This document shows positions 1 to 64,000 of a stretch of 64,000 bases of DNA, in pieces. The DNA is taken from the IMG/VR virus record IMGVR_UViG_3300027782_003601, positions 32,001-96,000 of that record; one strand, 5' to 3'. The notes beneath the pieces were generated by a model. That model saw only the letters and a list, made by a program, of their open reading frames with translations. It was not told the DNA's origin and did no database searches. Made by a program: the position numbers and the translations under genes. The DNA is from a virus. Within the stretch, counting starts at the first letter, position 1. Each line of letters begins with the position of its first letter.

Positions 1-1
1 T

Positions 2-244
2 TTGTATGAGTACGCGGAGAATGGTAAGACCGATAATGGTACTGAGTTAGAGTTCAATTCTAAGTATGTTTCATTCAACGGAAAAGCACCTTTCGGTACT
101 TGGCCAGAGGCATTACGTTCCTTAAAGGGTATGTTAGCGGGTGAGTATGTGTGGGGAGTGTTGACTGTTGAGAAAGCAATAGAGAAGTTAAAAGGTTACT
201 CTTATACAGAGGCAACTATTGAGAAAGCATTACAATATATCTAA
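2..244 (+). CDS. hypothetical protein (5'-truncated)
   Basis: Open frame running from the window edge; no recognisable motif. Confidence 0.6.
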   Translation: MYEYAENGKTDNGTELEFNSKYVSFNGKAPFGTWPEALRSLKGMLAGEYVWGVLTVEKAIEKLKGYSYTEATIEKALQYI

Positions 245-255
245 ACAATAAAATT

Positions 256-381
256 ATGATAGCAAGAGAATTCGGAGTAATGGATTATGTAGTAGGTATT
301 TTTCACCTAACAGTTTTAGTTGGGTTATTTTTGATTGGATTAGCTATGATTTACAGAGGCATTAAAAATCAGAAAATATGA
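256..381 (+). CDS. small membrane protein (41 aa, not in ORF track)
   Basis: MIAREFGVMDYVVGIFHLTVLVGLFLIGLAMIYRG...; one TM segment; ATGA overlap with next gene. Confidence 0.55.
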   Translation: MIAREFGVMDYVVGIFHLTVLVGLFLIGLAMIYRGIKNQKI

Positions 382-560
382 AATGGTTTTATAGTGAGAT
401 GGGTAGTAAAAACAAAAAGACAGGTACTTACAAATACTATAAAGTATCAGTTGAAGATTGGAAAATTGTAGGGTGTAACTGCGAAGCAAGAGATTTTCGC
501 AGATATACACCTTGCAAACATATGATTTCAATACATAACAAATTAGGACACAGTTTATAA
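378..560 (+). CDS. SWIM-type zinc finger protein
   Basis: CNCEARDFRRYTPCKHM = CxC...CxH SWIM signature. Confidence 0.7.
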   Translation: MKWFYSEMGSKNKKTGTYKYYKVSVEDWKIVGCNCEARDFRRYTPCKHMISIHNKLGHSL

Positions 561-568
561 ATAATAAT

Positions 569-904
569 ATGGTAATATACAATCCAGATGCAGAATTGAC
601 CGAAACTGAGTTAAATGCATTAGATGAAAAAGATTTTTTTCAATATTTAGATTCAAAGGCAAAGTATTTAAAACAGTTTACTCGTCCATTGGATACTTAT
701 CATGCTAAAACGTTTGCAGCACTTGCCAATGGTGGAAATCTATCAACGGAAGAACTACAAACTGCAAAGGAAATTGGTAGAATTGGCGATGAAGCCAAAC
801 ATAACGCAATTGCGGAAGCAACTGAAAAATTAGGTGGAGACCCTAAATATAAAGATGAAGGAATTAAAAATGTAAAGACCCACCGTTCGCAGTGGTTTGA
901 TTAA
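569..904 (+). CDS. hypothetical protein
   Basis: ORF in tight operon spacing. Confidence 0.7.
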   Translation: MVIYNPDAELTETELNALDEKDFFQYLDSKAKYLKQFTRPLDTYHAKTFAALANGGNLSTEELQTAKEIGRIGDEAKHNAIAEATEKLGGDPKYKDEGIKNVKTHRSQWFD

Positions 905-916
905 AACAAAACAATT

Positions 917-1396
917 ATGGCATATAAGAATCAACCAAGTAAAGTAAGTGCAACCCAATGGGGTAAGACTGTGACAATAGAAGTAGACCATTCAGATACA
1001 GATTTATTAGAGTTAATAGATATGTTCAAAGCTTTAGCAGTTGGACTAGACTATAGTGAAAGTAGTTGGAGAAGTGTAATCAAAGAGTTAGGATTAATGT
1101 ATGAGGAGGAAGATACCAATGATTTGAAAGAAAAATTAAATGAGTGGAAAGAAGATGATAATTTCGTAGCTGATTTTCCACCACATAAATCATATGAATA
1201 TAAAATGAGTCCAATTGATAGTTATGTTAGAGGATTGCATGAAGAACAAATTGATGCAGCATTAAGAGAACATAACAAAGATGAAGAATCTATAGAAGAA
1301 TATAATATAGATGAATATGTAGAAGGTACTACCGAAGATAATTATGACGAAGGTGGGAGGCCGATTGAGAAGGACAATTATAAATCAAAAGAATAA
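917..1396 (+). CDS. acidic hypothetical protein
   Basis: ORF with D/E-rich C-terminus. Confidence 0.7.
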   Translation: MAYKNQPSKVSATQWGKTVTIEVDHSDTDLLELIDMFKALAVGLDYSESSWRSVIKELGLMYEEEDTNDLKEKLNEWKEDDNFVADFPPHKSYEYKMSPIDSYVRGLHEEQIDAALREHNKDEESIEEYNIDEYVEGTTEDNYDEGGRPIEKDNYKSKE

Positions 1397-1399
1397 TAG

Positions 1400-1645
1400 A
1401 TGGTAATTCTAATTGATACTAACGAATTAACGGAGGAGTTTGTAGAAAGTTGGAAAATGGAGTTCATTAGAGACCTACATATAGATTATGCAACCAATTG
1501 TATTCATGCTTGGTTTGAAGGTAAGGAAGTGATATTATACCGATTTAAAGAATATGGTTGGATAAATGATAATAGGCAAAACACCTATGATATATCAGTA
1601 GGTAAAGCAGGTATTACTATTAAAATAACAAAAAATGAGTTATAA
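1400..1645 (+). CDS. hypothetical protein
   Basis: ORF overlapping next gene. Confidence 0.65.
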   Translation: MVILIDTNELTEEFVESWKMEFIRDLHIDYATNCIHAWFEGKEVILYRFKEYGWINDNRQNTYDISVGKAGITIKITKNEL

Positions 1646-2126
1646 TCGTTACAGATGGTTTACAAAAGGTAGACCCAATAAACCTTTAAAGGAAGATGCT
1701 CCTTTACTATTAAAAATACGAAATGGTGACTTTGCTTATTCTTATATGTTTGGTGAAGCTAGGGATGTTAAAGAAAGTGCCAAGAAAGCTAGTGAGATGG
1801 CTTATAAAAATTATGGGGGCACGAATCTCAAAAATCGTAATGAGGTTGCTATGGAAGCGGGTAGAATGAAACGAATAAAGGCAATCAAATTAGAATTAGA
1901 AGCATTTGCCAATGAGAATAGAATCCTATGGAAATTGCAAGGAGATTTAAAAAAAGAATTTGGTAAAGACCTATGGGATAAAGCAATGGAACTTAAAAGA
2001 GGTTTCAAAACTATAGAGGATTTATATTGGTGGTATAAAAAAAGAGTTAAAGAAGTAACTACCAAATCCGAAATGGATATTCAGTTAAAAAGAGCAAACA
2101 CAAAAGGACTACAGCATTTAATATAA
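1635..2126 (+). CDS. basic hypothetical protein
   Basis: ORF; TAATG coupling to next gene. Confidence 0.7.
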   Translation: MSYNRYRWFTKGRPNKPLKEDAPLLLKIRNGDFAYSYMFGEARDVKESAKKASEMAYKNYGGTNLKNRNEVAMEAGRMKRIKAIKLELEAFANENRILWKLQGDLKKEFGKDLWDKAMELKRGFKTIEDLYWWYKKRVKEVTTKSEMDIQLKRANTKGLQHLI

Positions 2127-2494
2127 TGAAAGAAGAACCAATTTTACTACACATTGATTTGGGAAACCAATCTTTATCAAATTGGTTACGTGAAAACAAA
2201 TACATTATATTTTCAGAGCTGGTTAGATATTCCGAAAAATTAATTAAATTGGGTTTAGAATCTATTCAAGCAATAATGGTTTCTAATTTATCAGACAATG
2301 TTGTTTTTATTATTCAAAGAAAAGATTTACAAATTACATTAGATAAAGCAATGGATTATTTTCTTTCTATGGAAGAATATGAAAAATGTGCTGAAATTCG
2401 TAATTTGTATATACTTATTGAAAACTTGAAAAATGAAACAGAGAATATTGAAATTAGTAAGCCAAATAAAAGACAATCTAAAAGAAGTAGATAA
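2126..2494 (+). CDS. protein with UvrB/UvrC (UVR)-like coiled-coil motif
   Basis: LDKAMDYFLSMEEYEKCAEIRNL resembles the UVR motif EeYEkAAxIRD. Confidence 0.55.
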   Translation: MKEEPILLHIDLGNQSLSNWLRENKYIIFSELVRYSEKLIKLGLESIQAIMVSNLSDNVVFIIQRKDLQITLDKAMDYFLSMEEYEKCAEIRNLYILIENLKNETENIEISKPNKRQSKRSR

Positions 2495-2618
2495 TGATGG
2501 TGTTTATCACCCATTGTTGGATGATGTTTACGATTCGTTGGAACTTATAGAAACGGAAATTTACGATGATGATGATTTGGCATTAGACCCATTCGCATCT
2601 TTAGATGATGATTATTGA
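2433..2618 (+). CDS. small acidic hypothetical protein
   Basis: ORF with D-rich tail. Confidence 0.55.
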   Translation: MKQRILKLVSQIKDNLKEVDNDGVYHPLLDDVYDSLELIETEIYDDDDLALDPFASLDDDY

Positions 2619-2836
2619 TGAGAAATTTACAGTTAATTAATGTTGCAGACGAACTTTATGAAGTTGTTAGGAGATTTCCATACACAAAATTCAAAGTTCA
2701 ATTGGATGGTGAAAATACTGAAATATTAAAATCACATTATGGTGTTGATAAGATATTGAGACATCACCCAACACAGGAGTATTTCTTTGTAAATCTAATA
2801 GAAGATGCAAAGGTAGAATATTATGAATCAAACTAA
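2615..2836 (+). CDS. hypothetical protein
   Basis: ORF. Confidence 0.6.
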   Translation: MMRNLQLINVADELYEVVRRFPYTKFKVQLDGENTEILKSHYGVDKILRHHPTQEYFFVNLIEDAKVEYYESN

Positions 2837-2847
2837 ATCAAATATAA

Positions 2848-2952
2848 ATGGCACTTACTAAAAAGGAACAAAAAAAAGAGCATTACAAACAGATTGTAAA
2901 AAAAACTATCAAAGAACAACAGAAAGTTGGAATTTACAAAAAGAAATCATAG
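2848..2952 (+). CDS. small Lys-rich peptide (34 aa, not in ORF track)
   Basis: MALTKKEQKKEHYKQIVKKTIKEQQKVGIYKKKS; ends immediately before a terminator. Confidence 0.5.
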   Translation: MALTKKEQKKEHYKQIVKKTIKEQQKVGIYKKKS

Positions 2953-2953
2953 T

Positions 2954-2984
2954 AAAAGGGAAACGGAAAAGTTTCCCTTTTTTT
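2954..2984 (+). terminator. intrinsic terminator
   Basis: AAAAGGGAAAC-ggaaaa-GTTTCCCTTTT followed by T run. Confidence 0.8.
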
Positions 2985-2985
2985 A

Positions 2986-3017
2986 TTTGGATATGTGGAA
3001 AATATTTTGTATATTTG
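2986..3017 (+). promoter_or_regulatory. Bacteroidota-type housekeeping promoter
   Basis: TTTG-N20-TATATTTG. Confidence 0.75.
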
Positions 3018-3040
3018 TGAAACATTTAAAATTTAAAACT

Positions 3041-3430
3041 ATGGATACGAACATAAAATTAAAAATTACATTAGGTACAATACTAATAGTTGGAATAATG
3101 GGTATGGTTTATGGATTGAGTATTAAGGATGAAGATAAACCAATCGTTGCAATGGGTAGACAAAACTATGAGATTCAAACTCATACAATAGATTCATTGG
3201 CTAGAGTAGTTGATAGTTTACAAATAGAGATAGTTTCATTAGAAGATGGTTTTGATTATAAGGAACACCGTTATGATGATGTTATATTTCAATATGAATT
3301 GGGTTTATCTTATCTTAAAGATTACCATCAAAACGCATATAGAGATTTTCATAGATTCCTTGCTCATAAAGAAAGATATTCAAAGAAAGACGAAAGAGAA
3401 AATAATAAACTATTAAGTATTAAAGAATAG
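3041..3430 (+). CDS. membrane-anchored coiled-coil protein (start revised from 2927)
   Basis: ATG 3041 follows terminator and promoter; N-terminal TM helix. Confidence 0.7.
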   Translation: MDTNIKLKITLGTILIVGIMGMVYGLSIKDEDKPIVAMGRQNYEIQTHTIDSLARVVDSLQIEIVSLEDGFDYKEHRYDDVIFQYELGLSYLKDYHQNAYRDFHRFLAHKERYSKKDERENNKLLSIKE

Positions 3431-3432
3431 TT

Positions 3433-3816
3433 ATGAAACCAATCCACAAATTTAACGGAGGTAGAGGAGCAACCCTATGTAATGAATGTAGTAAAATCAT
3501 TACCGAAGGTATGACAGATGATTTGTATTGTGAAGAGCATGGTGGGAGAAAGATGCATAAATACACTCTTATCAGAGAAAGAGATGGTTTAACTATTGAT
3601 GCAAACAAAATAGCATGGATAGAGTTTAGTGCTAATGGTGTGGGTAAAGCAATGCATGAAGACCCTGCAATAGATAGGAGTTTGATGTTAGAACCAAGCA
3701 TTAGTTATAAATGGATGACAACTACCATAACTGAAATTGTAGAGCAAAAAGAAGGATATATAAAATTTAAGACATTAAATAGTATTTACGAATTAAAATA
3801 TGAACACAATAGATAA
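3433..3816 (+). CDS. hypothetical protein with N-terminal Zn-binding motif
   Basis: KFNGGRGATLCNECSKII...CEEH. Confidence 0.65.
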   Translation: MKPIHKFNGGRGATLCNECSKIITEGMTDDLYCEEHGGRKMHKYTLIRERDGLTIDANKIAWIEFSANGVGKAMHEDPAIDRSLMLEPSISYKWMTTTITEIVEQKEGYIKFKTLNSIYELKYEHNR

Positions 3817-4885
3817 AAAGTATCAACAATTACTTAGTGATATTATTGAATTTGGTGTAGAAAAACAGGATAGAACCGGAACAGGTACTATATCAGAGTT
3901 TGGGCATCAGATAAGACATAAGATGAGTGAGGGGTTTCCATTACTCACTACAAAGAAGATGCATTGGAAATCAATCGTTACAGAACTCCTATGGTTTCTA
4001 CGTGGAGATACTAACATCAAATTCCTATTGGATTACGATTGCCACATTTGGGATGGTGATGCTTATAAGAACTATCTAAATCATACGCAAGATGAAGCAT
4101 CTTATACAAAAGAACAATTTATCAATTTAATTAAAACAGATAAAGATTGGGCAAATGTATGGGGTGATTTAGGACCAATCTATGGTAAGCAGTGGAGACA
4201 GTGGCAAGGGTGGATGGATATGAATGGTAATGAGAAAGGTTCATTGTGGTATGACCAAATACTACGATTGGTACATGACTTAAAAACCAATGCAGATAGT
4301 AGAAGATTAATGGTATCTGCTTGGAATGTAGCAGAGTTAGACCAAATGGTTTTACCACCTTGCCACTATGGATTTCAAGTTTATACAAGAGAGTTAAGTG
4401 AACAAGAACGGATGGATTCATATAACAAATCAAATTGGAACAAAGATATATTCCCAAGTGATGTGAGTGGATGGAATAGACTACTTGATACTTATAATAT
4501 CCCAACACGTGCAATCTCTTTAATGTGGAATCAACGTAGTTGTGATACATTTTTGGGATTACCTTTTAACATAGCATCTTATGCATTACTATTAGAGATT
4601 ATTGCGAAAGAAGTAAATATGGTGCCGGAAGATTTGATTGGTAATTTGGGAGATGTGCATTTATATAAAAACCACATTGAACAAGCCAAAGAGCAGATTG
4701 AAAGAGAACCATATAGTTTACCAACAATTCAAATCACCGAAAGAAATTGGTATCAGCACGAAAAAGTAAAAGAACAATTAGGACCAAAAACATTTAGAGA
4801 TATAATACTATCTTACAGACCAGATTGTTTTGAACTAATAGGTTATGAATCACATCCAAAAATTAAAGCACCTTTATCAAATTAA
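3800..4885 (+). CDS. thyA: thymidylate synthase
   Basis: DRTGTGT, ELLWFLRG, LGPIYGKQWR, LPPCH, QRSCD.FLGLPFN, GDVHLY. Confidence 0.97.
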   Translation: MNTIDKKYQQLLSDIIEFGVEKQDRTGTGTISEFGHQIRHKMSEGFPLLTTKKMHWKSIVTELLWFLRGDTNIKFLLDYDCHIWDGDAYKNYLNHTQDEASYTKEQFINLIKTDKDWANVWGDLGPIYGKQWRQWQGWMDMNGNEKGSLWYDQILRLVHDLKTNADSRRLMVSAWNVAELDQMVLPPCHYGFQVYTRELSEQERMDSYNKSNWNKDIFPSDVSGWNRLLDTYNIPTRAISLMWNQRSCDTFLGLPFNIASYALLLEIIAKEVNMVPEDLIGNLGDVHLYKNHIEQAKEQIEREPYSLPTIQITERNWYQHEKVKEQLGPKTFRDIILSYRPDCFELIGYESHPKIKAPLSN

Positions 4886-4986
4886 TATGAACGAAATAAA
4901 AACACCATTAAAATTATTTATAGTCGGATTCGCTTTATGCTTTTTGGTATTGAAGTGCGCAACTATGTAATGTAAACAAAATTAAA

Positions 4987-5610
4987 ATGAGAAAACTAAT
5001 AACTTTATTACTTATGCTATCGGGAGTGTTAGCATATGGCCAGAACCTGACATTCAAATCTTATAAGAATGGACAAATAATCGCAACTAAAACTATTCCA
5101 TATCCTACAAAAGTTGTAACAAAAGTAGTTTATAAGTATGTACCTTTTGCAAAAATTAAGAAAGTAAATGTACCTGTCCCAAAGATAGAATATAAATTGG
5201 TTGAAGTTCCAACAAAACCAACGGCATTGGATACGGTATCAATCTTACAACAATACTATCCAAAGAATGAATTCAAAGATGTATTGGTATTACCAGATGG
5301 ACAAGGTAGAATATCTATTACAGATAGTATTTCACACAATCGTTTGGCAAGTAGAAAGTGGTTGGCGGATATTAATCCAAAAGTAGTTAGAGAGACAGTT
5401 GAAGTACCCTCTCCACCCATTAGAGAATATTACATAGGACCAGAAGGTAGTACAAACTTTAGTTCGGTAAATAATTGGTATAGTTTATCTTTATTAGTTA
5501 AAAACAAATCAAATCATATAATCAGATTTAGTGGTGGTATTAATATGAGAGATGGTATTGATGGACCAAAACCATATTTTGCAGCAGGATTTTACTTTAA
5601 GTTTAAATAA
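4987..5610 (+). CDS. secreted/envelope protein
   Basis: Signal peptide; C-terminal aromatic beta-strand PYFAAGFYFKFK. Confidence 0.6.
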   Translation: MRKLITLLLMLSGVLAYGQNLTFKSYKNGQIIATKTIPYPTKVVTKVVYKYVPFAKIKKVNVPVPKIEYKLVEVPTKPTALDTVSILQQYYPKNEFKDVLVLPDGQGRISITDSISHNRLASRKWLADINPKVVRETVEVPSPPIREYYIGPEGSTNFSSVNNWYSLSLLVKNKSNHIIRFSGGINMRDGIDGPKPYFAAGFYFKFK

Positions 5611-5892
5611 ATGAAAAAAATAGTAGTATTACTAATGTTATTGGGAGTAATGACATCAGCAGAAGCAAGACCAAATAGGTATCGTATTATGATTAAACAA
5701 ATTGAGGGAGTATTATATTATATTCCACAAGAAAGAAAAAAAATTGAAGGATTGCCAATTCCACAATGGGTAGATATTTCCAATCAACCACTAAAAAGTG
5801 AAAATGAGGCAAGGAACTATGTGAGAGAAGCACAAATTATTGAAAGTCAAATTAGACAATCAAACATCATTCAATATATTAACGTAAAATGA
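5611..5892 (+). CDS. secreted hypothetical protein
   Basis: Signal peptide MKKIVVLLMLLGVMTSAEA. Confidence 0.6.
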   Translation: MKKIVVLLMLLGVMTSAEARPNRYRIMIKQIEGVLYYIPQERKKIEGLPIPQWVDISNQPLKSENEARNYVREAQIIESQIRQSNIIQYINVK

Positions 5893-6083
5893 AATATATA
5901 AAAAGCATATTACTAATTGCAATCGGAGTATTGTTATTAGATTCGTGTATAGTAATCACCGGAAGACCACCAATTGGTAGAAGAGGTTTTTTTTTACATC
6001 CGCAAAGAGGATATAGAAAATTACCAAACTATCACCCAAATCCTCGTCAATTTTATAATCCAATACCACCTAATAAAAGATAA
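5889..6083 (+). CDS. putative Pro/Arg-rich lipoprotein
   Basis: Lipobox-like LLLDSC. Confidence 0.5.
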   Translation: MKYIKSILLIAIGVLLLDSCIVITGRPPIGRRGFFLHPQRGYRKLPNYHPNPRQFYNPIPPNKR

Positions 6084-6256
6084 TTAAAATGATTAAGTTT
6101 AAAAACACAGATTACCGATTGTTGGTACTACCTGAATTTGAACTTTGGTATGTAAAGGATTTTTTTATAAATGAGAAACAGACCAGACCATGTTTAGGAT
6201 TCAATGTTGGTTGGTTATTTTGGGAATTATATGTAATGATTAAATTATAAAAATAA

Positions 6257-6288
6257 TTTGGAATTGTGGGAATAATTTTGTATATTAG
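6257..6288 (+). promoter_or_regulatory. promoter of the apt-nucleosidase-HO-bilin reductase operon
   Basis: TTTG-N20-TATATTAG. Confidence 0.65.
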
Positions 6289-6321
6289 ACTTACAATTAA
6301 TTAAAATCTAAAAATAAAGTT

Positions 6322-6558
6322 ATGGAAAAGACATTAAGAGTTAAGTATAGTGATTTTCAAACAAAATTATCATTTAATGAGTGGGCAAAGTTATTGCAAG
6401 TATCAACATTGGCAGAATACGAATTTGAACCTTATTATAAAAAGTTGGATAGTTATAATGAGGAAGAAAAACGTAAAATGATTAGTTCAGTATACAAAAT
6501 GGAAACACCAAAAAAATCTTTATCATCACAAAAACAAACTCACAAATATGCCGTATAA
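6322..6558 (+). CDS. hypothetical protein
   Basis: ORF directly after promoter. Confidence 0.6.
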   Translation: MEKTLRVKYSDFQTKLSFNEWAKLLQVSTLAEYEFEPYYKKLDSYNEEEKRKMISSVYKMETPKKSLSSQKQTHKYAV

Positions 6559-7054
6559 ACAACACATTATAGATGTGCCTAATTGGCCAGCAGAAGGTGT
6601 TCTATTTAAAGACATCACCCCATTACTTGCAGAACCGGCAGCATTCAACTTTGCTTTAGATGATTTATCAATTATGGTTGAAGAATTGCAATTCAATTGT
6701 ATTGCAGGTATTGAAAGTAGAGGTTTCATCTTTGGTGCAGGATTATCCGCTCTGAATGGATGTGGGTTCATTCCTGTCCGTAAAGAAGGTAAATTACCAC
6801 CACCAATTGAATACATAGATTCCACTAAAGAATATGGTAATGAGGTATTGGAGGTAAAAGCAGGAACTGGTGATGTTTTGATTGTAGATGATGTATTGGC
6901 AACTGGCGGAACTTTAAGAGCAACCGAACAATTACTAACTGAAGCAGGTTACAATGTAGTAGGAGCAATTGTATTGATTGAACTAACCTATTTGCATGAT
7001 GAAATCTTAATTGGTGGGCAACCTGTATTATCTTTAATTAAATACGATGAGTAA
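6548..7054 (+). CDS. apt: adenine phosphoribosyltransferase
   Basis: PNWPAEGVLFKDITPLL, GIESRGFIFG, VRKEGKLP, PRPP motif VLIVDDVLATGGT. Confidence 0.95.
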   Translation: MPYKQHIIDVPNWPAEGVLFKDITPLLAEPAAFNFALDDLSIMVEELQFNCIAGIESRGFIFGAGLSALNGCGFIPVRKEGKLPPPIEYIDSTKEYGNEVLEVKAGTGDVLIVDDVLATGGTLRATEQLLTEAGYNVVGAIVLIELTYLHDEILIGGQPVLSLIKYDE

Positions 7055-7598
7055 ACATATTATATTATTCGTAGCATTAGAATCCGAACTACCAAAGGAA
7101 TTAGTACCACCAAATGTGAGTGTGTATTATACAGGTGTGGGTAAGGTAAATGCTGCAATCAAAGCAACGGAGGTTTTATCTGGTTTGTTGTATGATTTTA
7201 ATCTAACCGTACTAAACTATGGTTCGGCAGGTTCAAATACAATACCAAAAGGAACATTAGCAGATTGTAGGTATTTCATTCAGCAAGATATGATTACTCC
7301 ATTTGGTAAAACGCATGAAACTCCATTTGATTCTGAAATATATACTGAAATAAAAGAACCAACAATTGAATTTGGTAGTGGGTATGTGTGTAGAACGCAG
7401 GATAAGTTTGAAGATAATCCACAAGGTATCTTTGATATGGAAGCATATTCAATTGCAAAGGTATGTAAGATTTATGGATTTGATTTCAGAGCATATAAAT
7501 ACATTAGTGATGCAGGTGATTCGGATGAATGGAAGGAAAATCATTCAAAAGGAGCAAGTTTGTTTTTAGAACAACTTAAAAAAATACAAAATGGATAG
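7047..7598 (+). CDS. MTA/SAH-type nucleosidase (PNP/UDP superfamily)
   Basis: ALESE, TGVGKVNAA, NYGSAG, DMEAYSIAKVC, KYISD. Confidence 0.85.
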   Translation: MSKHIILFVALESELPKELVPPNVSVYYTGVGKVNAAIKATEVLSGLLYDFNLTVLNYGSAGSNTIPKGTLADCRYFIQQDMITPFGKTHETPFDSEIYTEIKEPTIEFGSGYVCRTQDKFEDNPQGIFDMEAYSIAKVCKIYGFDFRAYKYISDAGDSDEWKENHSKGASLFLEQLKKIQNG

Positions 7599-7842
7599 GA
7601 GAGCTAAAATTGCTGAAGTAAATCCAGATGCTATCCTTTGGGATGATTTAGATGAAGCTATCATTGGTATTGATGTGGATAATATAGCAGTTTATGATAT
7701 ATATAAAATGGAGTTAGAGATTATGAAACTACACGATTGCACATTTGAAGAAGCAGTTGAATGGGTAGATTATAATATCCTATCTGCATATGTAGGTGAG
7801 TGGACACCTAAACATATTTGGTTAATACCTGAAAACAAATAA
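7591..7842 (+). CDS. conserved phage hypothetical protein
   Basis: DEAIIG...AVYD...EEAVEWVDYNILSAYVGEWTP motif common in phages. Confidence 0.65.
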   Translation: MDRRAKIAEVNPDAILWDDLDEAIIGIDVDNIAVYDIYKMELEIMKLHDCTFEEAVEWVDYNILSAYVGEWTPKHIWLIPENK

Positions 7843-7862
7843 ACAATATAATAAAAAATAAT

Positions 7863-8384
7863 ATGGGATTAAGAGAAGCAACGGCTGAACTACATAGTAA
7901 AGCTGAAAAGATGGAGTTCAATCAACGAATGTTTAGAGGTGAGTTATCCACAAAGGAATACTTACATTATTTGATTCAGCAAGCATGTATTTTTGAATCT
8001 ATAGAAGAACATAAATCGGCTGATATAAGTCCGGATTTGGCTAGGTTAACAAAAGTATTTGAGGATATTATGGAATTACAAAAAGAAGTTCCACAAACCC
8101 TACCACAAATCCAAGCAGCCAATGAGTATGGTGCATATTTGGAAGGTTTAAACACAAAGGATTTATATCCTCACATTTATTTAAACTATATGGCATTGAT
8201 GTATGGTGGGCAAATGATGAAATCAAAAGTTCCAGGTAAAGGTAGAATGTATGATTTTGATAATGTACCAGAAGCAATTGCTACGATTAGAGGTATCCAA
8301 AAGGATATATGGGCTGATGAAGTTAACAAAGGATTTAATTTTATTATAAACATATTAGATGAACTACAAAGAAACGCTGGATAG
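7863..8384 (+). CDS. heme oxygenase (biliverdin-producing)
   Basis: LREATAELHSKAE (proximal His) and HIYLNYMALMYGGQMM distal helix. Confidence 0.9.
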   Translation: MGLREATAELHSKAEKMEFNQRMFRGELSTKEYLHYLIQQACIFESIEEHKSADISPDLARLTKVFEDIMELQKEVPQTLPQIQAANEYGAYLEGLNTKDLYPHIYLNYMALMYGGQMMKSKVPGKGRMYDFDNVPEAIATIRGIQKDIWADEVNKGFNFIINILDELQRNAG

Positions 8385-8994
8385 TATAGCAGATAATATT
8401 GAAAACATTATCATTAAACATAATGGTAACGTATTGCCTACCGAAGATTATGGGTGGGTTAATAAACGATATATAAGTGATAAATTTAGATTAGCACATA
8501 TTGAAAGATATAGTGATAAAAATTTAGAGGTATTACATATAACGTGTTTTCCAAACGAAAAGTATTCACATCCTATTTTTGGGTTTGATATTGTATGTAC
8601 TGCCAATAAACCATTAGCTGCATTTATGGATTGGTCACCTGTTAATAATACATTGAGTTATAAGTGTAATTATGATTTTGAAAAAATGTATCCATTACCT
8701 GAATGGGCTAAACTAATATTTTCACCATCTGCATTGGGCATAATACCAAATGATAATGAGTTGGTAAAATTAACTGATATTATACATGACTGTTTTGATA
8801 TGTATATGAAAATATTGGATGGTGCAAAAAAAAGTGAATATCATAGTAAATATATAATAGTAGCTCAAAATCGTTATTGTGAAAACCAACAAAAGAACGA
8901 AAGAACTTATAATGTATTGAAAGCTAAATTAGGTGAGGATAGAGCAAGACAATTTATGGAAACTATATTATTTCCCAAAATAAATTTAAATTAA
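8359..8994 (+). CDS. ferredoxin-dependent bilin reductase, PcyA/PcyX-like
   Basis: RLAHIE, VLHITCFP, PIFGFDIV, AAFMDWSP, LPEWAKLIFS, AQNRYCENQQKNERT, FMETILFP. Confidence 0.9.
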   Translation: MNYKETLDSIADNIENIIIKHNGNVLPTEDYGWVNKRYISDKFRLAHIERYSDKNLEVLHITCFPNEKYSHPIFGFDIVCTANKPLAAFMDWSPVNNTLSYKCNYDFEKMYPLPEWAKLIFSPSALGIIPNDNELVKLTDIIHDCFDMYMKILDGAKKSEYHSKYIIVAQNRYCENQQKNERTYNVLKAKLGEDRARQFMETILFPKINLN

Positions 8995-8996
8995 TT

Positions 8997-9239
8997 ATGA
9001 CAAAAGAAGAAGCAATTTTTATTAAAGATTTAAGAGTGAATGGTGACCATACTTGGAGAACGATACATATAGAGTATCAATTGAAATATGTACCAAAAGA
9101 AGAATGGTATTTTTTACCATCTGTAAAAAAATTAGTATCAGATAAAAGTATGCCAAGTGGTAATCAATTGATGGGTGCTGAACTATGTGGGGAGGCAATG
9201 CATTTATTGGGTGAAACTATAGATGATGGTTGGGATTAA
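8997..9239 (+). CDS. hypothetical protein
   Basis: ORF. Confidence 0.6.
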   Translation: MTKEEAIFIKDLRVNGDHTWRTIHIEYQLKYVPKEEWYFLPSVKKLVSDKSMPSGNQLMGAELCGEAMHLLGETIDDGWD

Positions 9240-9249
9240 ATAAAATATT

Positions 9250-9375
9250 ATGGGAAAAAGAGATAACACTTTGATTTGGGTAATAGTAGCACTATTGGGA
9301 TTGATAGTGATTCAGATGTTTGGTACACTTAAAATAAAAGAAGAATTAAAGCAATGCAAAGCAGCAAATAAGTAG
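9250..9375 (+). CDS. small membrane protein (first of several ORFs under 60 aa in 9250-9905)
   Basis: MGKRDNTLIWVIVALLGLIVIQMFG... Confidence 0.5.
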   Translation: MGKRDNTLIWVIVALLGLIVIQMFGTLKIKEELKQCKAANK

Positions 9376-9920
9376 AGTGATGAAAGAGAAGTACAAACAC
9401 AAATTTTTAGAAGAATCATCCGAAGAATGGGATTCATTCAAACCTATTGTGAAACCTATTAAAAGGAAAAGTTTAGAAACTCAATCGGTTAAGCGGAAAG
9501 AGAAATTAAAGAAACGAATAAAAACTGAGGAATAATGCAAGTAATTTTACTAATAATTATTGGAGTGTTTTTGGTATATCGTATGATGTTGGTTGAGGAT
9601 AGAATGAATAAGATGGAGCATGATATGGAAAAATATAAAACTAATTTGAATAAAGAATTAGATAAAAGGGATAAAGAGTTTAAACAATTTCGTACTTAGA
9701 TTGAATATATCCCATATTTATATTCAAACATATAAATAAAATTATGGAAAAGAAAATTGATAACCTTAAATTTGATGAATTAAAATCTCAAATGGAAACT
9801 GAGTGGGAAAGACATAAAATAAAGCAAAGTACCACAACTGAAAGGGGAATAGAAGTTCGGACAATCTTAATGATGTTGGACTGGATTGAAGATAATAGTA
9901 AATAAATAAAAATCAGTTAT

Positions 9921-10184
9921 ATGCAAACACTAATAGTTATGTTAATCTTTGTTGTCCTACATTGGATGACGTATCAGAAGCAATCAAAAGAAATCCAAAG
10001 ATTGCAGTTATTAATCAAACTTCATAATGAGAATATGAAAACTGCTATTCAAGAGGCAGAGGAGGGTCAATCTAGAATCAAAAAGATTCAATCTGCTAGA
10101 AAAGATGAACAAACAAATGGTAACAAATCTCGCAGAGAATCCTTACAAAAAGAAATCAAAGGAAAATTAGATAGTAACAAATAG
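9921..10184 (+). CDS. membrane-anchored coiled-coil protein
   Basis: N-terminal TM segment. Confidence 0.6.
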   Translation: MQTLIVMLIFVVLHWMTYQKQSKEIQRLQLLIKLHNENMKTAIQEAEEGQSRIKKIQSARKDEQTNGNKSRRESLQKEIKGKLDSNK

Positions 10185-10185
10185 T

Positions 10186-10458
10186 ATGAATAGAAATACA
10201 CAAAATTGGCTAAAAGCAACCGGTATGGGGTTTGGTTACATAAGTGCTATTGCATTATTTATAGGGGGATTGGTAATATTTCTTAAATCCTATCCAAAAT
10301 ATTTTGAGTACACTTTAATTATTATATTTGTAGGAATTGGTTTATTTGGATTAATCAAATTTATCAAAGACCATTTGGATGATAAGGATGCATCGGATAA
10401 ATATTACAGAGAAATGTATCCATCATATTACAAAGACGAAAAGGAAAAAGATAAATAA
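10186..10458 (+). CDS. 2-TM membrane protein
   Basis: Two hydrophobic segments. Confidence 0.65.
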   Translation: MNRNTQNWLKATGMGFGYISAIALFIGGLVIFLKSYPKYFEYTLIIIFVGIGLFGLIKFIKDHLDDKDASDKYYREMYPSYYKDEKEKDK

Positions 10459-10459
10459 T

Positions 10460-10741
10460 ATGGAATATCACTATAACATAGAGCAATTCAATTGGAATAA
10501 GGATATAAATACATTCTACGCAGAAGCGGCACATTTGGTATGTATGATGGGTGATGGTAGTATTCATCCAGAAGCATTCCCAAATCAGAAAGGGCAATTT
10601 TTTATTGATAACACTAAAACTGGTGGATTCCGTAGATTCAGATTCCGTAAAGAACTGATAGGTGGTATAGGTAATGAGGTATCTACTAAATGGATATTTG
10701 AAAGTGAAGATGAAATAGAGTGTATAATTTCAATAGATTAA
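10460..10741 (+). CDS. hypothetical protein (start revised to MEYHYN)
   Basis: ATG immediately after the upstream stop. Confidence 0.6.
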   Translation: MEYHYNIEQFNWNKDINTFYAEAAHLVCMMGDGSIHPEAFPNQKGQFFIDNTKTGGFRRFRFRKELIGGIGNEVSTKWIFESEDEIECIISID

Positions 10742-10753
10742 CGGAGATTCGCC

Positions 10754-10798
10754 GGAGGGGTGGGGGTTGGGGGAATCGCAGTCGTAAAGGGAAAAATT
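10754..10798 (+). other. G-tract element (copy 1 of an inverted pair)
   Basis: GGAGGGGTGGGGGTTGGGGGAATCGCAGTCGTAAAGGGAAAAATT. Confidence 0.6.
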
Positions 10799-10804
10799 AT
10801 TGAT

Positions 10805-10884
10805 AGTGTCTTAATTAGTTTAGATAGTGATAGTTGCCTTAATTAGTTTAGAGTGTCTTAATTAGTTTAGATAGTGATAGTTGC
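10805..10884. repeat. 33-bp direct repeat x2 (47-bp period) with CTTAATTAGTTTAGA x3
   Basis: AGTGTCTTAATTAGTTTAGATAGTGATAGTTGC at 10805 and 10852. Confidence 0.85.
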
Positions 10885-10956
10885 TTTAATTATTTGGGAT
10901 TATCCTTTGATTTCCAAAAAATATTTCGTATATTAGATTAATTAAACAATAAGAAA

Positions 10957-11328
10957 ATGCGTAAGTATACATTTATAGAGTTCATAGCAGCTCAAGAAGG
11001 TGATGATTTTAATGTTATTGAAGACCATAACTTAGGATGGGCAAGAAGTTTTGTTAAAGGGATGGGTGATTTACCCAATCCAAAACATGAAGGTGATTGT
11101 ACCAAAGAAAATTATACGTGTACATTGTGTGTATATGAGTTGTATTTAAAAGAATATAGGGAGTACTTCTTTAAAGAAGAAGAAACATTAGAACAAGCTT
11201 CACTAAGAATTTATCCGATTAATATCGTTAAACTTAATGATACTTTAGAGATTGACTCTAATGCCACCAAACGTATGGCTTTTATTGAGGGTGGGGAATA
11301 TACCTTAAAACAAAATGGGATAGTATGA
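10957..11328 (+). CDS. hypothetical protein with Cys/His cluster
   Basis: HEGDCTKENYTCTLC; upstream TTTG-N19-TATATTAG. Confidence 0.6.
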   Translation: MRKYTFIEFIAAQEGDDFNVIEDHNLGWARSFVKGMGDLPNPKHEGDCTKENYTCTLCVYELYLKEYREYFFKEEETLEQASLRIYPINIVKLNDTLEIDSNATKRMAFIEGGEYTLKQNGIV

Positions 11329-11477
11329 AACTATTGTTCTATTATATAAGTAAATTAATTAACAATGTTATATAAGATATTAGTCGTATTAGGTATAGGA
11401 TTAGTGATAGGAATCCTTAAATGGTTTGAAGTTAAAAGTTGGAATAAAAGAATAAAGAAATATAAATCAAAGACGAG

Positions 11478-11669
11478 ATGAATAGATATCACTTAGAGGT
11501 AATCAAATCCGATGATACGGGTCACACAATAATTGAGGCAGATGGATATGGTATTAATTCAAACGGATGTTACGAATTTTACGATGAGTATGATGTTGTA
11601 AGAAGAGTTGTTGCCAGTTATCCTATTGGAAGGACGGTAATTCAAAGAATAGATTATAACATACAATAA
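11478..11669 (+). CDS. hypothetical protein
   Basis: ORF. Confidence 0.6.
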   Translation: MNRYHLEVIKSDDTGHTIIEADGYGINSNGCYEFYDEYDVVRRVVASYPIGRTVIQRIDYNIQ

Positions 11670-11778
11670 TTATGAGATACTTAGAAGATTTAAAAGATAT
11701 TGGAATAGGGTTAATTCTATTCATAAGTGGAGTGAGTTTATTGGTCCAATTTGTTCATTGGTTAGTAGGTTTGATTCT

Positions 11779-12291
11779 ATGAGTAATAAATACAACATAG
11801 GTGGGTATGGTGAATCAGAACCTTTGGTATTCGGAAAGAATAGGAAGGTAAATATAACCAATCCACAAAGAATTAATGGTGAAATTCTCAATGGGATTGT
11901 CATACAATTTGAACCAAAGCATATGAATGCGGATAATGAGTATGTATGGGTAATCTTTAAGAAGGAAACATTTGTTTTGATAGCAACTTTAAGGATAGAA
12001 AAGGAGTTAGATGAAAGAGGTTGGGTAAAGGTATGGTACACAGCAAACGGAAGTGGAGGGGATGAAGGTAGTGAAATTCACATAAATGATTTAACGGGTG
12101 ATAGAATAAAACGATTAGTAACCAATCGGGTTAAAGCAAAGTTAGATACCGATAGAGATGAGGGATTACGATGGGATAAAGATGAAGATGAGGAAGAGTT
12201 ACCACCACTACAACAATGGAAATCTCCTATGACTCAATTGACTCAAGCTATGAAAGATTTACATAAGAGAATACAAAAGAAAAATGGATAA
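11779..12291 (+). CDS. paralog-family protein (L.I.N family)
   Basis: KVNITNPQRING; start revised to ATG 11779. Confidence 0.6.
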   Translation: MSNKYNIGGYGESEPLVFGKNRKVNITNPQRINGEILNGIVIQFEPKHMNADNEYVWVIFKKETFVLIATLRIEKELDERGWVKVWYTANGSGGDEGSEIHINDLTGDRIKRLVTNRVKAKLDTDRDEGLRWDKDEDEEELPPLQQWKSPMTQLTQAMKDLHKRIQKKNG

Positions 12292-12688
12292 GAAACTAAC
12301 GATTGAGAATCCCGAAAATATTGATAAGAGTCCATTACCTAATTTAGATGGGTGGAGTATAGAGGCAGGGCATAAGTATTGGGATATGTATGAGTTTGAT
12401 ATATTCCAAAATCATACAATTAGAATGTCATTAAGAATAATGAGAGAGGAAGGGTTTGATTCTCACTATGATTGTACGATGATAGGTAGTGGTAGAGCAA
12501 CGGTTAAGTATTTGATGAACAAAAGGGATTTGAAAACAAAGGATTCATTTTTGATGATAGTAACGGAGATAGTAGAAAAGATGTTAGAAGAGAGAAGAAA
12601 GCAGTATAACACTACTACAATGCCACCACAACAATGGGGTAATTCACCATCATTTGGACCAACCCATTCCCTAAACTTACCATTTTAG
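12284..12688 (+). CDS. paralog-family protein (L.I.N family)
   Basis: KLTIENPENI ... DLKTKDSFLMIV. Confidence 0.65.
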   Translation: MDKKLTIENPENIDKSPLPNLDGWSIEAGHKYWDMYEFDIFQNHTIRMSLRIMREEGFDSHYDCTMIGSGRATVKYLMNKRDLKTKDSFLMIVTEIVEKMLEERRKQYNTTTMPPQQWGNSPSFGPTHSLNLPF

Positions 12689-12733
12689 GATTCAAACCAA
12701 TGTCGGACTCATATAAAAATAAAACAGCAAGGA

Positions 12734-13084
12734 ATGTTAACAATAAGAAACATAAATAAGATAGTAGGTAAGGATATCCATATAGGAGGGAATAGAATAG
12801 CATTAGCAAAAATAGAAGATGTCATTGAGTGGATAGATAATAGGTATGGGTTTATAATCCATGTCCATACACCAGATGGTAAGATAAAGGGATATCATTT
12901 AAACTTAGATAGAAAGAAGATACAATATCCCATAGTCTTAAAAGATTGTTGGGAACTATCTTATGAAGAGAAACCAAACCAACTGAAAGTAGAAGTAGAA
13001 GCAATAAGTAAGGAAGATTTACGGGATATGAAAGAAGTAATAAGGAGAATAGGTCATATGATGGATAGAGTATTGAATTCGTAA
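12734..13084 (+). CDS. paralog-family protein (L.I.N family)
   Basis: MLTIRNINKIVG ... DLRDMKEVIRRI. Confidence 0.65.
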   Translation: MLTIRNINKIVGKDIHIGGNRIALAKIEDVIEWIDNRYGFIIHVHTPDGKIKGYHLNLDRKKIQYPIVLKDCWELSYEEKPNQLKVEVEAISKEDLRDMKEVIRRIGHMMDRVLNS

Positions 13085-13089
13085 TAGAT

Positions 13090-13434
13090 ATGAAATTAAA
13101 GATAGAAAATCCCCATAGGTTGGTAGAGATGTATAAGGAGATAGCACCGGATTGGGTAATGAAGTTTAGAGGGGGTAGTGGAGGTGAGTATAAGTTTGGA
13201 TTGCAATCTGATTCTACTAAAGTATGGGATGAGTTCCAAATCTATATAACTAAGGAGATGAAGGTGATATGGGATACCCATAACTTCACACCACATTACT
13301 ATGTAAAATTAATAGTGGTTGAGCAGTTATACCGTCGTTCACTTACTAACGTAATTCGTTTAGATGAGTGTAGAAATCCTCAAAAGTTAATAGAGCATAT
13401 CTTAGATGGGATGGATGCGATAGTCCAATCATAG
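13090..13434 (+). CDS. paralog-family protein (L.I.N family)
   Basis: KLKIENPHRLV ... ECRNPQKLIEHI. Confidence 0.65.
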   Translation: MKLKIENPHRLVEMYKEIAPDWVMKFRGGSGGEYKFGLQSDSTKVWDEFQIYITKEMKVIWDTHNFTPHYYVKLIVVEQLYRRSLTNVIRLDECRNPQKLIEHILDGMDAIVQS

Positions 13435-13488
13435 TAATTCACTAGCGTTGCATAGTTATTCACTAGCGTTGCATAGTTATTCACTAAC
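13430..13488. repeat. 21-bp tandem repeat x2.8
   Basis: CATAGT(A/T)ATTCACTAGCGTTG at 13430, 13451 and 13472 (partial). Confidence 0.85.
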
Positions 13489-13494
13489 TACAAA

Positions 13495-13650
13495 ATGAAA
13501 GAAAGAAGAGATATAAGTGAGCTTCTATACAAAAGAAAAAGAATGGATTTGATTGTGTATGGAATCGGATTCACCATATTTTTGAGTATCGTAATCATAG
13601 GCTGGTGGTTAATTCTTTGGATTCTACTACATTCTATTTTTAGCTTCTAA
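13495..13650 (+). CDS. small membrane protein (51 aa, not in ORF track)
   Basis: MKERRDISELLYKRKRMDLIVYGIGFTIFLSIVIIGWWLILWILL. Confidence 0.5.
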   Translation: MKERRDISELLYKRKRMDLIVYGIGFTIFLSIVIIGWWLILWILLHSIFSF

Positions 13651-14138
13651 GGGCTTAAAATCCTAAAGGTAGTGTATCACCCATAAGGTATCAAAATCTT
13701 TTAAGAGAATCCAATCCCACCCCATCTACGGAGGTGTGGAGTACCACTATGTCTAAATCACTAAGTATGTTATAATGGATAGTGATATACACACCCCTTA
13801 CAAAGAAAGAAAAGGAGGGTGACAAAGTGTCAGTAAAATTGAAGAGACCCCACCCTTTCACGCCGTCTGAGAGAAAAAAAAATTACATTTGTAACCGGTC
13901 TATTCACATTTGTAAACCCCTATATTTGTATTATTCTAAGACCCGTTAGATAGTTAGATAAACGTCTAAATGACTAATGCGCTTCGTAACATTAATTTCT
14001 CCCACTACGAGATAAAACTTTCCCATCAGAGCAGAAATTGTATTATTCCGATATGAGTTTGTTGTATAATTTATGTTATGTTAAGTAGAAAAATTATTCT
14101 AAGAACTTATTATGCGGTTAAAAATAATTCATAAAAGG

Positions 14139-14170
14139 CTTGACTTTATCAGCAGAATTTCGTATATTGT
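14139..14170 (+). promoter_or_regulatory. early-type promoter
   Basis: CTTGACT... CTTG-N20-TATATTGT. Confidence 0.65.
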
Positions 14171-14325
14171 GGGAGTGGAGGGCGGGTTCTTAATCTCAAT
14201 CTACTGAGCATCAAAGACTTACACATCCAGCAGTATACGAATATGTGAATGCCTATTATAACACATTTTTTAAATTCATATGACAAATTGTCAGTAAAAA
14301 TAAATAAAAAATAAATGAGTAAAAG

Positions 14326-14357
14326 CTTGACTTGTGTTCACTTTTTTTGTATCTTTA
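14326..14357 (+). promoter_or_regulatory. early-type promoter
   Basis: CTTG-N20-TATCTTTA followed by ATGAGAGAGAG. Confidence 0.7.
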
Positions 14358-14497
14358 TTGTATGAGAGAGAGATTGATAGCCCCTTTAATTGTGTTCCTT
14401 TTGGTTACCGACCACCCCTGTCGTATGAGGGTGAGTTCAATACGTGTTGACCATTTACCTAAAATTGAAATAAGTTTTAAACCTAAACATTAATCCT

Positions 14498-14710
14498 ATG
14501 TTAAACGAAGAAATGGTTGCTTTGAGTTTAGTTGAGTATGTTGATTTGTTAGAGGGTATGGCTTTGTTAAATGGTTCAACGCCTGAGAAGGTCAATTGGG
14601 ATTACTTTATGTGGCATGGTGTAATTGGTGAAGAAAGGTTTGAGGAAGCAAAGTGGGCATTGACCATTCGTAAAGTTGTTGGAGAGTATGCGGGTTTAGG
14701 TCACGCATAA
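14498..14710 (+). CDS. hypothetical early protein
   Basis: ORF between promoter and terminator. Confidence 0.6.
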   Translation: MLNEEMVALSLVEYVDLLEGMALLNGSTPEKVNWDYFMWHGVIGEERFEEAKWALTIRKVVGEYAGLGHA

Positions 14711-14830
14711 TTCGGACATGAATAAAAAAATAATTACCTAAGTGGATACTACCAGTAGGTATAGTACTAATAGGTATAAGAGATAGAGTGATTTAGTTTG
14801 TTACATTTTTTTGGGTTTAGATAATAGAAA

Positions 14831-14859
14831 GCAGTAGGATGATGTCTTACTGTTTTTTT
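14831..14859 (+). terminator. intrinsic terminator
   Basis: GCAGTAGGA-tgatg-TCTTACTGT followed by T run. Confidence 0.75.
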
Positions 14860-15120
14860 GTGTCCAATCGTATTTAGCCATTCAACTAATTATGACATTC
14901 TGTCACCCCCCACCCCCCTAACTGAATTTCATGTAACTAAGAAGATGACACTTTGTCAGGATGGGGTCGGACCCGTTTAAATATTGCGGTCAGGTTTTTC
15001 ACCACAGAAACCCTTTTTTATATATTGTTGTGATACATCATGCATTGAATTCCCCATTGAATACCCCACTATACGTTGTTTAAAGGGATATGAGGTAAAT
15101 AAAAAAACCCTAATATTATT

Positions 15121-15188
15121 AAAAATAAACCACAAAAAGCTTGACTTTTAATCTAGAATTTAGTATCTTTAATATATGTGAGTGAGAG
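15121..15188 (+). promoter_or_regulatory. early promoter cassette (near-identical copy at 15520-15587)
   Basis: AAAATAAACCACAAAAAGCTTGACTT..AGAAT.TAGTATCTTTAATATATGTGAG.GAGAG. Confidence 0.8.
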
Positions 15189-15218
15189 ACCAAATCATCC
15201 CCTCCTCCATTTAACGAT

Positions 15219-15521
15219 ATGTACGATTTTTCATCATTACTACGAATTAAGTTTTACTCCGATACCGAACGTGGTTATGGAGATGTAGGTACTTTCAAAT
15301 ATGTAAGGGTTTCAAAAGATGAGTTTCATCCGATAACATACGAAAGATTTGATGGTTCTATTTACACTAAATATGTTCCAACCGATGCATTAATTGAACG
15401 ATTAAAAGGGTTGCGTTATAATGGGTATGGTATGGGATATGAGTTCGCAACCGAAGAAGCCTATAATGAGGAAATTGCCGAATTAAGAAAGAAGTTAGAA
15501 CGATTAGAGAATATTTGTTAA
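15219..15521 (+). CDS. hypothetical early protein
   Basis: ORF flanked by duplicated promoter cassettes. Confidence 0.65.
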   Translation: MYDFSSLLRIKFYSDTERGYGDVGTFKYVRVSKDEFHPITYERFDGSIYTKYVPTDALIERLKGLRYNGYGMGYEFATEEAYNEEIAELRKKLERLENIC

Positions 15522-15587
15522 AATAAACCACAAAAAGCTTGACTTTCTCCTTAGAATGTAGTATCTTTAATATATGTGAGAGAGAGA
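15520..15587 (+). promoter_or_regulatory. early promoter cassette copy
   Basis: Direct repeat of 15121-15188. Confidence 0.8.
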
Positions 15588-15624
15588 TGGTTCTCCTCCC
15601 TAAAACCCCTTTAACCCATACCAT

Positions 15625-16002
15625 ATGAATAACTTAAAATATTTCTCCCAACAAAATTACGAATTAAAGAAAGAAATTGAGCGTGGAGTTATCCACATCC
15701 CTGCTAACCATAAAGATTTAGAATACAATTATGTTGGTTTGGATGAGGTTGAAGGGTTTGAATCCCAATCATCGGAATTTAGAGGATTTGAGATTGAAGA
15801 TATGAGTAAAGAATTGAATTTGGTGATGGGTTCTATTTTAACACCTATTGAAAGATGTGTTATTGAATTGGCATTTGGTTTATCGGGTGATAGAGAAATG
15901 AGTGTTAATGAGATTGGAACGGAGTTAATGTACACCAACACCCACATCTCTTCAACCAAAAAACGGGCAATGAAGAAACTTCAAAATTACTTCTTAAATT
16001 AA
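15625..16002 (+). CDS. stand-alone sigma-70 region 4-like HTH protein
   Basis: LTPIERCVIELAFGLSGDREMSVNEIGTELMYTNTHISSTKKRAMKKL matches the sigma4 pattern; no sigma2 region. Confidence 0.75.
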   Translation: MNNLKYFSQQNYELKKEIERGVIHIPANHKDLEYNYVGLDEVEGFESQSSEFRGFEIEDMSKELNLVMGSILTPIERCVIELAFGLSGDREMSVNEIGTELMYTNTHISSTKKRAMKKLQNYFLN

Positions 16003-16013
16003 TTCCTAAACGA

Positions 16014-16045
16014 CTTGACATTGTGATTAGAATTTTGTATATTGT
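16014..16045 (+). promoter_or_regulatory. early-type promoter
   Basis: CTTGACA... CTTG-N20-TATATTGT. Confidence 0.7.
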
Positions 16046-16074
16046 ATTTTAATTAGTTATTAACCCCCTTTATT

Positions 16075-16308
16075 ATGAATGTTGATAAAATTAGAGATTT
16101 ACGTTTGATGATTGGTGAATCGGTTTCAGAGAATCGTTCTCCTACATTCCGTGCTAAGTTATTAGAAGTTTATGAGAATCCAAATCAATGTTTGATGGAA
16201 GTTGCTTATAACCACTACGAAGATGGTGTTGGTGCTAAATCAAACCATAAGGTAGGTGCTAGGTATCTTGCTCCTATTGACCGTATTTGGAACGCATTTT
16301 ATTATTGA
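16075..16308 (+). CDS. hypothetical early protein
   Basis: ORF with CCCCTT leader. Confidence 0.65.
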   Translation: MNVDKIRDLRLMIGESVSENRSPTFRAKLLEVYENPNQCLMEVAYNHYEDGVGAKSNHKVGARYLAPIDRIWNAFYY

Positions 16309-16338
16309 TTTATTTAAACCCCTTAACCCCCTTATATT

Positions 16339-16599
16339 ATGGATTATCTTTTATTTGACCGTCATGCCAATATGAGTAAAGAAACTCTTTTTGAGATTGG
16401 TAAGATTATTAGTGATATTGAGATTAACTATGATAGGAATAAATCCTTTCCTTTGGTTAATATGTTGTATGGTTTGTACGATGGATACTTCTACGTTGAT
16501 TTAATACCTATTGCTTGGGGATATTTAACCAATGATGATTTCCTACGTTTATCAGAGATAGTAAATGTGGTTGAAAAATATCCAAAATTTTTACATTAA
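16339..16599 (+). CDS. hypothetical early protein
   Basis: ORF with CCCCTT leader. Confidence 0.65.
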   Translation: MDYLLFDRHANMSKETLFEIGKIISDIEINYDRNKSFPLVNMLYGLYDGYFYVDLIPIAWGYLTNDDFLRLSEIVNVVEKYPKFLH

Positions 16600-16602
16600 A
16601 AG

Positions 16603-16634
16603 CTTGGATATATTCTCAAAATTTTGTATCTTTG
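16603..16634 (+). promoter_or_regulatory. early-type promoter
   Basis: CTTG-N20-TATCTTTG then ATGTGAGAG. Confidence 0.75.
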
Positions 16635-16691
16635 TTATATGTGAGAGCGATAGTACTCCACTTTAAAACTTAAACTTTAAACCCCTTTCCA

Positions 16692-17165
16692 ATGTCTACT
16701 TCAAATTTTTACAATGTTAATGCTTCCCATATCTTCGCAGTTCAATTAGAAGATACCTATGAGTACGATGATTTAATCCAAAACTTAGAATCAGAGTTTA
16801 ATTCACATAAAGATTATTCTAATCATAGTAAATCAGACCCTAACAATTTACGTTCTTATCCATCCACTTCAATTGGTTCTTTCTCCAATGCAGTAATGAT
16901 AGGAGAAGATGAGGTTGAAGTTTGGGTTACACCTGTTGTTCGTAGTGGTTACTATGATGGTGTGAACTTAGATTGGCATGTTCTATACTATGTTAATGGT
17001 TATGAATATGAATCCTATGAGCACTACGATGATACCAACATTCAATCATTAGTGTATGAGTATGTAGATTTCATTGAGAATGTATTTTCACAATACTCCC
17101 AACCTTTAGGTGTTACTGCTCAATTTTCTAACGGAGAAACAATTTATCACCCAATAAACTTTTAA
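16692..17165 (+). CDS. acidic hypothetical early protein
   Basis: RSGYYDGVNLDW and AQFSNGETIY motifs seen in phage proteins. Confidence 0.65.
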   Translation: MSTSNFYNVNASHIFAVQLEDTYEYDDLIQNLESEFNSHKDYSNHSKSDPNNLRSYPSTSIGSFSNAVMIGEDEVEVWVTPVVRSGYYDGVNLDWHVLYYVNGYEYESYEHYDDTNIQSLVYEYVDFIENVFSQYSQPLGVTAQFSNGETIYHPINF

Positions 17166-17176
17166 TCCCCTTTACT

Positions 17177-17389
17177 ATGAAAAACGTAAATAATATGAGT
17201 GATTTTAATTTGTATAATACCACAATCATCTACCACATATGGGATAAAGATGATGAATACCACGTATCCAAAATCGGAAACGAAGGAAATACGGAATGGA
17301 AATGGGAGGTAGAATCCTTAACCTATGGTCCGATTAGTAAAAGAACGAATTTGTATAAAAACTTAATCCAATACTGTAGTGAGTTATGA
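17177..17389 (+). CDS. hypothetical protein
   Basis: ORF with CCCCTT leader. Confidence 0.6.
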   Translation: MKNVNNMSDFNLYNTTIIYHIWDKDDEYHVSKIGNEGNTEWKWEVESLTYGPISKRTNLYKNLIQYCSEL

Positions 17390-17712
17390 AAGCACCAATC
17401 AACTTTAGTACGAGATTGAACGGATATGAGATGGAGGTCGATGGAACGCAGTTTGAGATTACGACCAACATAAGATTGGATAATATGATGTGGATATCTC
17501 CAAAGGATAGAACTCCTAACTGCTTAGGTTTATTGTTTAATTGGGATAGGGAGCAGTATGATATTGTAGTGATAAACAATTTATCCGGTACTTCGGATTA
17601 TTCTCGTTCAAAGCAGGATTTGGGTTTCTCTCCACATAAGTTCAAAACATTTGATTCGTTCATCCAATTTACTTCAGTACTAATCAGAGACCATAAAGGA
17701 TTATTTAATTAA
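17386..17712 (+). CDS. possible L.I.N-family paralog
   Basis: C-terminal KFKTFDSFIQFT. Confidence 0.6.
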   Translation: MKAPINFSTRLNGYEMEVDGTQFEITTNIRLDNMMWISPKDRTPNCLGLLFNWDREQYDIVVINNLSGTSDYSRSKQDLGFSPHKFKTFDSFIQFTSVLIRDHKGLFN

Positions 17713-17713
17713 G

Positions 17714-18055
17714 ATGCTAACAATCCATAACTTTAAATTATTAGAAGGGACACAATGTGGTGGGTGGAGGATTGATTCTATATTGGATTCTGTCTATAAA
17801 TACGATACGGCTTTGAATATCATAGAACCAAAGTGTTACTCATTTTCATTTGTATCACCATTGGGTATGAATAGGGGTAAGTTGTTATTGACAAGGAAAT
17901 ACGATGTATTTTATAAGACACAATATAGGTATGAACTATGGTTGAATGGAAAGCAGTTTGATACTGGTGGGATAAGTGGGAACGGGTTAAAGAATAAGAA
18001 TGCATTTATACAATCCGTAGTAGATACATTAGATTACCAATTGAAGAATACCTAA
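17714..18055 (+). CDS. paralog-family protein (L.I.N family)
   Basis: MLTIHNFKLLEG ... GLKNKNAFIQSV. Confidence 0.65.
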   Translation: MLTIHNFKLLEGTQCGGWRIDSILDSVYKYDTALNIIEPKCYSFSFVSPLGMNRGKLLLTRKYDVFYKTQYRYELWLNGKQFDTGGISGNGLKNKNAFIQSVVDTLDYQLKNT

Positions 18056-18074
18056 ACTATCAATAGAGATAACA

Positions 18075-18115
18075 AATTTTCTTTTTGACTTCAATTCCCC
18101 CCTGCCCCCTCCCCC
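18075..18115 (-). other. G-tract element (copy 2, inverted)
   Basis: Reverse complement GGGGGAGGGGGCAGGGGGGAATTGAAGTCAAAAAGAAAATT. Confidence 0.6.
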
Positions 18116-18145
18116 AAAAATAATTTAAAAATATTTTCAAAAAGG

Positions 18146-18207
18146 CTTGACTTTTAATACAGAATTTTGTATCTTTGTTATATGTGAGAGAGTGATGTAA
18201 TTCTCTC
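18146..18207 (+). promoter_or_regulatory. early promoter with 5' hairpin
   Basis: CTTG-N20-TATCTTTG; GAGAG...CTCTC stem. Confidence 0.75.
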
Positions 18208-18240
18208 CATTTTAAACTTTCAACCTTAAACCCCTTTGTT

Positions 18241-18549
18241 ATGACCCTTTCCGAAACCCCCATCCCCACACAAGTCCAAAGAAACTTTCTTACCGACCTC
18301 AATCTTTTCATTGAGTACTGTAACGATTTCTACAACATTAAGAGTGGTGTGTACCCCATCGCAAAACGTAGTGAAATTATCAACGCAATCGGTGAGTACC
18401 TTACAGAACCCCATCCATATGATATTCAGTTTGATTCTATAGATAGAGAGAAAGTGAGAGAGATATTAGAACCATCTTACAGTTGGGCAGGTGTTAGTGG
18501 TGGTATTTCTTTCGGTCCTGCTATTGAATTTACAGTTTGTGAAGAATAA
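18241..18549 (+). CDS. hypothetical early protein
   Basis: DFYNIKSGVYP...FDSIDREKVREIL. Confidence 0.65.
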   Translation: MTLSETPIPTQVQRNFLTDLNLFIEYCNDFYNIKSGVYPIAKRSEIINAIGEYLTEPHPYDIQFDSIDREKVREILEPSYSWAGVSGGISFGPAIEFTVCEE

Positions 18550-18576
18550 TTTTTAAACTTTAAAACCCCTTATATT

Positions 18577-18810
18577 ATGAAAAAGTTCACTATTGAAGAA
18601 ATCCGAAATTTTGCTGAAAACCTTAACGCAGTTGAGTTTGAAGCCTTTTGTGATAAAGCTAAAATCCACACAAGTTGGTTGGATATTGATAACCTTATGA
18701 ACTATAACCAAGGTTATTACAACGTAGAGTTACGAGATTATGATTTGTTTGTAAGTTACTACGATGGTGTATTAGAAGAGTTTACTGAATTAGAACTACA
18801 ATATAACTAA
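18577..18810 (+). CDS. acidic hypothetical protein
   Basis: ORF with CCCCTT leader. Confidence 0.6.
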   Translation: MKKFTIEEIRNFAENLNAVEFEAFCDKAKIHTSWLDIDNLMNYNQGYYNVELRDYDLFVSYYDGVLEEFTELELQYN

Positions 18811-18815
18811 AAGAT

Positions 18816-19055
18816 ATGAATACTTTAGAAATAGTTGGTTACTTTGCAATGGGATTATCTGTTTTATCCTTTGCGCTTTCTAAACAAAAGTTAGTAAGAA
18901 CAGTCAACTTAGTTGCTTGTTTGATTTGGGTATGGTATGGATTTTTAATTCAAAACAATCCTACTATCATCGTCAACGTTATGGTGTGTATGGTACACTT
19001 TTTTTGGTTTATTAAAAGATGGCATAGGATTCACAAATTAAATCGTAAAGGATAA
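18816..19055 (+). CDS. 3-TM YgjV/PQ-loop-like membrane protein
   Basis: IVGYFA...SF...RTVNLVACLIWVWYGFLI..PTIIVN. Confidence 0.65.
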   Translation: MNTLEIVGYFAMGLSVLSFALSKQKLVRTVNLVACLIWVWYGFLIQNNPTIIVNVMVCMVHFFWFIKRWHRIHKLNRKG

Positions 19056-19060
19056 AAATA

Positions 19061-19411
19061 ATGGAAAATAAAGAATTTTTAAGTCACTCACAATGCCAAG
19101 CATTAGCCGAATTAAACTACGATGGGGATTATGATTATACCTATCATGCAACAGGAGAACTATGGGAACGTATTAAGAAAGCAAAGGTTGAAAGACACAC
19201 ACCAGCACCACTCAAACAACAAGTATTTAGATGGTTTAGGGAGAAGTATGATGCACATATTCATCCAACAAAACTTATGCCGGATGTCTATATAATTCAT
19301 TATGGCACATGGACAAGCATAACATTCAATACCTATGAAGAAGCCGAAAGTGCATGTATAGATAAATTTATTGAACTAGCTAAACAAGACAATGAAAATT
19401 ATACTAAATAA
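19061..19411 (+). CDS. conserved phage hypothetical protein
   Basis: APLKQQVFRWFREKY...TYEEAESACIDKFIE. Confidence 0.65.
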   Translation: MENKEFLSHSQCQALAELNYDGDYDYTYHATGELWERIKKAKVERHTPAPLKQQVFRWFREKYDAHIHPTKLMPDVYIIHYGTWTSITFNTYEEAESACIDKFIELAKQDNENYTK

Positions 19412-20045
19412 GGGACAAAATTTGTGGTTTACATCTGATACTCACTACAATCATGCCAACATATGCTCATCCACAACTCAATGGTCTAACCCAGTTACAT
19501 TAAGGGATTTTAAAACATTAGAACATATGAACGCCCACATTGTTGGTAACATCAACGAAATGGTCGGACAAGATGATATCCTTTTTCATTTAGGTGATTG
19601 GTCATTTGGTGGATTTGAACAAATACAAATATTCAGAGATAGTATTTTTTGTAAAAACGTTCACATCATTACAGGTAATCATGACCACCATATTGAAAGA
19701 AACAAAGAAGATGTACAATCTCTTTTTAGTTCAGTAAACAAATATGTAGAATTGAATGTAAAATGGGATGTTGCGACTCAATTACAAAGAGAACAAAGTT
19801 TTATTTTAATGCACTTTCCGATTGCAAGTTGGAACAATTTGGCAAAAGGAGTAATTCACTTACATGGACACGTTCACTTACCAGCAGAACGTAGGATTGG
19901 ACCAGGTAAAATTATGGATGTAGGAGTTGATGGTAATGGTTTAAATCCAATCAGTTTAGAAGAGATATTAAAGATTATGGAGAAACAACCAATTAATAGT
20001 ATGATACCGGATGACCACCATACAATTGTAGAAAATTATAGATAA
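19392..20045 (+). CDS. calcineurin-like metallophosphoesterase
   Basis: SDTH, HLGD, GNHD, HFP, HGHVH. Confidence 0.9.
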   Translation: MKIILNKGQNLWFTSDTHYNHANICSSTTQWSNPVTLRDFKTLEHMNAHIVGNINEMVGQDDILFHLGDWSFGGFEQIQIFRDSIFCKNVHIITGNHDHHIERNKEDVQSLFSSVNKYVELNVKWDVATQLQREQSFILMHFPIASWNNLAKGVIHLHGHVHLPAERRIGPGKIMDVGVDGNGLNPISLEEILKIMEKQPINSMIPDDHHTIVENYR

Positions 20046-20046
20046 A

Positions 20047-20259
20047 ATGAAAAAAATTAAATTAGTAAAATATGATTACAAATCTATGCCAAAAGAATGG
20101 AGAGTAGATAATCCAAATCCATTTGAAGGACAAGTATTTGCTTTAATTGGTGAAGTAAAAGGAATGCCGGGTCATTCTTATTTACAAAATATAGAAACTG
20201 GTGTACCAATTATATTGGATACCGATAACTTAATTGAATTAAATGAAGATGAATTATGA
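20047..20259 (+). CDS. hypothetical protein
   Basis: ORF with ATGA coupling. Confidence 0.6.
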   Translation: MKKIKLVKYDYKSMPKEWRVDNPNPFEGQVFALIGEVKGMPGHSYLQNIETGVPIILDTDNLIELNEDEL

Positions 20260-20675
20260 TACCAAAGATATTAATATTATTAAGAGGATTACCAGGTAGT
20301 GGTAAATCAACATTTGCTAAAACTATGTGGAGTGAGTATGTAATTTGTGAAGCAGATGATTATTTTGTAGATAAGGAAACCGGCGAATATAAGTTCAACG
20401 CAAGGGATTTACCTAAAGCACATAATTGGTGTAGATTTAGAGTAGAAACATTTATGAAGGATAATATAGCAAATGAACAATTCTATTCCGAAATTGTAGT
20501 ATCAAACACATTCACACAAGAGTGGGAGATGGAAGAGTACTTTAAGTTAGCCAAAGAATACGGATATAAAGTATTCACTCTAATCGTTGAGAACAGACAT
20601 GGTGGTGTGAATGGGCACGGAGTACCAAAAGAAAAGTTAGAACAAATGAAAGATAGATTCAGTATTAAATTGTAA
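20256..20675 (+). CDS. P-loop polynucleotide kinase-like protein (AAA_33)
   Basis: RGLPGSGKST, EADDYF, VVSNTF, HGVP. Confidence 0.85.
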   Translation: MIPKILILLRGLPGSGKSTFAKTMWSEYVICEADDYFVDKETGEYKFNARDLPKAHNWCRFRVETFMKDNIANEQFYSEIVVSNTFTQEWEMEEYFKLAKEYGYKVFTLIVENRHGGVNGHGVPKEKLEQMKDRFSIKL

Positions 20676-20678
20676 GTT

Positions 20679-20951
20679 ATGAAACCACCAAAAGATTACG
20701 CAGAAGAGTTAATAGAAAAATTTAAGCCAATGTGTCATAATGTAAAGCATACGGGTATTTTAAATGGCTTAGCAACTGTTATGAATGATGACATTATTAA
20801 TTTTTATGCAGCAAAGGAATGTGCACTAATTGCAGTAGATGAGATGATTGAATCGTATGAGTTTGATATGATAAGTGATATGACAAATCAAAGATATATA
20901 GATAAATTAAATTATTTGGATGAAGTTAGACAAGAAATAAATAAGTTATGA
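20679..20951 (+). CDS. conserved phage hypothetical protein
   Basis: AKECALIAVDEMI...EVRQEINKL. Confidence 0.6.
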   Translation: MKPPKDYAEELIEKFKPMCHNVKHTGILNGLATVMNDDIINFYAAKECALIAVDEMIESYEFDMISDMTNQRYIDKLNYLDEVRQEINKL

Positions 20952-22042
20952 AATACAATTTAGAAGTTTTAGAGGAGTATATAGATAAGGGTTTGGTGAT
21001 TAAACAAAATCATCCTACACTCCCTTTGTCTATATACAACTATTCCCGTGAATGCCAATACAATGGATTGTGGGATGATATTACTTTGAATTGCAGAGGG
21101 TTAGTGTTAGATAATAAAGGTAATGTGGTTGCTAAACCTTTTCCAAAGTTCTTTAACTATGAAGAACATAAACCAGAAGATATCCCAAATGAAAACTTTG
21201 AGGTATATGAGAAGATGGATGGCTCGTTGGGTATTGTATTCCACTACAACAATGAATGGCATGTAGCAACACGTGGTTCATTCCAATCCGACCAAGCAAT
21301 CAAAGGTAGAGAATTATTGGAAAAATATAATTTTGAAAAACTACATACCGATTACACATATTTGTTTGAAATAATTTATAATGAAAATAGAATAGTATGT
21401 AATTATGATTTTGAAGATATTGTTTTATTGGGTATAATAAATACAAAAACAGGTAATGAAGTTAATCTAAATAATGATACCGAAGATATTCGTATTAAAA
21501 ATATTATTTCTAATATTGGGTTTCGTATTGTTACATTATATAAAACTTGGGGAGAGGATTGGGAAACTTTGAAAAAAGAAATATCCAAAGATAAAGAAGG
21601 ATATGTAATTCGTTTTTCAGGTGGTATGCGAATGAAGATTAAAGGAGATGAGTATGTTCGTTTACATAGAATTCTTACCAACTTTTCTACCAAAGATATT
21701 TGGGAATTGTTAAAGAATGGAGAACCATTAGAACCATTTTTAGAAAGAGTGCCTGACGAATTTGATGATTGGGTTAAGCATACTGCTATGAATTTAAGAT
21801 GGAGTTTTCACCACATTGACGAGAGAGTAGGTAAGATGTACGACTATTTCCGTTACGGTAAGTTTAATGATAGATATCCCGAGCCAACAAAAAAAGAGTT
21901 TGCTGAATATGTAATGACTCAATCTGAAGAATTAAGACCAATTTTGTTTAAGATGTGGGATAACGCATCATATGATGATATAATTTGGAGTATGATTAAA
22001 CCGAAATATTCTAAACCATTTTCTTCTGATGAAAGTATTTAA
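20948..22042 (+). CDS. RNA ligase, T4 Rnl1/RnlA family
   Basis: CRGLVLD, PFPKFFN, EKMDGSLG (motif I), TRGSF, FEII, EGYVI, KIK. Confidence 0.92.
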   Translation: MKYNLEVLEEYIDKGLVIKQNHPTLPLSIYNYSRECQYNGLWDDITLNCRGLVLDNKGNVVAKPFPKFFNYEEHKPEDIPNENFEVYEKMDGSLGIVFHYNNEWHVATRGSFQSDQAIKGRELLEKYNFEKLHTDYTYLFEIIYNENRIVCNYDFEDIVLLGIINTKTGNEVNLNNDTEDIRIKNIISNIGFRIVTLYKTWGEDWETLKKEISKDKEGYVIRFSGGMRMKIKGDEYVRLHRILTNFSTKDIWELLKNGEPLEPFLERVPDEFDDWVKHTAMNLRWSFHHIDERVGKMYDYFRYGKFNDRYPEPTKKEFAEYVMTQSEELRPILFKMWDNASYDDIIWSMIKPKYSKPFSSDESI

Positions 22043-22108
22043 TTAATTAGTTTGGATTAAATTAAGACCAAAATTGGAATATCATATATTTATATAAAAA
22101 ATTAATAT

Positions 22109-22906
22109 ATGGCTTATACATACAAACATATCAGAAAAGATAATAATGATGTTTTTTATGTAGGAATAGGTAAAACAAAAAAACGATTATATTCACATTC
22201 AAACCGAAATAAACATTGGAAAAACATAGTAAATAAAGTTGGGTACGATGCTGAAATTATTGAAGATAATCTAACATGGGAAGAAGCTTGTGGAAAAGAA
22301 AAAGAACTTATTATGTATTATGGTAGATTTGATTTAGGGTTGGGAAAATTGGTCAATATGACAAATGGTGGGGATGGTGTTAATGGGCTAATACATACCG
22401 CCGAACATCGCATGAAAAATAGTTTATCAAATAAAAATAAAATTGTTAGCGAAGAAACTAAACAAAAAATGAGTAAATCGGCAAAAAAACGTGGAATTAA
22501 ACCACCATCAAAACCGATTGGGTGGAAACATTCAGAGGACGCTATAAAAAAAATGAGTGAATCACATAAACATATACATAATGGTGATTTGAATAATTTT
22601 TTTGGAAAAACACATACTGATGAAGTTAAAGAAAAATTAAGAAATTTACGTTTGGGTAAAAAAATGAGTGAAGAAACAAAAGAAAAAATATCCAAATCAA
22701 ATGTAGGAAAAAAAAGAAAACCATTTTCTGAAGAAACTAAACAAAAAATGGCAGAATCCGCTAAAAAACGTGGAGCTAAACCGCCATCACGATTAGGTAA
22801 AAATCATAGTGAAGAAACTAAACAGAAAATGAGAGAGGTTGCCAACAGTAAAATTACCAATAAGATAGAGTACGAAAAACCTTTTAAAAAAGATGAAAAT
22901 AATTAA
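22109..22906 (+). mobile_element. free-standing GIY-YIG homing endonuclease with NUMOD3 repeats
   Basis: YTY...FYVGIG...R...E...LVN catalytic domain; repeated (H)SEETKQKMS units. Confidence 0.85.
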
Positions 22907-22913
22907 AGTTTTA

Positions 22914-22968
22914 CTTGACTTTTAATCCAGAATTTTGTATCTTTACTATGTAGTTCGGGTTGAGCTAC
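22914..22968 (+). promoter_or_regulatory. early promoter with 5' hairpin
   Basis: CTTG-N20-TATCTTTA; GTAGTTC-gggtt-GAGCTAC stem. Confidence 0.75.
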
Positions 22969-22986
22969 TTTAAACCCCTTTCCGAT

Positions 22987-23346
22987 ATGAGCTTACCATT
23001 TAACCTTAGTTCAGTTTTAGCCACCGCTTCTTTAGTAGAAGGGTTTGATGTTGTTAAAAATGCTTTCCCAGTTGAGGGACGATTTACAAAAAGTATCATC
23101 ACTTATGGTGATGCAGTTCATTCAGCACTTTCAGATGTTGCTGATGATTATATGGATTGGCCAGAAGACCAAGGGTTTGGTTCTTCCGATATGACTTATG
23201 TTCGTAAGTCGTTCATTGATTCATTGATTGATATGGCTAACCTACGTGGTTATTACGAAACTAAATTTTCTCCTTATCTTAAAGTTGTGGAATATTCGGA
23301 AGCTGAGTATCACGAACAACAACTGCGTAGAGAGCAGGGATTGTAA
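22987..23346 (+). CDS. hypothetical early protein (start revised from 22960)
   Basis: ATG preceded by the AAACCCCTTTCC leader. Confidence 0.65.
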   Translation: MSLPFNLSSVLATASLVEGFDVVKNAFPVEGRFTKSIITYGDAVHSALSDVADDYMDWPEDQGFGSSDMTYVRKSFIDSLIDMANLRGYYETKFSPYLKVVEYSEAEYHEQQLRREQGL

Positions 23347-23378
23347 TTATTATTGTTAAACTTTAAAACTTAAAACTT

Positions 23379-23624
23379 ATGTCAAATTTTCAATTTACTT
23401 TTAAAACAGATGCTGAATACTTTTCAAAGAAATTTACCGGCTATATTCCTAATTACGAATGTGTTAGGATGACAATTGCTAGACCCAATGGTAGTACGAT
23501 AGATTTCCCCATTCATACTGAAGAGGAATATACTACTTACTTATCTAAATATGTAAGGAATGGTGATAAGATTCTTAACACTTACCCAACCACTACTTTT
23601 TACGAATCAGAATATTGTTATTAA
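23379..23624 (+). CDS. hypothetical protein
   Basis: ORF. Confidence 0.6.
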   Translation: MSNFQFTFKTDAEYFSKKFTGYIPNYECVRMTIARPNGSTIDFPIHTEEEYTTYLSKYVRNGDKILNTYPTTTFYESEYCY

Positions 23625-23648
23625 ACTTAAAACTTAAATTATAAAATT

Positions 23649-24101
23649 ATGGGATTAGACATGTATTTAGAGAAGCGTACCTATGTTAAACAATGGAGCT
23701 TTCAAAAACCAGAAGAGCAGTATAATGTAGAAGTAACCAAAGGTGGTGAACCTACAAACATTAAACCTGAAAGGGTTACTCATATTGTTGAGGAAATTGG
23801 ATATTGGCGAAAGCAAAACCAAATACACCAATGGTTCGTTGAGAATGTACAGAATGGTGTAGATAATTGTGGTGAGTATTGTGTTAGTAAAGTTCAGTTA
23901 GAAGATTTGTTGGAAATATGTAAGAAAATACTAAACGATAATTCATTAGCAGAGGAATTATTACCAACTACAAGTGGTTTCTTCTTTGGTGGAACTGAAT
24001 ATGATGAATGGTACTTTGATGGTATTAAAAACACTATTGAGATTTTAGAAGAAGCATTATCTGATAATAGTGGCGATTACTATTACTCTTCATCTTGGTA
24101 A
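23649..24101 (+). CDS. conserved phage protein (MGLDMY / YWRK family)
   Basis: MGLDMYL, YWRKQNQIHQWF, LPTTSGFFFG, YYSSSW. Confidence 0.75.
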   Translation: MGLDMYLEKRTYVKQWSFQKPEEQYNVEVTKGGEPTNIKPERVTHIVEEIGYWRKQNQIHQWFVENVQNGVDNCGEYCVSKVQLEDLLEICKKILNDNSLAEELLPTTSGFFFGGTEYDEWYFDGIKNTIEILEEALSDNSGDYYYSSSW

Positions 24102-24121
24102 ACTTTTAAAATAATAAAAAA

Positions 24122-24379
24122 ATGAAAAAAATAATAGGATTACTTTTAATTTCAATCATATTGGTTTCCTGCTATGGAAATGGCATTGAAAAATCAAAAA
24201 CAAATAATGATGATTACGATGTTACCTATCTTTTTGAAAAAGATGATGTAAAGGTTTATCGTTTTTCGGATGGATTAAATTATCATTATTTTACAAGTAG
24301 AGGTGAAACCATAACAACACAGACAAGTGGTAGTGGTAAAAATGAAACTCATCGTGAAGAAAACATAAAATCTTATTAA
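24122..24379 (+). CDS. lipoprotein, DUF4884-like
   Basis: Lipobox LVSC; YLFEKDDVKVYRFSDG...HYFT. Confidence 0.6.
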   Translation: MKKIIGLLLISIILVSCYGNGIEKSKTNNDDYDVTYLFEKDDVKVYRFSDGLNYHYFTSRGETITTQTSGSGKNETHREENIKSY

Positions 24380-24380
24380 T

Positions 24381-24716
24381 ATGAAATTACTTAATGGGTT
24401 TGGTTTGATTATAATTGCCCAAATCATTTCATTCATACAATTACAAGGGCAAGGTAAGTGGGAATGGGCAAAAGAAAACCCATTCTTAATGGCAGTATGT
24501 GGTTTACCAGTTGGATATTTGTTTATTCATTCAACTCGTATAATTAATGAAGCAACAGGTGAAACCTGGCCAGGTCGTTTGATTGGGCAGGCAATCGGTA
24601 TCGTTATATTTTGTATAATGAGTTGGATTATGTTTAAAGAACCCCTAACTATAAAAACAGGAGTTTGTATTGCATTGGCATTGTGTGTAGTATTAATTCA
24701 AATTTTTTGGAAGTAA
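24381..24716 (+). CDS. small 4-TM DMT/SMR-like membrane protein
   Basis: Four hydrophobic helices; FKEPLTIKTGVCIAL. Confidence 0.55.
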   Translation: MKLLNGFGLIIIAQIISFIQLQGQGKWEWAKENPFLMAVCGLPVGYLFIHSTRIINEATGETWPGRLIGQAIGIVIFCIMSWIMFKEPLTIKTGVCIALALCVVLIQIFWK

Positions 24717-25207
24717 TGGAGCAAAAAGAATACGAAATTTATATGGCACAACAAATATCAGCATTGAATTCTAAATATAAAATGTCAGTTGCACAAACTT
24801 GGCAAGATAAATTATTAGAATCACTCAAAGATGAGGAGAATAATGGTATGCTGGTAGATACTCTTTCAAAACTTTTAGATGAACCCCCTAAAAAGAATGC
24901 AGAAAAACCTATAAAATTATCCAACCCTGGTAAGTTGGCAAGAGCTTATGATTTATTAAGTGGGGATATGGTTCTAATAAAATATATGGGAGAGACTAGT
25001 AAATCATATAGATATCTGTACACGATAGAACATAAACCCTCTAATACAGGAGAAATGCGGATAATGAAAGAAAAAAAGTATGGGTGTGTATATGTTGAGT
25101 TTGAATACCAAAACGGAGGTAAAGATGGTAGACGATATGAAATGGATGAATTTACAGATTTTGATACTTTTATGAATTTAATTGTAGATGTGATACGAAA
25201 ATTTTAA
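24716..25207 (+). CDS. possible L.I.N-family paralog (start revised)
   Basis: IKLSNPGKL ... DEFTDFDTFMNLIVDV. Confidence 0.6.
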   Translation: MEQKEYEIYMAQQISALNSKYKMSVAQTWQDKLLESLKDEENNGMLVDTLSKLLDEPPKKNAEKPIKLSNPGKLARAYDLLSGDMVLIKYMGETSKSYRYLYTIEHKPSNTGEMRIMKEKKYGCVYVEFEYQNGGKDGRRYEMDEFTDFDTFMNLIVDVIRKF

Positions 25208-25219
25208 AACGATATTTAT

Positions 25220-25576
25220 ATGTATAATTCAGAAGATATGTTAAGAGAGGAAGTTTATGACCGATTAGCAGAGGATTTTGGTACAACTATTGCGGTTGCA
25301 CATATTCTTGGTTACAAACATATAGAAGATGAGAAGCAAGATTATGAGCCAGTTCAGTATCGTAATATGAAATCTCAATTGGATGTGAATGGTATCATTT
25401 CTGAAGCAATTGATGGCAGTAAATATCAAACTTTACAAAGAGAGTTATTCCGATTAAAAGGTAAAATTTCACCAAAAATTAAGGAAACTACTATTTATAA
25501 TAAAGTTTGGAAAGATATAAATGGCAAAGCAACCAATAGAGCAAAACCCAAAGAGGTACAAAAAGAAGGAAGATAA
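25220..25576 (+). CDS. hypothetical protein
   Basis: ORF with ATATTTATA motif at its 5' end. Confidence 0.6.
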   Translation: MYNSEDMLREEVYDRLAEDFGTTIAVAHILGYKHIEDEKQDYEPVQYRNMKSQLDVNGIISEAIDGSKYQTLQRELFRLKGKISPKIKETTIYNKVWKDINGKATNRAKPKEVQKEGR

Positions 25577-26585
25577 ATGGATTATATCCGCACTCCCAGA
25601 AGAACCTACAAAGGAACAAATTGCAATAATAAAACCATTAGAGTTAGAAGTTGGAAAACCTATCCCAAAAGATAAGTTAATTCCACTTTTAGCTGTCAAT
25701 GGTATTGTTGTTAAGATAAATGATTTTTACATTTTATCGGAACAAACACTTTCCGATATAAAAAATTCCAATAATCCACACTACGACATTGTTGAAAATG
25801 GTAAAGTAATGGGAATACCTATGGGTAAAACTATACCTATTATTGAAATATCGGATAAGCAGTTAGAAGCAATTGGAAATACAAGAGATATTGCAAATAA
25901 AAATGCAGGTGTTAAATCAGTTGATTATATCTATGAAACTGAACTTGAAATGGGAATTCCTATTGGATTAATTAATCAAATCAATTATACACTATCTCCA
26001 GATATTTCAAGACCATCCGATAGATTTGAAACATTTGATTGGGCATTACAATCAGAACGCAATCCTAATGCGTATAATGTAAATCAATTAAAAAATGATA
26101 CTGCACAAGATAAAGAAAAATCATTAGATACTAAAAAAATGGCAACATTTTTAACCGGAGTTAGTTCTCTTTTGAAAATAATACAAAAAGATTTTGAAGA
26201 TGTTAAACAATGTTTTCAAAATGCAACATTACCCGGATTATCAACAACTACTTGGGATATGGTTGCAACAACCGATACATCAAATGATACATCTATTAAA
26301 CCACAAGTTGTTTCAAAATCTTCTACAATAGTGGCAGTTGGTGACACACCATTAGTTGCTAAAGAAAAAGCATTGAAAAAAGAACAAGATACAATTAAAG
26401 CGGATGTGGAAGCTGCTAAAACATCATTGGAACAAAAGATATCACAACAATCCGATGATTTCCAAAGAGCACAGCAGGGAGATATGGAAGCGCAAAATAG
26501 ATTAAGACAAGAAATTGCCAATACACAAGCTACTACTTCTGATGTTTATAGTAAATACGAAAAATTGAGTAAGAATATTCAATAA
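25521..26585 (+). CDS. hypothetical protein with C-terminal coiled coil
   Basis: Long ORF. Confidence 0.65.
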   Translation: MAKQPIEQNPKRYKKKEDKWIISALPEEPTKEQIAIIKPLELEVGKPIPKDKLIPLLAVNGIVVKINDFYILSEQTLSDIKNSNNPHYDIVENGKVMGIPMGKTIPIIEISDKQLEAIGNTRDIANKNAGVKSVDYIYETELEMGIPIGLINQINYTLSPDISRPSDRFETFDWALQSERNPNAYNVNQLKNDTAQDKEKSLDTKKMATFLTGVSSLLKIIQKDFEDVKQCFQNATLPGLSTTTWDMVATTDTSNDTSIKPQVVSKSSTIVAVGDTPLVAKEKALKKEQDTIKADVEAAKTSLEQKISQQSDDFQRAQQGDMEAQNRLRQEIANTQATTSDVYSKYEKLSKNIQ

Positions 26586-26759
26586 TGAAAAAAATTCAAA
26601 TCTATACTAAATTAGTATTTGATATTATTATGGGAATTATAATGATTCCATTTATATTGATTATGTTAGGTGTTATTGTATTTGCATTATTTTTCCATTT
26701 TTCATATTGGTGGTATATCCGTAGAATAAAAAAATAAAAGTTATATATTTAAATATGTT

Positions 26760-27062
26760 ATGAATCTATCAGTTTTAAATACGTTGGAAAGAGGTTATGT
26801 TAAGTTACATTGGCATGAATACATTGAACGTGTCCAACTTACAATAGAACATTTGGAAACTATTGTAGATATGATTAATAATTTTAAATCAAACAAATCA
26901 GCAAAAGAATTAGTTGTATTTCGTTTCCAAAATATTCCCGCATATATTACAATTAAAAAAAGTGAATACATAGATATATTAAATTGGATACATGAACGTG
27001 CTTTGACTTTGGAAATATACGAATTATGTAAAAAAATAATTGATATAAAAAAATCGTTATGA
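26760..27062 (+). CDS. protein with UVR-like C-terminal motif
   Basis: ALTLEIYELCKKIIDIKK; resembles 2126..2494. Confidence 0.5.
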   Translation: MNLSVLNTLERGYVKLHWHEYIERVQLTIEHLETIVDMINNFKSNKSAKELVVFRFQNIPAYITIKKSEYIDILNWIHERALTLEIYELCKKIIDIKKSL

Positions 27063-27310
27063 ATACTCCTTCAGAAATAATTAAAGCTTGGTGGATTGCC
27101 GCAAATCCATCTAAAGAACAATCAGAGTTAGCGCAAGAGCGATTATCAATATGCATGAAACCATGTGATTATCTTCAAGAATCTATTGTATTTGAATATG
27201 TATGTGGCGCTTGTGGGTGTCCCATTCGTAAAAAGATTTTTACTGCTAATAAAAAAGCATGTCCAAAAGAAAAATGGAATGAAGTAGAAGATAAATCGTA
27301 TCTTAAATAA
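27059..27310 (+). CDS. Cys-rich zinc-binding protein
   Basis: RLSICMKPC, CGACGCP, CPKEKW. Confidence 0.7.
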   Translation: MNTPSEIIKAWWIAANPSKEQSELAQERLSICMKPCDYLQESIVFEYVCGACGCPIRKKIFTANKKACPKEKWNEVEDKSYLK

Positions 27311-27351
27311 GTTTAATTTGTTAATTTGTAAAACTTTTCGTATCTTTGTAT

Positions 27352-27669
27352 ATGATTATAGTTCCACAAACACCCATAACAGAATCTAGCTTCCAAAAAT
27401 GGAAGTGTCATAGATTAGACGTAGAAGACGGATTAGATTCGTACCATTACTATGTAATTCCTTTAGTAGATATTGATGAAAAAGAATTGCCGGATATTGA
27501 AACAATACCTGCATTATTTAGTTCCGAATCGGATGCATTTTTAGATGATGATGGTAACCAATTATACACATTAAGATTATTTGATGATGACCTTCCTGAA
27601 TTAGAATTTGAAGAGGAAATAGAAATACTTTATAAAATTTTAACAAAAAAAGAAATATATTTAAAATAA
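27352..27669 (+). CDS. acidic hypothetical protein (possibly leaderless)
   Basis: TTTG(27317)-N20-TATCTTTG directly before ATG. Confidence 0.6.
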   Translation: MIIVPQTPITESSFQKWKCHRLDVEDGLDSYHYYVIPLVDIDEKELPDIETIPALFSSESDAFLDDDGNQLYTLRLFDDDLPELEFEEEIEILYKILTKKEIYLK

Positions 27670-27701
27670 TTTGGAAAAGTTAAAAATTTTTCGTATATTT
27701 G
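27670..27701 (+). promoter_or_regulatory. Bacteroidota-type promoter
   Basis: TTTG-N20-TATATTTG. Confidence 0.75.
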
Positions 27702-27747
27702 ATTTATCTTTTTTACTATACTTAAACTTTAAAGCAACAAAAGCAAC

Positions 27748-28392
27748 ATGAAAGAAAAAACAGAACAAGAATTAAAAGCAAATTACAACAGGTTCATTGA
27801 AATCCTTAAAAAGTATTTCACAGGAGAAAGATTAGAAAAATTGTTATTTATGTACTCAGAAGATGAGTTAGGATTAAATGTAACAGTATCACCAGCATCA
27901 GGTAATAAAAGTTATCATAACGCATATGATGGTGGTTATATAGACCACATCTTTAATGTTTGTAAGAATGCATTAAAAATGAAAAATTTATTTGAATCAA
28001 CAGGTGGTAAACCAGATTTTACTGATGAAGAATTATTATTTACAGCATTGCATCATGATTTAGGTAAATTAGGAATCAAAGGAGAATTGCATTATGTAGC
28101 TAATGATTCAGATTGGCATGTTAAAAATAGAGGTGAATACTATAAACGTAATGAAAGCATTCCATTTATGTCAATTACAGATAGAACATTTTTTACCTTA
28201 AATTATTATGGTATTCAGTATAATGAAAAAGAATACTTTGGTATAAAACTTACAGATGGATTATATGATGAAGATAATACTAAGTATTTAAAAGTATATG
28301 ATGCAAATAAAGCAGTTAAGTCCAACTTGCCTCATTTAATACATTGGGCTGACCATATGAGTACTGTAATTGAGTCACAAGATAACAATTAA
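27748..28392 (+). CDS. HD-domain phosphohydrolase
   Basis: HNAYDGGYIDH, ALHHDLGK, HWAD. Confidence 0.85.
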   Translation: MKEKTEQELKANYNRFIEILKKYFTGERLEKLLFMYSEDELGLNVTVSPASGNKSYHNAYDGGYIDHIFNVCKNALKMKNLFESTGGKPDFTDEELLFTALHHDLGKLGIKGELHYVANDSDWHVKNRGEYYKRNESIPFMSITDRTFFTLNYYGIQYNEKEYFGIKLTDGLYDEDNTKYLKVYDANKAVKSNLPHLIHWADHMSTVIESQDNN

Positions 28393-28407
28393 TAGGATAA
28401 AAAAGTA

Positions 28408-28468
28408 TGACATTTTTACATAAAGTATGACATTTTGTCATACTTTTTTGTTTTGGTGTAAAAATTGA
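28408..28468 (+). promoter_or_regulatory. TGACA-N3-TGTCA operator pair and possible sigma54-like site
   Basis: AAAGTATGACA-TTT-TGTCATACTTT palindrome, an imperfect copy 20 bp upstream, then TGGTGTAAAAATTGA. Confidence 0.6.
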
Positions 28469-28509
28469 AATACTATACTTAAATTTTAAACAATTAAACA
28501 ATTATTATT

Positions 28510-28902
28510 ATGAGCTTATTTAAAAACACAACTGGCTACAAATCAAATTTAGATGATTTATTTTTAGATTGGGATAATTTATACTCCCATGTTAAGCAAA
28601 ACTCAATTTCCAATTATACTACAAAAGAATTGGAAGATGGTAAAATTCAAGTAGATGTAAATGTATTGGGACACAACCCAAAAAATATCTTATTAGAAGT
28701 AACGGATGATAAGATTACAATCAAATCAACTAAGATAGAAGGAGAGTCTGATTTAATTAAAGATATTGATTTTAGTTTCAAATTAGGTAAAGATTACGAT
28801 GGTACTAAATCTGAAGCTCAATTCAATAATGGAGTACTTTCAATCACCATTGAAAAGAAGGATGAAAGAAAGGCAAAAAAATTATCTATTAACATTAGGT
28901 AA
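28510..28902 (+). CDS. small heat shock protein Hsp20
   Basis: Alpha-crystallin C-terminus AQFNNGVLSITIEK...KLSINIR. Confidence 0.85.
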   Translation: MSLFKNTTGYKSNLDDLFLDWDNLYSHVKQNSISNYTTKELEDGKIQVDVNVLGHNPKNILLEVTDDKITIKSTKIEGESDLIKDIDFSFKLGKDYDGTKSEAQFNNGVLSITIEKKDERKAKKLSINIR

Positions 28903-28927
28903 TATAAGTTATTTTTTGTATATTTAG

Positions 28928-28959
28928 AAGGTAGGAGCATATAGTTCCTACCTTTTTTT
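28928..28959 (+). terminator. intrinsic terminator
   Basis: AAGGTAGGAGC-atata-GTTCCTACCTT followed by T run. Confidence 0.8.
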
Positions 28960-28979
28960 ATAAATAAATATTTATTACT

Positions 28980-29165
28980 ATGAGTATGATGTACAAAAGT
29001 CAAATCCAAAACCTATTGGTTGTGTTGGATGGTAAATTAAGAATTTTGGAGGGAGCAGCATCGGGTGCTATGAAACTTGCTCCTAACGATGTTATTCAAT
29101 TAGTTCAAGATATTAGAAAAGTTTCTGATAGAATAGCTGAATTAATAAACATTGAAAGAGATTAA
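28980..29165 (+). CDS. small helical hypothetical protein
   Basis: ORF. Confidence 0.6.
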   Translation: MSMMYKSQIQNLLVVLDGKLRILEGAASGAMKLAPNDVIQLVQDIRKVSDRIAELINIERD

Positions 29166-30275
29166 ATGAACTGGCTTAAATATTTAGTAGGTATATCAGC
29201 GGTATTGGTTGCAGGATGTGCAGCTTATTTCTCCGTAACTGGATTGGGTGTTCTATTTAGTGGAGCATCAACGGCAGTAATGGTAATGGCAGGTTCTTTG
29301 GAATTTGCTAAATTAGTAACTGCTACTTATTTAAAACAAGTATGGGATGACATTAAGGGTTTCAATAAGGTATATTTAACAATATCTGTTGCAATTCTTA
29401 TGTTAATCACATCAGCAGGTATTTTTGGATACCTTTCAAACGCATTTCAAGCACAATCTTTAGAATTACAACGGGTAGATAGGGAAATCGCTGTTCATCA
29501 AACTAAAATTGACCAAAATACTGCTCAAATTGAGCAACTTTCTACTCAAATTACAGAATTTAACACCAATCAAGGTAAATTATTGAATGGTGGTTCAGTT
29601 AATAGGAGATTAATTAACTCTATTGATAACAGAGATAAACAAATTTCTAAAATTAACGATAAAATTTCAGATTTACAGATTCAAAATGGTCAAGAAACTG
29701 AAAAAATTAACCAAATTAAAATTTCTAACTTAAATTTAGAAAAAGAAGTAGGTGGGTTTAGGTTTGTTGCCGATGCATTTGGTGTAGAATTGAAAAATGT
29801 TGTAAAATTCTTTATTTTTATCATTGTTATAGTGTTTGACCCTCTCGCAGTTGCCCTAATTATCGCATTTAATGGGTTAATTGATGATAAAAAGAAAAAA
29901 CAAAAAGAAATTTTAACCGAAATGATGGAAAATGACCAAAAATTAGGATTATATGAGGTATATGGTGATACTAAAGAAGATATAGTGGAAAATAATTTAC
30001 AAAATGAGGTAAATAGTGGAAAAAAATTACCAAATGAAGAAGAAAGCGAAGTCATAATGGAAAATATTCGTATTCCAATAGATTCCGATGGTGATGGTGT
30101 AATTGATGGGTGGGATACCGATGGTGATGGGTTAATAAATGAATGGAAAGAAATTGGTCCAAGAAATGGTATGCAACCATATTATGCAAAACCTGATTTT
30201 GATTGGAATAATAAAAATGCTTGGATAAATGACCAAAATGCAGTTAATTTTTGGTTAAAATACAAAAAATCATAA
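29166..30275 (+). CDS. membrane protein with coiled coil and DxDxDG-like loops
   Basis: AAYFSVTGL, LEFAKLV, TSAGIFGYLS, VFDPLAV; DSDGDG/DTDGDG. Confidence 0.7.
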   Translation: MNWLKYLVGISAVLVAGCAAYFSVTGLGVLFSGASTAVMVMAGSLEFAKLVTATYLKQVWDDIKGFNKVYLTISVAILMLITSAGIFGYLSNAFQAQSLELQRVDREIAVHQTKIDQNTAQIEQLSTQITEFNTNQGKLLNGGSVNRRLINSIDNRDKQISKINDKISDLQIQNGQETEKINQIKISNLNLEKEVGGFRFVADAFGVELKNVVKFFIFIIVIVFDPLAVALIIAFNGLIDDKKKKQKEILTEMMENDQKLGLYEVYGDTKEDIVENNLQNEVNSGKKLPNEEESEVIMENIRIPIDSDGDGVIDGWDTDGDGLINEWKEIGPRNGMQPYYAKPDFDWNNKNAWINDQNAVNFWLKYKKS

Positions 30276-30316
30276 CAAAGCTTGTTTTTATGAAATAAAT
30301 GTTGTATATTTATACT

Positions 30317-31222
30317 ATGAATATAGGATATGCATGTATTAATATGACGATGGGTAAAAAAGTTACCACAAATCGTTCAATGGTGAAAAAAACGTTCAAT
30401 GCCAAAGGCTTGGATTATGTTTCGGAGTTGGCATTAGCAAATGCTAAAGATATTATCAAAATTTTAGAATGGAATAGACAACATAAGATTCATTTCTTTC
30501 GTCTATCTTCTGCAATTATTCCGTGGGGTGATAATTTAGACTTAACTCAATTAAAAGATTATAAAGAGATTAAGAATGAATTAAAGAAAGCAGGTGATTA
30601 CGCTAAACTTCATAACATCCGTATAACATCACACCCAGGTCCATTTAATGTATTGGTTTCTCCAAATGAGAAAGTAATTTTGGCTACAATAGCAGATTTA
30701 GAATTACATGGTAAAATCTTTGATATGATGGGGTTAGAATTATCGCCTTATAATAAGATTAATATTCATTGTAATGGCGTTTACGGAGATAAAAAATCTG
30801 CAATGGATAGATTCATCAAAAACTTTCAAAGACTCTCTAAATCGGTACAAAAACGACTTACAATTGAGAATGATGATAAAGCATCTATGTATTCAGTTAA
30901 AGATTTAATGTATATACATAAAGCAATCAAAATACCGATTGTATTTGATTATCATCATCATACATTTTGTACAGGTGATTTATCAGAAGAAGATGCACTT
31001 AAACTAGCAGCTACAACTTGGCCCAAAGGTATTACGCCAGTTGTACATTATTCCGAATCAAAGGCATTGCATGAAAATAATCCAAAAGAAAAACCACAAT
31101 CCCATTCATTATATATCAATACTCTACCTAATACATACGAATTGGTTGTGGACATTATGTTGGAATGCAAAGCTAAAGAGCTTGCTTTATTAGATATAAA
31201 AAAAAAATATAAAATAGATTGA
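30317..31222 (+). CDS. uvsE: UV damage endonuclease
   Basis: IGYACIN, FRLSS, HPGPF, ENDD, FDYHHH, HYSES, MLECKAKELA. Confidence 0.93.
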   Translation: MNIGYACINMTMGKKVTTNRSMVKKTFNAKGLDYVSELALANAKDIIKILEWNRQHKIHFFRLSSAIIPWGDNLDLTQLKDYKEIKNELKKAGDYAKLHNIRITSHPGPFNVLVSPNEKVILATIADLELHGKIFDMMGLELSPYNKINIHCNGVYGDKKSAMDRFIKNFQRLSKSVQKRLTIENDDKASMYSVKDLMYIHKAIKIPIVFDYHHHTFCTGDLSEEDALKLAATTWPKGITPVVHYSESKALHENNPKEKPQSHSLYINTLPNTYELVVDIMLECKAKELALLDIKKKYKID

Positions 31223-31237
31223 ACCAAAAACAAATAA

Positions 31238-31885
31238 ATGAAATTAATTACAGATAAAAACACAAATGGTTTAACATCCAAAGAATTTACAGAATTCTTA
31301 AAAACTCCTACATTATATTCTACTTTTACAAAAGAAGAAGCAGATGAATTAGAACAAACACTTAAAAAAGGATTGGAAACATATCCAGGTTTAGGTATTT
31401 CGGCAACTCAATTAGGAATTAAAAAAAGAGCATGTTATATTAAGTTTGGTGATGATGAAAATGGTGTAGAATTATTTTTATTAAATCCAATTATTAAAGA
31501 ACGTAGCAAAGATGGATTTTTATTTTACGAAGGATGCTTATCTATTCCAAAAACAATAACTACTCCATTAAAAACTATTCGTGCTACTAAAGTTGTTGTT
31601 TCAACGGATAATTTAGGTGAATTAACATTTGAAATTAATCCAGATGGGGATAAAGCAAATGAAAAAGTTTCACAAGAAACAATGATGACAGTTATTGTTC
31701 AGCATGAGATTGACCACTTAGATGGGTTTACTATTAAAGATAGAGTTTATTCAACTACCCGTTCTGTTAAAAATAATTATGGGAGAAACGATTTAGTTGT
31801 AATGAAATCACCGGATGGTGAAATGATTGAAGTTAAATATAAGAAAGCAAATCAGTTTTTCTTAAAAGGATATGAAGTAGTTTAA
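31238..31885 (+). CDS. def: peptide deformylase with C-terminal extension
   Basis: GLGISATQLG, EGCLS, QHEIDHLDG. Confidence 0.93.
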   Translation: MKLITDKNTNGLTSKEFTEFLKTPTLYSTFTKEEADELEQTLKKGLETYPGLGISATQLGIKKRACYIKFGDDENGVELFLLNPIIKERSKDGFLFYEGCLSIPKTITTPLKTIRATKVVVSTDNLGELTFEINPDGDKANEKVSQETMMTVIVQHEIDHLDGFTIKDRVYSTTRSVKNNYGRNDLVVMKSPDGEMIEVKYKKANQFFLKGYEVV

Positions 31886-31886
31886 T

Positions 31887-32138
31887 ATGATATTTTTATA
31901 CATAACAATTGCAATTTTATTAGCATTATCCATAATATTGGGTTATGTTATTATTATAAATTTACGAAAGTTGGAAAGTTACGAAGATTTCATTGAAAAA
32001 GAAATCGGCAGAAACGAAGCATTACTGGAGGCATTAAGACAAATAGATGAACGTCAAATGTTTGAGAAGGATGATGATGTAGGTTCAATATTTTACCAAA
32101 TAAAAGAAACCATCGAGAGATTCAAACAATTTAATTAA
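31887..32138 (+). CDS. membrane-anchored hypothetical protein
   Basis: N-terminal TM segment; FEKDDDVGSIF. Confidence 0.65.
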   Translation: MIFLYITIAILLALSIILGYVIIINLRKLESYEDFIEKEIGRNEALLEALRQIDERQMFEKDDDVGSIFYQIKETIERFKQFN

Positions 32139-32139
32139 A

Positions 32140-32829
32140 ATGCCAAGAAAACCCAAAAGTAAACAATATTTTACAAAAGATACAGAAGATGCTATTATAG
32201 AGTATAACTCAACCGATGACCAAAGAGTTAAAGATAAAGTTTATAAAGATAGAATAAAACCTGCATTTGATAAACTTGCAGAAATAGTTTATAACAAATG
32301 GAAATTCAGTTATTTTGATGATGACCCTAGAGATGTAATGTCTGAAGTTGTTACATTTATGATTGAAAAGATTCATATGTACAAAGAAGGTAAAGGTAAA
32401 GCATTCTCTTATTTTACTATTGTTGCCAGAAACTATTTGATTTTAAATAACAACGCAAATTACAAACGATATAAAGATACTGATATTATATCAAACTTAC
32501 CCGAACATTGGGATACTGAAAACAATTGGGAAGAAGAAACTATAAATGATGAATTTCGTACATTTAATAAAAGAATGTTGGCATATTGGGATATTCATTT
32601 AGAAAATCATTTCCCAAAGAAAAGAGATATGCAAATCGCAGATGCAGTTTTAGAATTATTCAGAAGAGCAGAATACATAGAAAGTTTCAATAAAAAATCT
32701 TTATATCTACTTATTAGAGAGATGACTGGACATCCAACTCATTATATAACTAAGATTGTCAATAAAATGAAAGACAAGCAAATGGAGTTATATAGTGAAT
32801 TTGATAGAACAGGAGACTTGACTATGTAA
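32140..32829 (+). CDS. phage sigma factor, T4 gp55-like
   Basis: YFTKDTEDAIIEY...KLAE...IHMYKEGKGKAFSYFTIVARNYLI (sigma2-like). Confidence 0.7.
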   Translation: MPRKPKSKQYFTKDTEDAIIEYNSTDDQRVKDKVYKDRIKPAFDKLAEIVYNKWKFSYFDDDPRDVMSEVVTFMIEKIHMYKEGKGKAFSYFTIVARNYLILNNNANYKRYKDTDIISNLPEHWDTENNWEEETINDEFRTFNKRMLAYWDIHLENHFPKKRDMQIADAVLELFRRAEYIESFNKKSLYLLIREMTGHPTHYITKIVNKMKDKQMELYSEFDRTGDLTM

Positions 32830-32853
32830 ATAATTATTAATAAAGAATAAAAT

Positions 32854-33258
32854 ATGGCATCTGAATTTCAGTTATTTGATGGTAAAAACTTATCATCACT
32901 ATTTAAAGATATTTACGATAATCAACAAGTAAAAAAGAAGAATATATCAGATATGATTGAATCTCTTCGTAAGCTGATTCGTAATGTAGGTGAAGCAACA
33001 GTACTTGCACCTATTATTAGAGATTTAATTGATTCATCTATTAAAAACGATGACCACTTAATTAAATTGGCAACAATTGCTCAAAGATTAGCTGCTGCTG
33101 AAGCAAAGGGTATTGGTGAAGACGGTTGGTTGAGTGAGCAAGAAAAAGCACAACTATTAACGGAATTGGAAGATACTGTTAATGAGATTGATAAAAAGAA
33201 TGATGAAAAGTTATTGGATATTCAGGTTGAAATAGAAGATATAAAAACTAAATTATAA
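32854..33258 (+). CDS. conserved helical hypothetical protein
   Basis: KNDDHLIKLATIAQR. Confidence 0.65.
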   Translation: MASEFQLFDGKNLSSLFKDIYDNQQVKKKNISDMIESLRKLIRNVGEATVLAPIIRDLIDSSIKNDDHLIKLATIAQRLAAAEAKGIGEDGWLSEQEKAQLLTELEDTVNEIDKKNDEKLLDIQVEIEDIKTKL

Positions 33259-34457
33259 TGGAAACATTTTTAGCAACGGTAGATAACGTTTATCCAACAA
33301 ATACCAATTTTTTAAAAAAAGAAGGTAAAGATACAATTTCAATATATACCAATTCACCATCATTCTCCGATACAGATGCAAGTTTGTATGGTGCAATAAC
33401 TTATAGATTTGAAGATAGTAATGCTAAAGATGATATTGCAAAACCATTTGATAAAAATAATTTTACATTTCCAATTAAAGGAGAAACTGTTGTAATATTA
33501 AAAATGTTTGGAACAAATTCTCAAACATTTTGGATGCCATATACTAACACACCTTACCCAAATTATAGAAAAGATTACATAACAGATAAAAATACTAAAA
33601 AAGATAAATCTGAAAATAGTGGTGCAAAACTTGAACCTACAAAAATAAATGCAGCAGGTGGAACTATTAAAACAAATATTACTAAAGAAGATGATATTGG
33701 TTATAAAGTAAATGATAAAATTAAATTTATAAAACCAAAAGAAGGCGATACCATTTTAAGTGGTAGAGTTGGTAATACGATTCGTTTATCGGAATTCTTT
33801 TTATCTTCCGATGGTAAATCTTACCCAGGTATATACATTCGTAACAAACAAAATGCAGAATTAGATTCCAATCCAATCGGTCAAATGATTGATGAAGATA
33901 TAAACAAAGATGGAACATCTGTTTATTTTGTATCAGGTAAAACCAAAGTTCCATTTAAAGAAACAATATCTAAAACCAAAATAGGATTTAAAGAATACCC
34001 ATCCGATTTTAGTGGAGAACAATTATTTATAAATTCGGATAGAATAATATTATCTGCAAAAGCAAATGAGTTTATTATATATGGAAAAGGAAATACTGGT
34101 GTAATTACAGATGGTAATTATTCTATAGATGCGGGTAAAGATGTTTATGTTAATTCTGATAAGAATATAACAATACATTCTAATGGTGCAAACCAAATAT
34201 TTTTAAATTCTGAAAATGGTAAGATATATTTAGGTAAAAATCAAGGAGAAGGTGATTTTAAAGCAGATGTTCAAAATATGGTATTAGGTGGTGTATTGGT
34301 TCAAATAATGAGTGAATTAATTGATTTGATAACCGAATCGGTATATGCATCTTCTTTTGGACCAACTTTTCCTGGTCCGGAAAATATTTCATCATTTTTT
34401 GCACTAAAAGATAAATTAAAAACCCTATTATCATCTACAAACTTTTTGAGTAAATAA
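33258..34457 (+). CDS. baseplate hub/spike (gp5-like)
   Basis: FPIKGETVVI, EGDTILSGRVGNTIRL, INSDRIILSA and beta-repeat C-terminus; baseplate context. Confidence 0.6.
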   Translation: METFLATVDNVYPTNTNFLKKEGKDTISIYTNSPSFSDTDASLYGAITYRFEDSNAKDDIAKPFDKNNFTFPIKGETVVILKMFGTNSQTFWMPYTNTPYPNYRKDYITDKNTKKDKSENSGAKLEPTKINAAGGTIKTNITKEDDIGYKVNDKIKFIKPKEGDTILSGRVGNTIRLSEFFLSSDGKSYPGIYIRNKQNAELDSNPIGQMIDEDINKDGTSVYFVSGKTKVPFKETISKTKIGFKEYPSDFSGEQLFINSDRIILSAKANEFIIYGKGNTGVITDGNYSIDAGKDVYVNSDKNITIHSNGANQIFLNSENGKIYLGKNQGEGDFKADVQNMVLGGVLVQIMSELIDLITESVYASSFGPTFPGPENISSFFALKDKLKTLLSSTNFLSK

Positions 34458-34458
34458 A

Positions 34459-35688
34459 ATGTCTTGGACGATATACAAAACTAATGTATTAACATCAGCA
34501 GTAACATTTAGGTTTAAAAATGACTCAGATGGAGCTGCTTCTTTTATTGCAAATGAATACGATGAGTGTATAAAGCGAGGTGGTGATATGATATATGGAG
34601 TTCCTATTATCAATGGTAATGTTATAGGAATGACAAATGTTATAAAAGCAGCTTTCAAAAAAGGCAGAGAAAGTGGTGGTGAAAATTTTAATTTATTAGC
34701 AGAAATATATCCATCCGCATTTGATGCATATTGGTTAGGTGCTGAAATGGCTCCGTTTCCAAATCCGTTAATAAGACCATTGGGTTGGCAATCAACTCCA
34801 CCTGCTCCAGGTACACTTATGAATATTGGACCAGACCCAATATCGTTAGCAAAATCCGTTGCTATAAATAAAGCATTAAAAGAAGCTACACAATCATTAG
34901 TTGATGAATTAAAAAAACAAACAATTGAAATTGGTGGTATTAGTATAAATGTATACGATACAATTATTAAAGTTTTAAATAAAGAAGTTGTTGCAAATGA
35001 AATTAAAAATCATCCTGCAATTATAGCAGGAAAAGAAATAGTTCAAAAATATAACGAAATTAAAAACAAAAAACCTTCAATTGGTTCTCAATTTAAACCA
35101 TCTATTAAATTTCCATTTCCAGAATTACCAAAAAGAAAAGATTTAATTGAAAAATCTAAAAAAAAATTATTGGATGAAGCGGCTGATGAAATTAAAAAAG
35201 GATTAATATTAGCAGTTGAAGAACAAATATTACAAAAAATAATATTACCTATACAATCATCAATAGAATTATCAAAATCAATTCCATCACCAAAGCCTAC
35301 AAAAGAACAAATTAAAAAATCTATAATGGATGCTATAAACGGATTAAAACCTGAAATAGATTTATCTACATTTAATATTCCAAAACTACCGACTAAAGAA
35401 GAATTAAAAAAACAAATAGAAGATGAGTTACCAACAAAAGAAAAATTGATGGCTATAGCATTTGATACGATTAAAGATAAAATTCCAAAAATACCAAATA
35501 TATGGTTTGTTCCACCATCATTTAAATTTAATCCGGCATTTATGATATTTTTAGACCCATTTGTTAATTTGGCAAAGTTGCATTTAATGGGAACGGGTGG
35601 AACTATGATGGTTATGGCTCAATATCCACCACCTGCACCACCTGCTCCTGCTATATTATTATGGTCTGGATATAATGTCATTGGATAA
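34459..35688 (+). CDS. putative baseplate-associated protein
   Basis: Context; internal PTKE(Q/E) repeats; Pro-rich ends. Confidence 0.55.
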   Translation: MSWTIYKTNVLTSAVTFRFKNDSDGAASFIANEYDECIKRGGDMIYGVPIINGNVIGMTNVIKAAFKKGRESGGENFNLLAEIYPSAFDAYWLGAEMAPFPNPLIRPLGWQSTPPAPGTLMNIGPDPISLAKSVAINKALKEATQSLVDELKKQTIEIGGISINVYDTIIKVLNKEVVANEIKNHPAIIAGKEIVQKYNEIKNKKPSIGSQFKPSIKFPFPELPKRKDLIEKSKKKLLDEAADEIKKGLILAVEEQILQKIILPIQSSIELSKSIPSPKPTKEQIKKSIMDAINGLKPEIDLSTFNIPKLPTKEELKKQIEDELPTKEKLMAIAFDTIKDKIPKIPNIWFVPPSFKFNPAFMIFLDPFVNLAKLHLMGTGGTMMVMAQYPPPAPPAPAILLWSGYNVIG

Positions 35689-35731
35689 TTTAAACTTATT
35701 ATATTTATTAACATAACGAACATATTTTATT

Positions 35732-36277
35732 ATGAAATCAGACATTTTATTATCACTTATTAAAGAAGTGGTTAGGAATGAAGTTAAAACACAGGTTAGA
35801 CAGCAAGTTATTTCTGAAATAACAAAGCTTGTTAAATCCGGTACAGTTAAATTAAATTCAAACAGAAAACCACAAGCTCCTACATTAAAGGAGGCTATTA
35901 AATCGGTAGACCCGTTTACGGAAGCCACACGTGTTTTGCAAAAAAGTAGAACATCTACATTACAACCTCAAAAAACTCAACAACCTAAAAGGGAATTTTC
36001 AAAAGACCCTATGATTAATGAGATTCTTAATATGACAACTCCATTTTCAGCCGAGCAAAGAGCAGAGGGAGGAATGGGTAGTGGGGCAAGTGTATTAGAT
36101 ATGCTACAACCACAAATGAGTGTTGAAGAAGATGGTTGGGAAACTATGGATTATAGAGAATCCGGTGTCCCACAATCCATACCACAACAATTAGAATCAA
36201 CAGGAGATGCATTACAAGATGCAACTATGAAAGCATTAACAAGAGATTATTCAGAATTGGTAAAAAGATTTAAATAA
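35732..36277 (+). CDS. hypothetical (virion-cluster) protein
   Basis: IKEVVRNEVK...ALTRDYSELVK. Confidence 0.6.
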   Translation: MKSDILLSLIKEVVRNEVKTQVRQQVISEITKLVKSGTVKLNSNRKPQAPTLKEAIKSVDPFTEATRVLQKSRTSTLQPQKTQQPKREFSKDPMINEILNMTTPFSAEQRAEGGMGSGASVLDMLQPQMSVEEDGWETMDYRESGVPQSIPQQLESTGDALQDATMKALTRDYSELVKRFK

Positions 36278-36714
36278 TGGCAATAGAGTTAGGTAAAGTA
36301 AATGTAGTAGATTTAACTGAAAATGATTATAAAATAATAGGAATTGGAATAAACAAAACATCCAATTCAAATGGAATATTTCCCGTTAATTATACAACTT
36401 TATCTCAGGCAAAAGATAATTTAAAAAATTTAATTCTTACACATAAAGGTGAAAGAATTATGAATACAGAATTTGGTTGCGATATTTGGAAATTATTATT
36501 TGAACCAATTATTGAAGGGGAAATAGATAAAAGAATAGAAAATACAATAGTTGATGCAGTATCTATTTGGTTACCATATTTAAATATAGATGAAATAATA
36601 TTTGATTACAATAACAATGATATAGATAACCATACCATTGGATTGGATATTAAATTTTCATTAGTATCAAATCCAAATTTAAGTGATTCAGTACAAATAA
36701 ATGTAAATAATTAA
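36277..36714 (+). CDS. baseplate wedge gp25-like
   Basis: NLKNLILTHKGERIMNTEFGCDIWKLLFEP...WLPY. Confidence 0.9.
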   Translation: MAIELGKVNVVDLTENDYKIIGIGINKTSNSNGIFPVNYTTLSQAKDNLKNLILTHKGERIMNTEFGCDIWKLLFEPIIEGEIDKRIENTIVDAVSIWLPYLNIDEIIFDYNNNDIDNHTIGLDIKFSLVSNPNLSDSVQINVNN

Positions 36715-36716
36715 TA

Positions 36717-38747
36717 ATGGCAATTAAACCGATAGATAAGAATTGGGGAAACGATAATAAAAAAATAAGTTATCTTGGTAAAGATTTTGCTTCATTAAAG
36801 CAAAATTTAATAGATTATACTAAAACTTATTTCCCCAATTCTTATGCTGATTTTTCCGATGCATCTCCTGGAAATATATTTATAGAGCAAGCAGCTGCTA
36901 TTGGTGATATTCTATCATTTTATCAAGATGTTCAATTAAAAGAATCAATGTTGGCTTATGCTACAGAACGTAAAAATGTTATAGCATTAGCACAAGCAAT
37001 GGGATATAAACCAAAAATATCATCTCCGGCGGTAACAACAATAACAATTTATCAATTAGTTCCATCGGTTGGAGTTGGTTCAAATAGTGTACCTGATAGT
37101 AGATATTATTTGAGAATAAAAGAAGGAATGGAAATCCAATCTTCAACGAATACAAACGTAATATTTAGAACAACAGATTCTGTTAATTTTGCAGAAACTG
37201 GCAGTAATTCGGTTAGTGTATTTGAAAGAGATACAAATGGTAATCCTACACGATATTTAATTTCAAAAAATGTAAAAGCTATATCAGCAAAAGAAATATC
37301 AACTTCAATTACATTTCAAGCAACTGATACCGATTATCCATCTTCAACATTAAATGATACCAATATTATAGAAATAACTTCGGTAAAAGATTTGGATACA
37401 AATGAAATATGGTACGAAGTTCCTTATTTAGCACAGGAAAGTATTTTTATTGAAAAACCAAACACCTCATATAATTCCGATTTAAGCGATTTCTCCGGTT
37501 CAGTACCTTATATTTTAGAAGTACAAAAAGCACCACGTAGATTTTCAACTAAAGTAAATTCCGATAATACAATTGATTTACAATTTGGTAGTGGTGGTGG
37601 TAGTGGATTAGCCGATGAACAAATATTACCTAATACAAAAAATATAGGATTGGGATTAGCAAATAGTATTCAAAGATTAAATAAAGGTATTGACCCATCT
37701 AATTTTTTAAAAACAAATACATTTGGAATATCACCCGCTGGTAAAACTCTTTTAGTAAAATATTTAGTTGGTGGTGGAATTGAATCAAACATTAATAGTG
37801 GTGATTTAACTACAATTAAAAAAATTGAATTTGAAGAAGATATATTATCAATTTCATCTGATATATTAAATTCATATAATGATACAAAAACAACCATTAT
37901 AGTTGAAAATTTAGAACCTGCGGTTGGTGGTAGAAGTAGTGAAACTATTGAAGAAATAAGACAAAATGCATTGGGTTCGTTTGGTTCTCAAAATAGAGCA
38001 GTAACAAGACAGGATTATATTGTTAGAGCATTATCTATGCCAGAACGATATGGTAGTATTGCAAAAGTATATGTATCACCTGATGGTGAAATTGATAATA
38101 ATTCACCAGCATCCATTTTAGCAAATCCAAAATATATTTCAGAATTTGTTGGATTAGTTGATGGGTTAAAAGGGAAATCGCAATCAGAAGTTCAAAAAGA
38201 ATTAGTTAAATATCTTTCACAAAAACGTTCTGCAATATCGGAAGTAAATAATCCATTTGCAATTAATATGTATATTTTGGGATATGATGCAAATAAAAAA
38301 CTTACAAATTTAAACACTGCAATTAAACAAAATCTTAAAACTTATTTAAGTGAATATCGTTTAATGACAGATTCTGTAAATTTATTAAATGGATTTATTG
38401 TAAATATTGGATGTGATTTTGAAATAGTTTGCTATTCTAATTATAATAAAAATGAAGTAATAGCAAATTGTTTAGTACAATTGCAAGATTATTTTAATAT
38501 AGATAATTGGACATTTAATAAACCAATAAATCTTTCAGAAATAGAATTAATATTAGCAAACGTAGAAGGAGTAATGAGCGTTCCATCGGCTAGAATACAT
38601 AATCTTTGTGGTGGGGATGGAAATTATTCTACAAACAAATATAATATAGAGCAAGCAACTAAAGATAAAATTGTGTATCCATCATTAGACCCTTGTGTTT
38701 TTGAAGTTAAGTACCCAAATAAAGATATTAAAGGAAGAGCACTATAA
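36717..38747 (+). CDS. baseplate wedge gp6 / baseplate J-like
   Basis: KDFASLKQNL, GDILSFYQD, AQAMGYKP, QNRAVTRQDY. Confidence 0.88.
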   Translation: MAIKPIDKNWGNDNKKISYLGKDFASLKQNLIDYTKTYFPNSYADFSDASPGNIFIEQAAAIGDILSFYQDVQLKESMLAYATERKNVIALAQAMGYKPKISSPAVTTITIYQLVPSVGVGSNSVPDSRYYLRIKEGMEIQSSTNTNVIFRTTDSVNFAETGSNSVSVFERDTNGNPTRYLISKNVKAISAKEISTSITFQATDTDYPSSTLNDTNIIEITSVKDLDTNEIWYEVPYLAQESIFIEKPNTSYNSDLSDFSGSVPYILEVQKAPRRFSTKVNSDNTIDLQFGSGGGSGLADEQILPNTKNIGLGLANSIQRLNKGIDPSNFLKTNTFGISPAGKTLLVKYLVGGGIESNINSGDLTTIKKIEFEEDILSISSDILNSYNDTKTTIIVENLEPAVGGRSSETIEEIRQNALGSFGSQNRAVTRQDYIVRALSMPERYGSIAKVYVSPDGEIDNNSPASILANPKYISEFVGLVDGLKGKSQSEVQKELVKYLSQKRSAISEVNNPFAINMYILGYDANKKLTNLNTAIKQNLKTYLSEYRLMTDSVNLLNGFIVNIGCDFEIVCYSNYNKNEVIANCLVQLQDYFNIDNWTFNKPINLSEIELILANVEGVMSVPSARIHNLCGGDGNYSTNKYNIEQATKDKIVYPSLDPCVFEVKYPNKDIKGRAL

Positions 38748-39847
38748 TGCATAAATTTTTCACATCATCATTTGACGCAAGTATATACTTACAACAACCA
38801 GACCAAAATGCAGGTAGGGATGAAATATTGGAAGTAGGTAAATTATATTATGGTTCTACCAAAGATATTGCTAGAACTTTAATTAAATTTAATTCAACAC
38901 AAATATCACAATCTGTTTATGAAAATATTGGTACAGGTAGTTATTCTGCATTTTTAAATTTAAAAGCAGCTAAATCGGAGGAAATACCATTACAATATAC
39001 TTTGTATGCAAACGCATTATCTTCAAGTTGGATAATGGGAACAGGTACTAAGTTTGATAATATTACAACGGATGGTGTTAGTTGGAAATATAGAGATGGG
39101 CAAACTAAATGGGTAGGTTATGATACAACAGGTGGTACAGCAGTATATCCTACTACTGGTAATACAACAACAGGTTCGGCAAATGCAGAAGGTGGTGTAT
39201 GGTATTTAAGTGGTTCATCATCTCAATCATTTGATTATGAAAGTGATGATGTTAGAATGGATGTTACAAATTTAGTTAAATTATGGGTAAGTGGTTCTAT
39301 AACAAACAATGGATTAATTTTACATCATGGTTTATCAAATGAAGCAGATACATTGGATTATGGTGTTATTAAATTCTTTTCAAAAGAAACCAATACAATA
39401 TATGAACCAAAATTAGAATTAGTTTGGGATGATAGTTCATTTTTAACTGGAAGTTTATTACCCGTTACAGGTTCCGCACAAGAAGGATATAAAGTAGTTA
39501 TTGGTAATTTAAAAACTAAATACGTTAGTAATACAAAAACAAAAATTAGATTAAAAGGTAGAGATATGTATCCATCAAAAACATTTGATAAAACATTCTC
39601 ATATGACCAAGTTAAATATTTACCATCTGGTTCAACTTATTATCAAATAGAAGATTATATAACAGGTGAATCAATATTCCCATTTGGTAATTATACTAAA
39701 GTAAGTTGTGATTCCACATCCAATTATTTTATAATGGATTTATCAACATTACCAATTAATAGAGAATACCGATTAAAAATAAAAATAATTGAAAACGGAA
39801 TATCTACATTTATAGATGATAAATATATATTTGAAATAATATCATAA
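38747..39847 (+). CDS. virion structural protein (DNRLRE-like)
   Basis: DASIY...NAGRDEILEVG...RTLIKF; KFFSKET...PKLEL. Confidence 0.6.
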   Translation: MHKFFTSSFDASIYLQQPDQNAGRDEILEVGKLYYGSTKDIARTLIKFNSTQISQSVYENIGTGSYSAFLNLKAAKSEEIPLQYTLYANALSSSWIMGTGTKFDNITTDGVSWKYRDGQTKWVGYDTTGGTAVYPTTGNTTTGSANAEGGVWYLSGSSSQSFDYESDDVRMDVTNLVKLWVSGSITNNGLILHHGLSNEADTLDYGVIKFFSKETNTIYEPKLELVWDDSSFLTGSLLPVTGSAQEGYKVVIGNLKTKYVSNTKTKIRLKGRDMYPSKTFDKTFSYDQVKYLPSGSTYYQIEDYITGESIFPFGNYTKVSCDSTSNYFIMDLSTLPINREYRLKIKIIENGISTFIDDKYIFEIIS

Positions 39848-41010
39848 TGAATACAGCAGAAACAATTTCTGAAAAAATACAAGATGTAAAAGATATGCGT
39901 TTGGAAGAAATTTTAAAAATATCTGGTTCAGCTGCTATTACAAAAAATGAATATGGTGTAACTATTGTAAATGAAAATGATTCAGCATCTTCTTTAATTT
40001 TTAAATCTTTAAATAAAGATAAATACGATGATGCCGAATTAGAAAAAGCAATAGATGTTGTAATCAAAGAATTAAAACCTAATATTCCTAAACCGAATTT
40101 AGATTTAGTTCCAAAACCATTATATGATGCCGAAGTTGCAACAAATGAGGATTTAAGAAAAAAAGTAGCTGCTTTAACTCTAGAAAATGAAGATTTAAAA
40201 CAACAAGTTGCTACATTACAATCATTGATAGAAATAGAAATAAACAAAAGATTAATAATAGAACAAACCAATGATGCATTATCAAATCAATTAACAATTT
40301 TATCAAAAACTATTTCCGATTTTGCATTACAAATATCAACGGCAGTTCAAAAATCAATTGATGAATCCATTTTAAGAGCATCTTTACAAGCACAGAATAA
40401 AGGTTTCTTTGCACAGATTACGGCATTGATTAAACAAATAGATTCATTAAACTCAGTCATTGAAGGTTTACAAGCGCAATTAGGCGCATCTCAACAACAA
40501 CAAGCACTTGTACAAGGAACAAGAGCAACGGCATTGGCAAGTGGGGCAGATATGTTATTAGAAACTGTATTGGTTAAGTTAGAACCATCTATAGCTAAAT
40601 CAGAACCACCAATTAAAGCAAATATAAGTTCTGAATTAAATGGTAAGTGGATTAATGGGCAAACTATTAAATTTACAAATAACGATAAAGAACCAATAAA
40701 AGTTGAAATATCAGTTAGTTATCCAAATAATATTAAATTCTTTAATATACCAGAAACATCATTTACTGTTGGTGCAGATGGAACAAAAGATATAACTTTA
40801 ACTCTAGATGTACAGGCAACAAGAACATATGCTGCAAATTGGGTAAAGACATATGCAGGGATATTCACATCCGAAACCAATTCAAAAGATTACACAGGTG
40901 GTTTGATGAGTATAACTGTAACTAATGCAGCAGGTAAGAGTGAGATGAAACCTTACGGAATCAAATTATCTAAAAAGAATAAAGAAGATTATCAAAATCA
41001 TCAAACATAA
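39847..41010 (+). CDS. virion-associated coiled-coil protein
   Basis: Context; long heptad region. Confidence 0.55.
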   Translation: MNTAETISEKIQDVKDMRLEEILKISGSAAITKNEYGVTIVNENDSASSLIFKSLNKDKYDDAELEKAIDVVIKELKPNIPKPNLDLVPKPLYDAEVATNEDLRKKVAALTLENEDLKQQVATLQSLIEIEINKRLIIEQTNDALSNQLTILSKTISDFALQISTAVQKSIDESILRASLQAQNKGFFAQITALIKQIDSLNSVIEGLQAQLGASQQQQALVQGTRATALASGADMLLETVLVKLEPSIAKSEPPIKANISSELNGKWINGQTIKFTNNDKEPIKVEISVSYPNNIKFFNIPETSFTVGADGTKDITLTLDVQATRTYAANWVKTYAGIFTSETNSKDYTGGLMSITVTNAAGKSEMKPYGIKLSKKNKEDYQNHQT

Positions 41011-41016
41011 TAATTT

Positions 41017-42339
41017 ATGAGTATTACAAAATATACTAACTTTGAGCAAATTGATTCTAGAAAAGAAAATAAAGGTGATTTTCTTTTAAAGGATGATTTA
41101 CTTATTGTGTCCAAAACTGAAATAGAAGAAGCAGATTTTGGTGATTGTAAGCATGATGTAATGGAAGTATCTGTATATGATGTTAATAATGTTTTGTTAC
41201 CAAATAAAACAGGAAATAATGTTGCATATATAAAACCAAATGATATAAAAAACTATATGTACGATATAGTTAATAAAGTTGGTCAAAAAGAACTTGCTAT
41301 AAATGTTGAAAAATTATTAAATAATTTAGGATTTTCAAATGGTATTCTTAAAATTAATATAAATTTTGTAAGGAATAAAATAGGAACGGATAATGAATTA
41401 ACAAGAGTTTGGATTCAAGAAATATCACCATCAAGAGAAGAAATTCGTATTTTACCATTAAAAACAAAAGATGGTGAAGTAAATAAAATTACAAAATCAG
41501 AATTTAAAAATATTCACAATTTAAGTAAAGATTTTAAATACTATAAAAAAAATATATTAGATGCCTTAGATAAATTTGAAGGAAATTCTTTAACTGTAAT
41601 AGATGATGCTTTAGTTGCTAAATTTGGAAATGATTTTAGAGATGTATTAAAAAAAGATTTTGGATTAAGAAATTTAGATGATTTTCATAAAAGAATATTT
41701 GAAAATTTTAGAGATAGTATTAAAAATTGGGTAAATAATAAATACTATGATGTAACGCAACCTACCTTTGGTAAACCATCGGAAATACGATTTGAAAATT
41801 GTGGACAATACAATTTTGGTATGTTGATGGGTGAAATTCAAAACATATTAAATAATTGTATCCAATTTAATACAAAGGCATTACAAAGAAGGCAAGTTGA
41901 TATTAAACAATTACCAAAAGAATTTGCAATAGTTGAATTAAGAAAACAAATTCAAAATAATTTAGATGCATTTAGTACTAAAATTGATATTAAGAGAAAC
42001 ATTTATATGCCAGATAAAGTGGATATAACTGTTACTGGAACAAATGAATTGCCACCAATTAAAACTACAAAAGAAGTTATAATTACAGAACCAGACCTTA
42101 CACCAATACCACCACCCAAACCTAAGCCTGTAAAAGAACCTGTTAAAGAAATAACACCCACAGTTGTAACAACTCCAAAACCAAATTTAGTAGATACTGC
42201 ATTTAGTACTGCTGCTGAACAAGAAATAGGATTAGGAATCGCAAATTCGGGAAATAGATTTTATAGTACATATGTACCTGGTGGATTTGATGCCAATTTA
42301 TCTAATGTAGAGAATGACCCAACGGGTAGAGATTATTAA
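41017..42339 (+). CDS. virion structural protein
   Basis: IQEISPSREEIRI; context. Confidence 0.55.
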   Translation: MSITKYTNFEQIDSRKENKGDFLLKDDLLIVSKTEIEEADFGDCKHDVMEVSVYDVNNVLLPNKTGNNVAYIKPNDIKNYMYDIVNKVGQKELAINVEKLLNNLGFSNGILKININFVRNKIGTDNELTRVWIQEISPSREEIRILPLKTKDGEVNKITKSEFKNIHNLSKDFKYYKKNILDALDKFEGNSLTVIDDALVAKFGNDFRDVLKKDFGLRNLDDFHKRIFENFRDSIKNWVNNKYYDVTQPTFGKPSEIRFENCGQYNFGMLMGEIQNILNNCIQFNTKALQRRQVDIKQLPKEFAIVELRKQIQNNLDAFSTKIDIKRNIYMPDKVDITVTGTNELPPIKTTKEVIITEPDLTPIPPPKPKPVKEPVKEITPTVVTTPKPNLVDTAFSTAAEQEIGLGIANSGNRFYSTYVPGGFDANLSNVENDPTGRDY

Positions 42340-42368
42340 TAATAAGATATTTATAATAAAAGTATTAA

Positions 42369-45300
42369 ATGGCATTAACTGACGAGCAAAAATTAGAGGC
42401 GGATAAAATTGGAATGACATACGAATTGTATGAGGCATTGAGCAATATAACAATTGACCCAAAGGCTCTTTCAGGTTTGAATGAAACTCTTGCTCAATTA
42501 AACTCACCTGCTGGGCAAGCTCAACTGCAAGCTGATATTGCAAAAAATATTGGACCTATAAATCCACTTACAATGTTGGGCTCTGATACAATTGGACCAA
42601 TCTATCAACCATTAACTTTTACGGATTCTGCTGGTAATGCTGTTGTAGTAAATGAAAGAAACCCAACAAATGTACCACAAACATTAAAAGCTCTTCAAGA
42701 TTTAGAAATTACAAAAGTTGCAGATATTCCTTTACCAAATCCACCTGCTACTCAAACGAGAATAGAAAAACAAGAAATAGTTACACCAAATCCAAATTCT
42801 CAATATGAAATTTCTTTTGGTAGTAATTTTAAAAATGAGTTAGGAGGTAACGTATCTTTATCTTATCAAATTGTATTAAATGATTACATACATGATAGTG
42901 GTGTTTTATTTTTAGATGGAACTAAAAGTTCTATTAAAAAACAATTATCAAAAGATATTTTACAAAATGGTAAAGTTTTATTAAAAATAGAAGGAAATCT
43001 TCCTGATGGGTTTACATTCAATGGAATTTATGAAGGTAATTCATCTCAAATAAAAAACGAAGGTAAAGATTTATCTGCATTAAATAAAGTAAATGGTACT
43101 GTATTTTCCGTATCTGCAAACAAATTATTTAGTAGTTTTGTTGTTATTGCAAATTTTCAAAAAGAAATTAAATATGCAGAACCAAAAATTAGTTTACCAA
43201 ACGGTAATAAATTTAATGTTTTTGTAAAAGATTCTGATTTAGAAAAATCAATTGCAATTCCTTTTAATACGGAACAAGCGGATAAAGTAATTGTATATTT
43301 AGGACCTAATAATACATTAGAAGTACCTGCATCGGATAGACAAGCAATTATTTATTTTCAAAAAGATTTTGCAGAAGTGTATGGTACTAAAAAAATAATA
43401 TTAGTAGCATATAGTAATAATTTTGGTACTGGTGGTAGAACCGAAGTTAATGTAACATTTACATCTATAAACGATTTCCCATCTATTACAGAAACAACAT
43501 TTGCTGAATTAATAGATGTTCCATCTTTTTCAGATTATAATCTATCATATGATGTAAGTTGGAATACATTTGCAGCAACAAGTGTAGATATACATTTAAA
43601 ATTAAAAAATAATTCATTTGTTCCATTATTCGTAAATCAACCTACAAATGGAAAAGTAAACATACATCTTAAAACATTAAGAGAAAAATTTCCTAATTGG
43701 GTAGGTAGTAATACCATAACTTTAAAATTAATACCATACAATAGAGGTGGTGCAGAATCATTAACTGGAAATGATTATGAAATTGTAACAAATTTAATTT
43801 TACCAAAATTAGAAATTAATGAAGAGATTTTTGGTAAAGCAATGTTTGATGCTTTTATTGAAAAGTTACAAATAATTGAACCGGAAAAAGAAAGTAAATA
43901 TCTCACACACCTTGCTAATTTTGGCAATGATGAAGAAATATTAATTTCATCTTGGGAAGAAGATGATTGGACATTATCTAAAAAATCCGTAGATAATTTA
44001 GGTAATGAATTTGTACAGGAAAGTGATAAAGTAGAATCTTTAATTTTAAAATTATATTCACCAATTCCTGCATCGGTAACACCAAACTCAACATTTTGGG
44101 TTACAAAATTACTAACAAATCCATTAGTAGAAACTGTAATACTTACAGAACAAGATAATTTATCTTGCCCACCAATAAAAGGACCTAATTTTTCAATTGA
44201 AGTTGATTATATAAAAGGTAGTGCTACTAATTATGAATCATTGGATGATATAATATTAACAAATACATCATCCGCACAATTAGTTGGTATGTATTTGAGT
44301 TCATCATTGGTTAATACGGATGATTTAAATATTGAATATACAACTGGTTCTACATATGCATGGAATAACTTTGTACATTTTAGTTCTGCAAAAGAAAGAG
44401 TAGATAATTTTGTTTATAAAGTTCAGTTAATTGAAAATTATGAATCATTAATATCAGCATCTTACTATGACCCATCATCTTATGGACACACAAATACAAT
44501 TTCTGCGCAACAAGAAAGAGAAAAACAACAATTAAAAAAAGACCAATTAATAAATGCATTTGATGGATTTGAAAATTTCTTATACACATCATCTTCAATA
44601 AGTTGGCCTTATAGTGGTAGTATTAGATTGTTATCAACAAATTCAAATGTAACAAATTGGTATGAAAATATTATAACATTAGCAGGAGATTTTGATATAG
44701 AAAATCCAAATTGGGTTCAAAACAATATTCCACAATTCATTGTAAATAATACAGATAATGAAAGTATGTTATTATTTTTATCAATGGTTGGACAACATTT
44801 TGATAACATATATTTTTATACAAAATCAATTGAAAAAAGTAGAGGTTTGGGTTACAAATCAAAAAATGGTATTTCTGATAAACTCTTATTTGAAACACTT
44901 AAATCTTTTGATTGGGATGCTAAGAATTTAGGAACAGATTCTAAACTTTGGGATTATGTTTTTGGAAAAGATATAAATGGTGGAGTTACAAATACTAATC
45001 CTGTTAAACAAAGAACATATGAAGTTTGGAGAAGAATTGTAAATAATTTACCATATCTATTAAAACACAAAGGTACACGCAGAGGTGTATATGCTTTATT
45101 AAGTTGTTATGGTATTCCATCATCAAATCTTTCTATTTTAGAATTTGGAGGACCCGAAGTTACGGATACCAATAAGAGTAAATTAGTAATGGATAATATT
45201 ACAACTGCTCTTAAAATGAATAATGGTTCTAGAATTGATTTTGAATGGAAAAATACAGAAAAAAATAGAAGACCAGATACAATTGAATTTTTTGTAAAAC

Positions 45301-47279
45301 CTACAACAAGTGGGTTATATACTTTAATTTCAGGTAGTGGTTGGGATATAAAATTAAGTGGTTCTGCTAATAGTAATAATGGATATGTAATATTTGATTA
45401 TTCAACTACAAATGCAATTAGTTCTTCTATATTACCTATATTTAATGGTTCATTTTTTGGTATATCTGTAAGTAGAGAAGTTAGTGGTAGTTTTCACAAC
45501 TTAGAATTAAATGTTAGACAAGCAGATAAAGAAAGAACTTTATTCCAAAATAACACAACTGCAAGTGTTGCAAGTGGTAGTTCAAATTGGAATAGTGGTT
45601 CTTTTATCACATTAGGTGGTAGTTTTAGTGGTAGTATTGATGAATTCCGTTTATGGTCTACACCATTAAATAAGGAAAGATTTTACGAACACGTTTCTTT
45701 TCCAGAAATGATTAATGGAAACCATATATCAGCATCAACTGATGATTTGTTTTTCCGTTTAGATTTTGAATATCCTAAAAACTTAGCAACATATACTACA
45801 TTACCAAATGTAGATACAAATATTTACTTTAGTGGAAGTTTAAAAAGAAATAATTATGAAAGTGGTAGTTCTGCTTTATTATATTCACAAAATCCTTCTG
45901 CATCATATTCGGCAAGTACATATGGATTTTCAAACATAAATACCTATCCATATAATTTTGAAGCAATAGATAGAACAGTTGTATTAGATATACCAGATTT
46001 TGGTTCATCAAGATATTCAACTAATAAAATACGTTTTGAAGAACAAACATTACTAACAGATTTATCGGTTAATAGTAGAGCTACTAGAAAATCATTTGAC
46101 CAATCTCCAACTGATTCAAATAGAGTTGGTTTATTTTTCTCTCCTACAAAAGAGTTAAATATTGATATTGCTAAATCATTTGGTGGAATTAATTTAGATA
46201 ATTATATTGGTGACCCTTCCGATAAATACAAATCAAATTATAAAGATTTGGATAGTTTAAGAAGTTATTATTTTAAAAGATTTAATAATATAGACATATA
46301 TGCTTATATTAACTTGATTAAGTTATATGAAAAATCTATGTTTGAAGATATTAAAAATATGCTGCCTGCAAGAGCAAAAGCAACAACGGGTCTTTTAATT
46401 GAACCACATTTTTTAGAAAGAAGTAAAATTGCTCAAAAAAAACCAACTGGTGAAAATGAACAATATGAAACTGCAATACATTATGATGAATCTACTTTAA
46501 TAACTTCTGAAAATATTCAAAAAGAAATAATATTAGATGCAAATTCTGAATATTTATTTACTGCAGAAAATAATCAATATGATTCAATAGTTGATGCAAA
46601 TTTAAGTGAAAATTTAAATGTTGATAATTATCAATATGATGTTGAAATTCCAACTTCTAAAACTACTTTAGTAGAAGCTGAATCTTATCAAAAAGATATT
46701 TTAATAGATGCAGGATTAAAAGACCCTACAATACTTACTGAAATTGATATACTTAATAGTAATATTGTAGTTGGTCAAACTGATTATGAAAATATTGGAT
46801 TTGGATTGTATGCTGAAAACGGATATGCAATTAGAACATATTTTGATAAAAATGGAAGAATTGTAAAAGAAAGAGTAAAAGTTGATTTAGTTAAAGAACA
46901 AAAAACAATAAATATTGTTAAATTTAAAACAGTTACAAATGGTGTTGGTGACCCAAGAGATGGTATGATTTTATCATCATCGGTTTACTACGAAACATCT
47001 TTAAATATACAACCATTTTCTGGTTCTAAAGTAATTAACGCAGGAACTGGGAGTATAATTGAAGTAACACCTGTTAGTGGATATTTACCAACTCACTTTA
47101 GAAATGTATCTGATTTGACAAGAGGAATGGAAAATTCTTATTTTAGAGGTTCAAAAAACACGGCAGCAACTACTTTGGATGGAACTCCTCCAATTGAGGT
47201 ATTCTCAACTAACCCTAATACATTAAAAGTAAATAAAGCAGGTAGAAGTGCAAATGAACCAATTTTGGAAGTTGAGTAA
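42369..47279 (+). CDS. large baseplate/tail protein with LamG-like domain
   Basis: NFVHFSSAKERV, NLPYLLKHKGT, FSGSIDEFRLW. Confidence 0.7.
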   Translation: MALTDEQKLEADKIGMTYELYEALSNITIDPKALSGLNETLAQLNSPAGQAQLQADIAKNIGPINPLTMLGSDTIGPIYQPLTFTDSAGNAVVVNERNPTNVPQTLKALQDLEITKVADIPLPNPPATQTRIEKQEIVTPNPNSQYEISFGSNFKNELGGNVSLSYQIVLNDYIHDSGVLFLDGTKSSIKKQLSKDILQNGKVLLKIEGNLPDGFTFNGIYEGNSSQIKNEGKDLSALNKVNGTVFSVSANKLFSSFVVIANFQKEIKYAEPKISLPNGNKFNVFVKDSDLEKSIAIPFNTEQADKVIVYLGPNNTLEVPASDRQAIIYFQKDFAEVYGTKKIILVAYSNNFGTGGRTEVNVTFTSINDFPSITETTFAELIDVPSFSDYNLSYDVSWNTFAATSVDIHLKLKNNSFVPLFVNQPTNGKVNIHLKTLREKFPNWVGSNTITLKLIPYNRGGAESLTGNDYEIVTNLILPKLEINEEIFGKAMFDAFIEKLQIIEPEKESKYLTHLANFGNDEEILISSWEEDDWTLSKKSVDNLGNEFVQESDKVESLILKLYSPIPASVTPNSTFWVTKLLTNPLVETVILTEQDNLSCPPIKGPNFSIEVDYIKGSATNYESLDDIILTNTSSAQLVGMYLSSSLVNTDDLNIEYTTGSTYAWNNFVHFSSAKERVDNFVYKVQLIENYESLISASYYDPSSYGHTNTISAQQEREKQQLKKDQLINAFDGFENFLYTSSSISWPYSGSIRLLSTNSNVTNWYENIITLAGDFDIENPNWVQNNIPQFIVNNTDNESMLLFLSMVGQHFDNIYFYTKSIEKSRGLGYKSKNGISDKLLFETLKSFDWDAKNLGTDSKLWDYVFGKDINGGVTNTNPVKQRTYEVWRRIVNNLPYLLKHKGTRRGVYALLSCYGIPSSNLSILEFGGPEVTDTNKSKLVMDNITTALKMNNGSRIDFEWKNTEKNRRPDTIEFFVKPTTSGLYTLISGSGWDIKLSGSANSNNGYVIFDYSTTNAISSSILPIFNGSFFGISVSREVSGSFHNLELNVRQADKERTLFQNNTTASVASGSSNWNSGSFITLGGSFSGSIDEFRLWSTPLNKERFYEHVSFPEMINGNHISASTDDLFFRLDFEYPKNLATYTTLPNVDTNIYFSGSLKRNNYESGSSALLYSQNPSASYSASTYGFSNINTYPYNFEAIDRTVVLDIPDFGSSRYSTNKIRFEEQTLLTDLSVNSRATRKSFDQSPTDSNRVGLFFSPTKELNIDIAKSFGGINLDNYIGDPSDKYKSNYKDLDSLRSYYFKRFNNIDIYAYINLIKLYEKSMFEDIKNMLPARAKATTGLLIEPHFLERSKIAQKKPTGENEQYETAIHYDESTLITSENIQKEIILDANSEYLFTAENNQYDSIVDANLSENLNVDNYQYDVEIPTSKTTLVEAESYQKDILIDAGLKDPTILTEIDILNSNIVVGQTDYENIGFGLYAENGYAIRTYFDKNGRIVKERVKVDLVKEQKTINIVKFKTVTNGVGDPRDGMILSSSVYYETSLNIQPFSGSKVINAGTGSIIEVTPVSGYLPTHFRNVSDLTRGMENSYFRGSKNTAATTLDGTPPIEVFSTNPNTLKVNKAGRSANEPILEVE

Positions 47280-47328
47280 TAATTTTTAAAAAAACTATAT
47301 TTATATCAAAAGATAATACATTAATACT

Positions 47329-47952
47329 ATGGGATATTTAAGTAATACCGAATTAACAGTAGATGCAATCCTTACAAAAAAAGGTAGAGAGAAACTGGCA
47401 GCGGGACAGGGTTTAAACATTACTCAATTTGCTTTGGCAGATGATGAGATTGATTATTCATTATATGAACCAGCTCACCCACTTGGTTCAGCTTACTACG
47501 ATGCAGCAATTAAAAATATGCCTGTATTAGAAGCAAATCCTGATGAAACTCAGGTAATGAAATATAAATTAGTAACACTTCCAAAAAATACAACTCGTAT
47601 TCCAGTAGTTGAATTTGGTGTTCCTAACATTTCAGTTAATCAAAAAAGTGGTGAAGTTGCATTATCACCAACAACATCTCCAGCAGGAAATAGAAGTTTA
47701 GGATACACCATTGTATTATCAAACAAAAATGCAGGTGATATTATTGGTGCAGGTGTAACATCGGAAGTTGGTTCAGTACCTATTTTTATTGGTGATGATA
47801 TTTCAGCAACTGCAGCAGTATCTAAAGGATTAACATTCAAATTTATACCGAATCCATCTTTAACATCTACCATTAAAACTACTATTACAGTTTATGGTAA
47901 TGAAACAGGGGGTTCACAAACTATTCCAATTACCGTAACTTACGTTCAATAA
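47329..47952 (+). CDS. virion structural protein (tail-collar-like N-terminus)
   Basis: DAILTKKGREKLA...ITQFALADDEIDY. Confidence 0.65.
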   Translation: MGYLSNTELTVDAILTKKGREKLAAGQGLNITQFALADDEIDYSLYEPAHPLGSAYYDAAIKNMPVLEANPDETQVMKYKLVTLPKNTTRIPVVEFGVPNISVNQKSGEVALSPTTSPAGNRSLGYTIVLSNKNAGDIIGAGVTSEVGSVPIFIGDDISATAAVSKGLTFKFIPNPSLTSTIKTTITVYGNETGGSQTIPITVTYVQ

Positions 47953-47961
47953 TAAAGAAAA

Positions 47962-49221
47962 ATGGCAATAATTAGAGACAATAGAGGAGCACTTTTAGCA
48001 AGTCAAATATCACAATATTTGGCAGGCGCTGCTAACACCGCAGGAACTCCCGTAGATTCAGGTGAATTAGTTAGAATTGTAAATCAATTTTTAGGAACTG
48101 GTGAACAAATCAGTTCAGATATGACTACTATTACAAATGGTATTTATAAAAAATTTGGAGCAATTGATAAAGTAACTAATAGAACTGAAATCGTAACATC
48201 TGGTATTTGGAGCGGTGATACTGGTTCATTAGTAGTAAATTCAACATATACATCTTCTGCACAAATTGCAAGTGTAAGTGGTAAATATTATATAGATGTT
48301 TATAATGGTTTAACATCATCAACTGCATCGGAAGTTCAATTCTCAATTGCTTATGGTGATGTTGATGGATACGGAGCACCAACATTAAGTCAAAATGATT
48401 CATCTACTTTACCAAGTAAAGCAACTTATAATCAATATCGTAATATTTTATTAGATGCAAATGACCCTTATTTTAGTGTATATTCGGGTTCAACCGCAGG
48501 TGGGTATGATTTGCGTGAGTTTTATGCAATTAATATTAACAGAGCAAGATATAAAGAAAGATTAGACCCAGGTAACATTTCAATTAGATTAGCAGGTGCT
48601 ACAGGTACAGTTACTTTAATTGATGATAGTGGTGGAACTAATGAAACTGTAACTACATCTGGAAGAGTTTATAATATGGTTAGTGGTTCATTGAATATTG
48701 GTTCTGCATTAACTGCATCAATTAACACATATACATCTTCAAATGGACAAGGTTGGGGATTATTTTATCCAGATATGGGTATTATAATATTAAACCCTGA
48801 TGCATTAGCAGGAAAAGTTAATTCAAATTTAGGAGCAGCAAGTGGTTCAATTCCAGGAGTTTATCACAATAATTCAACATCCGCATCTGTAAGAGTTGGT
48901 ACATCTGGTTCACTTGCATTATTACAAGCATTAGCAAGTGGTTCAGACTTTCAAGTTCGTAGAACGGAAAACGTTTCAACTTCTCATTACTTTGTAAGAG
49001 CAAACAATAGAGAATTTAACTTCTCAAACAATCCATCATTTACAACTGGTTCGGTTGGTGAGTTTGTTCAAATGACCTTTGAAAGAGACCCTAAAGTTTA
49101 TATTACAACTGTAGGTTTATACGATGATGCTAATGAACTATTAGCAGTAGCAAAAACTTCTAAACCAATTCAAAAATCATTTGATAAAGAAGTTGCAATT
49201 AAAGTTAAATTGGATTTTTAA
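47962..49221 (+). CDS. virion structural protein
   Basis: C-terminus YITTVGLYDDANELLAVAKTSKP; paralog of 51491..52741. Confidence 0.65.
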   Translation: MAIIRDNRGALLASQISQYLAGAANTAGTPVDSGELVRIVNQFLGTGEQISSDMTTITNGIYKKFGAIDKVTNRTEIVTSGIWSGDTGSLVVNSTYTSSAQIASVSGKYYIDVYNGLTSSTASEVQFSIAYGDVDGYGAPTLSQNDSSTLPSKATYNQYRNILLDANDPYFSVYSGSTAGGYDLREFYAININRARYKERLDPGNISIRLAGATGTVTLIDDSGGTNETVTTSGRVYNMVSGSLNIGSALTASINTYTSSNGQGWGLFYPDMGIIILNPDALAGKVNSNLGAASGSIPGVYHNNSTSASVRVGTSGSLALLQALASGSDFQVRRTENVSTSHYFVRANNREFNFSNNPSFTTGSVGEFVQMTFERDPKVYITTVGLYDDANELLAVAKTSKPIQKSFDKEVAIKVKLDF

Positions 49222-49245
49222 TTAAAAAATAACTTATAGACTACT

Positions 49246-49268
49246 AACCCACCTTTTGGTGGGTTTTT
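49246..49268 (+). terminator. intrinsic terminator
   Basis: AACCCACC-tttt-GGTGGGTT-TTT. Confidence 0.75.
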
Positions 49269-49348
49269 AGTTTATACGATATTTATAGTAGTATATGGTT
49301 TTGTATTTTAAAGAATAATCATATTTATAGAAAAGACAAAAAAGATAA

Positions 49349-50740
49349 ATGGCAGCAATATTACAATTAAGAAGAGGTACAACGGCAGCAAAACCAACTC
49401 TATCTGCGGGTGAAATGTATGTAAATACCACATCACAATCTTTACAGGTTGGAATTGATGGTTCAACTGAAATTACATTAGCAAAATTAAATAGTGTAAA
49501 CTCTGGTTCTTTTAATGTAAGTGGAGATATCACATTGGGTGGTACAATTACTATTGGTGATAATGCAATTGATAATGTTGTATTTAATGCAGATATAAGT
49601 TCTTCAATTATCCCAAATAATGATAATACATTTGATTTAGGTAGTACAACTTTTAGATATAGAAATGTAAATGCAACATCTATATCAGGAGCAATTGCTT
49701 CAACTAATGGTGTAATATCTGGTTCTTCTCAATTAACGATATTGAATGCCTATACTGCATCTGCAAATATATGGAGTGGAAGTATTGATACAAAATTTAC
49801 AACATTATTAAGTGTAACTGCATCTTATAATACTGCAACTGCATCTTTAAATACATTTAGTGCAAGTGTTAACGGACATATTGCAGATATTAATACTAAA
49901 ACTGGTTCATTTGAAACTAAAAATACTTCTTTAGCAACAATTAGTGGTTCATTAATTTTAACTGCAAGTTTTTTAGAAGCTAAAAACGTTTCTTTGGCAA
50001 CTACAACGGGTTCATTAATATTAACCTCAAGTTTTTTAGAAAGTAAAAATTTATCATTGGCAACAATTAGTGGTTCATTAATTTCAACTGCAAGTTTTGT
50101 TGAAACTAAAAATTTATCATTAGCAACTACAACCGGTTCATTGATATTAACTGCAAGTTTTGTTGAAACTAAAAATTTAACATTATTAACTACAACCGGT
50201 TCATTAATTTCAACTGCAAGTTTTTTAGAAGGTAAAAATCTTTCTTTAGCAACTATAACGGGTTCATTGATATCTTCGGCATCAATAGATTCTAGTAAAT
50301 TTACATCATTAGCAACATATACATCTTCATTAAATGTTTGGACAAGTTCAGTAGCAACAACAGGTTCTAACACATTTATTGGTAATGAAATTATAACAGG
50401 TTCATTGACAGTAACTGGTAGTGTAAAAGGAAACATAGTTCCAATAACTATAGCATCTCTTACTGCATCATTGGATATGAACTTAGGAAGTTATTTTACT
50501 TTAACTCTCGCAAATACTGTAACTACACATATTAGAGCTACAAATATAACGCCAGGTATGAGTGCAACACTTTTGATTACAACGGGTACAAATTCAACGG
50601 CATCACTATCGCCATTATTATTACAACCATCTGGTAGTTCATATAGTGCATCTATTGGTGTTAGTAAAAAAGATGTACTTTCGTTAGTTTCATTTGATTC
50701 AACAAATATGTATGTAGTATCAACTAAAGCAATGCAATAA
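49349..50740 (+). CDS. tail fibre protein with 21-aa repeats
   Basis: N-terminal LQLRRGT...LSAGE (Mtd_N-like); about six ETKNLSLATTTGSLILTASF repeats. Confidence 0.75.
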   Translation: MAAILQLRRGTTAAKPTLSAGEMYVNTTSQSLQVGIDGSTEITLAKLNSVNSGSFNVSGDITLGGTITIGDNAIDNVVFNADISSSIIPNNDNTFDLGSTTFRYRNVNATSISGAIASTNGVISGSSQLTILNAYTASANIWSGSIDTKFTTLLSVTASYNTATASLNTFSASVNGHIADINTKTGSFETKNTSLATISGSLILTASFLEAKNVSLATTTGSLILTSSFLESKNLSLATISGSLISTASFVETKNLSLATTTGSLILTASFVETKNLTLLTTTGSLISTASFLEGKNLSLATITGSLISSASIDSSKFTSLATYTSSLNVWTSSVATTGSNTFIGNEIITGSLTVTGSVKGNIVPITIASLTASLDMNLGSYFTLTLANTVTTHIRATNITPGMSATLLITTGTNSTASLSPLLLQPSGSSYSASIGVSKKDVLSLVSFDSTNMYVVSTKAMQ

Positions 50741-50741
50741 T

Positions 50742-51479
50742 ATGATATTTCAAAATTTTGGATTTAATCAAAATTATCCAATTACAAATATTATTTCCCC
50801 AAATTTAGTTTTTGATTTGGATGCAGCAAACTATTCAGCAGTACCTACTAATGGGACTACTATTGCAGGTACAGGTGCATACGCCATATCAACAAGTACT
50901 CCTAACTCTAGAATAACTTGGAATGCATCAAATGGTGGATTATTTAGAAGTAATTTTGGTGGAGATGGCATTGGTGATTATATTATAGGTGGACCTAACT
51001 GGGGTTCTGGTCAATCATATACAGTATTTATGGCATATAGATTAAATACCGCTTCAGTTGGTCCTCCGGGTAATACAACAAACTATGGTAGATTATTAAA
51101 CTCTAATACCGCAACTCCTGATTTTTTAATGGGTGGATATAGTGGTTATCCTCAAGCATTATTTATCAATGGGGTTACTGTCAATCTTACTGGAACTGCA
51201 AGAGATACCAATGTATGGCGTTTAGATTGGGCAGTAATAGATGGTAACGTTAAGAATGCAGATTTATATTCAGCAACATCATCGCAACCAACTACACCTG
51301 TATATACAACTACAAATGCTAGTATAAGCGCATTTAATCAACTTAGATTATTTGCCAAATCAGATGGAAATGAATGTGCACCTGGAGATATTGGATTTGT
51401 TAAAGTTTGGGATGGTAAATTAACTCTTTCGGAAATACAAACTCAATATGCGTTATATAAAACCAGATTTGGGTATTAA
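50742..51479 (+). CDS. LamG/ConA-like lectin-fold protein (possible receptor binding)
   Basis: LVFDLDAANYS...GDIGFVKVWDGKLTLSEIQTQY...RFG. Confidence 0.7.
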   Translation: MIFQNFGFNQNYPITNIISPNLVFDLDAANYSAVPTNGTTIAGTGAYAISTSTPNSRITWNASNGGLFRSNFGGDGIGDYIIGGPNWGSGQSYTVFMAYRLNTASVGPPGNTTNYGRLLNSNTATPDFLMGGYSGYPQALFINGVTVNLTGTARDTNVWRLDWAVIDGNVKNADLYSATSSQPTTPVYTTTNASISAFNQLRLFAKSDGNECAPGDIGFVKVWDGKLTLSEIQTQYALYKTRFGY

Positions 51480-51490
51480 ATTATTATAAT

Positions 51491-52741
51491 ATGTTAAAGA
51501 GAATACCAAAATCGGATATTAGTATAAGACCTTTTAAGGCATATAAGGAGTGGTCATTTAATCAAACAAGTGCACCAATTGCCGGTATATATGTATATTC
51601 TGCGAGCATTGGTAATGTAGTTAACAATTTCCCAACTGCATCTGTATATAATCCAACAAAAAATGAATGGATTTCATATTATCCTGCATCAATATACGGA
51701 CAATTGAGAGCTCAATTTTATAATGGAGAGGAAGATAATCCATTTTTTAGAAGTGGTGATAAAACAAATGTATATGATACCGATTCTAATACAAAAGAAA
51801 GATATTTAAATAATGATGCAAAAGTAATTTCAATACCACAAATATATACGGGTGAAGGAATTAAAAAAGGTTCGGTAGTATTAACGGATTCAAGTTCAGT
51901 TTACATAGATGATAGTTATGGTAATTTAATAAATTCTACTCCAGATACTGCAACTATTAGTAGATTAGATTTAGAAAATAATATAATAAATTTTACAGAT
52001 TCATTAGGAACAATATATAGTGCATCATTTCAATTAGCTTCTGGTGATTTTGATTTGGGATTGGGAACTATAAATGTAACATATAATGGAAACGATTATG
52101 ATTTAGTTTTACAAAGTATAGATGCAAACGATAATATGGTTGTAACTAATATTCCATTTTTAGGTGGAACAGGTCAATTTGGATTATCTCAAAGATTAGG
52201 TAATATATTTTACACTCAGGGATTAATAGTGTTTAATAGAAGTGCACATTTATTTTTAAAAAATGAATGGAATATATCATTTAAATCAACACAAACTATT
52301 TACGAAAACGAATATCTTTTAATTGTAAATGAAAGTGAATTTAATGTATCTACCAATCCATCTGCAATAATTATTGTAAATGAAGAAACGGGTAGTGTTC
52401 AAAATACGAATGATGTATTTAGTGCAATTCGTAAAAATACAATTACAAAAACAATTACAAATCCAGGTGTTAAATATATTCGTAAAAAATCTGTATTACA
52501 AAACGGAAATACTTTAGATTATAGATATGGTTCAAATGTAAATACTGCAATTAGTGGTGGATTTGAACATTATGATTTAAGTGGTTCTGTAGATTCAACA
52601 GGTTCATTTTTAAATCCATTTATTACAACAATCGGTTTATACGATGATAACTGTGAATTAGTAGCAGTTGCAAAATTACCAAAACCAATAAAATCGGAAC
52701 CAGATATTCCTGTAAATTTTATTGTTCGTTTTGATACATAA
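51491..52741 (+). CDS. virion structural protein
   Basis: GNIFYTQG, EFNVSTNPS, FITTIGLYDDNCELVAVAKLPKP. Confidence 0.65.
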   Translation: MLKRIPKSDISIRPFKAYKEWSFNQTSAPIAGIYVYSASIGNVVNNFPTASVYNPTKNEWISYYPASIYGQLRAQFYNGEEDNPFFRSGDKTNVYDTDSNTKERYLNNDAKVISIPQIYTGEGIKKGSVVLTDSSSVYIDDSYGNLINSTPDTATISRLDLENNIINFTDSLGTIYSASFQLASGDFDLGLGTINVTYNGNDYDLVLQSIDANDNMVVTNIPFLGGTGQFGLSQRLGNIFYTQGLIVFNRSAHLFLKNEWNISFKSTQTIYENEYLLIVNESEFNVSTNPSAIIIVNEETGSVQNTNDVFSAIRKNTITKTITNPGVKYIRKKSVLQNGNTLDYRYGSNVNTAISGGFEHYDLSGSVDSTGSFLNPFITTIGLYDDNCELVAVAKLPKPIKSEPDIPVNFIVRFDT

Positions 52742-52770
52742 TTGATATTTATATATAAACAATACAAACT

Positions 52771-52977
52771 ATGCCAACAATAGAAGAATTATACAAAGCA
52801 AACCAAGCATCATTAGGAGTTGATAAAATTTCATTTGCAGCAGGTCAGCACGCACAAACACCATACACTACCGATGATTTAAAAAAAGCAGATGAGCAAG
52901 TTTTAACTGCTGCAAAATTCAAAACAGGTAGAGGTGGTGCATTAATTGATAAAAAGTATTCTGATACTTTCAAATAA
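52771..52977 (+). CDS. small late protein
   Basis: ORF preceded by ATATTTATA. Confidence 0.55.
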   Translation: MPTIEELYKANQASLGVDKISFAAGQHAQTPYTTDDLKKADEQVLTAAKFKTGRGGALIDKKYSDTFK

Positions 52978-52979
52978 TA

Positions 52980-53396
52980 ATGGCTAAAAAAGTTACATCA
53001 AAAAAACCAACCAAAAAAGGTTGGGTAGCAAGAAAGCATGGTTTCAAATCAGGCTTGGAAGAATCAATATCAATTCAAATAGATAGTAAAGGAATTCCCG
53101 TACAATATGAATCCGAAAAGATTCCATACATTGTACCTGCATCAAAACACACATACAATCCAGATTTTAAATTACCAAATGGTATCTTTATAGAAACCAA
53201 AGGTAGATTTGTTCCTGCTGATAGAAAGAAACACCTATTCATAAAAGAACAACATCCTGAATTTGATATTAGGTTTGTATTTACATCATCAAAAAACAAA
53301 ATTTCAAAAAATTCAAAAACATCTTATGCAGATTGGTGTGATAAGAATGGTTTTTTGTATGCGGATAAATTTATTCCAGAAGAATGGTTTAATTAA
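52980..53396 (+). CDS. T7 endonuclease I-like Holliday junction resolvase
   Basis: FKSGLE, YNPDFKLPNGIFIETKGRF...DRKKH, DIRFVF, YADWCDKNGF. Confidence 0.93.
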   Translation: MAKKVTSKKPTKKGWVARKHGFKSGLEESISIQIDSKGIPVQYESEKIPYIVPASKHTYNPDFKLPNGIFIETKGRFVPADRKKHLFIKEQHPEFDIRFVFTSSKNKISKNSKTSYADWCDKNGFLYADKFIPEEWFN

Positions 53397-53428
53397 TTTG
53401 GAAATTTGAAATAATTGTTGTATCTTTG
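53397..53428 (+). promoter_or_regulatory. Bacteroidota-type promoter
   Basis: TTTG-N20-TATCTTTG, 4 nt before the primase ATG. Confidence 0.75.
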
Positions 53429-53432
53429 TATC

Positions 53433-54374
53433 ATGCTAAATAATACAGATAAAACAAAAATAACTACAACACTATCTAATGTGTTAGGAAGTTTTTCCGT
53501 TTTAAGGGGAAACGAATTAGCATTTCATTGTCCATTCTGCCATCATCACAAACAAAAATTACAAGTAAATACCGAAACACAACATTGGCATTGTTGGACA
53601 TGTAATAGTGGTGGTAAGAAACTCACATCCTTATTAAAAAAGTTAGATGTTGATAGGAAAACTATTACGGTTATTAGAGAGATATATGGTGATTCACACT
53701 ATAACCCACAAAACGAAGATAGTGATGCTAAAATATTTATTTCATTACCAAAGGAGTTTATTTCATTAGCAGAACAACCAAAGGGGTTTAATCCAGAATA
53801 CAAACAAGCAATGAACTACCTTATTCAAAGAGGTATAACAGAAAAACAAATTGTAAAGTATGGTATTGGGTATTGTAAAGAAGGTTTATATAGTAGAAGA
53901 GTAATTATCCCATCTTATAATTGCGATGGTTCATTAAACTACTTTGTTTCTCGTTCTTATTATATAGATGAGAAGATGAAATATAAAAATCCACCAATCA
54001 GTAAAAATGTAATTTGTTTTGATTCCCAAATAAATTGGAATGAACCAATTATCTTATGTGAGGGGGTATTTGATGCAATTACAATCAGAAGAAACGCAAT
54101 TCCCCTATTAGGGAAGTTTCCATCTAAATTATTAGTTGAAAAAATCTTTATGAATGGGGTTAGTGATATTGTTATTTCATTAGATAATGATGCTAAAACG
54201 GAAGCATTGAAAGCATCTGAATATTTTAGAAAGCAAGGAATAAATGTTAAATTTATGAATCTAAAAGATAAAGATGCTGCTGATATGGGGTATAATAAGT
54301 TTTACGAAGAATTAAATTCTACAAAAGAATTTGGAATAGAAGATTTGTTGTTATCAAAAATTAATAGTTTATAA
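53433..54374 (+). CDS. DNA primase (Zn finger + TOPRIM)
   Basis: CPFC...HCWTC; KYKNP; CEGVFDA; LDNDA; KDAAD. Confidence 0.9.
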   Translation: MLNNTDKTKITTTLSNVLGSFSVLRGNELAFHCPFCHHHKQKLQVNTETQHWHCWTCNSGGKKLTSLLKKLDVDRKTITVIREIYGDSHYNPQNEDSDAKIFISLPKEFISLAEQPKGFNPEYKQAMNYLIQRGITEKQIVKYGIGYCKEGLYSRRVIIPSYNCDGSLNYFVSRSYYIDEKMKYKNPPISKNVICFDSQINWNEPIILCEGVFDAITIRRNAIPLLGKFPSKLLVEKIFMNGVSDIVISLDNDAKTEALKASEYFRKQGINVKFMNLKDKDAADMGYNKFYEELNSTKEFGIEDLLLSKINSL

Positions 54375-54931
54375 TGAAAATAGGATTTATACTTCCTGGT
54401 AGAGATTTTTCCAATAGATTCATAGATAGTTGGACAAATGTTTTATATTGTATGCCAAAAGAGTGGGATTGGTTTCATATTAGTGGATACGCACCAAATA
54501 TTTTTTATAATAGAGAAGCTTTGTTGTATAGAGCAAAAGTATTTAAACCCACACATTATATGTGGATTGATAGTGACCAAGTTTTTAATTTTAAAATGTT
54601 AGAAAAATTAGTAAATCATAATTTACCAATAATATCTGGAATATACAAAAAATCACCAGATTTATTTGCTTGTTGTAAATTAGATGGAAAAACTTTAACA
54701 ATAGAAGATATTGTAGGTAAAACCGATTTAATGGAAGTTAAAGCAAATGGTATGGGGTTTATGTTGGTTAAAAGAGAAGTATTTGATTGTATTATAGACC
54801 CATTTGAACCACAGGACCCAGACCAATGGGAAGATTTTACATTTGCAAAAAAAGCAAGAGAAAGAGGTTATAAATCATATATTGACCCAACTTTAATAGT
54901 AGGACATGAAAAAAAGATAGTTTATGAATAG
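54374..54931 (+). CDS. GT-A fold glycosyltransferase
   Basis: WIDSD (DxD), GMGFMLVKREVF, EDFTF, VGH. Confidence 0.8.
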   Translation: MKIGFILPGRDFSNRFIDSWTNVLYCMPKEWDWFHISGYAPNIFYNREALLYRAKVFKPTHYMWIDSDQVFNFKMLEKLVNHNLPIISGIYKKSPDLFACCKLDGKTLTIEDIVGKTDLMEVKANGMGFMLVKREVFDCIIDPFEPQDPDQWEDFTFAKKARERGYKSYIDPTLIVGHEKKIVYE

Positions 54932-54976
54932 AATAAAAATAATTTACAATATAAAATACTATATAAAAAATAACTT

Positions 54977-57900
54977 ATGTTAAAATTAAAAAAGGTGTTT
55001 CATGTGGCCGATGTACATATTCGTAATGTAAAAAGACATAATGAGTATCGTCAGGTGTTTAATAAAATGTTTAATGAAATTCGTAAAAGAGGAACAGAGG
55101 ATTCAATAATTTATTTAGCAGGTGATATTGCTCATGCTAAATTAGAACTATCCCCTGAATTGGTTAGAGAGATTAGTTGGTTATTTACGGAGTGTTCTAA
55201 ATTGTGTGAAACTATTCTTATTACGGGAAATCACGATTGTAATATGAATAATTCCGATAGATTGGATGTACTTACTCCAATCGTAGAGGCATTAAATTTA
55301 CCAAACTTTACATACCTACGAGATACTCAAGTTTACTCAATTGGTGGAGTAGATTTTTCTGTATTTTCTATTTTTGATAAAAGAGAAAATTGGATTCCTG
55401 CAAATAAACTTTTTGGTAATAAAAAGATTGCACTTTTTCACGGACCATTAGATACATCTCAAACGGATATTGGATATGTGGTATCATCTCGGCATTTTAC
55501 ACCCGATATGTTTGATGGGTATGATTTGGCTCTATTAGGTGATATTCATAAAAGACAAATCATTACATCTCCTAAAGGATGTACTATTGCATATGCGGGT
55601 TCATTGGTTCAGCAAAATTTTGGTGAAACTTTGGAGAAACATGGTTTGCTTGTTTGGGATTTGGATAAAATGAGTTATGAGGAAATTGATATTCAAAATG
55701 ATTATGGATATTATACTATGGATATTGATAATGGAAATGTTCCAAAGGTTTCCGATATGCCAAAGAATCCTCGTTTAAGAGTTCGTTTATCAAATACGGA
55801 TACTTCGGATACTAAACGAGTAATTGCTGAAATAAAACAATTATATGGTGTTGAGGATTTTACAATTATTAGAACAGATTCACTTTCTAAATCAAAAACA
55901 GGAAATAGAAACAATAGATTAGATTTTGAAGATATAACCGATGTAAACTATCAGAACTCTCTTATAAATGATTATATTGGTAGAATGATGCCGTTTGTTA
56001 CTAAAGAAGATTTAGATGGGTTGGAAAATATTAATAGAGATATTAATAGTAGAATAACTCACGATGATATACAAAGAAACATACATTGGAAACCAGTTAA
56101 GTTTGAGTTTTCTAATATGTTTAGTTATGGAGAAAATAACAAAATTGATTTTACTAAAATTGGTGGATTAATGGGATTATTTGCACCAAATGCAGCTGGT
56201 AAATCTTCTCTATTTGATGCAATTTCATTTTGTTTATACGATAAGTGCAGTAGAGCATTTAAAGCATCTAATATTTTAAACAATCGTAAAACGGATTTTG
56301 TTTGCCATTTACATTTTCAAATTGATGGATTGAATTACCACATTGAAAGAACTGCCAAAACAATTAACAAAGGGAAAAATGTTAAAGTTGATGTTCAGTT
56401 TTGGAAAGAAGAAAATGGATTAAATACAATCTTAAATGGAAATGAAAGAAGAGATACGAATCAAATTATTGAACAATATGTAGGAAAATATGAAGATTTT
56501 ATTTTAACTGCATTATCATTACAAGGAAACAATGCTTTATTTATTGATAAATCTCAATCGGAAAGAAAAGATTTATTAGCACAATTTATGGGTATTAACA
56601 TATTTGATAAATTATACGATATTGCAAGTGAAGATATTAAAGAAGTTTCTATCTTAATTAAAAACTTTAAGAAAATAGATTTTACTTCAGAATTAGCTGA
56701 AAAAAAGATTGAATTTATTGCTAAAACTACCGAACTTAAAGATTTAGAAAAAACATTAGATATTAGAACATATGATAGAGATGATTTAGGAGAAAGAATT
56801 GTTGGATTAAGTGCTCAATTAGTTCCTATGGATGGTAATTTAAATATAGATGATTTGAATCAATCTAAAACAAAATTACAATCTACATTGAATGGGTATA
56901 CTTCTTCATTTGAAACAAAACAAAATACTATTACCAATTATAGTAAATTGGTTGCAGATGTTTCTGAATCAATGGAAACCACTAAAAAGTTTTATATTTC
57001 AGAAGAAGAACACATTGATATTGAAGAAGCTCACTCTAATTATGTTAAAGCAGAAAGAGATTATAGTGAAGCAAATACCAAACATCAATTATTAAAACAA
57101 AAAATTCAAACTATTAAAGATAAGATTGCTCATTTAGAAACACATGAATATGACCCTAATTGTAAATTCTGTTGTGATAACGTATTCGTAAAAGATGCAT
57201 TAAAAGCAAAAGAAGAGTTGGAGGGATTGGAAGCGAGTTTAGATTATAGTTTGGATGATGTAAATGGTTCTCTAAATGTAATGAGTCTTTTTGAAACATC
57301 CAAAGAACAATACAAAGATTTACAAACATTAAAATTAAAATATCAAAAAGGATATTCTACAATTGAAACCGAAAAAGCAGAATTAAACGGATTAAAAACT
57401 AAAATAGAATTAGCAAAGCATCAATTAGAAGTTGTTGAAGAAAATATTCGTAAGTATTATATAAATGAAGAAACCATTAAACGTAATACTAAGATAGAAA
57501 CTATGATAAATGGTTTACAAAAAACCAAAAAAGAAATAGAAGCAGAAGTATCTGAATTGAGTAGAAAGATTGGTGATACAAAGGGTGTTATTGCCTCCAT
57601 ATCTTCGTTTGTAGAGGGGATAAAGGTTAGGATGAATGAAGTTAAAGACTTGGAAGAAAAGAATCGTTTATACACCTACTATTTGGATTCTGTAAAAAGA
57701 GATGGGATACCTTATGAGTTAATTTCTAAAGCTTTGCCTGTTATTGAAAACGAAGTAAATAACATTCTTGCGCAAGTAGTTGATTTTAGTTGTGTAATGG
57801 AAATGGATGGTAAATCAATTAATGCTAAAATAGTTTATGATGACCAGGAATGGCCTTTAGAGATGTGTAGTGGTATGGAGAAGTTTGTTAGTGGATTGGC

Positions 57901-58138
57901 AATCAGAGTTGCGCTTATTAACATATGTAACTTACCCCGTCCAAACTTTTTAGTAATTGATGAAGGGTTTGGTACATTAGATTCCGATAATTTATCATCC
58001 TTATTTATGATGATGCAATATCTTAAAACTCAATTTGATTTTATATGGGTTATATCTCACTTAGAACAAATGAGAGATATTGTAGATGGTTTAATTGAAA
58101 TTAAAAAAGTGGATGGGTTCAGTAAGATTAATTTTTAA
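54977..58138 (+). CDS. Mre11/SbcD-Rad50/SbcC (gp47-gp46) fusion nuclease-ATPase
   Basis: ADVH, AGD, GNHD, LGDIH; Walker A APNAAGKSS; hook CKFC; SGME signature; IDEGFGTLD; ISH. Confidence 0.93.
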   Translation: MLKLKKVFHVADVHIRNVKRHNEYRQVFNKMFNEIRKRGTEDSIIYLAGDIAHAKLELSPELVREISWLFTECSKLCETILITGNHDCNMNNSDRLDVLTPIVEALNLPNFTYLRDTQVYSIGGVDFSVFSIFDKRENWIPANKLFGNKKIALFHGPLDTSQTDIGYVVSSRHFTPDMFDGYDLALLGDIHKRQIITSPKGCTIAYAGSLVQQNFGETLEKHGLLVWDLDKMSYEEIDIQNDYGYYTMDIDNGNVPKVSDMPKNPRLRVRLSNTDTSDTKRVIAEIKQLYGVEDFTIIRTDSLSKSKTGNRNNRLDFEDITDVNYQNSLINDYIGRMMPFVTKEDLDGLENINRDINSRITHDDIQRNIHWKPVKFEFSNMFSYGENNKIDFTKIGGLMGLFAPNAAGKSSLFDAISFCLYDKCSRAFKASNILNNRKTDFVCHLHFQIDGLNYHIERTAKTINKGKNVKVDVQFWKEENGLNTILNGNERRDTNQIIEQYVGKYEDFILTALSLQGNNALFIDKSQSERKDLLAQFMGINIFDKLYDIASEDIKEVSILIKNFKKIDFTSELAEKKIEFIAKTTELKDLEKTLDIRTYDRDDLGERIVGLSAQLVPMDGNLNIDDLNQSKTKLQSTLNGYTSSFETKQNTITNYSKLVADVSESMETTKKFYISEEEHIDIEEAHSNYVKAERDYSEANTKHQLLKQKIQTIKDKIAHLETHEYDPNCKFCCDNVFVKDALKAKEELEGLEASLDYSLDDVNGSLNVMSLFETSKEQYKDLQTLKLKYQKGYSTIETEKAELNGLKTKIELAKHQLEVVEENIRKYYINEETIKRNTKIETMINGLQKTKKEIEAEVSELSRKIGDTKGVIASISSFVEGIKVRMNEVKDLEEKNRLYTYYLDSVKRDGIPYELISKALPVIENEVNNILAQVVDFSCVMEMDGKSINAKIVYDDQEWPLEMCSGMEKFVSGLAIRVALINICNLPRPNFLVIDEGFGTLDSDNLSSLFMMMQYLKTQFDFIWVISHLEQMRDIVDGLIEIKKVDGFSKINF

Positions 58139-58298
58139 TTTTATCTACTTTTAAAACATTAAAAGATGGTTTATGAACACCAACGTGTTTTTTGATTAAA
58201 TTTTCAACTAAACTACCCATTTTGAACCCATGTTCTTCGCAATATTCTTTGAGAAGTTCGTGGGTTTCTTTTTTGATTTGTAGCATTGCATATTTCAT
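58128..58298 (-). CDS. small ribbon-helix-helix-like DNA-binding protein (56 aa, not in ORF track)
   Basis: MKYAMLQIKKETHELLKEYCEEHGFKMGSLVENLIKKH; ATATTTATA motif upstream on the minus strand. Confidence 0.7.
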   Translation of the reverse strand: MKYAMLQIKKETHELLKEYCEEHGFKMGSLVENLIKKHVGVHKPSFNVLKVDKIKN

Positions 58299-58389
58299 AA
58301 CTTTATTTTTCTATAGTAAATATTAGTTTTATTTATATAAATATCGTACTTTAATTTTTTAACATATTTATTATAAAATAAAACGTATA

Positions 58390-61300
58390 ATGCCGGTAAT
58401 TAAAAAAACCCTTTTTGATGAAAAATTAGAAAAGGTAAATGTATTAGTAAACGATACAGACCCAAATAGTAAATATTTTAAAATAACCGAACTTAATGAT
58501 ACATTTACTGGCGGTAAAAATGCGTTTTTAATTCAAGGTTCTGAATATTTGGTACCTGATACCATTATTAAAATTCAAATAAAAGATGCAAATGGTGATA
58601 CCATTTATTACGAACCCGGTGAGGGCATGGTTTCTTCTTCAGTAAATGGAGAATCTTTTGTTTCTGAATACTATGAAGGAACATCCAAAGTAGTTTCTGT
58701 CTACATATATCCAAATAAAACAATAGATGAAAATGGTAATCCATTAGATGGGACTGCATTTGGTCCTGCTACAATTACTATATTAGGTGAATTAAAAGAA
58801 TTTGAATCCGATGGTTTAATAATGCCTATACCAAGTAATTGGACGGATACATATAATGTAAAATGGACAAAAACAATAAATGTAAATCCATTATTACCAA
58901 ACGTTACAAAAATACGTTTTTATAAAAGACCATTTGCAACAATTAAAGAAATTTTACAACCTTTATATACATTCGTTGGTAATACAAAAGTCGCATCATC
59001 GGTTACACAATCATTTGCTGATATAAAACTTTTAAATTTAGAAACATTTGCGGGTGATGTAAAAAGAGTAAAAGTATTTAGAACATCACAGGGTGATATA
59101 TCAGATTATGATTTAATACAAGATGTTTTATTAGAATCAAAAGAATTACTAACTACATATGGTTTAAGTGGTAGTGTGGTTGGAAATACGGGTATATTTA
59201 CATCTGAAACTTTACAAAAATATTGGAATACTGGTTCTTTAACTGCACAATTAACATCAAGTAGAGTTGAAAGTGGATTAAAATTATCAGGTAGTGGTAT
59301 ATTAAGATATAGCCAATCATTAGATATAAATTCAGCAAATACATACGAATTAAATTTAGACGCATTTTATTCAGGAAGTGTAGATAGTAATTTAGGAATA
59401 TATCTTTCATCCGGGTCTCTTAGTAGTAGTATTGGTACATTATATGGTATAACTCCAACAAAAAATCTTTCCGATGTTGTAATACCATTTAGTATTCCAA
59501 ACAATTATCCATCGGCATCTTTATATTTTTCACAATCAAATGGGGAATGGCATTTAGGAAATGTTAGTTTAAAATTATCACAAGATACGGCATTTTCACC
59601 AGATAGTATTTCGTTTATAACAACGATGCCAACTATATTGGGAAATGATGTATTTAATTTTAAATTTGAATTTTACGATTTAAATAATAATTATGTTCCT
59701 GTTTTTGTAACACAAAGTGCAACATTTGTTGGAGCTCCATCAACTACAAATATTGATACAAATGCAATAATAAGTTCATCCGTTTCTCAATCAAATGCAG
59801 TATTGTATCAAGTATCATCTTCTATTAGTGGAACGATGACCACATATAGTTCATCGGCTAGTAGTAGCATTTTAACATTAAGTAGTTCCGTAAGTACATC
59901 GGTATTGGCATTAACTGGTTCAATTAGTTCATCATTATCATCATCATTTGGATTTACAAGTAGTTCTGTTTATACTTTAAGTAGTTCAGTATCTGCATCA
60001 ATTGCAGCAGTTAGTTCATCTATATCTCAAAGTGTTTATCAAGGATTATTACCTGCATTTACAAGAGTTCAAAATTTAGCAGATGGAAATTATAGTGGTT
60101 CATTTATTAGTGGAAATATAATTTATTCACCTGTTATAGGTGGGCAATTAGGATATTTTAGTACTTTGTTTAAAGTAGGGCAATCTCCAAATTCAATTTA
60201 TTTAGATGCAAGACAAACACCAAGAAAAATATTTATAGGTGGAGCAATACCTGGTGGGGATACTGAATATTCTGGTGCATATAATAATCCAAATACATCT
60301 GTATATTTGGATAGTAATGGTCAATTTTCATTAAAAGATAAATTAACATTTGATGGAACAAACTTATCTGTAAATGGAACTATAAATGTAACAGGAGGAA
60401 ATGCAGCAACTGATACAAATGCTTTATTATATTCGGTAAGAGCAGCAGCTTCCGCATCTATATCGGGTTCAAATGCTTTAAATGCCGCAGATAGAGCAGC
60501 TGCTTCCGCATCTATATCGGGTTCATCTGCTTTAAATGCCGCATATAGAGCAGCAGATTCGGCATCATTGAGTGGTTCATCCGCAACTGCATACGCATTA
60601 TCTCAATCAACTTATCGTTATAATCAATCTACTGCATTATTACAAACATTAGCAGATGGAGGATATAGTGGTTCATTTATTGGAAGTACAACAATTTATT
60701 CTCCAAATATTGGTGGACAAAACGGATATATTTCAAACATTTTAAGAGTTGGACAAAATGGTATAACATTAGATGGTGGTAATAAAGCAATTTATGTTGG
60801 AAGTGGTACATATTCAAACGCAAACACTCCATTCTATTTTGCATCGGGTTCTACAAATATATTTTCATTAGGTGATAAATTATATTGGAATGGAAGTACA
60901 TTGATTATAAGTGGAACTATAAATGTAACCGGTGGAAATGCGGCAACTGATGCAAATGCATTATTATACTCACAAAGAGCAGCTGCTTCCGCATCTATAT
61001 CAGCGAGTGCGGCACAATCAAACGCAATTTCAACCGCAGCTGGAGATGCAACCACAAAAGCAAATAATGCACAATCAAATGCAATTTCAACTGCAGCAAG
61101 TGATGCAACTACAAAAGCAAATACGGCCTATAACAACGCAACTGCTCAATTACAATTATTAGCAGATGGAGGATATAGTGGTTCATTTATTGGAAGTACA
61201 ACAATTTATTCTCCAAATATTGGTGGAGTGAATGGATACATTTCAAATATACTCAGAGTTGGACAAAATGGTATAACATTAGATGGTGGTAATAAAAAGA

Positions 61301-62172
61301 TTTATGTTGGAAGTGGTACATATGGTAATGCATTAACACCATTCTATTTTGCATCTGGTTCTACAAATATATTTTCATTAGGTGATAAACTAACTTTTGA
61401 TGGCAGTACCCTATCTGTAAATGGTAATATAACTGCAACTGGTGGTTCATTTAGTGGATTTATGACAGCAGGTACTGCAAAAATTGGAAAAGATGTAAGT
61501 GGAACTGAAGATGGGCTTTGGTTAGATTCAAACAACTATTGGTACGCAGGTGAAGCCAAATTCAGAATGGGTACGGCAAATACATATTTAACTTATGATT
61601 CTGGTTTAGGTGCTCCTATTTTTTATGCAAGTTCTGGTGTTGCATTATGGGTAGATGGTGATGGTACTAATCCTGGATTTGCTGCATTAACGGTAAACGA
61701 TGGTGGATTAAAAGTATATAATACATTGGCGGCAAATAGTGGATATGCAATAGATTGTATAGGCTCATTAAGAGTAAACAATAATTTACAGGTTGGAGGA
61801 AGTGGTTCATTTACTGGAGATATTATATCACAAGCATCCGATAAAAGATTAAAAGAAAATATAACAACTATAACATCTGCATTAGATAAGGTGCATAAAA
61901 TAAATGGTGTATATTTTAATTTTACAAATGAAGCAAATAAATTAAATAAAAATTTAAGTAAAAATAAACAAGTTGGATTTTTAGCACAAGAAATACAATC
62001 AGTATTACCTGAAATTGTTAAACCTGCGCCATTTGATATAGGTAGTGATGGTAATTCTATAAGTGGTGAAAATTATTTAACAATTCAATATGAAAAAGTA
62101 GTTCCGTTGTTATTACAAGCTATAAAAGAATTAAAGTTTGAATTAGATGAAATTAAAAAGCTAATTAAATAA
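58390..62172 (+). CDS. long tail fibre with C-terminal peptidase S74 chaperone
   Basis: SDKRLKENI...VGFLAQEIQSVLPE...YEKVVPLLLQAIKEL; internal repeats. Confidence 0.85.
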   Translation: MPVIKKTLFDEKLEKVNVLVNDTDPNSKYFKITELNDTFTGGKNAFLIQGSEYLVPDTIIKIQIKDANGDTIYYEPGEGMVSSSVNGESFVSEYYEGTSKVVSVYIYPNKTIDENGNPLDGTAFGPATITILGELKEFESDGLIMPIPSNWTDTYNVKWTKTINVNPLLPNVTKIRFYKRPFATIKEILQPLYTFVGNTKVASSVTQSFADIKLLNLETFAGDVKRVKVFRTSQGDISDYDLIQDVLLESKELLTTYGLSGSVVGNTGIFTSETLQKYWNTGSLTAQLTSSRVESGLKLSGSGILRYSQSLDINSANTYELNLDAFYSGSVDSNLGIYLSSGSLSSSIGTLYGITPTKNLSDVVIPFSIPNNYPSASLYFSQSNGEWHLGNVSLKLSQDTAFSPDSISFITTMPTILGNDVFNFKFEFYDLNNNYVPVFVTQSATFVGAPSTTNIDTNAIISSSVSQSNAVLYQVSSSISGTMTTYSSSASSSILTLSSSVSTSVLALTGSISSSLSSSFGFTSSSVYTLSSSVSASIAAVSSSISQSVYQGLLPAFTRVQNLADGNYSGSFISGNIIYSPVIGGQLGYFSTLFKVGQSPNSIYLDARQTPRKIFIGGAIPGGDTEYSGAYNNPNTSVYLDSNGQFSLKDKLTFDGTNLSVNGTINVTGGNAATDTNALLYSVRAAASASISGSNALNAADRAAASASISGSSALNAAYRAADSASLSGSSATAYALSQSTYRYNQSTALLQTLADGGYSGSFIGSTTIYSPNIGGQNGYISNILRVGQNGITLDGGNKAIYVGSGTYSNANTPFYFASGSTNIFSLGDKLYWNGSTLIISGTINVTGGNAATDANALLYSQRAAASASISASAAQSNAISTAAGDATTKANNAQSNAISTAASDATTKANTAYNNATAQLQLLADGGYSGSFIGSTTIYSPNIGGVNGYISNILRVGQNGITLDGGNKKIYVGSGTYGNALTPFYFASGSTNIFSLGDKLTFDGSTLSVNGNITATGGSFSGFMTAGTAKIGKDVSGTEDGLWLDSNNYWYAGEAKFRMGTANTYLTYDSGLGAPIFYASSGVALWVDGDGTNPGFAALTVNDGGLKVYNTLAANSGYAIDCIGSLRVNNNLQVGGSGSFTGDIISQASDKRLKENITTITSALDKVHKINGVYFNFTNEANKLNKNLSKNKQVGFLAQEIQSVLPEIVKPAPFDIGSDGNSISGENYLTIQYEKVVPLLLQAIKELKFELDEIKKLIK
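60649..61389. repeat. near-identical 231-bp intragenic duplication (510-bp period)
   Basis: 60649-60879 vs 61159-61389. Confidence 0.85.
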
Positions 62173-63587
62173 TGCCAATACCAGTTAAATCTTCTGGACC
62201 AATATCATTTTCGGAAATATCAGCAGGTGTGGCTTCCGCTGGTGGAACTGCCTCTACATCATTTGTAAATTTATCACGTCAAGCATATACAATAACTGGG
62301 GATTCCAGATTTTTAACACCAGATAGATTTACTGATTTTGAATATACCACAACAACTACAACAACTACAACTACATCAACTACAACAACTACAACAACTA
62401 CAACTACTTTACCTCCATTAACTATAACAAATAGTGGTGTTACTTGTTTTGGTATACTTGGTGCATTTACTTCAACTATTGGGGGAGGTAGTGGAACATA
62501 TAATTTTATTGCAATTGGTACAACTCAAGCAAATGCAGATAATGCAGTTAGGGGAATTAGTGGAACAAGATATGCTGCCTCACCAAATCCATATCAATGG
62601 TCTAATATTTCAAATGGAACATATTATATTGCAGTAATGGATTCGGTAGGCAATGTAACAGTTCAAGGAATTTCAGTAACAGTAAATTGTACTACAACTA
62701 CAACATCAACTACTACAACTACTACTACAACTACTACTACATCAACTACTACAACTACTACTACAACCAGACCACCATTAACTATAACAAATAGTGGTGT
62801 TACTTGTTCTGGAATACTTGGTTCATTTACTTCAACTATTGCAGGAGGTAGTGGGACATATGATTGGATTGCAATTGCAGATTCAGCTCCAAATGCATCT
62901 AATGCAGTTAATGGTATTAGTGGAACTAGATATGCTGCATCACCAAATCCATACAGTTGGAATAATATTTCAAATGGAATATACTATATTGCAGTGAAAG
63001 ATTCGGAAGGAACGGTAACAGTTCAAACACTTACAGTAACGGTAAATTGTACTACAACTACTACAACTACTACTACAACTACGGCAGCACCAACTACAAC
63101 TACAACAACTACTACAACTACCTGTCCTCCATATGGAACTTATTTGTATGAATATTGCGATAATGTAAACCATAATAAGATTGGTGTTTTTGCTGATGGT
63201 TCTTGTGGAACTTACGAGTCGGTAATTGCTTATAATGACCCGGCGTGTGGATACGTTGCACCAACTACAACTACAACAACTACGGCAGCACCGACAACTA
63301 CAACTACAACAACTACGGCAGCACCGACAACTACAACTACAACAACTACGGCAGCACCGACAACTACAACTACAACAACTACGGCAGCACCTAATTGTCA
63401 GCAATATACTTTGATAAATTATGATGAATTTTCAGATATATATAGTTACCAATCTTGCGATGGAACTCAAAATAATGATGTAGTATTACAAGGTGGTGGG
63501 GGTAGTGTTACTATTTGTGCAAGAACAGGAACTGTAACTGCCGGAGGTGCAATAAGTGTAAGTTTGCCACAAGGAACTTGTACATAA
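62172..63587 (+). CDS. mucin-like Thr-rich, Cys-containing virion/fibre protein
   Basis: Poly-Thr tracts; two ~120-aa beta domains (360-bp period); TTTTTTTTAAP repeats. Confidence 0.75.
   Translation: MPIPVKSSGPISFSEISAGVASAGGTASTSFVNLSRQAYTITGDSRFLTPDRFTDFEYTTTTTTTTTTSTTTTTTTTTTLPPLTITNSGVTCFGILGAFTSTIGGGSGTYNFIAIGTTQANADNAVRGISGTRYAASPNPYQWSNISNGTYYIAVMDSVGNVTVQGISVTVNCTTTTTSTTTTTTTTTTTSTTTTTTTTRPPLTITNSGVTCSGILGSFTSTIAGGSGTYDWIAIADSAPNASNAVNGISGTRYAASPNPYSWNNISNGIYYIAVKDSEGTVTVQTLTVTVNCTTTTTTTTTTTAAPTTTTTTTTTTCPPYGTYLYEYCDNVNHNKIGVFADGSCGTYESVIAYNDPACGYVAPTTTTTTTAAPTTTTTTTTAAPTTTTTTTTAAPTTTTTTTTAAPNCQQYTLINYDEFSDIYSYQSCDGTQNNDVVLQGGGGSVTICARTGTVTAGGAISVSLPQGTCT
63282..63391. repeat. perfect 33-bp tandem repeat x3.3
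   Basis: ACGGCAGCACCGACAACTACAACTACAACAACT at 63282, 63315, 63348 and 63381 (partial). Confidence 0.9.
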
Positions 63588-63669
63588 TATTAAATACATC
63601 CGTTACCAATATGTGAATGATTATTATTTATGGTATATATTATAAGTTATTAATAAAATAAAAAAAGTT

Positions 63670-64000
63670 ATGAAAAATTTAAGATTTATATGTGCTCAAC
63701 CTGCCAGTTTATACTATGCATGGCAAGTAGAAGTTATGTTAAACAACTTTATAGAAATGGGGGTACATCCCAACAATATAGATATTGTATGTTGGAAAGA
63801 AAAAGGAGTAATACCAGAAGAATGGAGTAAACTGGCAAATGGGTATGCGGCACGTTTCTTTTTCTATGATGATATGAGAGAAACAAAACATTATATTTCA
63901 TCAATCAGACCAAATATTTTAAAGCAACATTGGATAGCACAACCACAATTAAAAGATAGTGCTATATTTTACCACGATTCAGATATTATCTTTACTAAAC
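63670..64000 (+). CDS. putative protein O-glycosyltransferase (3'-truncated, not in ORF track)
   Basis: MKNLRFICAQPASLYYAWQVEVMLNNF...YISSIRPNILKQHW...FYHDSDIIFTK; DxD motif. Confidence 0.6.
   Translation, partial: MKNLRFICAQPASLYYAWQVEVMLNNFIEMGVHPNNIDIVCWKEKGVIPEEWSKLANGYAARFFFYDDMRETKHYISSIRPNILKQHWIAQPQLKDSAIFYHDSDIIFTK

Follow-up and report, generated by a model that had tools for sequence, protein, structure and literature searches.

Two overlapping genes, one for a compact heme oxygenase (HO) and one for a ferredoxin-dependent bilin reductase (FDBR), appear to work together as a two-enzyme auxiliary metabolic cassette. They are carried by a freshwater T4-like phage of 176 kb, the host of which is most likely a member of the Bacteroidota of the Cytophagales or Flavobacteriales type. 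We put the probability of this reading at roughly 0.7. The genes lie in a stretch of 64,000 nucleotides (the window; Table 1) of a genome that encodes the T4-like capsid protein gp23. The cassette is already published in kind and is not a new system; what is found here is a PcyA-like version of it. As described by Ledermann (2016/2018), in the account given by PMC11480375, the phage hemO-pcyA/X cassette has HO followed directly by FDBR and, optionally, a third gene, alaS. The present example is an overlapping pair on a T4-like genome in the two-gene form, alaS being absent.

Table 1. Features in and around the cassette, numbered from the first letter of the window
Feature	Position	Strand	Size	Profile match or detail
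Terminator-like hairpin	2954-2981	+		
Promoter-like site	2987-3017	+		TTG-N20-TATATTTG; with the hairpin (2954-3017), nearest copy upstream of the cassette
Adenine/purine phosphoribosyltransferase-like gene	6548-7054	+		PF00156
Nucleoside phosphorylase-like gene	7047-7598	+		PF01048
p83	7591-7842			
Compact heme oxygenase (HO)	7863-8384	+	173 aa	Heme_oxygenase, PF01126, E 6e-13
HO/FDBR overlap	8359-8384	+	26 nt	HO 3' end LDELQRNAG*, FDBR 5' end MNYKETLD, two reading frames
Ferredoxin-dependent bilin reductase (FDBR)	8359-8994	+	211 aa	Fe_bilin_red, PF05996, E 4e-28
p80	8997-9239			

The earlier note had claimed an overlapping HO and PcyA-like FDBR pair, and both reading frames are indeed present, with HO scoring 49.5 bits against PF01126 (cut-off 23 bits) and FDBR 99 bits against PF05996 (curated cut-off 31 bits). 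The motifs it quoted are also there, within RLAHIERY, EVLHIT and PIFGFD in FDBR and NYMALMYGGQ in HO. The pairing is not due to chance, since HO is followed by FDBR, with an overlap or end to end, in 78 of 80 related IMG/VR loci and relatives of the FDBR are encoded on more than 510 viral contigs. Some relatives have the two fused into a single protein, and both orders, FDBR-HO and HO-FDBR, occur naturally. Apart from HO and FDBR, no conserved gene adjoins the cassette in the 44 loci compared, and the flanking proteins p83 and p80 are not conserved partners in the 80 and 44 related loci. The phosphoribosyltransferase-like and phosphorylase-like genes are tightly packed in one block with the cassette; as candidate conserved partners they were rejected, lying beside it in only 2 of the 80 loci.

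The earlier note equated AHIE, VLH and GFD of the reductase with Glu76, His88 and Asp105 of PcyA. Alignment with HMMER to Synechocystis PcyA (2d1e) agrees, placing E49, H60 and D77 at these positions, and V58 at the position of a Met in PcyX. The Glu-His-Asp triad is invariant across the FDBR clade (alignment A1), as are the Glu at the Glu76 site and the Val at the PcyX-Met site. The note further states that PcyX has Asp at the Glu position; the PcyX clade shows D/S/N/K/Q there, together with a Met two residues before the His, and every other clade, this one included, shows Glu with Val or Ile. Identification of the FDBR as PcyX was rejected, as Glu and Val stand in place of Asp55 and Met67 and the protein falls outside the separate, supported PcyX clade (support 99). 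The pre-PcyA enzymes (Pre-1/2/3) were likewise rejected, as Glu and His are both present and HO is the sole conserved neighbour. Pre-PcyA enzymes have no Glu76, and His88 is replaced by Asn in Pre-2 and Thr in Pre-3 (PMC13446030, PMC10151467); Glu76 is specific to PcyA and required to reduce the 18-vinyl group (PMC10151467, PMC13446030). The predicted FDBR structure (pLDDT 93.7) has the alpha/beta/alpha FDBR fold, with PcyA, PebB, PcyX, PebA, HY2 and PebS as top structural matches and PcyA as the best (TMq 0.84-0.88).

The FDBR phylogeny proposed in the earlier note was built and places the protein in a clade of its own that has support and includes neither PcyX nor cyanobacterial-type PcyA. 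This clade of 27 rows (SH-aLRT 99) is nested in one of 59 rows (SH-aLRT 95), which is sister to a group resembling the reductase of the Crystal Bog freshwater phage CB_2 and stands apart from PcyX (99) and cyanobacterial-type PcyA (100). The outgroup consisted of reference rows representing cyanobacterial-type PcyA, anchored by P-SSM4 pcyA. The CB_2-like group comprises P0134 and P0131, with the fragment P0242 as proxy for CB_2, its position coming from short-motif matching of these three to the sequence in the supplement of PMC11480375. The FDBR is not within the cyanobacterial and cyanophage PcyA lineage; it groups with phage lineages on the opposite branch (SH-aLRT 100), which would correspond to the 'AX'-type side of PMC10151467, in a tree that carries no labelled alpha-proteobacterial PcyA.

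CB_2 itself is characterized: its vHemO makes biliverdin IXalpha and its vPcyA makes phycocyanobilin, and its host is predicted to be non-photosynthetic, with Methylocystis proposed (Nat Commun 2024, PMC11480375). Both groups are found in freshwater phage. The CB_2 vPcyA is short (about 206 aa) like the present FDBR and likewise combines a Glu at the Glu76 site with the His and the Asp. The CB_2 vHemO, again of about 173 aa, also has no distal Asp (HYLGYMYGGQ), but it keeps Gly139 where the present HO has Ala. In CB_2 the two genes are separated, as genes 70 and 90, and the phage also encodes an ALA synthase, whereas here the genes overlap and no alaS-like gene was found. The marine hemO-pcyX cassettes (PcyX EBK42635, PDB 5OWG; Pelagibacter phage Mosig EXVC030M) have the same order, HO overlapping FDBR, and likewise belong to T4-like phages that infect hosts other than cyanobacteria; their HO, unlike this one, keeps the canonical GDL.GGQ motif. 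The PcyA enzymes of cyanobacteria and cyanophages (Synechocystis 2D1E, Nostoc 2G18, P-SSM4 pcyA) have the fold and the triad, but they are only ~26-30% identical to the FDBR, which is ~35 residues shorter (211 versus 248 aa), and cyanophage pcyA has no overlapping HO partner. The clusters of heterotrophic bacteria in which pre-PcyA accompanies BBAG globins (PNAS 2023, PMC10151467; Protein Sci 2026, PMC13446030) resemble the present case in combining FDBR and HO in non-photosynthetic organisms, but their V4R, Fe-S and globin/phycobiliprotein-like neighbours are not conserved beside this cassette.

The scheme we propose begins with HO, which would bind host heme through His11 and cleave it to biliverdin, iron and CO. 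Translation of the two genes is probably coupled, judging from the reading frames, and FDBR would be made in step with HO through the 26-nt overlap. Its electrons would come from a host ferredoxin, as the phage encodes none (its genome has neither a Fer2 match nor Cys motifs of the ferredoxin type). FDBR would then carry out a four-electron reduction of biliverdin, with phycocyanobilin as the most probable product, given the PcyA triad and the phycocyanobilin made by the nearest characterized relative, CB_2 vPcyA, to the group of which the FDBR is only ~36-38% identical. FDBR regiospecificity shifts with subtle changes (PMC13446030), and the reductase might yield another bilin in spite of its triad: phycoerythrobilin, the product of PcyX (PMC11480375, PMC13446030), or phytochromobilin or an E-isomer, as with pre-PcyA enzymes. 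The best PDB match by sequence is PcyX 5OWG (4e-18, against 2e-16 for PcyA 2g18), the clade lies outside cyanobacterial-type PcyA, and Pre-3 enzymes make phycoerythrobilin with PcyA-like active sites, single substitutions being able to flip FDBR products (PMC13446030). Such an outcome is nonetheless unlikely, as the PcyX clade never combines Glu with the Val or Ile, His88 and Glu76 are both retained here but absent from pre-PcyA enzymes, the best structural match is PcyA and the CB_2-like sister group contains a proven maker of phycocyanobilin.

The AlphaFold model of HO (pLDDT 89.9) matches HmuO, HO-1 and HO-2 over the entire HO fold (TMq 0.80-0.85), and the proximal His11 aligns to His25 of HO-1. 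Its homologues form 685 clusters of 166-176 aa. In alignment A4, H11, G115, G116 and Q117 are invariant and an Ala-(Leu/Ile)...GGQ motif is conserved. The distal helix carries Ala111-Leu112 where HO-1 has Gly139-Asp140, so the earlier note was right that the distal Asp is missing; the loss of Gly-Asp is clade-wide, with Ala plus Leu, Ile or Phe instead. Changes at Gly139 and Asp140 of human HO-1 impair oxygenase activity, and in the variants G139A and D140A the balance moves to peroxidase activity. Mutant structures of this type are among the HO matches (1xk0/1xjz, G139A; 1wnv, HmuO D136A). With Ala-Leu or Ala-Ile throughout the clade, the protein might no longer be an oxygenase but a heme binder or peroxidase, the pair then functioning otherwise. 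We think this quite improbable, as the protein keeps His11, the GGQ motif and the entire fold and its gene is coupled, in relatives fused, to that of an enzyme family not known to act on anything but the product of HO. Furthermore, CB_2 vHemO is active with Gly-Tyr at the two positions, which shows that some HOs can do without the distal Asp.

The host is probably one of the Bacteroidota and very probably not a cyanobacterium. The earlier note had proposed a Bacteroidota-type, non-cyanobacterial host, and two lines of evidence now speak for it. Shine-Dalgarno-like sites precede only 5.5% of 236 genes in this phage, against a background of 10.5%, much as in Flavobacterium phage immuto (7.1% against 17%), whereas the cyanophages Mel-JY01 and P-SSM4 both reach 34% (background in Mel-JY01, 6%). 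Pooled by FDBR clade, the figures are 6.0% and 6.7% for this clade (GC about 0.3), 28% for the CB_2-like group (GC 0.38-0.57) and 43% for PcyX. The second line is an FDBR pseudogene, 5'-truncated and with two stops, which lies in the chromosome of a member of the Spirosomataceae as well as in a Bacteroidetes MAG. These two Bacteroidota assemblies gave the only FDBR matches of this clade among 185,579 species genomes scanned with the clade alignment A1 as query. The pseudogene is 63% identical to the present FDBR and 80% (81% in nucleotides) to that of L007, a member of the same six-row subclade; it ties the gene's subclade, not this phage itself, to Bacteroidota. The major capsid protein, 50% identical to its counterpart in immuto, points the same way.

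A cyanobacterial host, as reported for Microcystis phage Mel-JY01, would let the cassette feed the pigment supply of the phycobilisome as in classical cyanophages. Mel-JY01 is the best isolate match of the major capsid protein (52.8%; immuto, 50%), and the TTG-N20-TATATTTG motif is common to both phages. Mel-JY01, however, uses Shine-Dalgarno sites that this phage avoids and has no FDBR match, and its ribosomal protein S21 is absent here. Taken with the Spirosomataceae fossil, the position of the FDBR outside the cyanobacterial PcyA clade and a genome without psbA or a phycobiliprotein gene, this makes a cyanobacterial host very improbable.

The promoters, which the earlier note took as a pointer to Bacteroidota, are not decisive. 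The sigma-A consensus of that phylum has TTTG at -33 and TAnnTTTG at -7, and sites of the form TTG-N18-21-TATnTTTG occur 19 times in the forward sequence against none in the reversed control, some with tails reading TATCTTTA or TATATTGT. The recurrent TTG-N20-TATaTTTG sites also fit sigma-70 (TTGACA-N17-TATATT), and the motif does not discriminate between hosts, since it occurs in Mel-JY01 and is rare in immuto. No enrichment was seen for the strict pattern TTG-N19-TAnnTTTG, and TAATTTTG at window position 6273 was rejected as a promoter on account of the wrong spacing to its TTTG. The hairpin and promoter-like site in Table 1 are likely to mark the start of a long co-directional block containing thyA, the phosphoribosyltransferase-like (APRT) and phosphorylase-like (PNP-like) genes, HO and FDBR. 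No terminator was predicted on the + strand from this site to 13.5 kb, and we infer that these genes form one transcription unit. In a lake metatranscriptome a single 236-nt contig covers 7360-7595, in the PNP-like gene, and none covers HO or FDBR, which proves neither expression nor silence.

As to the role, we favour heme turnover and iron release, in which the reductase would pull the HO reaction by removing biliverdin, and rank close behind it the supply of a specific bilin to an acceptor. The earlier note's observation that photosynthesis genes are missing from the window extends to the full genome: profiles for psbA, phycobiliproteins, GAF domains, plant-type ferredoxin and ALA-synthase-type aminotransferases have no match in the 176 kb. 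Of the ferredoxin or GAF/phytochrome genes that it suggested looking for in the rest of the genome, neither ferredoxin nor GAF was found. Its proposal that the bilin retunes a host bacteriophytochrome does not hold as a general role, as a PHY domain is present in just 22-23 of the 401 Bacteroidota genomes sampled (~6%), and the genome with the FDBR fossil has none. FDBRs were not found in the 400 other sampled Bacteroidota genomes, and this, with the rarity of phytochromes, speaks against an antenna role and against a general role with phytochromes.

It is also conceivable, if unlikely, that the bilin is destined for an acceptor protein and is no by-product of heme breakdown; candidate acceptors are a host bacteriophytochrome and the tandem phycobiliprotein-like C-x-R-D domains of a giant virion protein. 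Two complete phage genomes with FDBRs of the same clade encode 23 and 16 tandem C-x-R-D domains of ~107 aa (ORF lengths, 4187 and 3075 aa), which faintly resemble phycocyanin around Cys84. That the regiospecificity Glu is strictly conserved suggests that it matters exactly which bilin is made, and BphP-HO pairs exist in some Bacteroidota. The likeness to phycobiliproteins, however, falls short of significance (E 0.02 and 0.6), and neither profile search nor hmmsearch with filters off found the domain in this genome or in its closest complete relative, G403; PF00502 and a custom C-x-R-D repeat model gave nothing in this genome. The scarcity of PHY domains and the lack of conserved neighbours other than HO and FDBR weigh on the same side. 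Still broader, and in our view doubtful, is the idea that a large and hitherto unremarked HO plus PcyA-type lineage is specific to phages of Bacteroidota, a phylum that would have no bilin reductases of its own and mostly no phytochromes, with a specific bilin, and not heme removal alone, selected as product for a non-photosynthetic purpose (the C-x-R-D virion arrays or a host target) and an HO that works with an Ala-Leu distal pocket.

The novelty of the cassette is less than the earlier note had scored it, since the HO and Glu-bearing FDBR of the freshwater phage CB_2 are already characterized, with a non-photosynthetic predicted host (PMC11480375). The literature searched held no paper linking HO/FDBR genes to Bacteroidota phages, which is not proof of absence. 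The purpose of the bilin in phage heme-to-bilin cassettes outside cyanophages is a published puzzle, to which this phage brings a clear negative: no phycobiliprotein-like acceptor was detected in it, whereas such domains do occur in two phages with FDBRs of its clade. It also adds a distinct and well-populated FDBR/HO lineage in low-GC freshwater phages without Shine-Dalgarno sites, tied to Bacteroidota by a pseudogene fossil, and the known host range of the heme-to-bilin kit is probably extended. Ala-Leu in place of the distal Gly-Asp is a natural HO variant that may bear on how oxygen activation is managed. If the host link is true, cultivable phage-host pairs of Flavobacteriia or Cytophagia could make the function of the cassette testable.

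The window was taken from a 176,192-bp IMG/VR viral record (bases 32001-96000; 92% complete by CheckV; GC 31%), the genome of a T4-like phage with genes for a gp23-type capsid protein, RNA ligase, primase, an SbcCD-like nuclease and tail fibres. The stretch has been found in freshwater metagenomes from at least five studies, 2017 to 2025, in one run as a single contig with 48 differences; the sole RNA evidence is a 236-nt contig within the nucleoside-phosphorylase-like (PNP-like) gene. The heme oxygenase (HO) and ferredoxin-dependent bilin reductase (FDBR) ORFs share 26 nt and lie inside a long block of closely spaced, co-directional genes that also includes thyA, a phosphoribosyltransferase gene and the PNP-like gene, and no terminator is predicted on the + strand before 13.5 kb. 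The small ORFs just upstream encode signal peptides (e.g. MRKLITLLLMLSGVLAYGQ; also a lipobox with an LLDSC end) resembling those typical of Bacteroidota. Thymidylate synthase is a common close neighbour of the cassette, in 20/80 related loci (including L014, L016, L018-L026, L044-L048, L052 and L062-L065), and in some its start coincides with the FDBR stop codon.

Features of the window phage and related sequences (window coordinates unless a locus or genome is named)
Feature	Position	Strand	Remarks
HO	7863-8384	+	173 aa; Pfam Heme_oxygenase match
FDBR	8359-8994	+	211 aa; Pfam Fe_bilin_red match
Thymidylate synthase	3800-4885		
Three small secreted or lipoprotein-like ORFs	4987-5610, 5611-5892, 5889-6083		same block, just upstream of cassette
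PNP-like gene	7047-7598		
Nearest promoter-like site upstream of the pair (TTG-N20-TATaTTTG)	2987-3017		directly 3' of terminator-like hairpin
Other example copies of this site	16604-16634, 18147-18177, 27671-27701		
C-x-R-D array, relative phage G405 (274 kb)	~G405:C1:208.7-219.6 kb		23 domains; 4187-aa ORF
L103, part of the G405 array region	G405:C1:213480-216689	-	
C-x-R-D array, relative phage G404 (207 kb)	~G404:C1:193.7-201.2 kb		16 domains; 3075-aa ORF
Phage-DNA fragment, Spirosomataceae isolate RE-19, chromosome c3	L090:5929-6460		same fragment in L089

The enzyme assignments of the earlier note are borne out by Pfam matches, conserved residues, folds and pairing. The FDBR has homologues in 388 clusters (90% identity; ~209 aa) and the HO in 685 (166-176 aa), and FDBR relatives are encoded on >510 IMG/VR contigs. 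The HO gene lies directly upstream of the FDBR gene, overlapping or abutting it, in 78 of 80 fetched loci; no other neighbour is conserved among 44 loci of the clade. Some relatives are single polypeptides, joined as FDBR-HO (P0145, P0151, P0159, P0160 and P0175; 380-399 aa) or as HO-FDBR (P0197; 504 aa), and these natural fusions are strong independent evidence that both proteins act together. In another relative, P0138 (410 aa), the reductase is fused to a Methyltransf_24 methyltransferase domain. The cassette is one of the hemO-pcyA/X kind already published for phages, of which a freshwater form with a Glu-bearing, phycocyanobilin-making FDBR and a short Asp-less HO has already been characterised from the Crystal Bog phage CB_2 (PMC11480375); the window cassette resembles it in its freshwater phage origin, the Glu of its FDBR and its short HO lacking the distal Asp.

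HMMER alignment to Synechocystis PcyA places E49, H60 and D77 of the FDBR at Glu76, His88 and Asp105, and all three are invariant across the clade. AlphaFold models the FDBR with confidence (pLDDT 93.7), and the model is structurally closest to PcyA (TMq 0.84-0.88), so the protein is a compact but complete FDBR. Over 122 FDBR representatives, the Glu76 site of the PcyX-type clade, which includes Pelagibacter phage Mosig, is occupied by D/S/N/K/Q, and a Met stands two residues ahead of the His, whereas all other clades, the window's included, have Glu and Val/Ile. The FDBR phylogeny proposed in the earlier note (IQ-TREE; 97 rows; outgroup of rows that represent cyano-type PcyA, with P-SSM4 pcyA as anchor) puts the window FDBR in a 27-row clade (SH-aLRT 99) nested in a 59-row clade (95) and apart from the PcyX clade (99). 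P0134 and P0131 belong to the sister group and, with the fragment P0242, match the CB_2 FDBR as printed in the supplement of PMC11480375. The CB_2 enzyme, vPcyA, makes phycocyanobilin and can charge a phytochrome, which is attributed to the missing PcyX Asp (PMC11480375). Glu76 is PcyA-specific and required for 18-vinyl reduction, and pre-PcyA enzymes lack both Glu76 and His88 (PMC10151467, PMC13446030). On these grounds phycocyanobilin is the best product prediction for the window FDBR; it stays a prediction, since the enzyme shares only 36-38% identity with the CB_2 group and small substitutions can alter FDBR products (PMC13446030).

As modelled (pLDDT 89.9), the HO is compact, not truncated, and covers the entire HO fold (TMq 0.80-0.85 to HmuO, HO-1 and HO-2). 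Its invariant His11 aligns with the proximal His25 of HO-1. The same alignment upholds the reported loss of the distal Asp, and Gly139 of HO-1 is also replaced, by Ala. The distal helix is clade-specific: it reads (N/H)Y(L/M)A(L/I/F)..GGQ in the window's clade, but HYLG(N/W/Y/P).YGGQ in the CB_2-like group, which keeps Gly at the 139 position, and canonical GDL.GGQ in PcyX-type cassettes. The CB_2 HO, in which Tyr replaces the Asp, is active and makes biliverdin IXalpha (PMC11480375), so loss of the Asp does not exclude activity. The Ala at Gly139 of the predicted HO is the most unusual biochemical detail of the cassette.

The Bacteroidota host proposed in the earlier note is probably right (we put it at about 0.8), as Shine-Dalgarno avoidance, a fossil pseudogene and capsid similarity suggest. 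Of the 236 called genes, 5.5% have a Shine-Dalgarno-like motif upstream, the background being 10.5%; the same script gives 7.1% versus 17% for Flavobacterium phage immuto, and the cyanophage controls give 34% versus 6% (Microcystis phage Mel-JY01) and 34% versus 14% (Prochlorococcus phage P-SSM4). Pooled values are 6.0% and 6.7% for the window's clade, 28% for the CB_2-like group and 43% for PcyX loci, and the signal tracks the FDBR tree. When the clade alignment was scanned against 185,579 species, each represented by one genome, only a Spirosomataceae chromosome and a Bacteroidetes MAG matched. The two assemblies (L090, L089) share one FDBR pseudogene, truncated at its 5' end and interrupted by two in-frame stops; it is 80% identical in protein and 81% in DNA to locus L007, which shares a 6-row subclade with the window FDBR. 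The phage-derived insert in the chromosome is ~640 bp, the pseudogene plus ~180 nt downstream, and the pseudogene lies in a low-GC patch adjoining ligA and a MATE transporter gene. Capsid protein identity is 50% to immuto and 39% to Rhodothermus phage RM378. The top match among isolates, at 52.8%, is Mel-JY01 (PP395634.1, L086), which is reported on Microcystis and counts against a Bacteroidota host. Mel-JY01 has no FDBR match; it has a gene for ribosomal protein S21 and makes use of Shine-Dalgarno sites, whereas the window phage lacks the former and avoids the latter, so that related phages seem to infect hosts that differ in how they initiate translation.

Promoters were the other host signal invoked earlier. 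The TTG-N20-TATaTTTG sites (19 forward copies genome-wide versus 0 in the reversed control) are very uniform, of the form TTG(G/A)..N..TTT(C/T)G-TAT(A/C)TTTG with a 20-nt spacer. They fit the Bacteroidota -33/-7 consensus, and also TTGACA-N17-TATATT. The motif is common to Mel-JY01 and the window phage and rare in immuto, and does not discriminate hosts. A second motif, TATTTATA, with 30 of its 42 genomic copies in intergenic DNA, may be a late promoter.

The search for ferredoxin and GAF genes, extended to the whole phage genome, found neither, nor ferredoxin-like Cys motifs, ALA synthase, phycobiliprotein or psbA; lacking a plant-type ferredoxin, the phage would have to draw on a host protein as electron donor. 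Among 401 sampled Bacteroidota genomes, FDBR occurs only as the fossil pseudogene, PHY domains in 22-23, mostly adjoining an HO, and HO in 25-26; the fossil-bearing genome has neither PHY domain nor HO. Antenna supply is thereby excluded, and retuning of a host bacteriophytochrome, suggested earlier, cannot be the general role. Another idea is that phage-made bilin might be loaded onto phycobiliprotein-like domains. Two phages with complete genomes, both from the 59-row FDBR clade, carry tandem ~107-aa domains in which an invariant C-x-R-D precedes IGYILDAV.TD..YGGN and YYY.YPS. Their likeness to phycocyanin around Cys84, the bilin-attachment region, is weak, suggestive but short of significance (E 0.02 to PF00502 and 0.6 to 1f99). 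The domain is absent from the genomes of the window phage, its closest complete relative (G403) and a further relative (G406), so this acceptor idea is not supported for the window phage, though it may hold for the subclade with the arrays.

New here are the negative for a bilin acceptor in the window phage genome, the Ala-Leu pair in the HO distal helix, and the FDBR/HO lineage itself with its likely Bacteroidota host.
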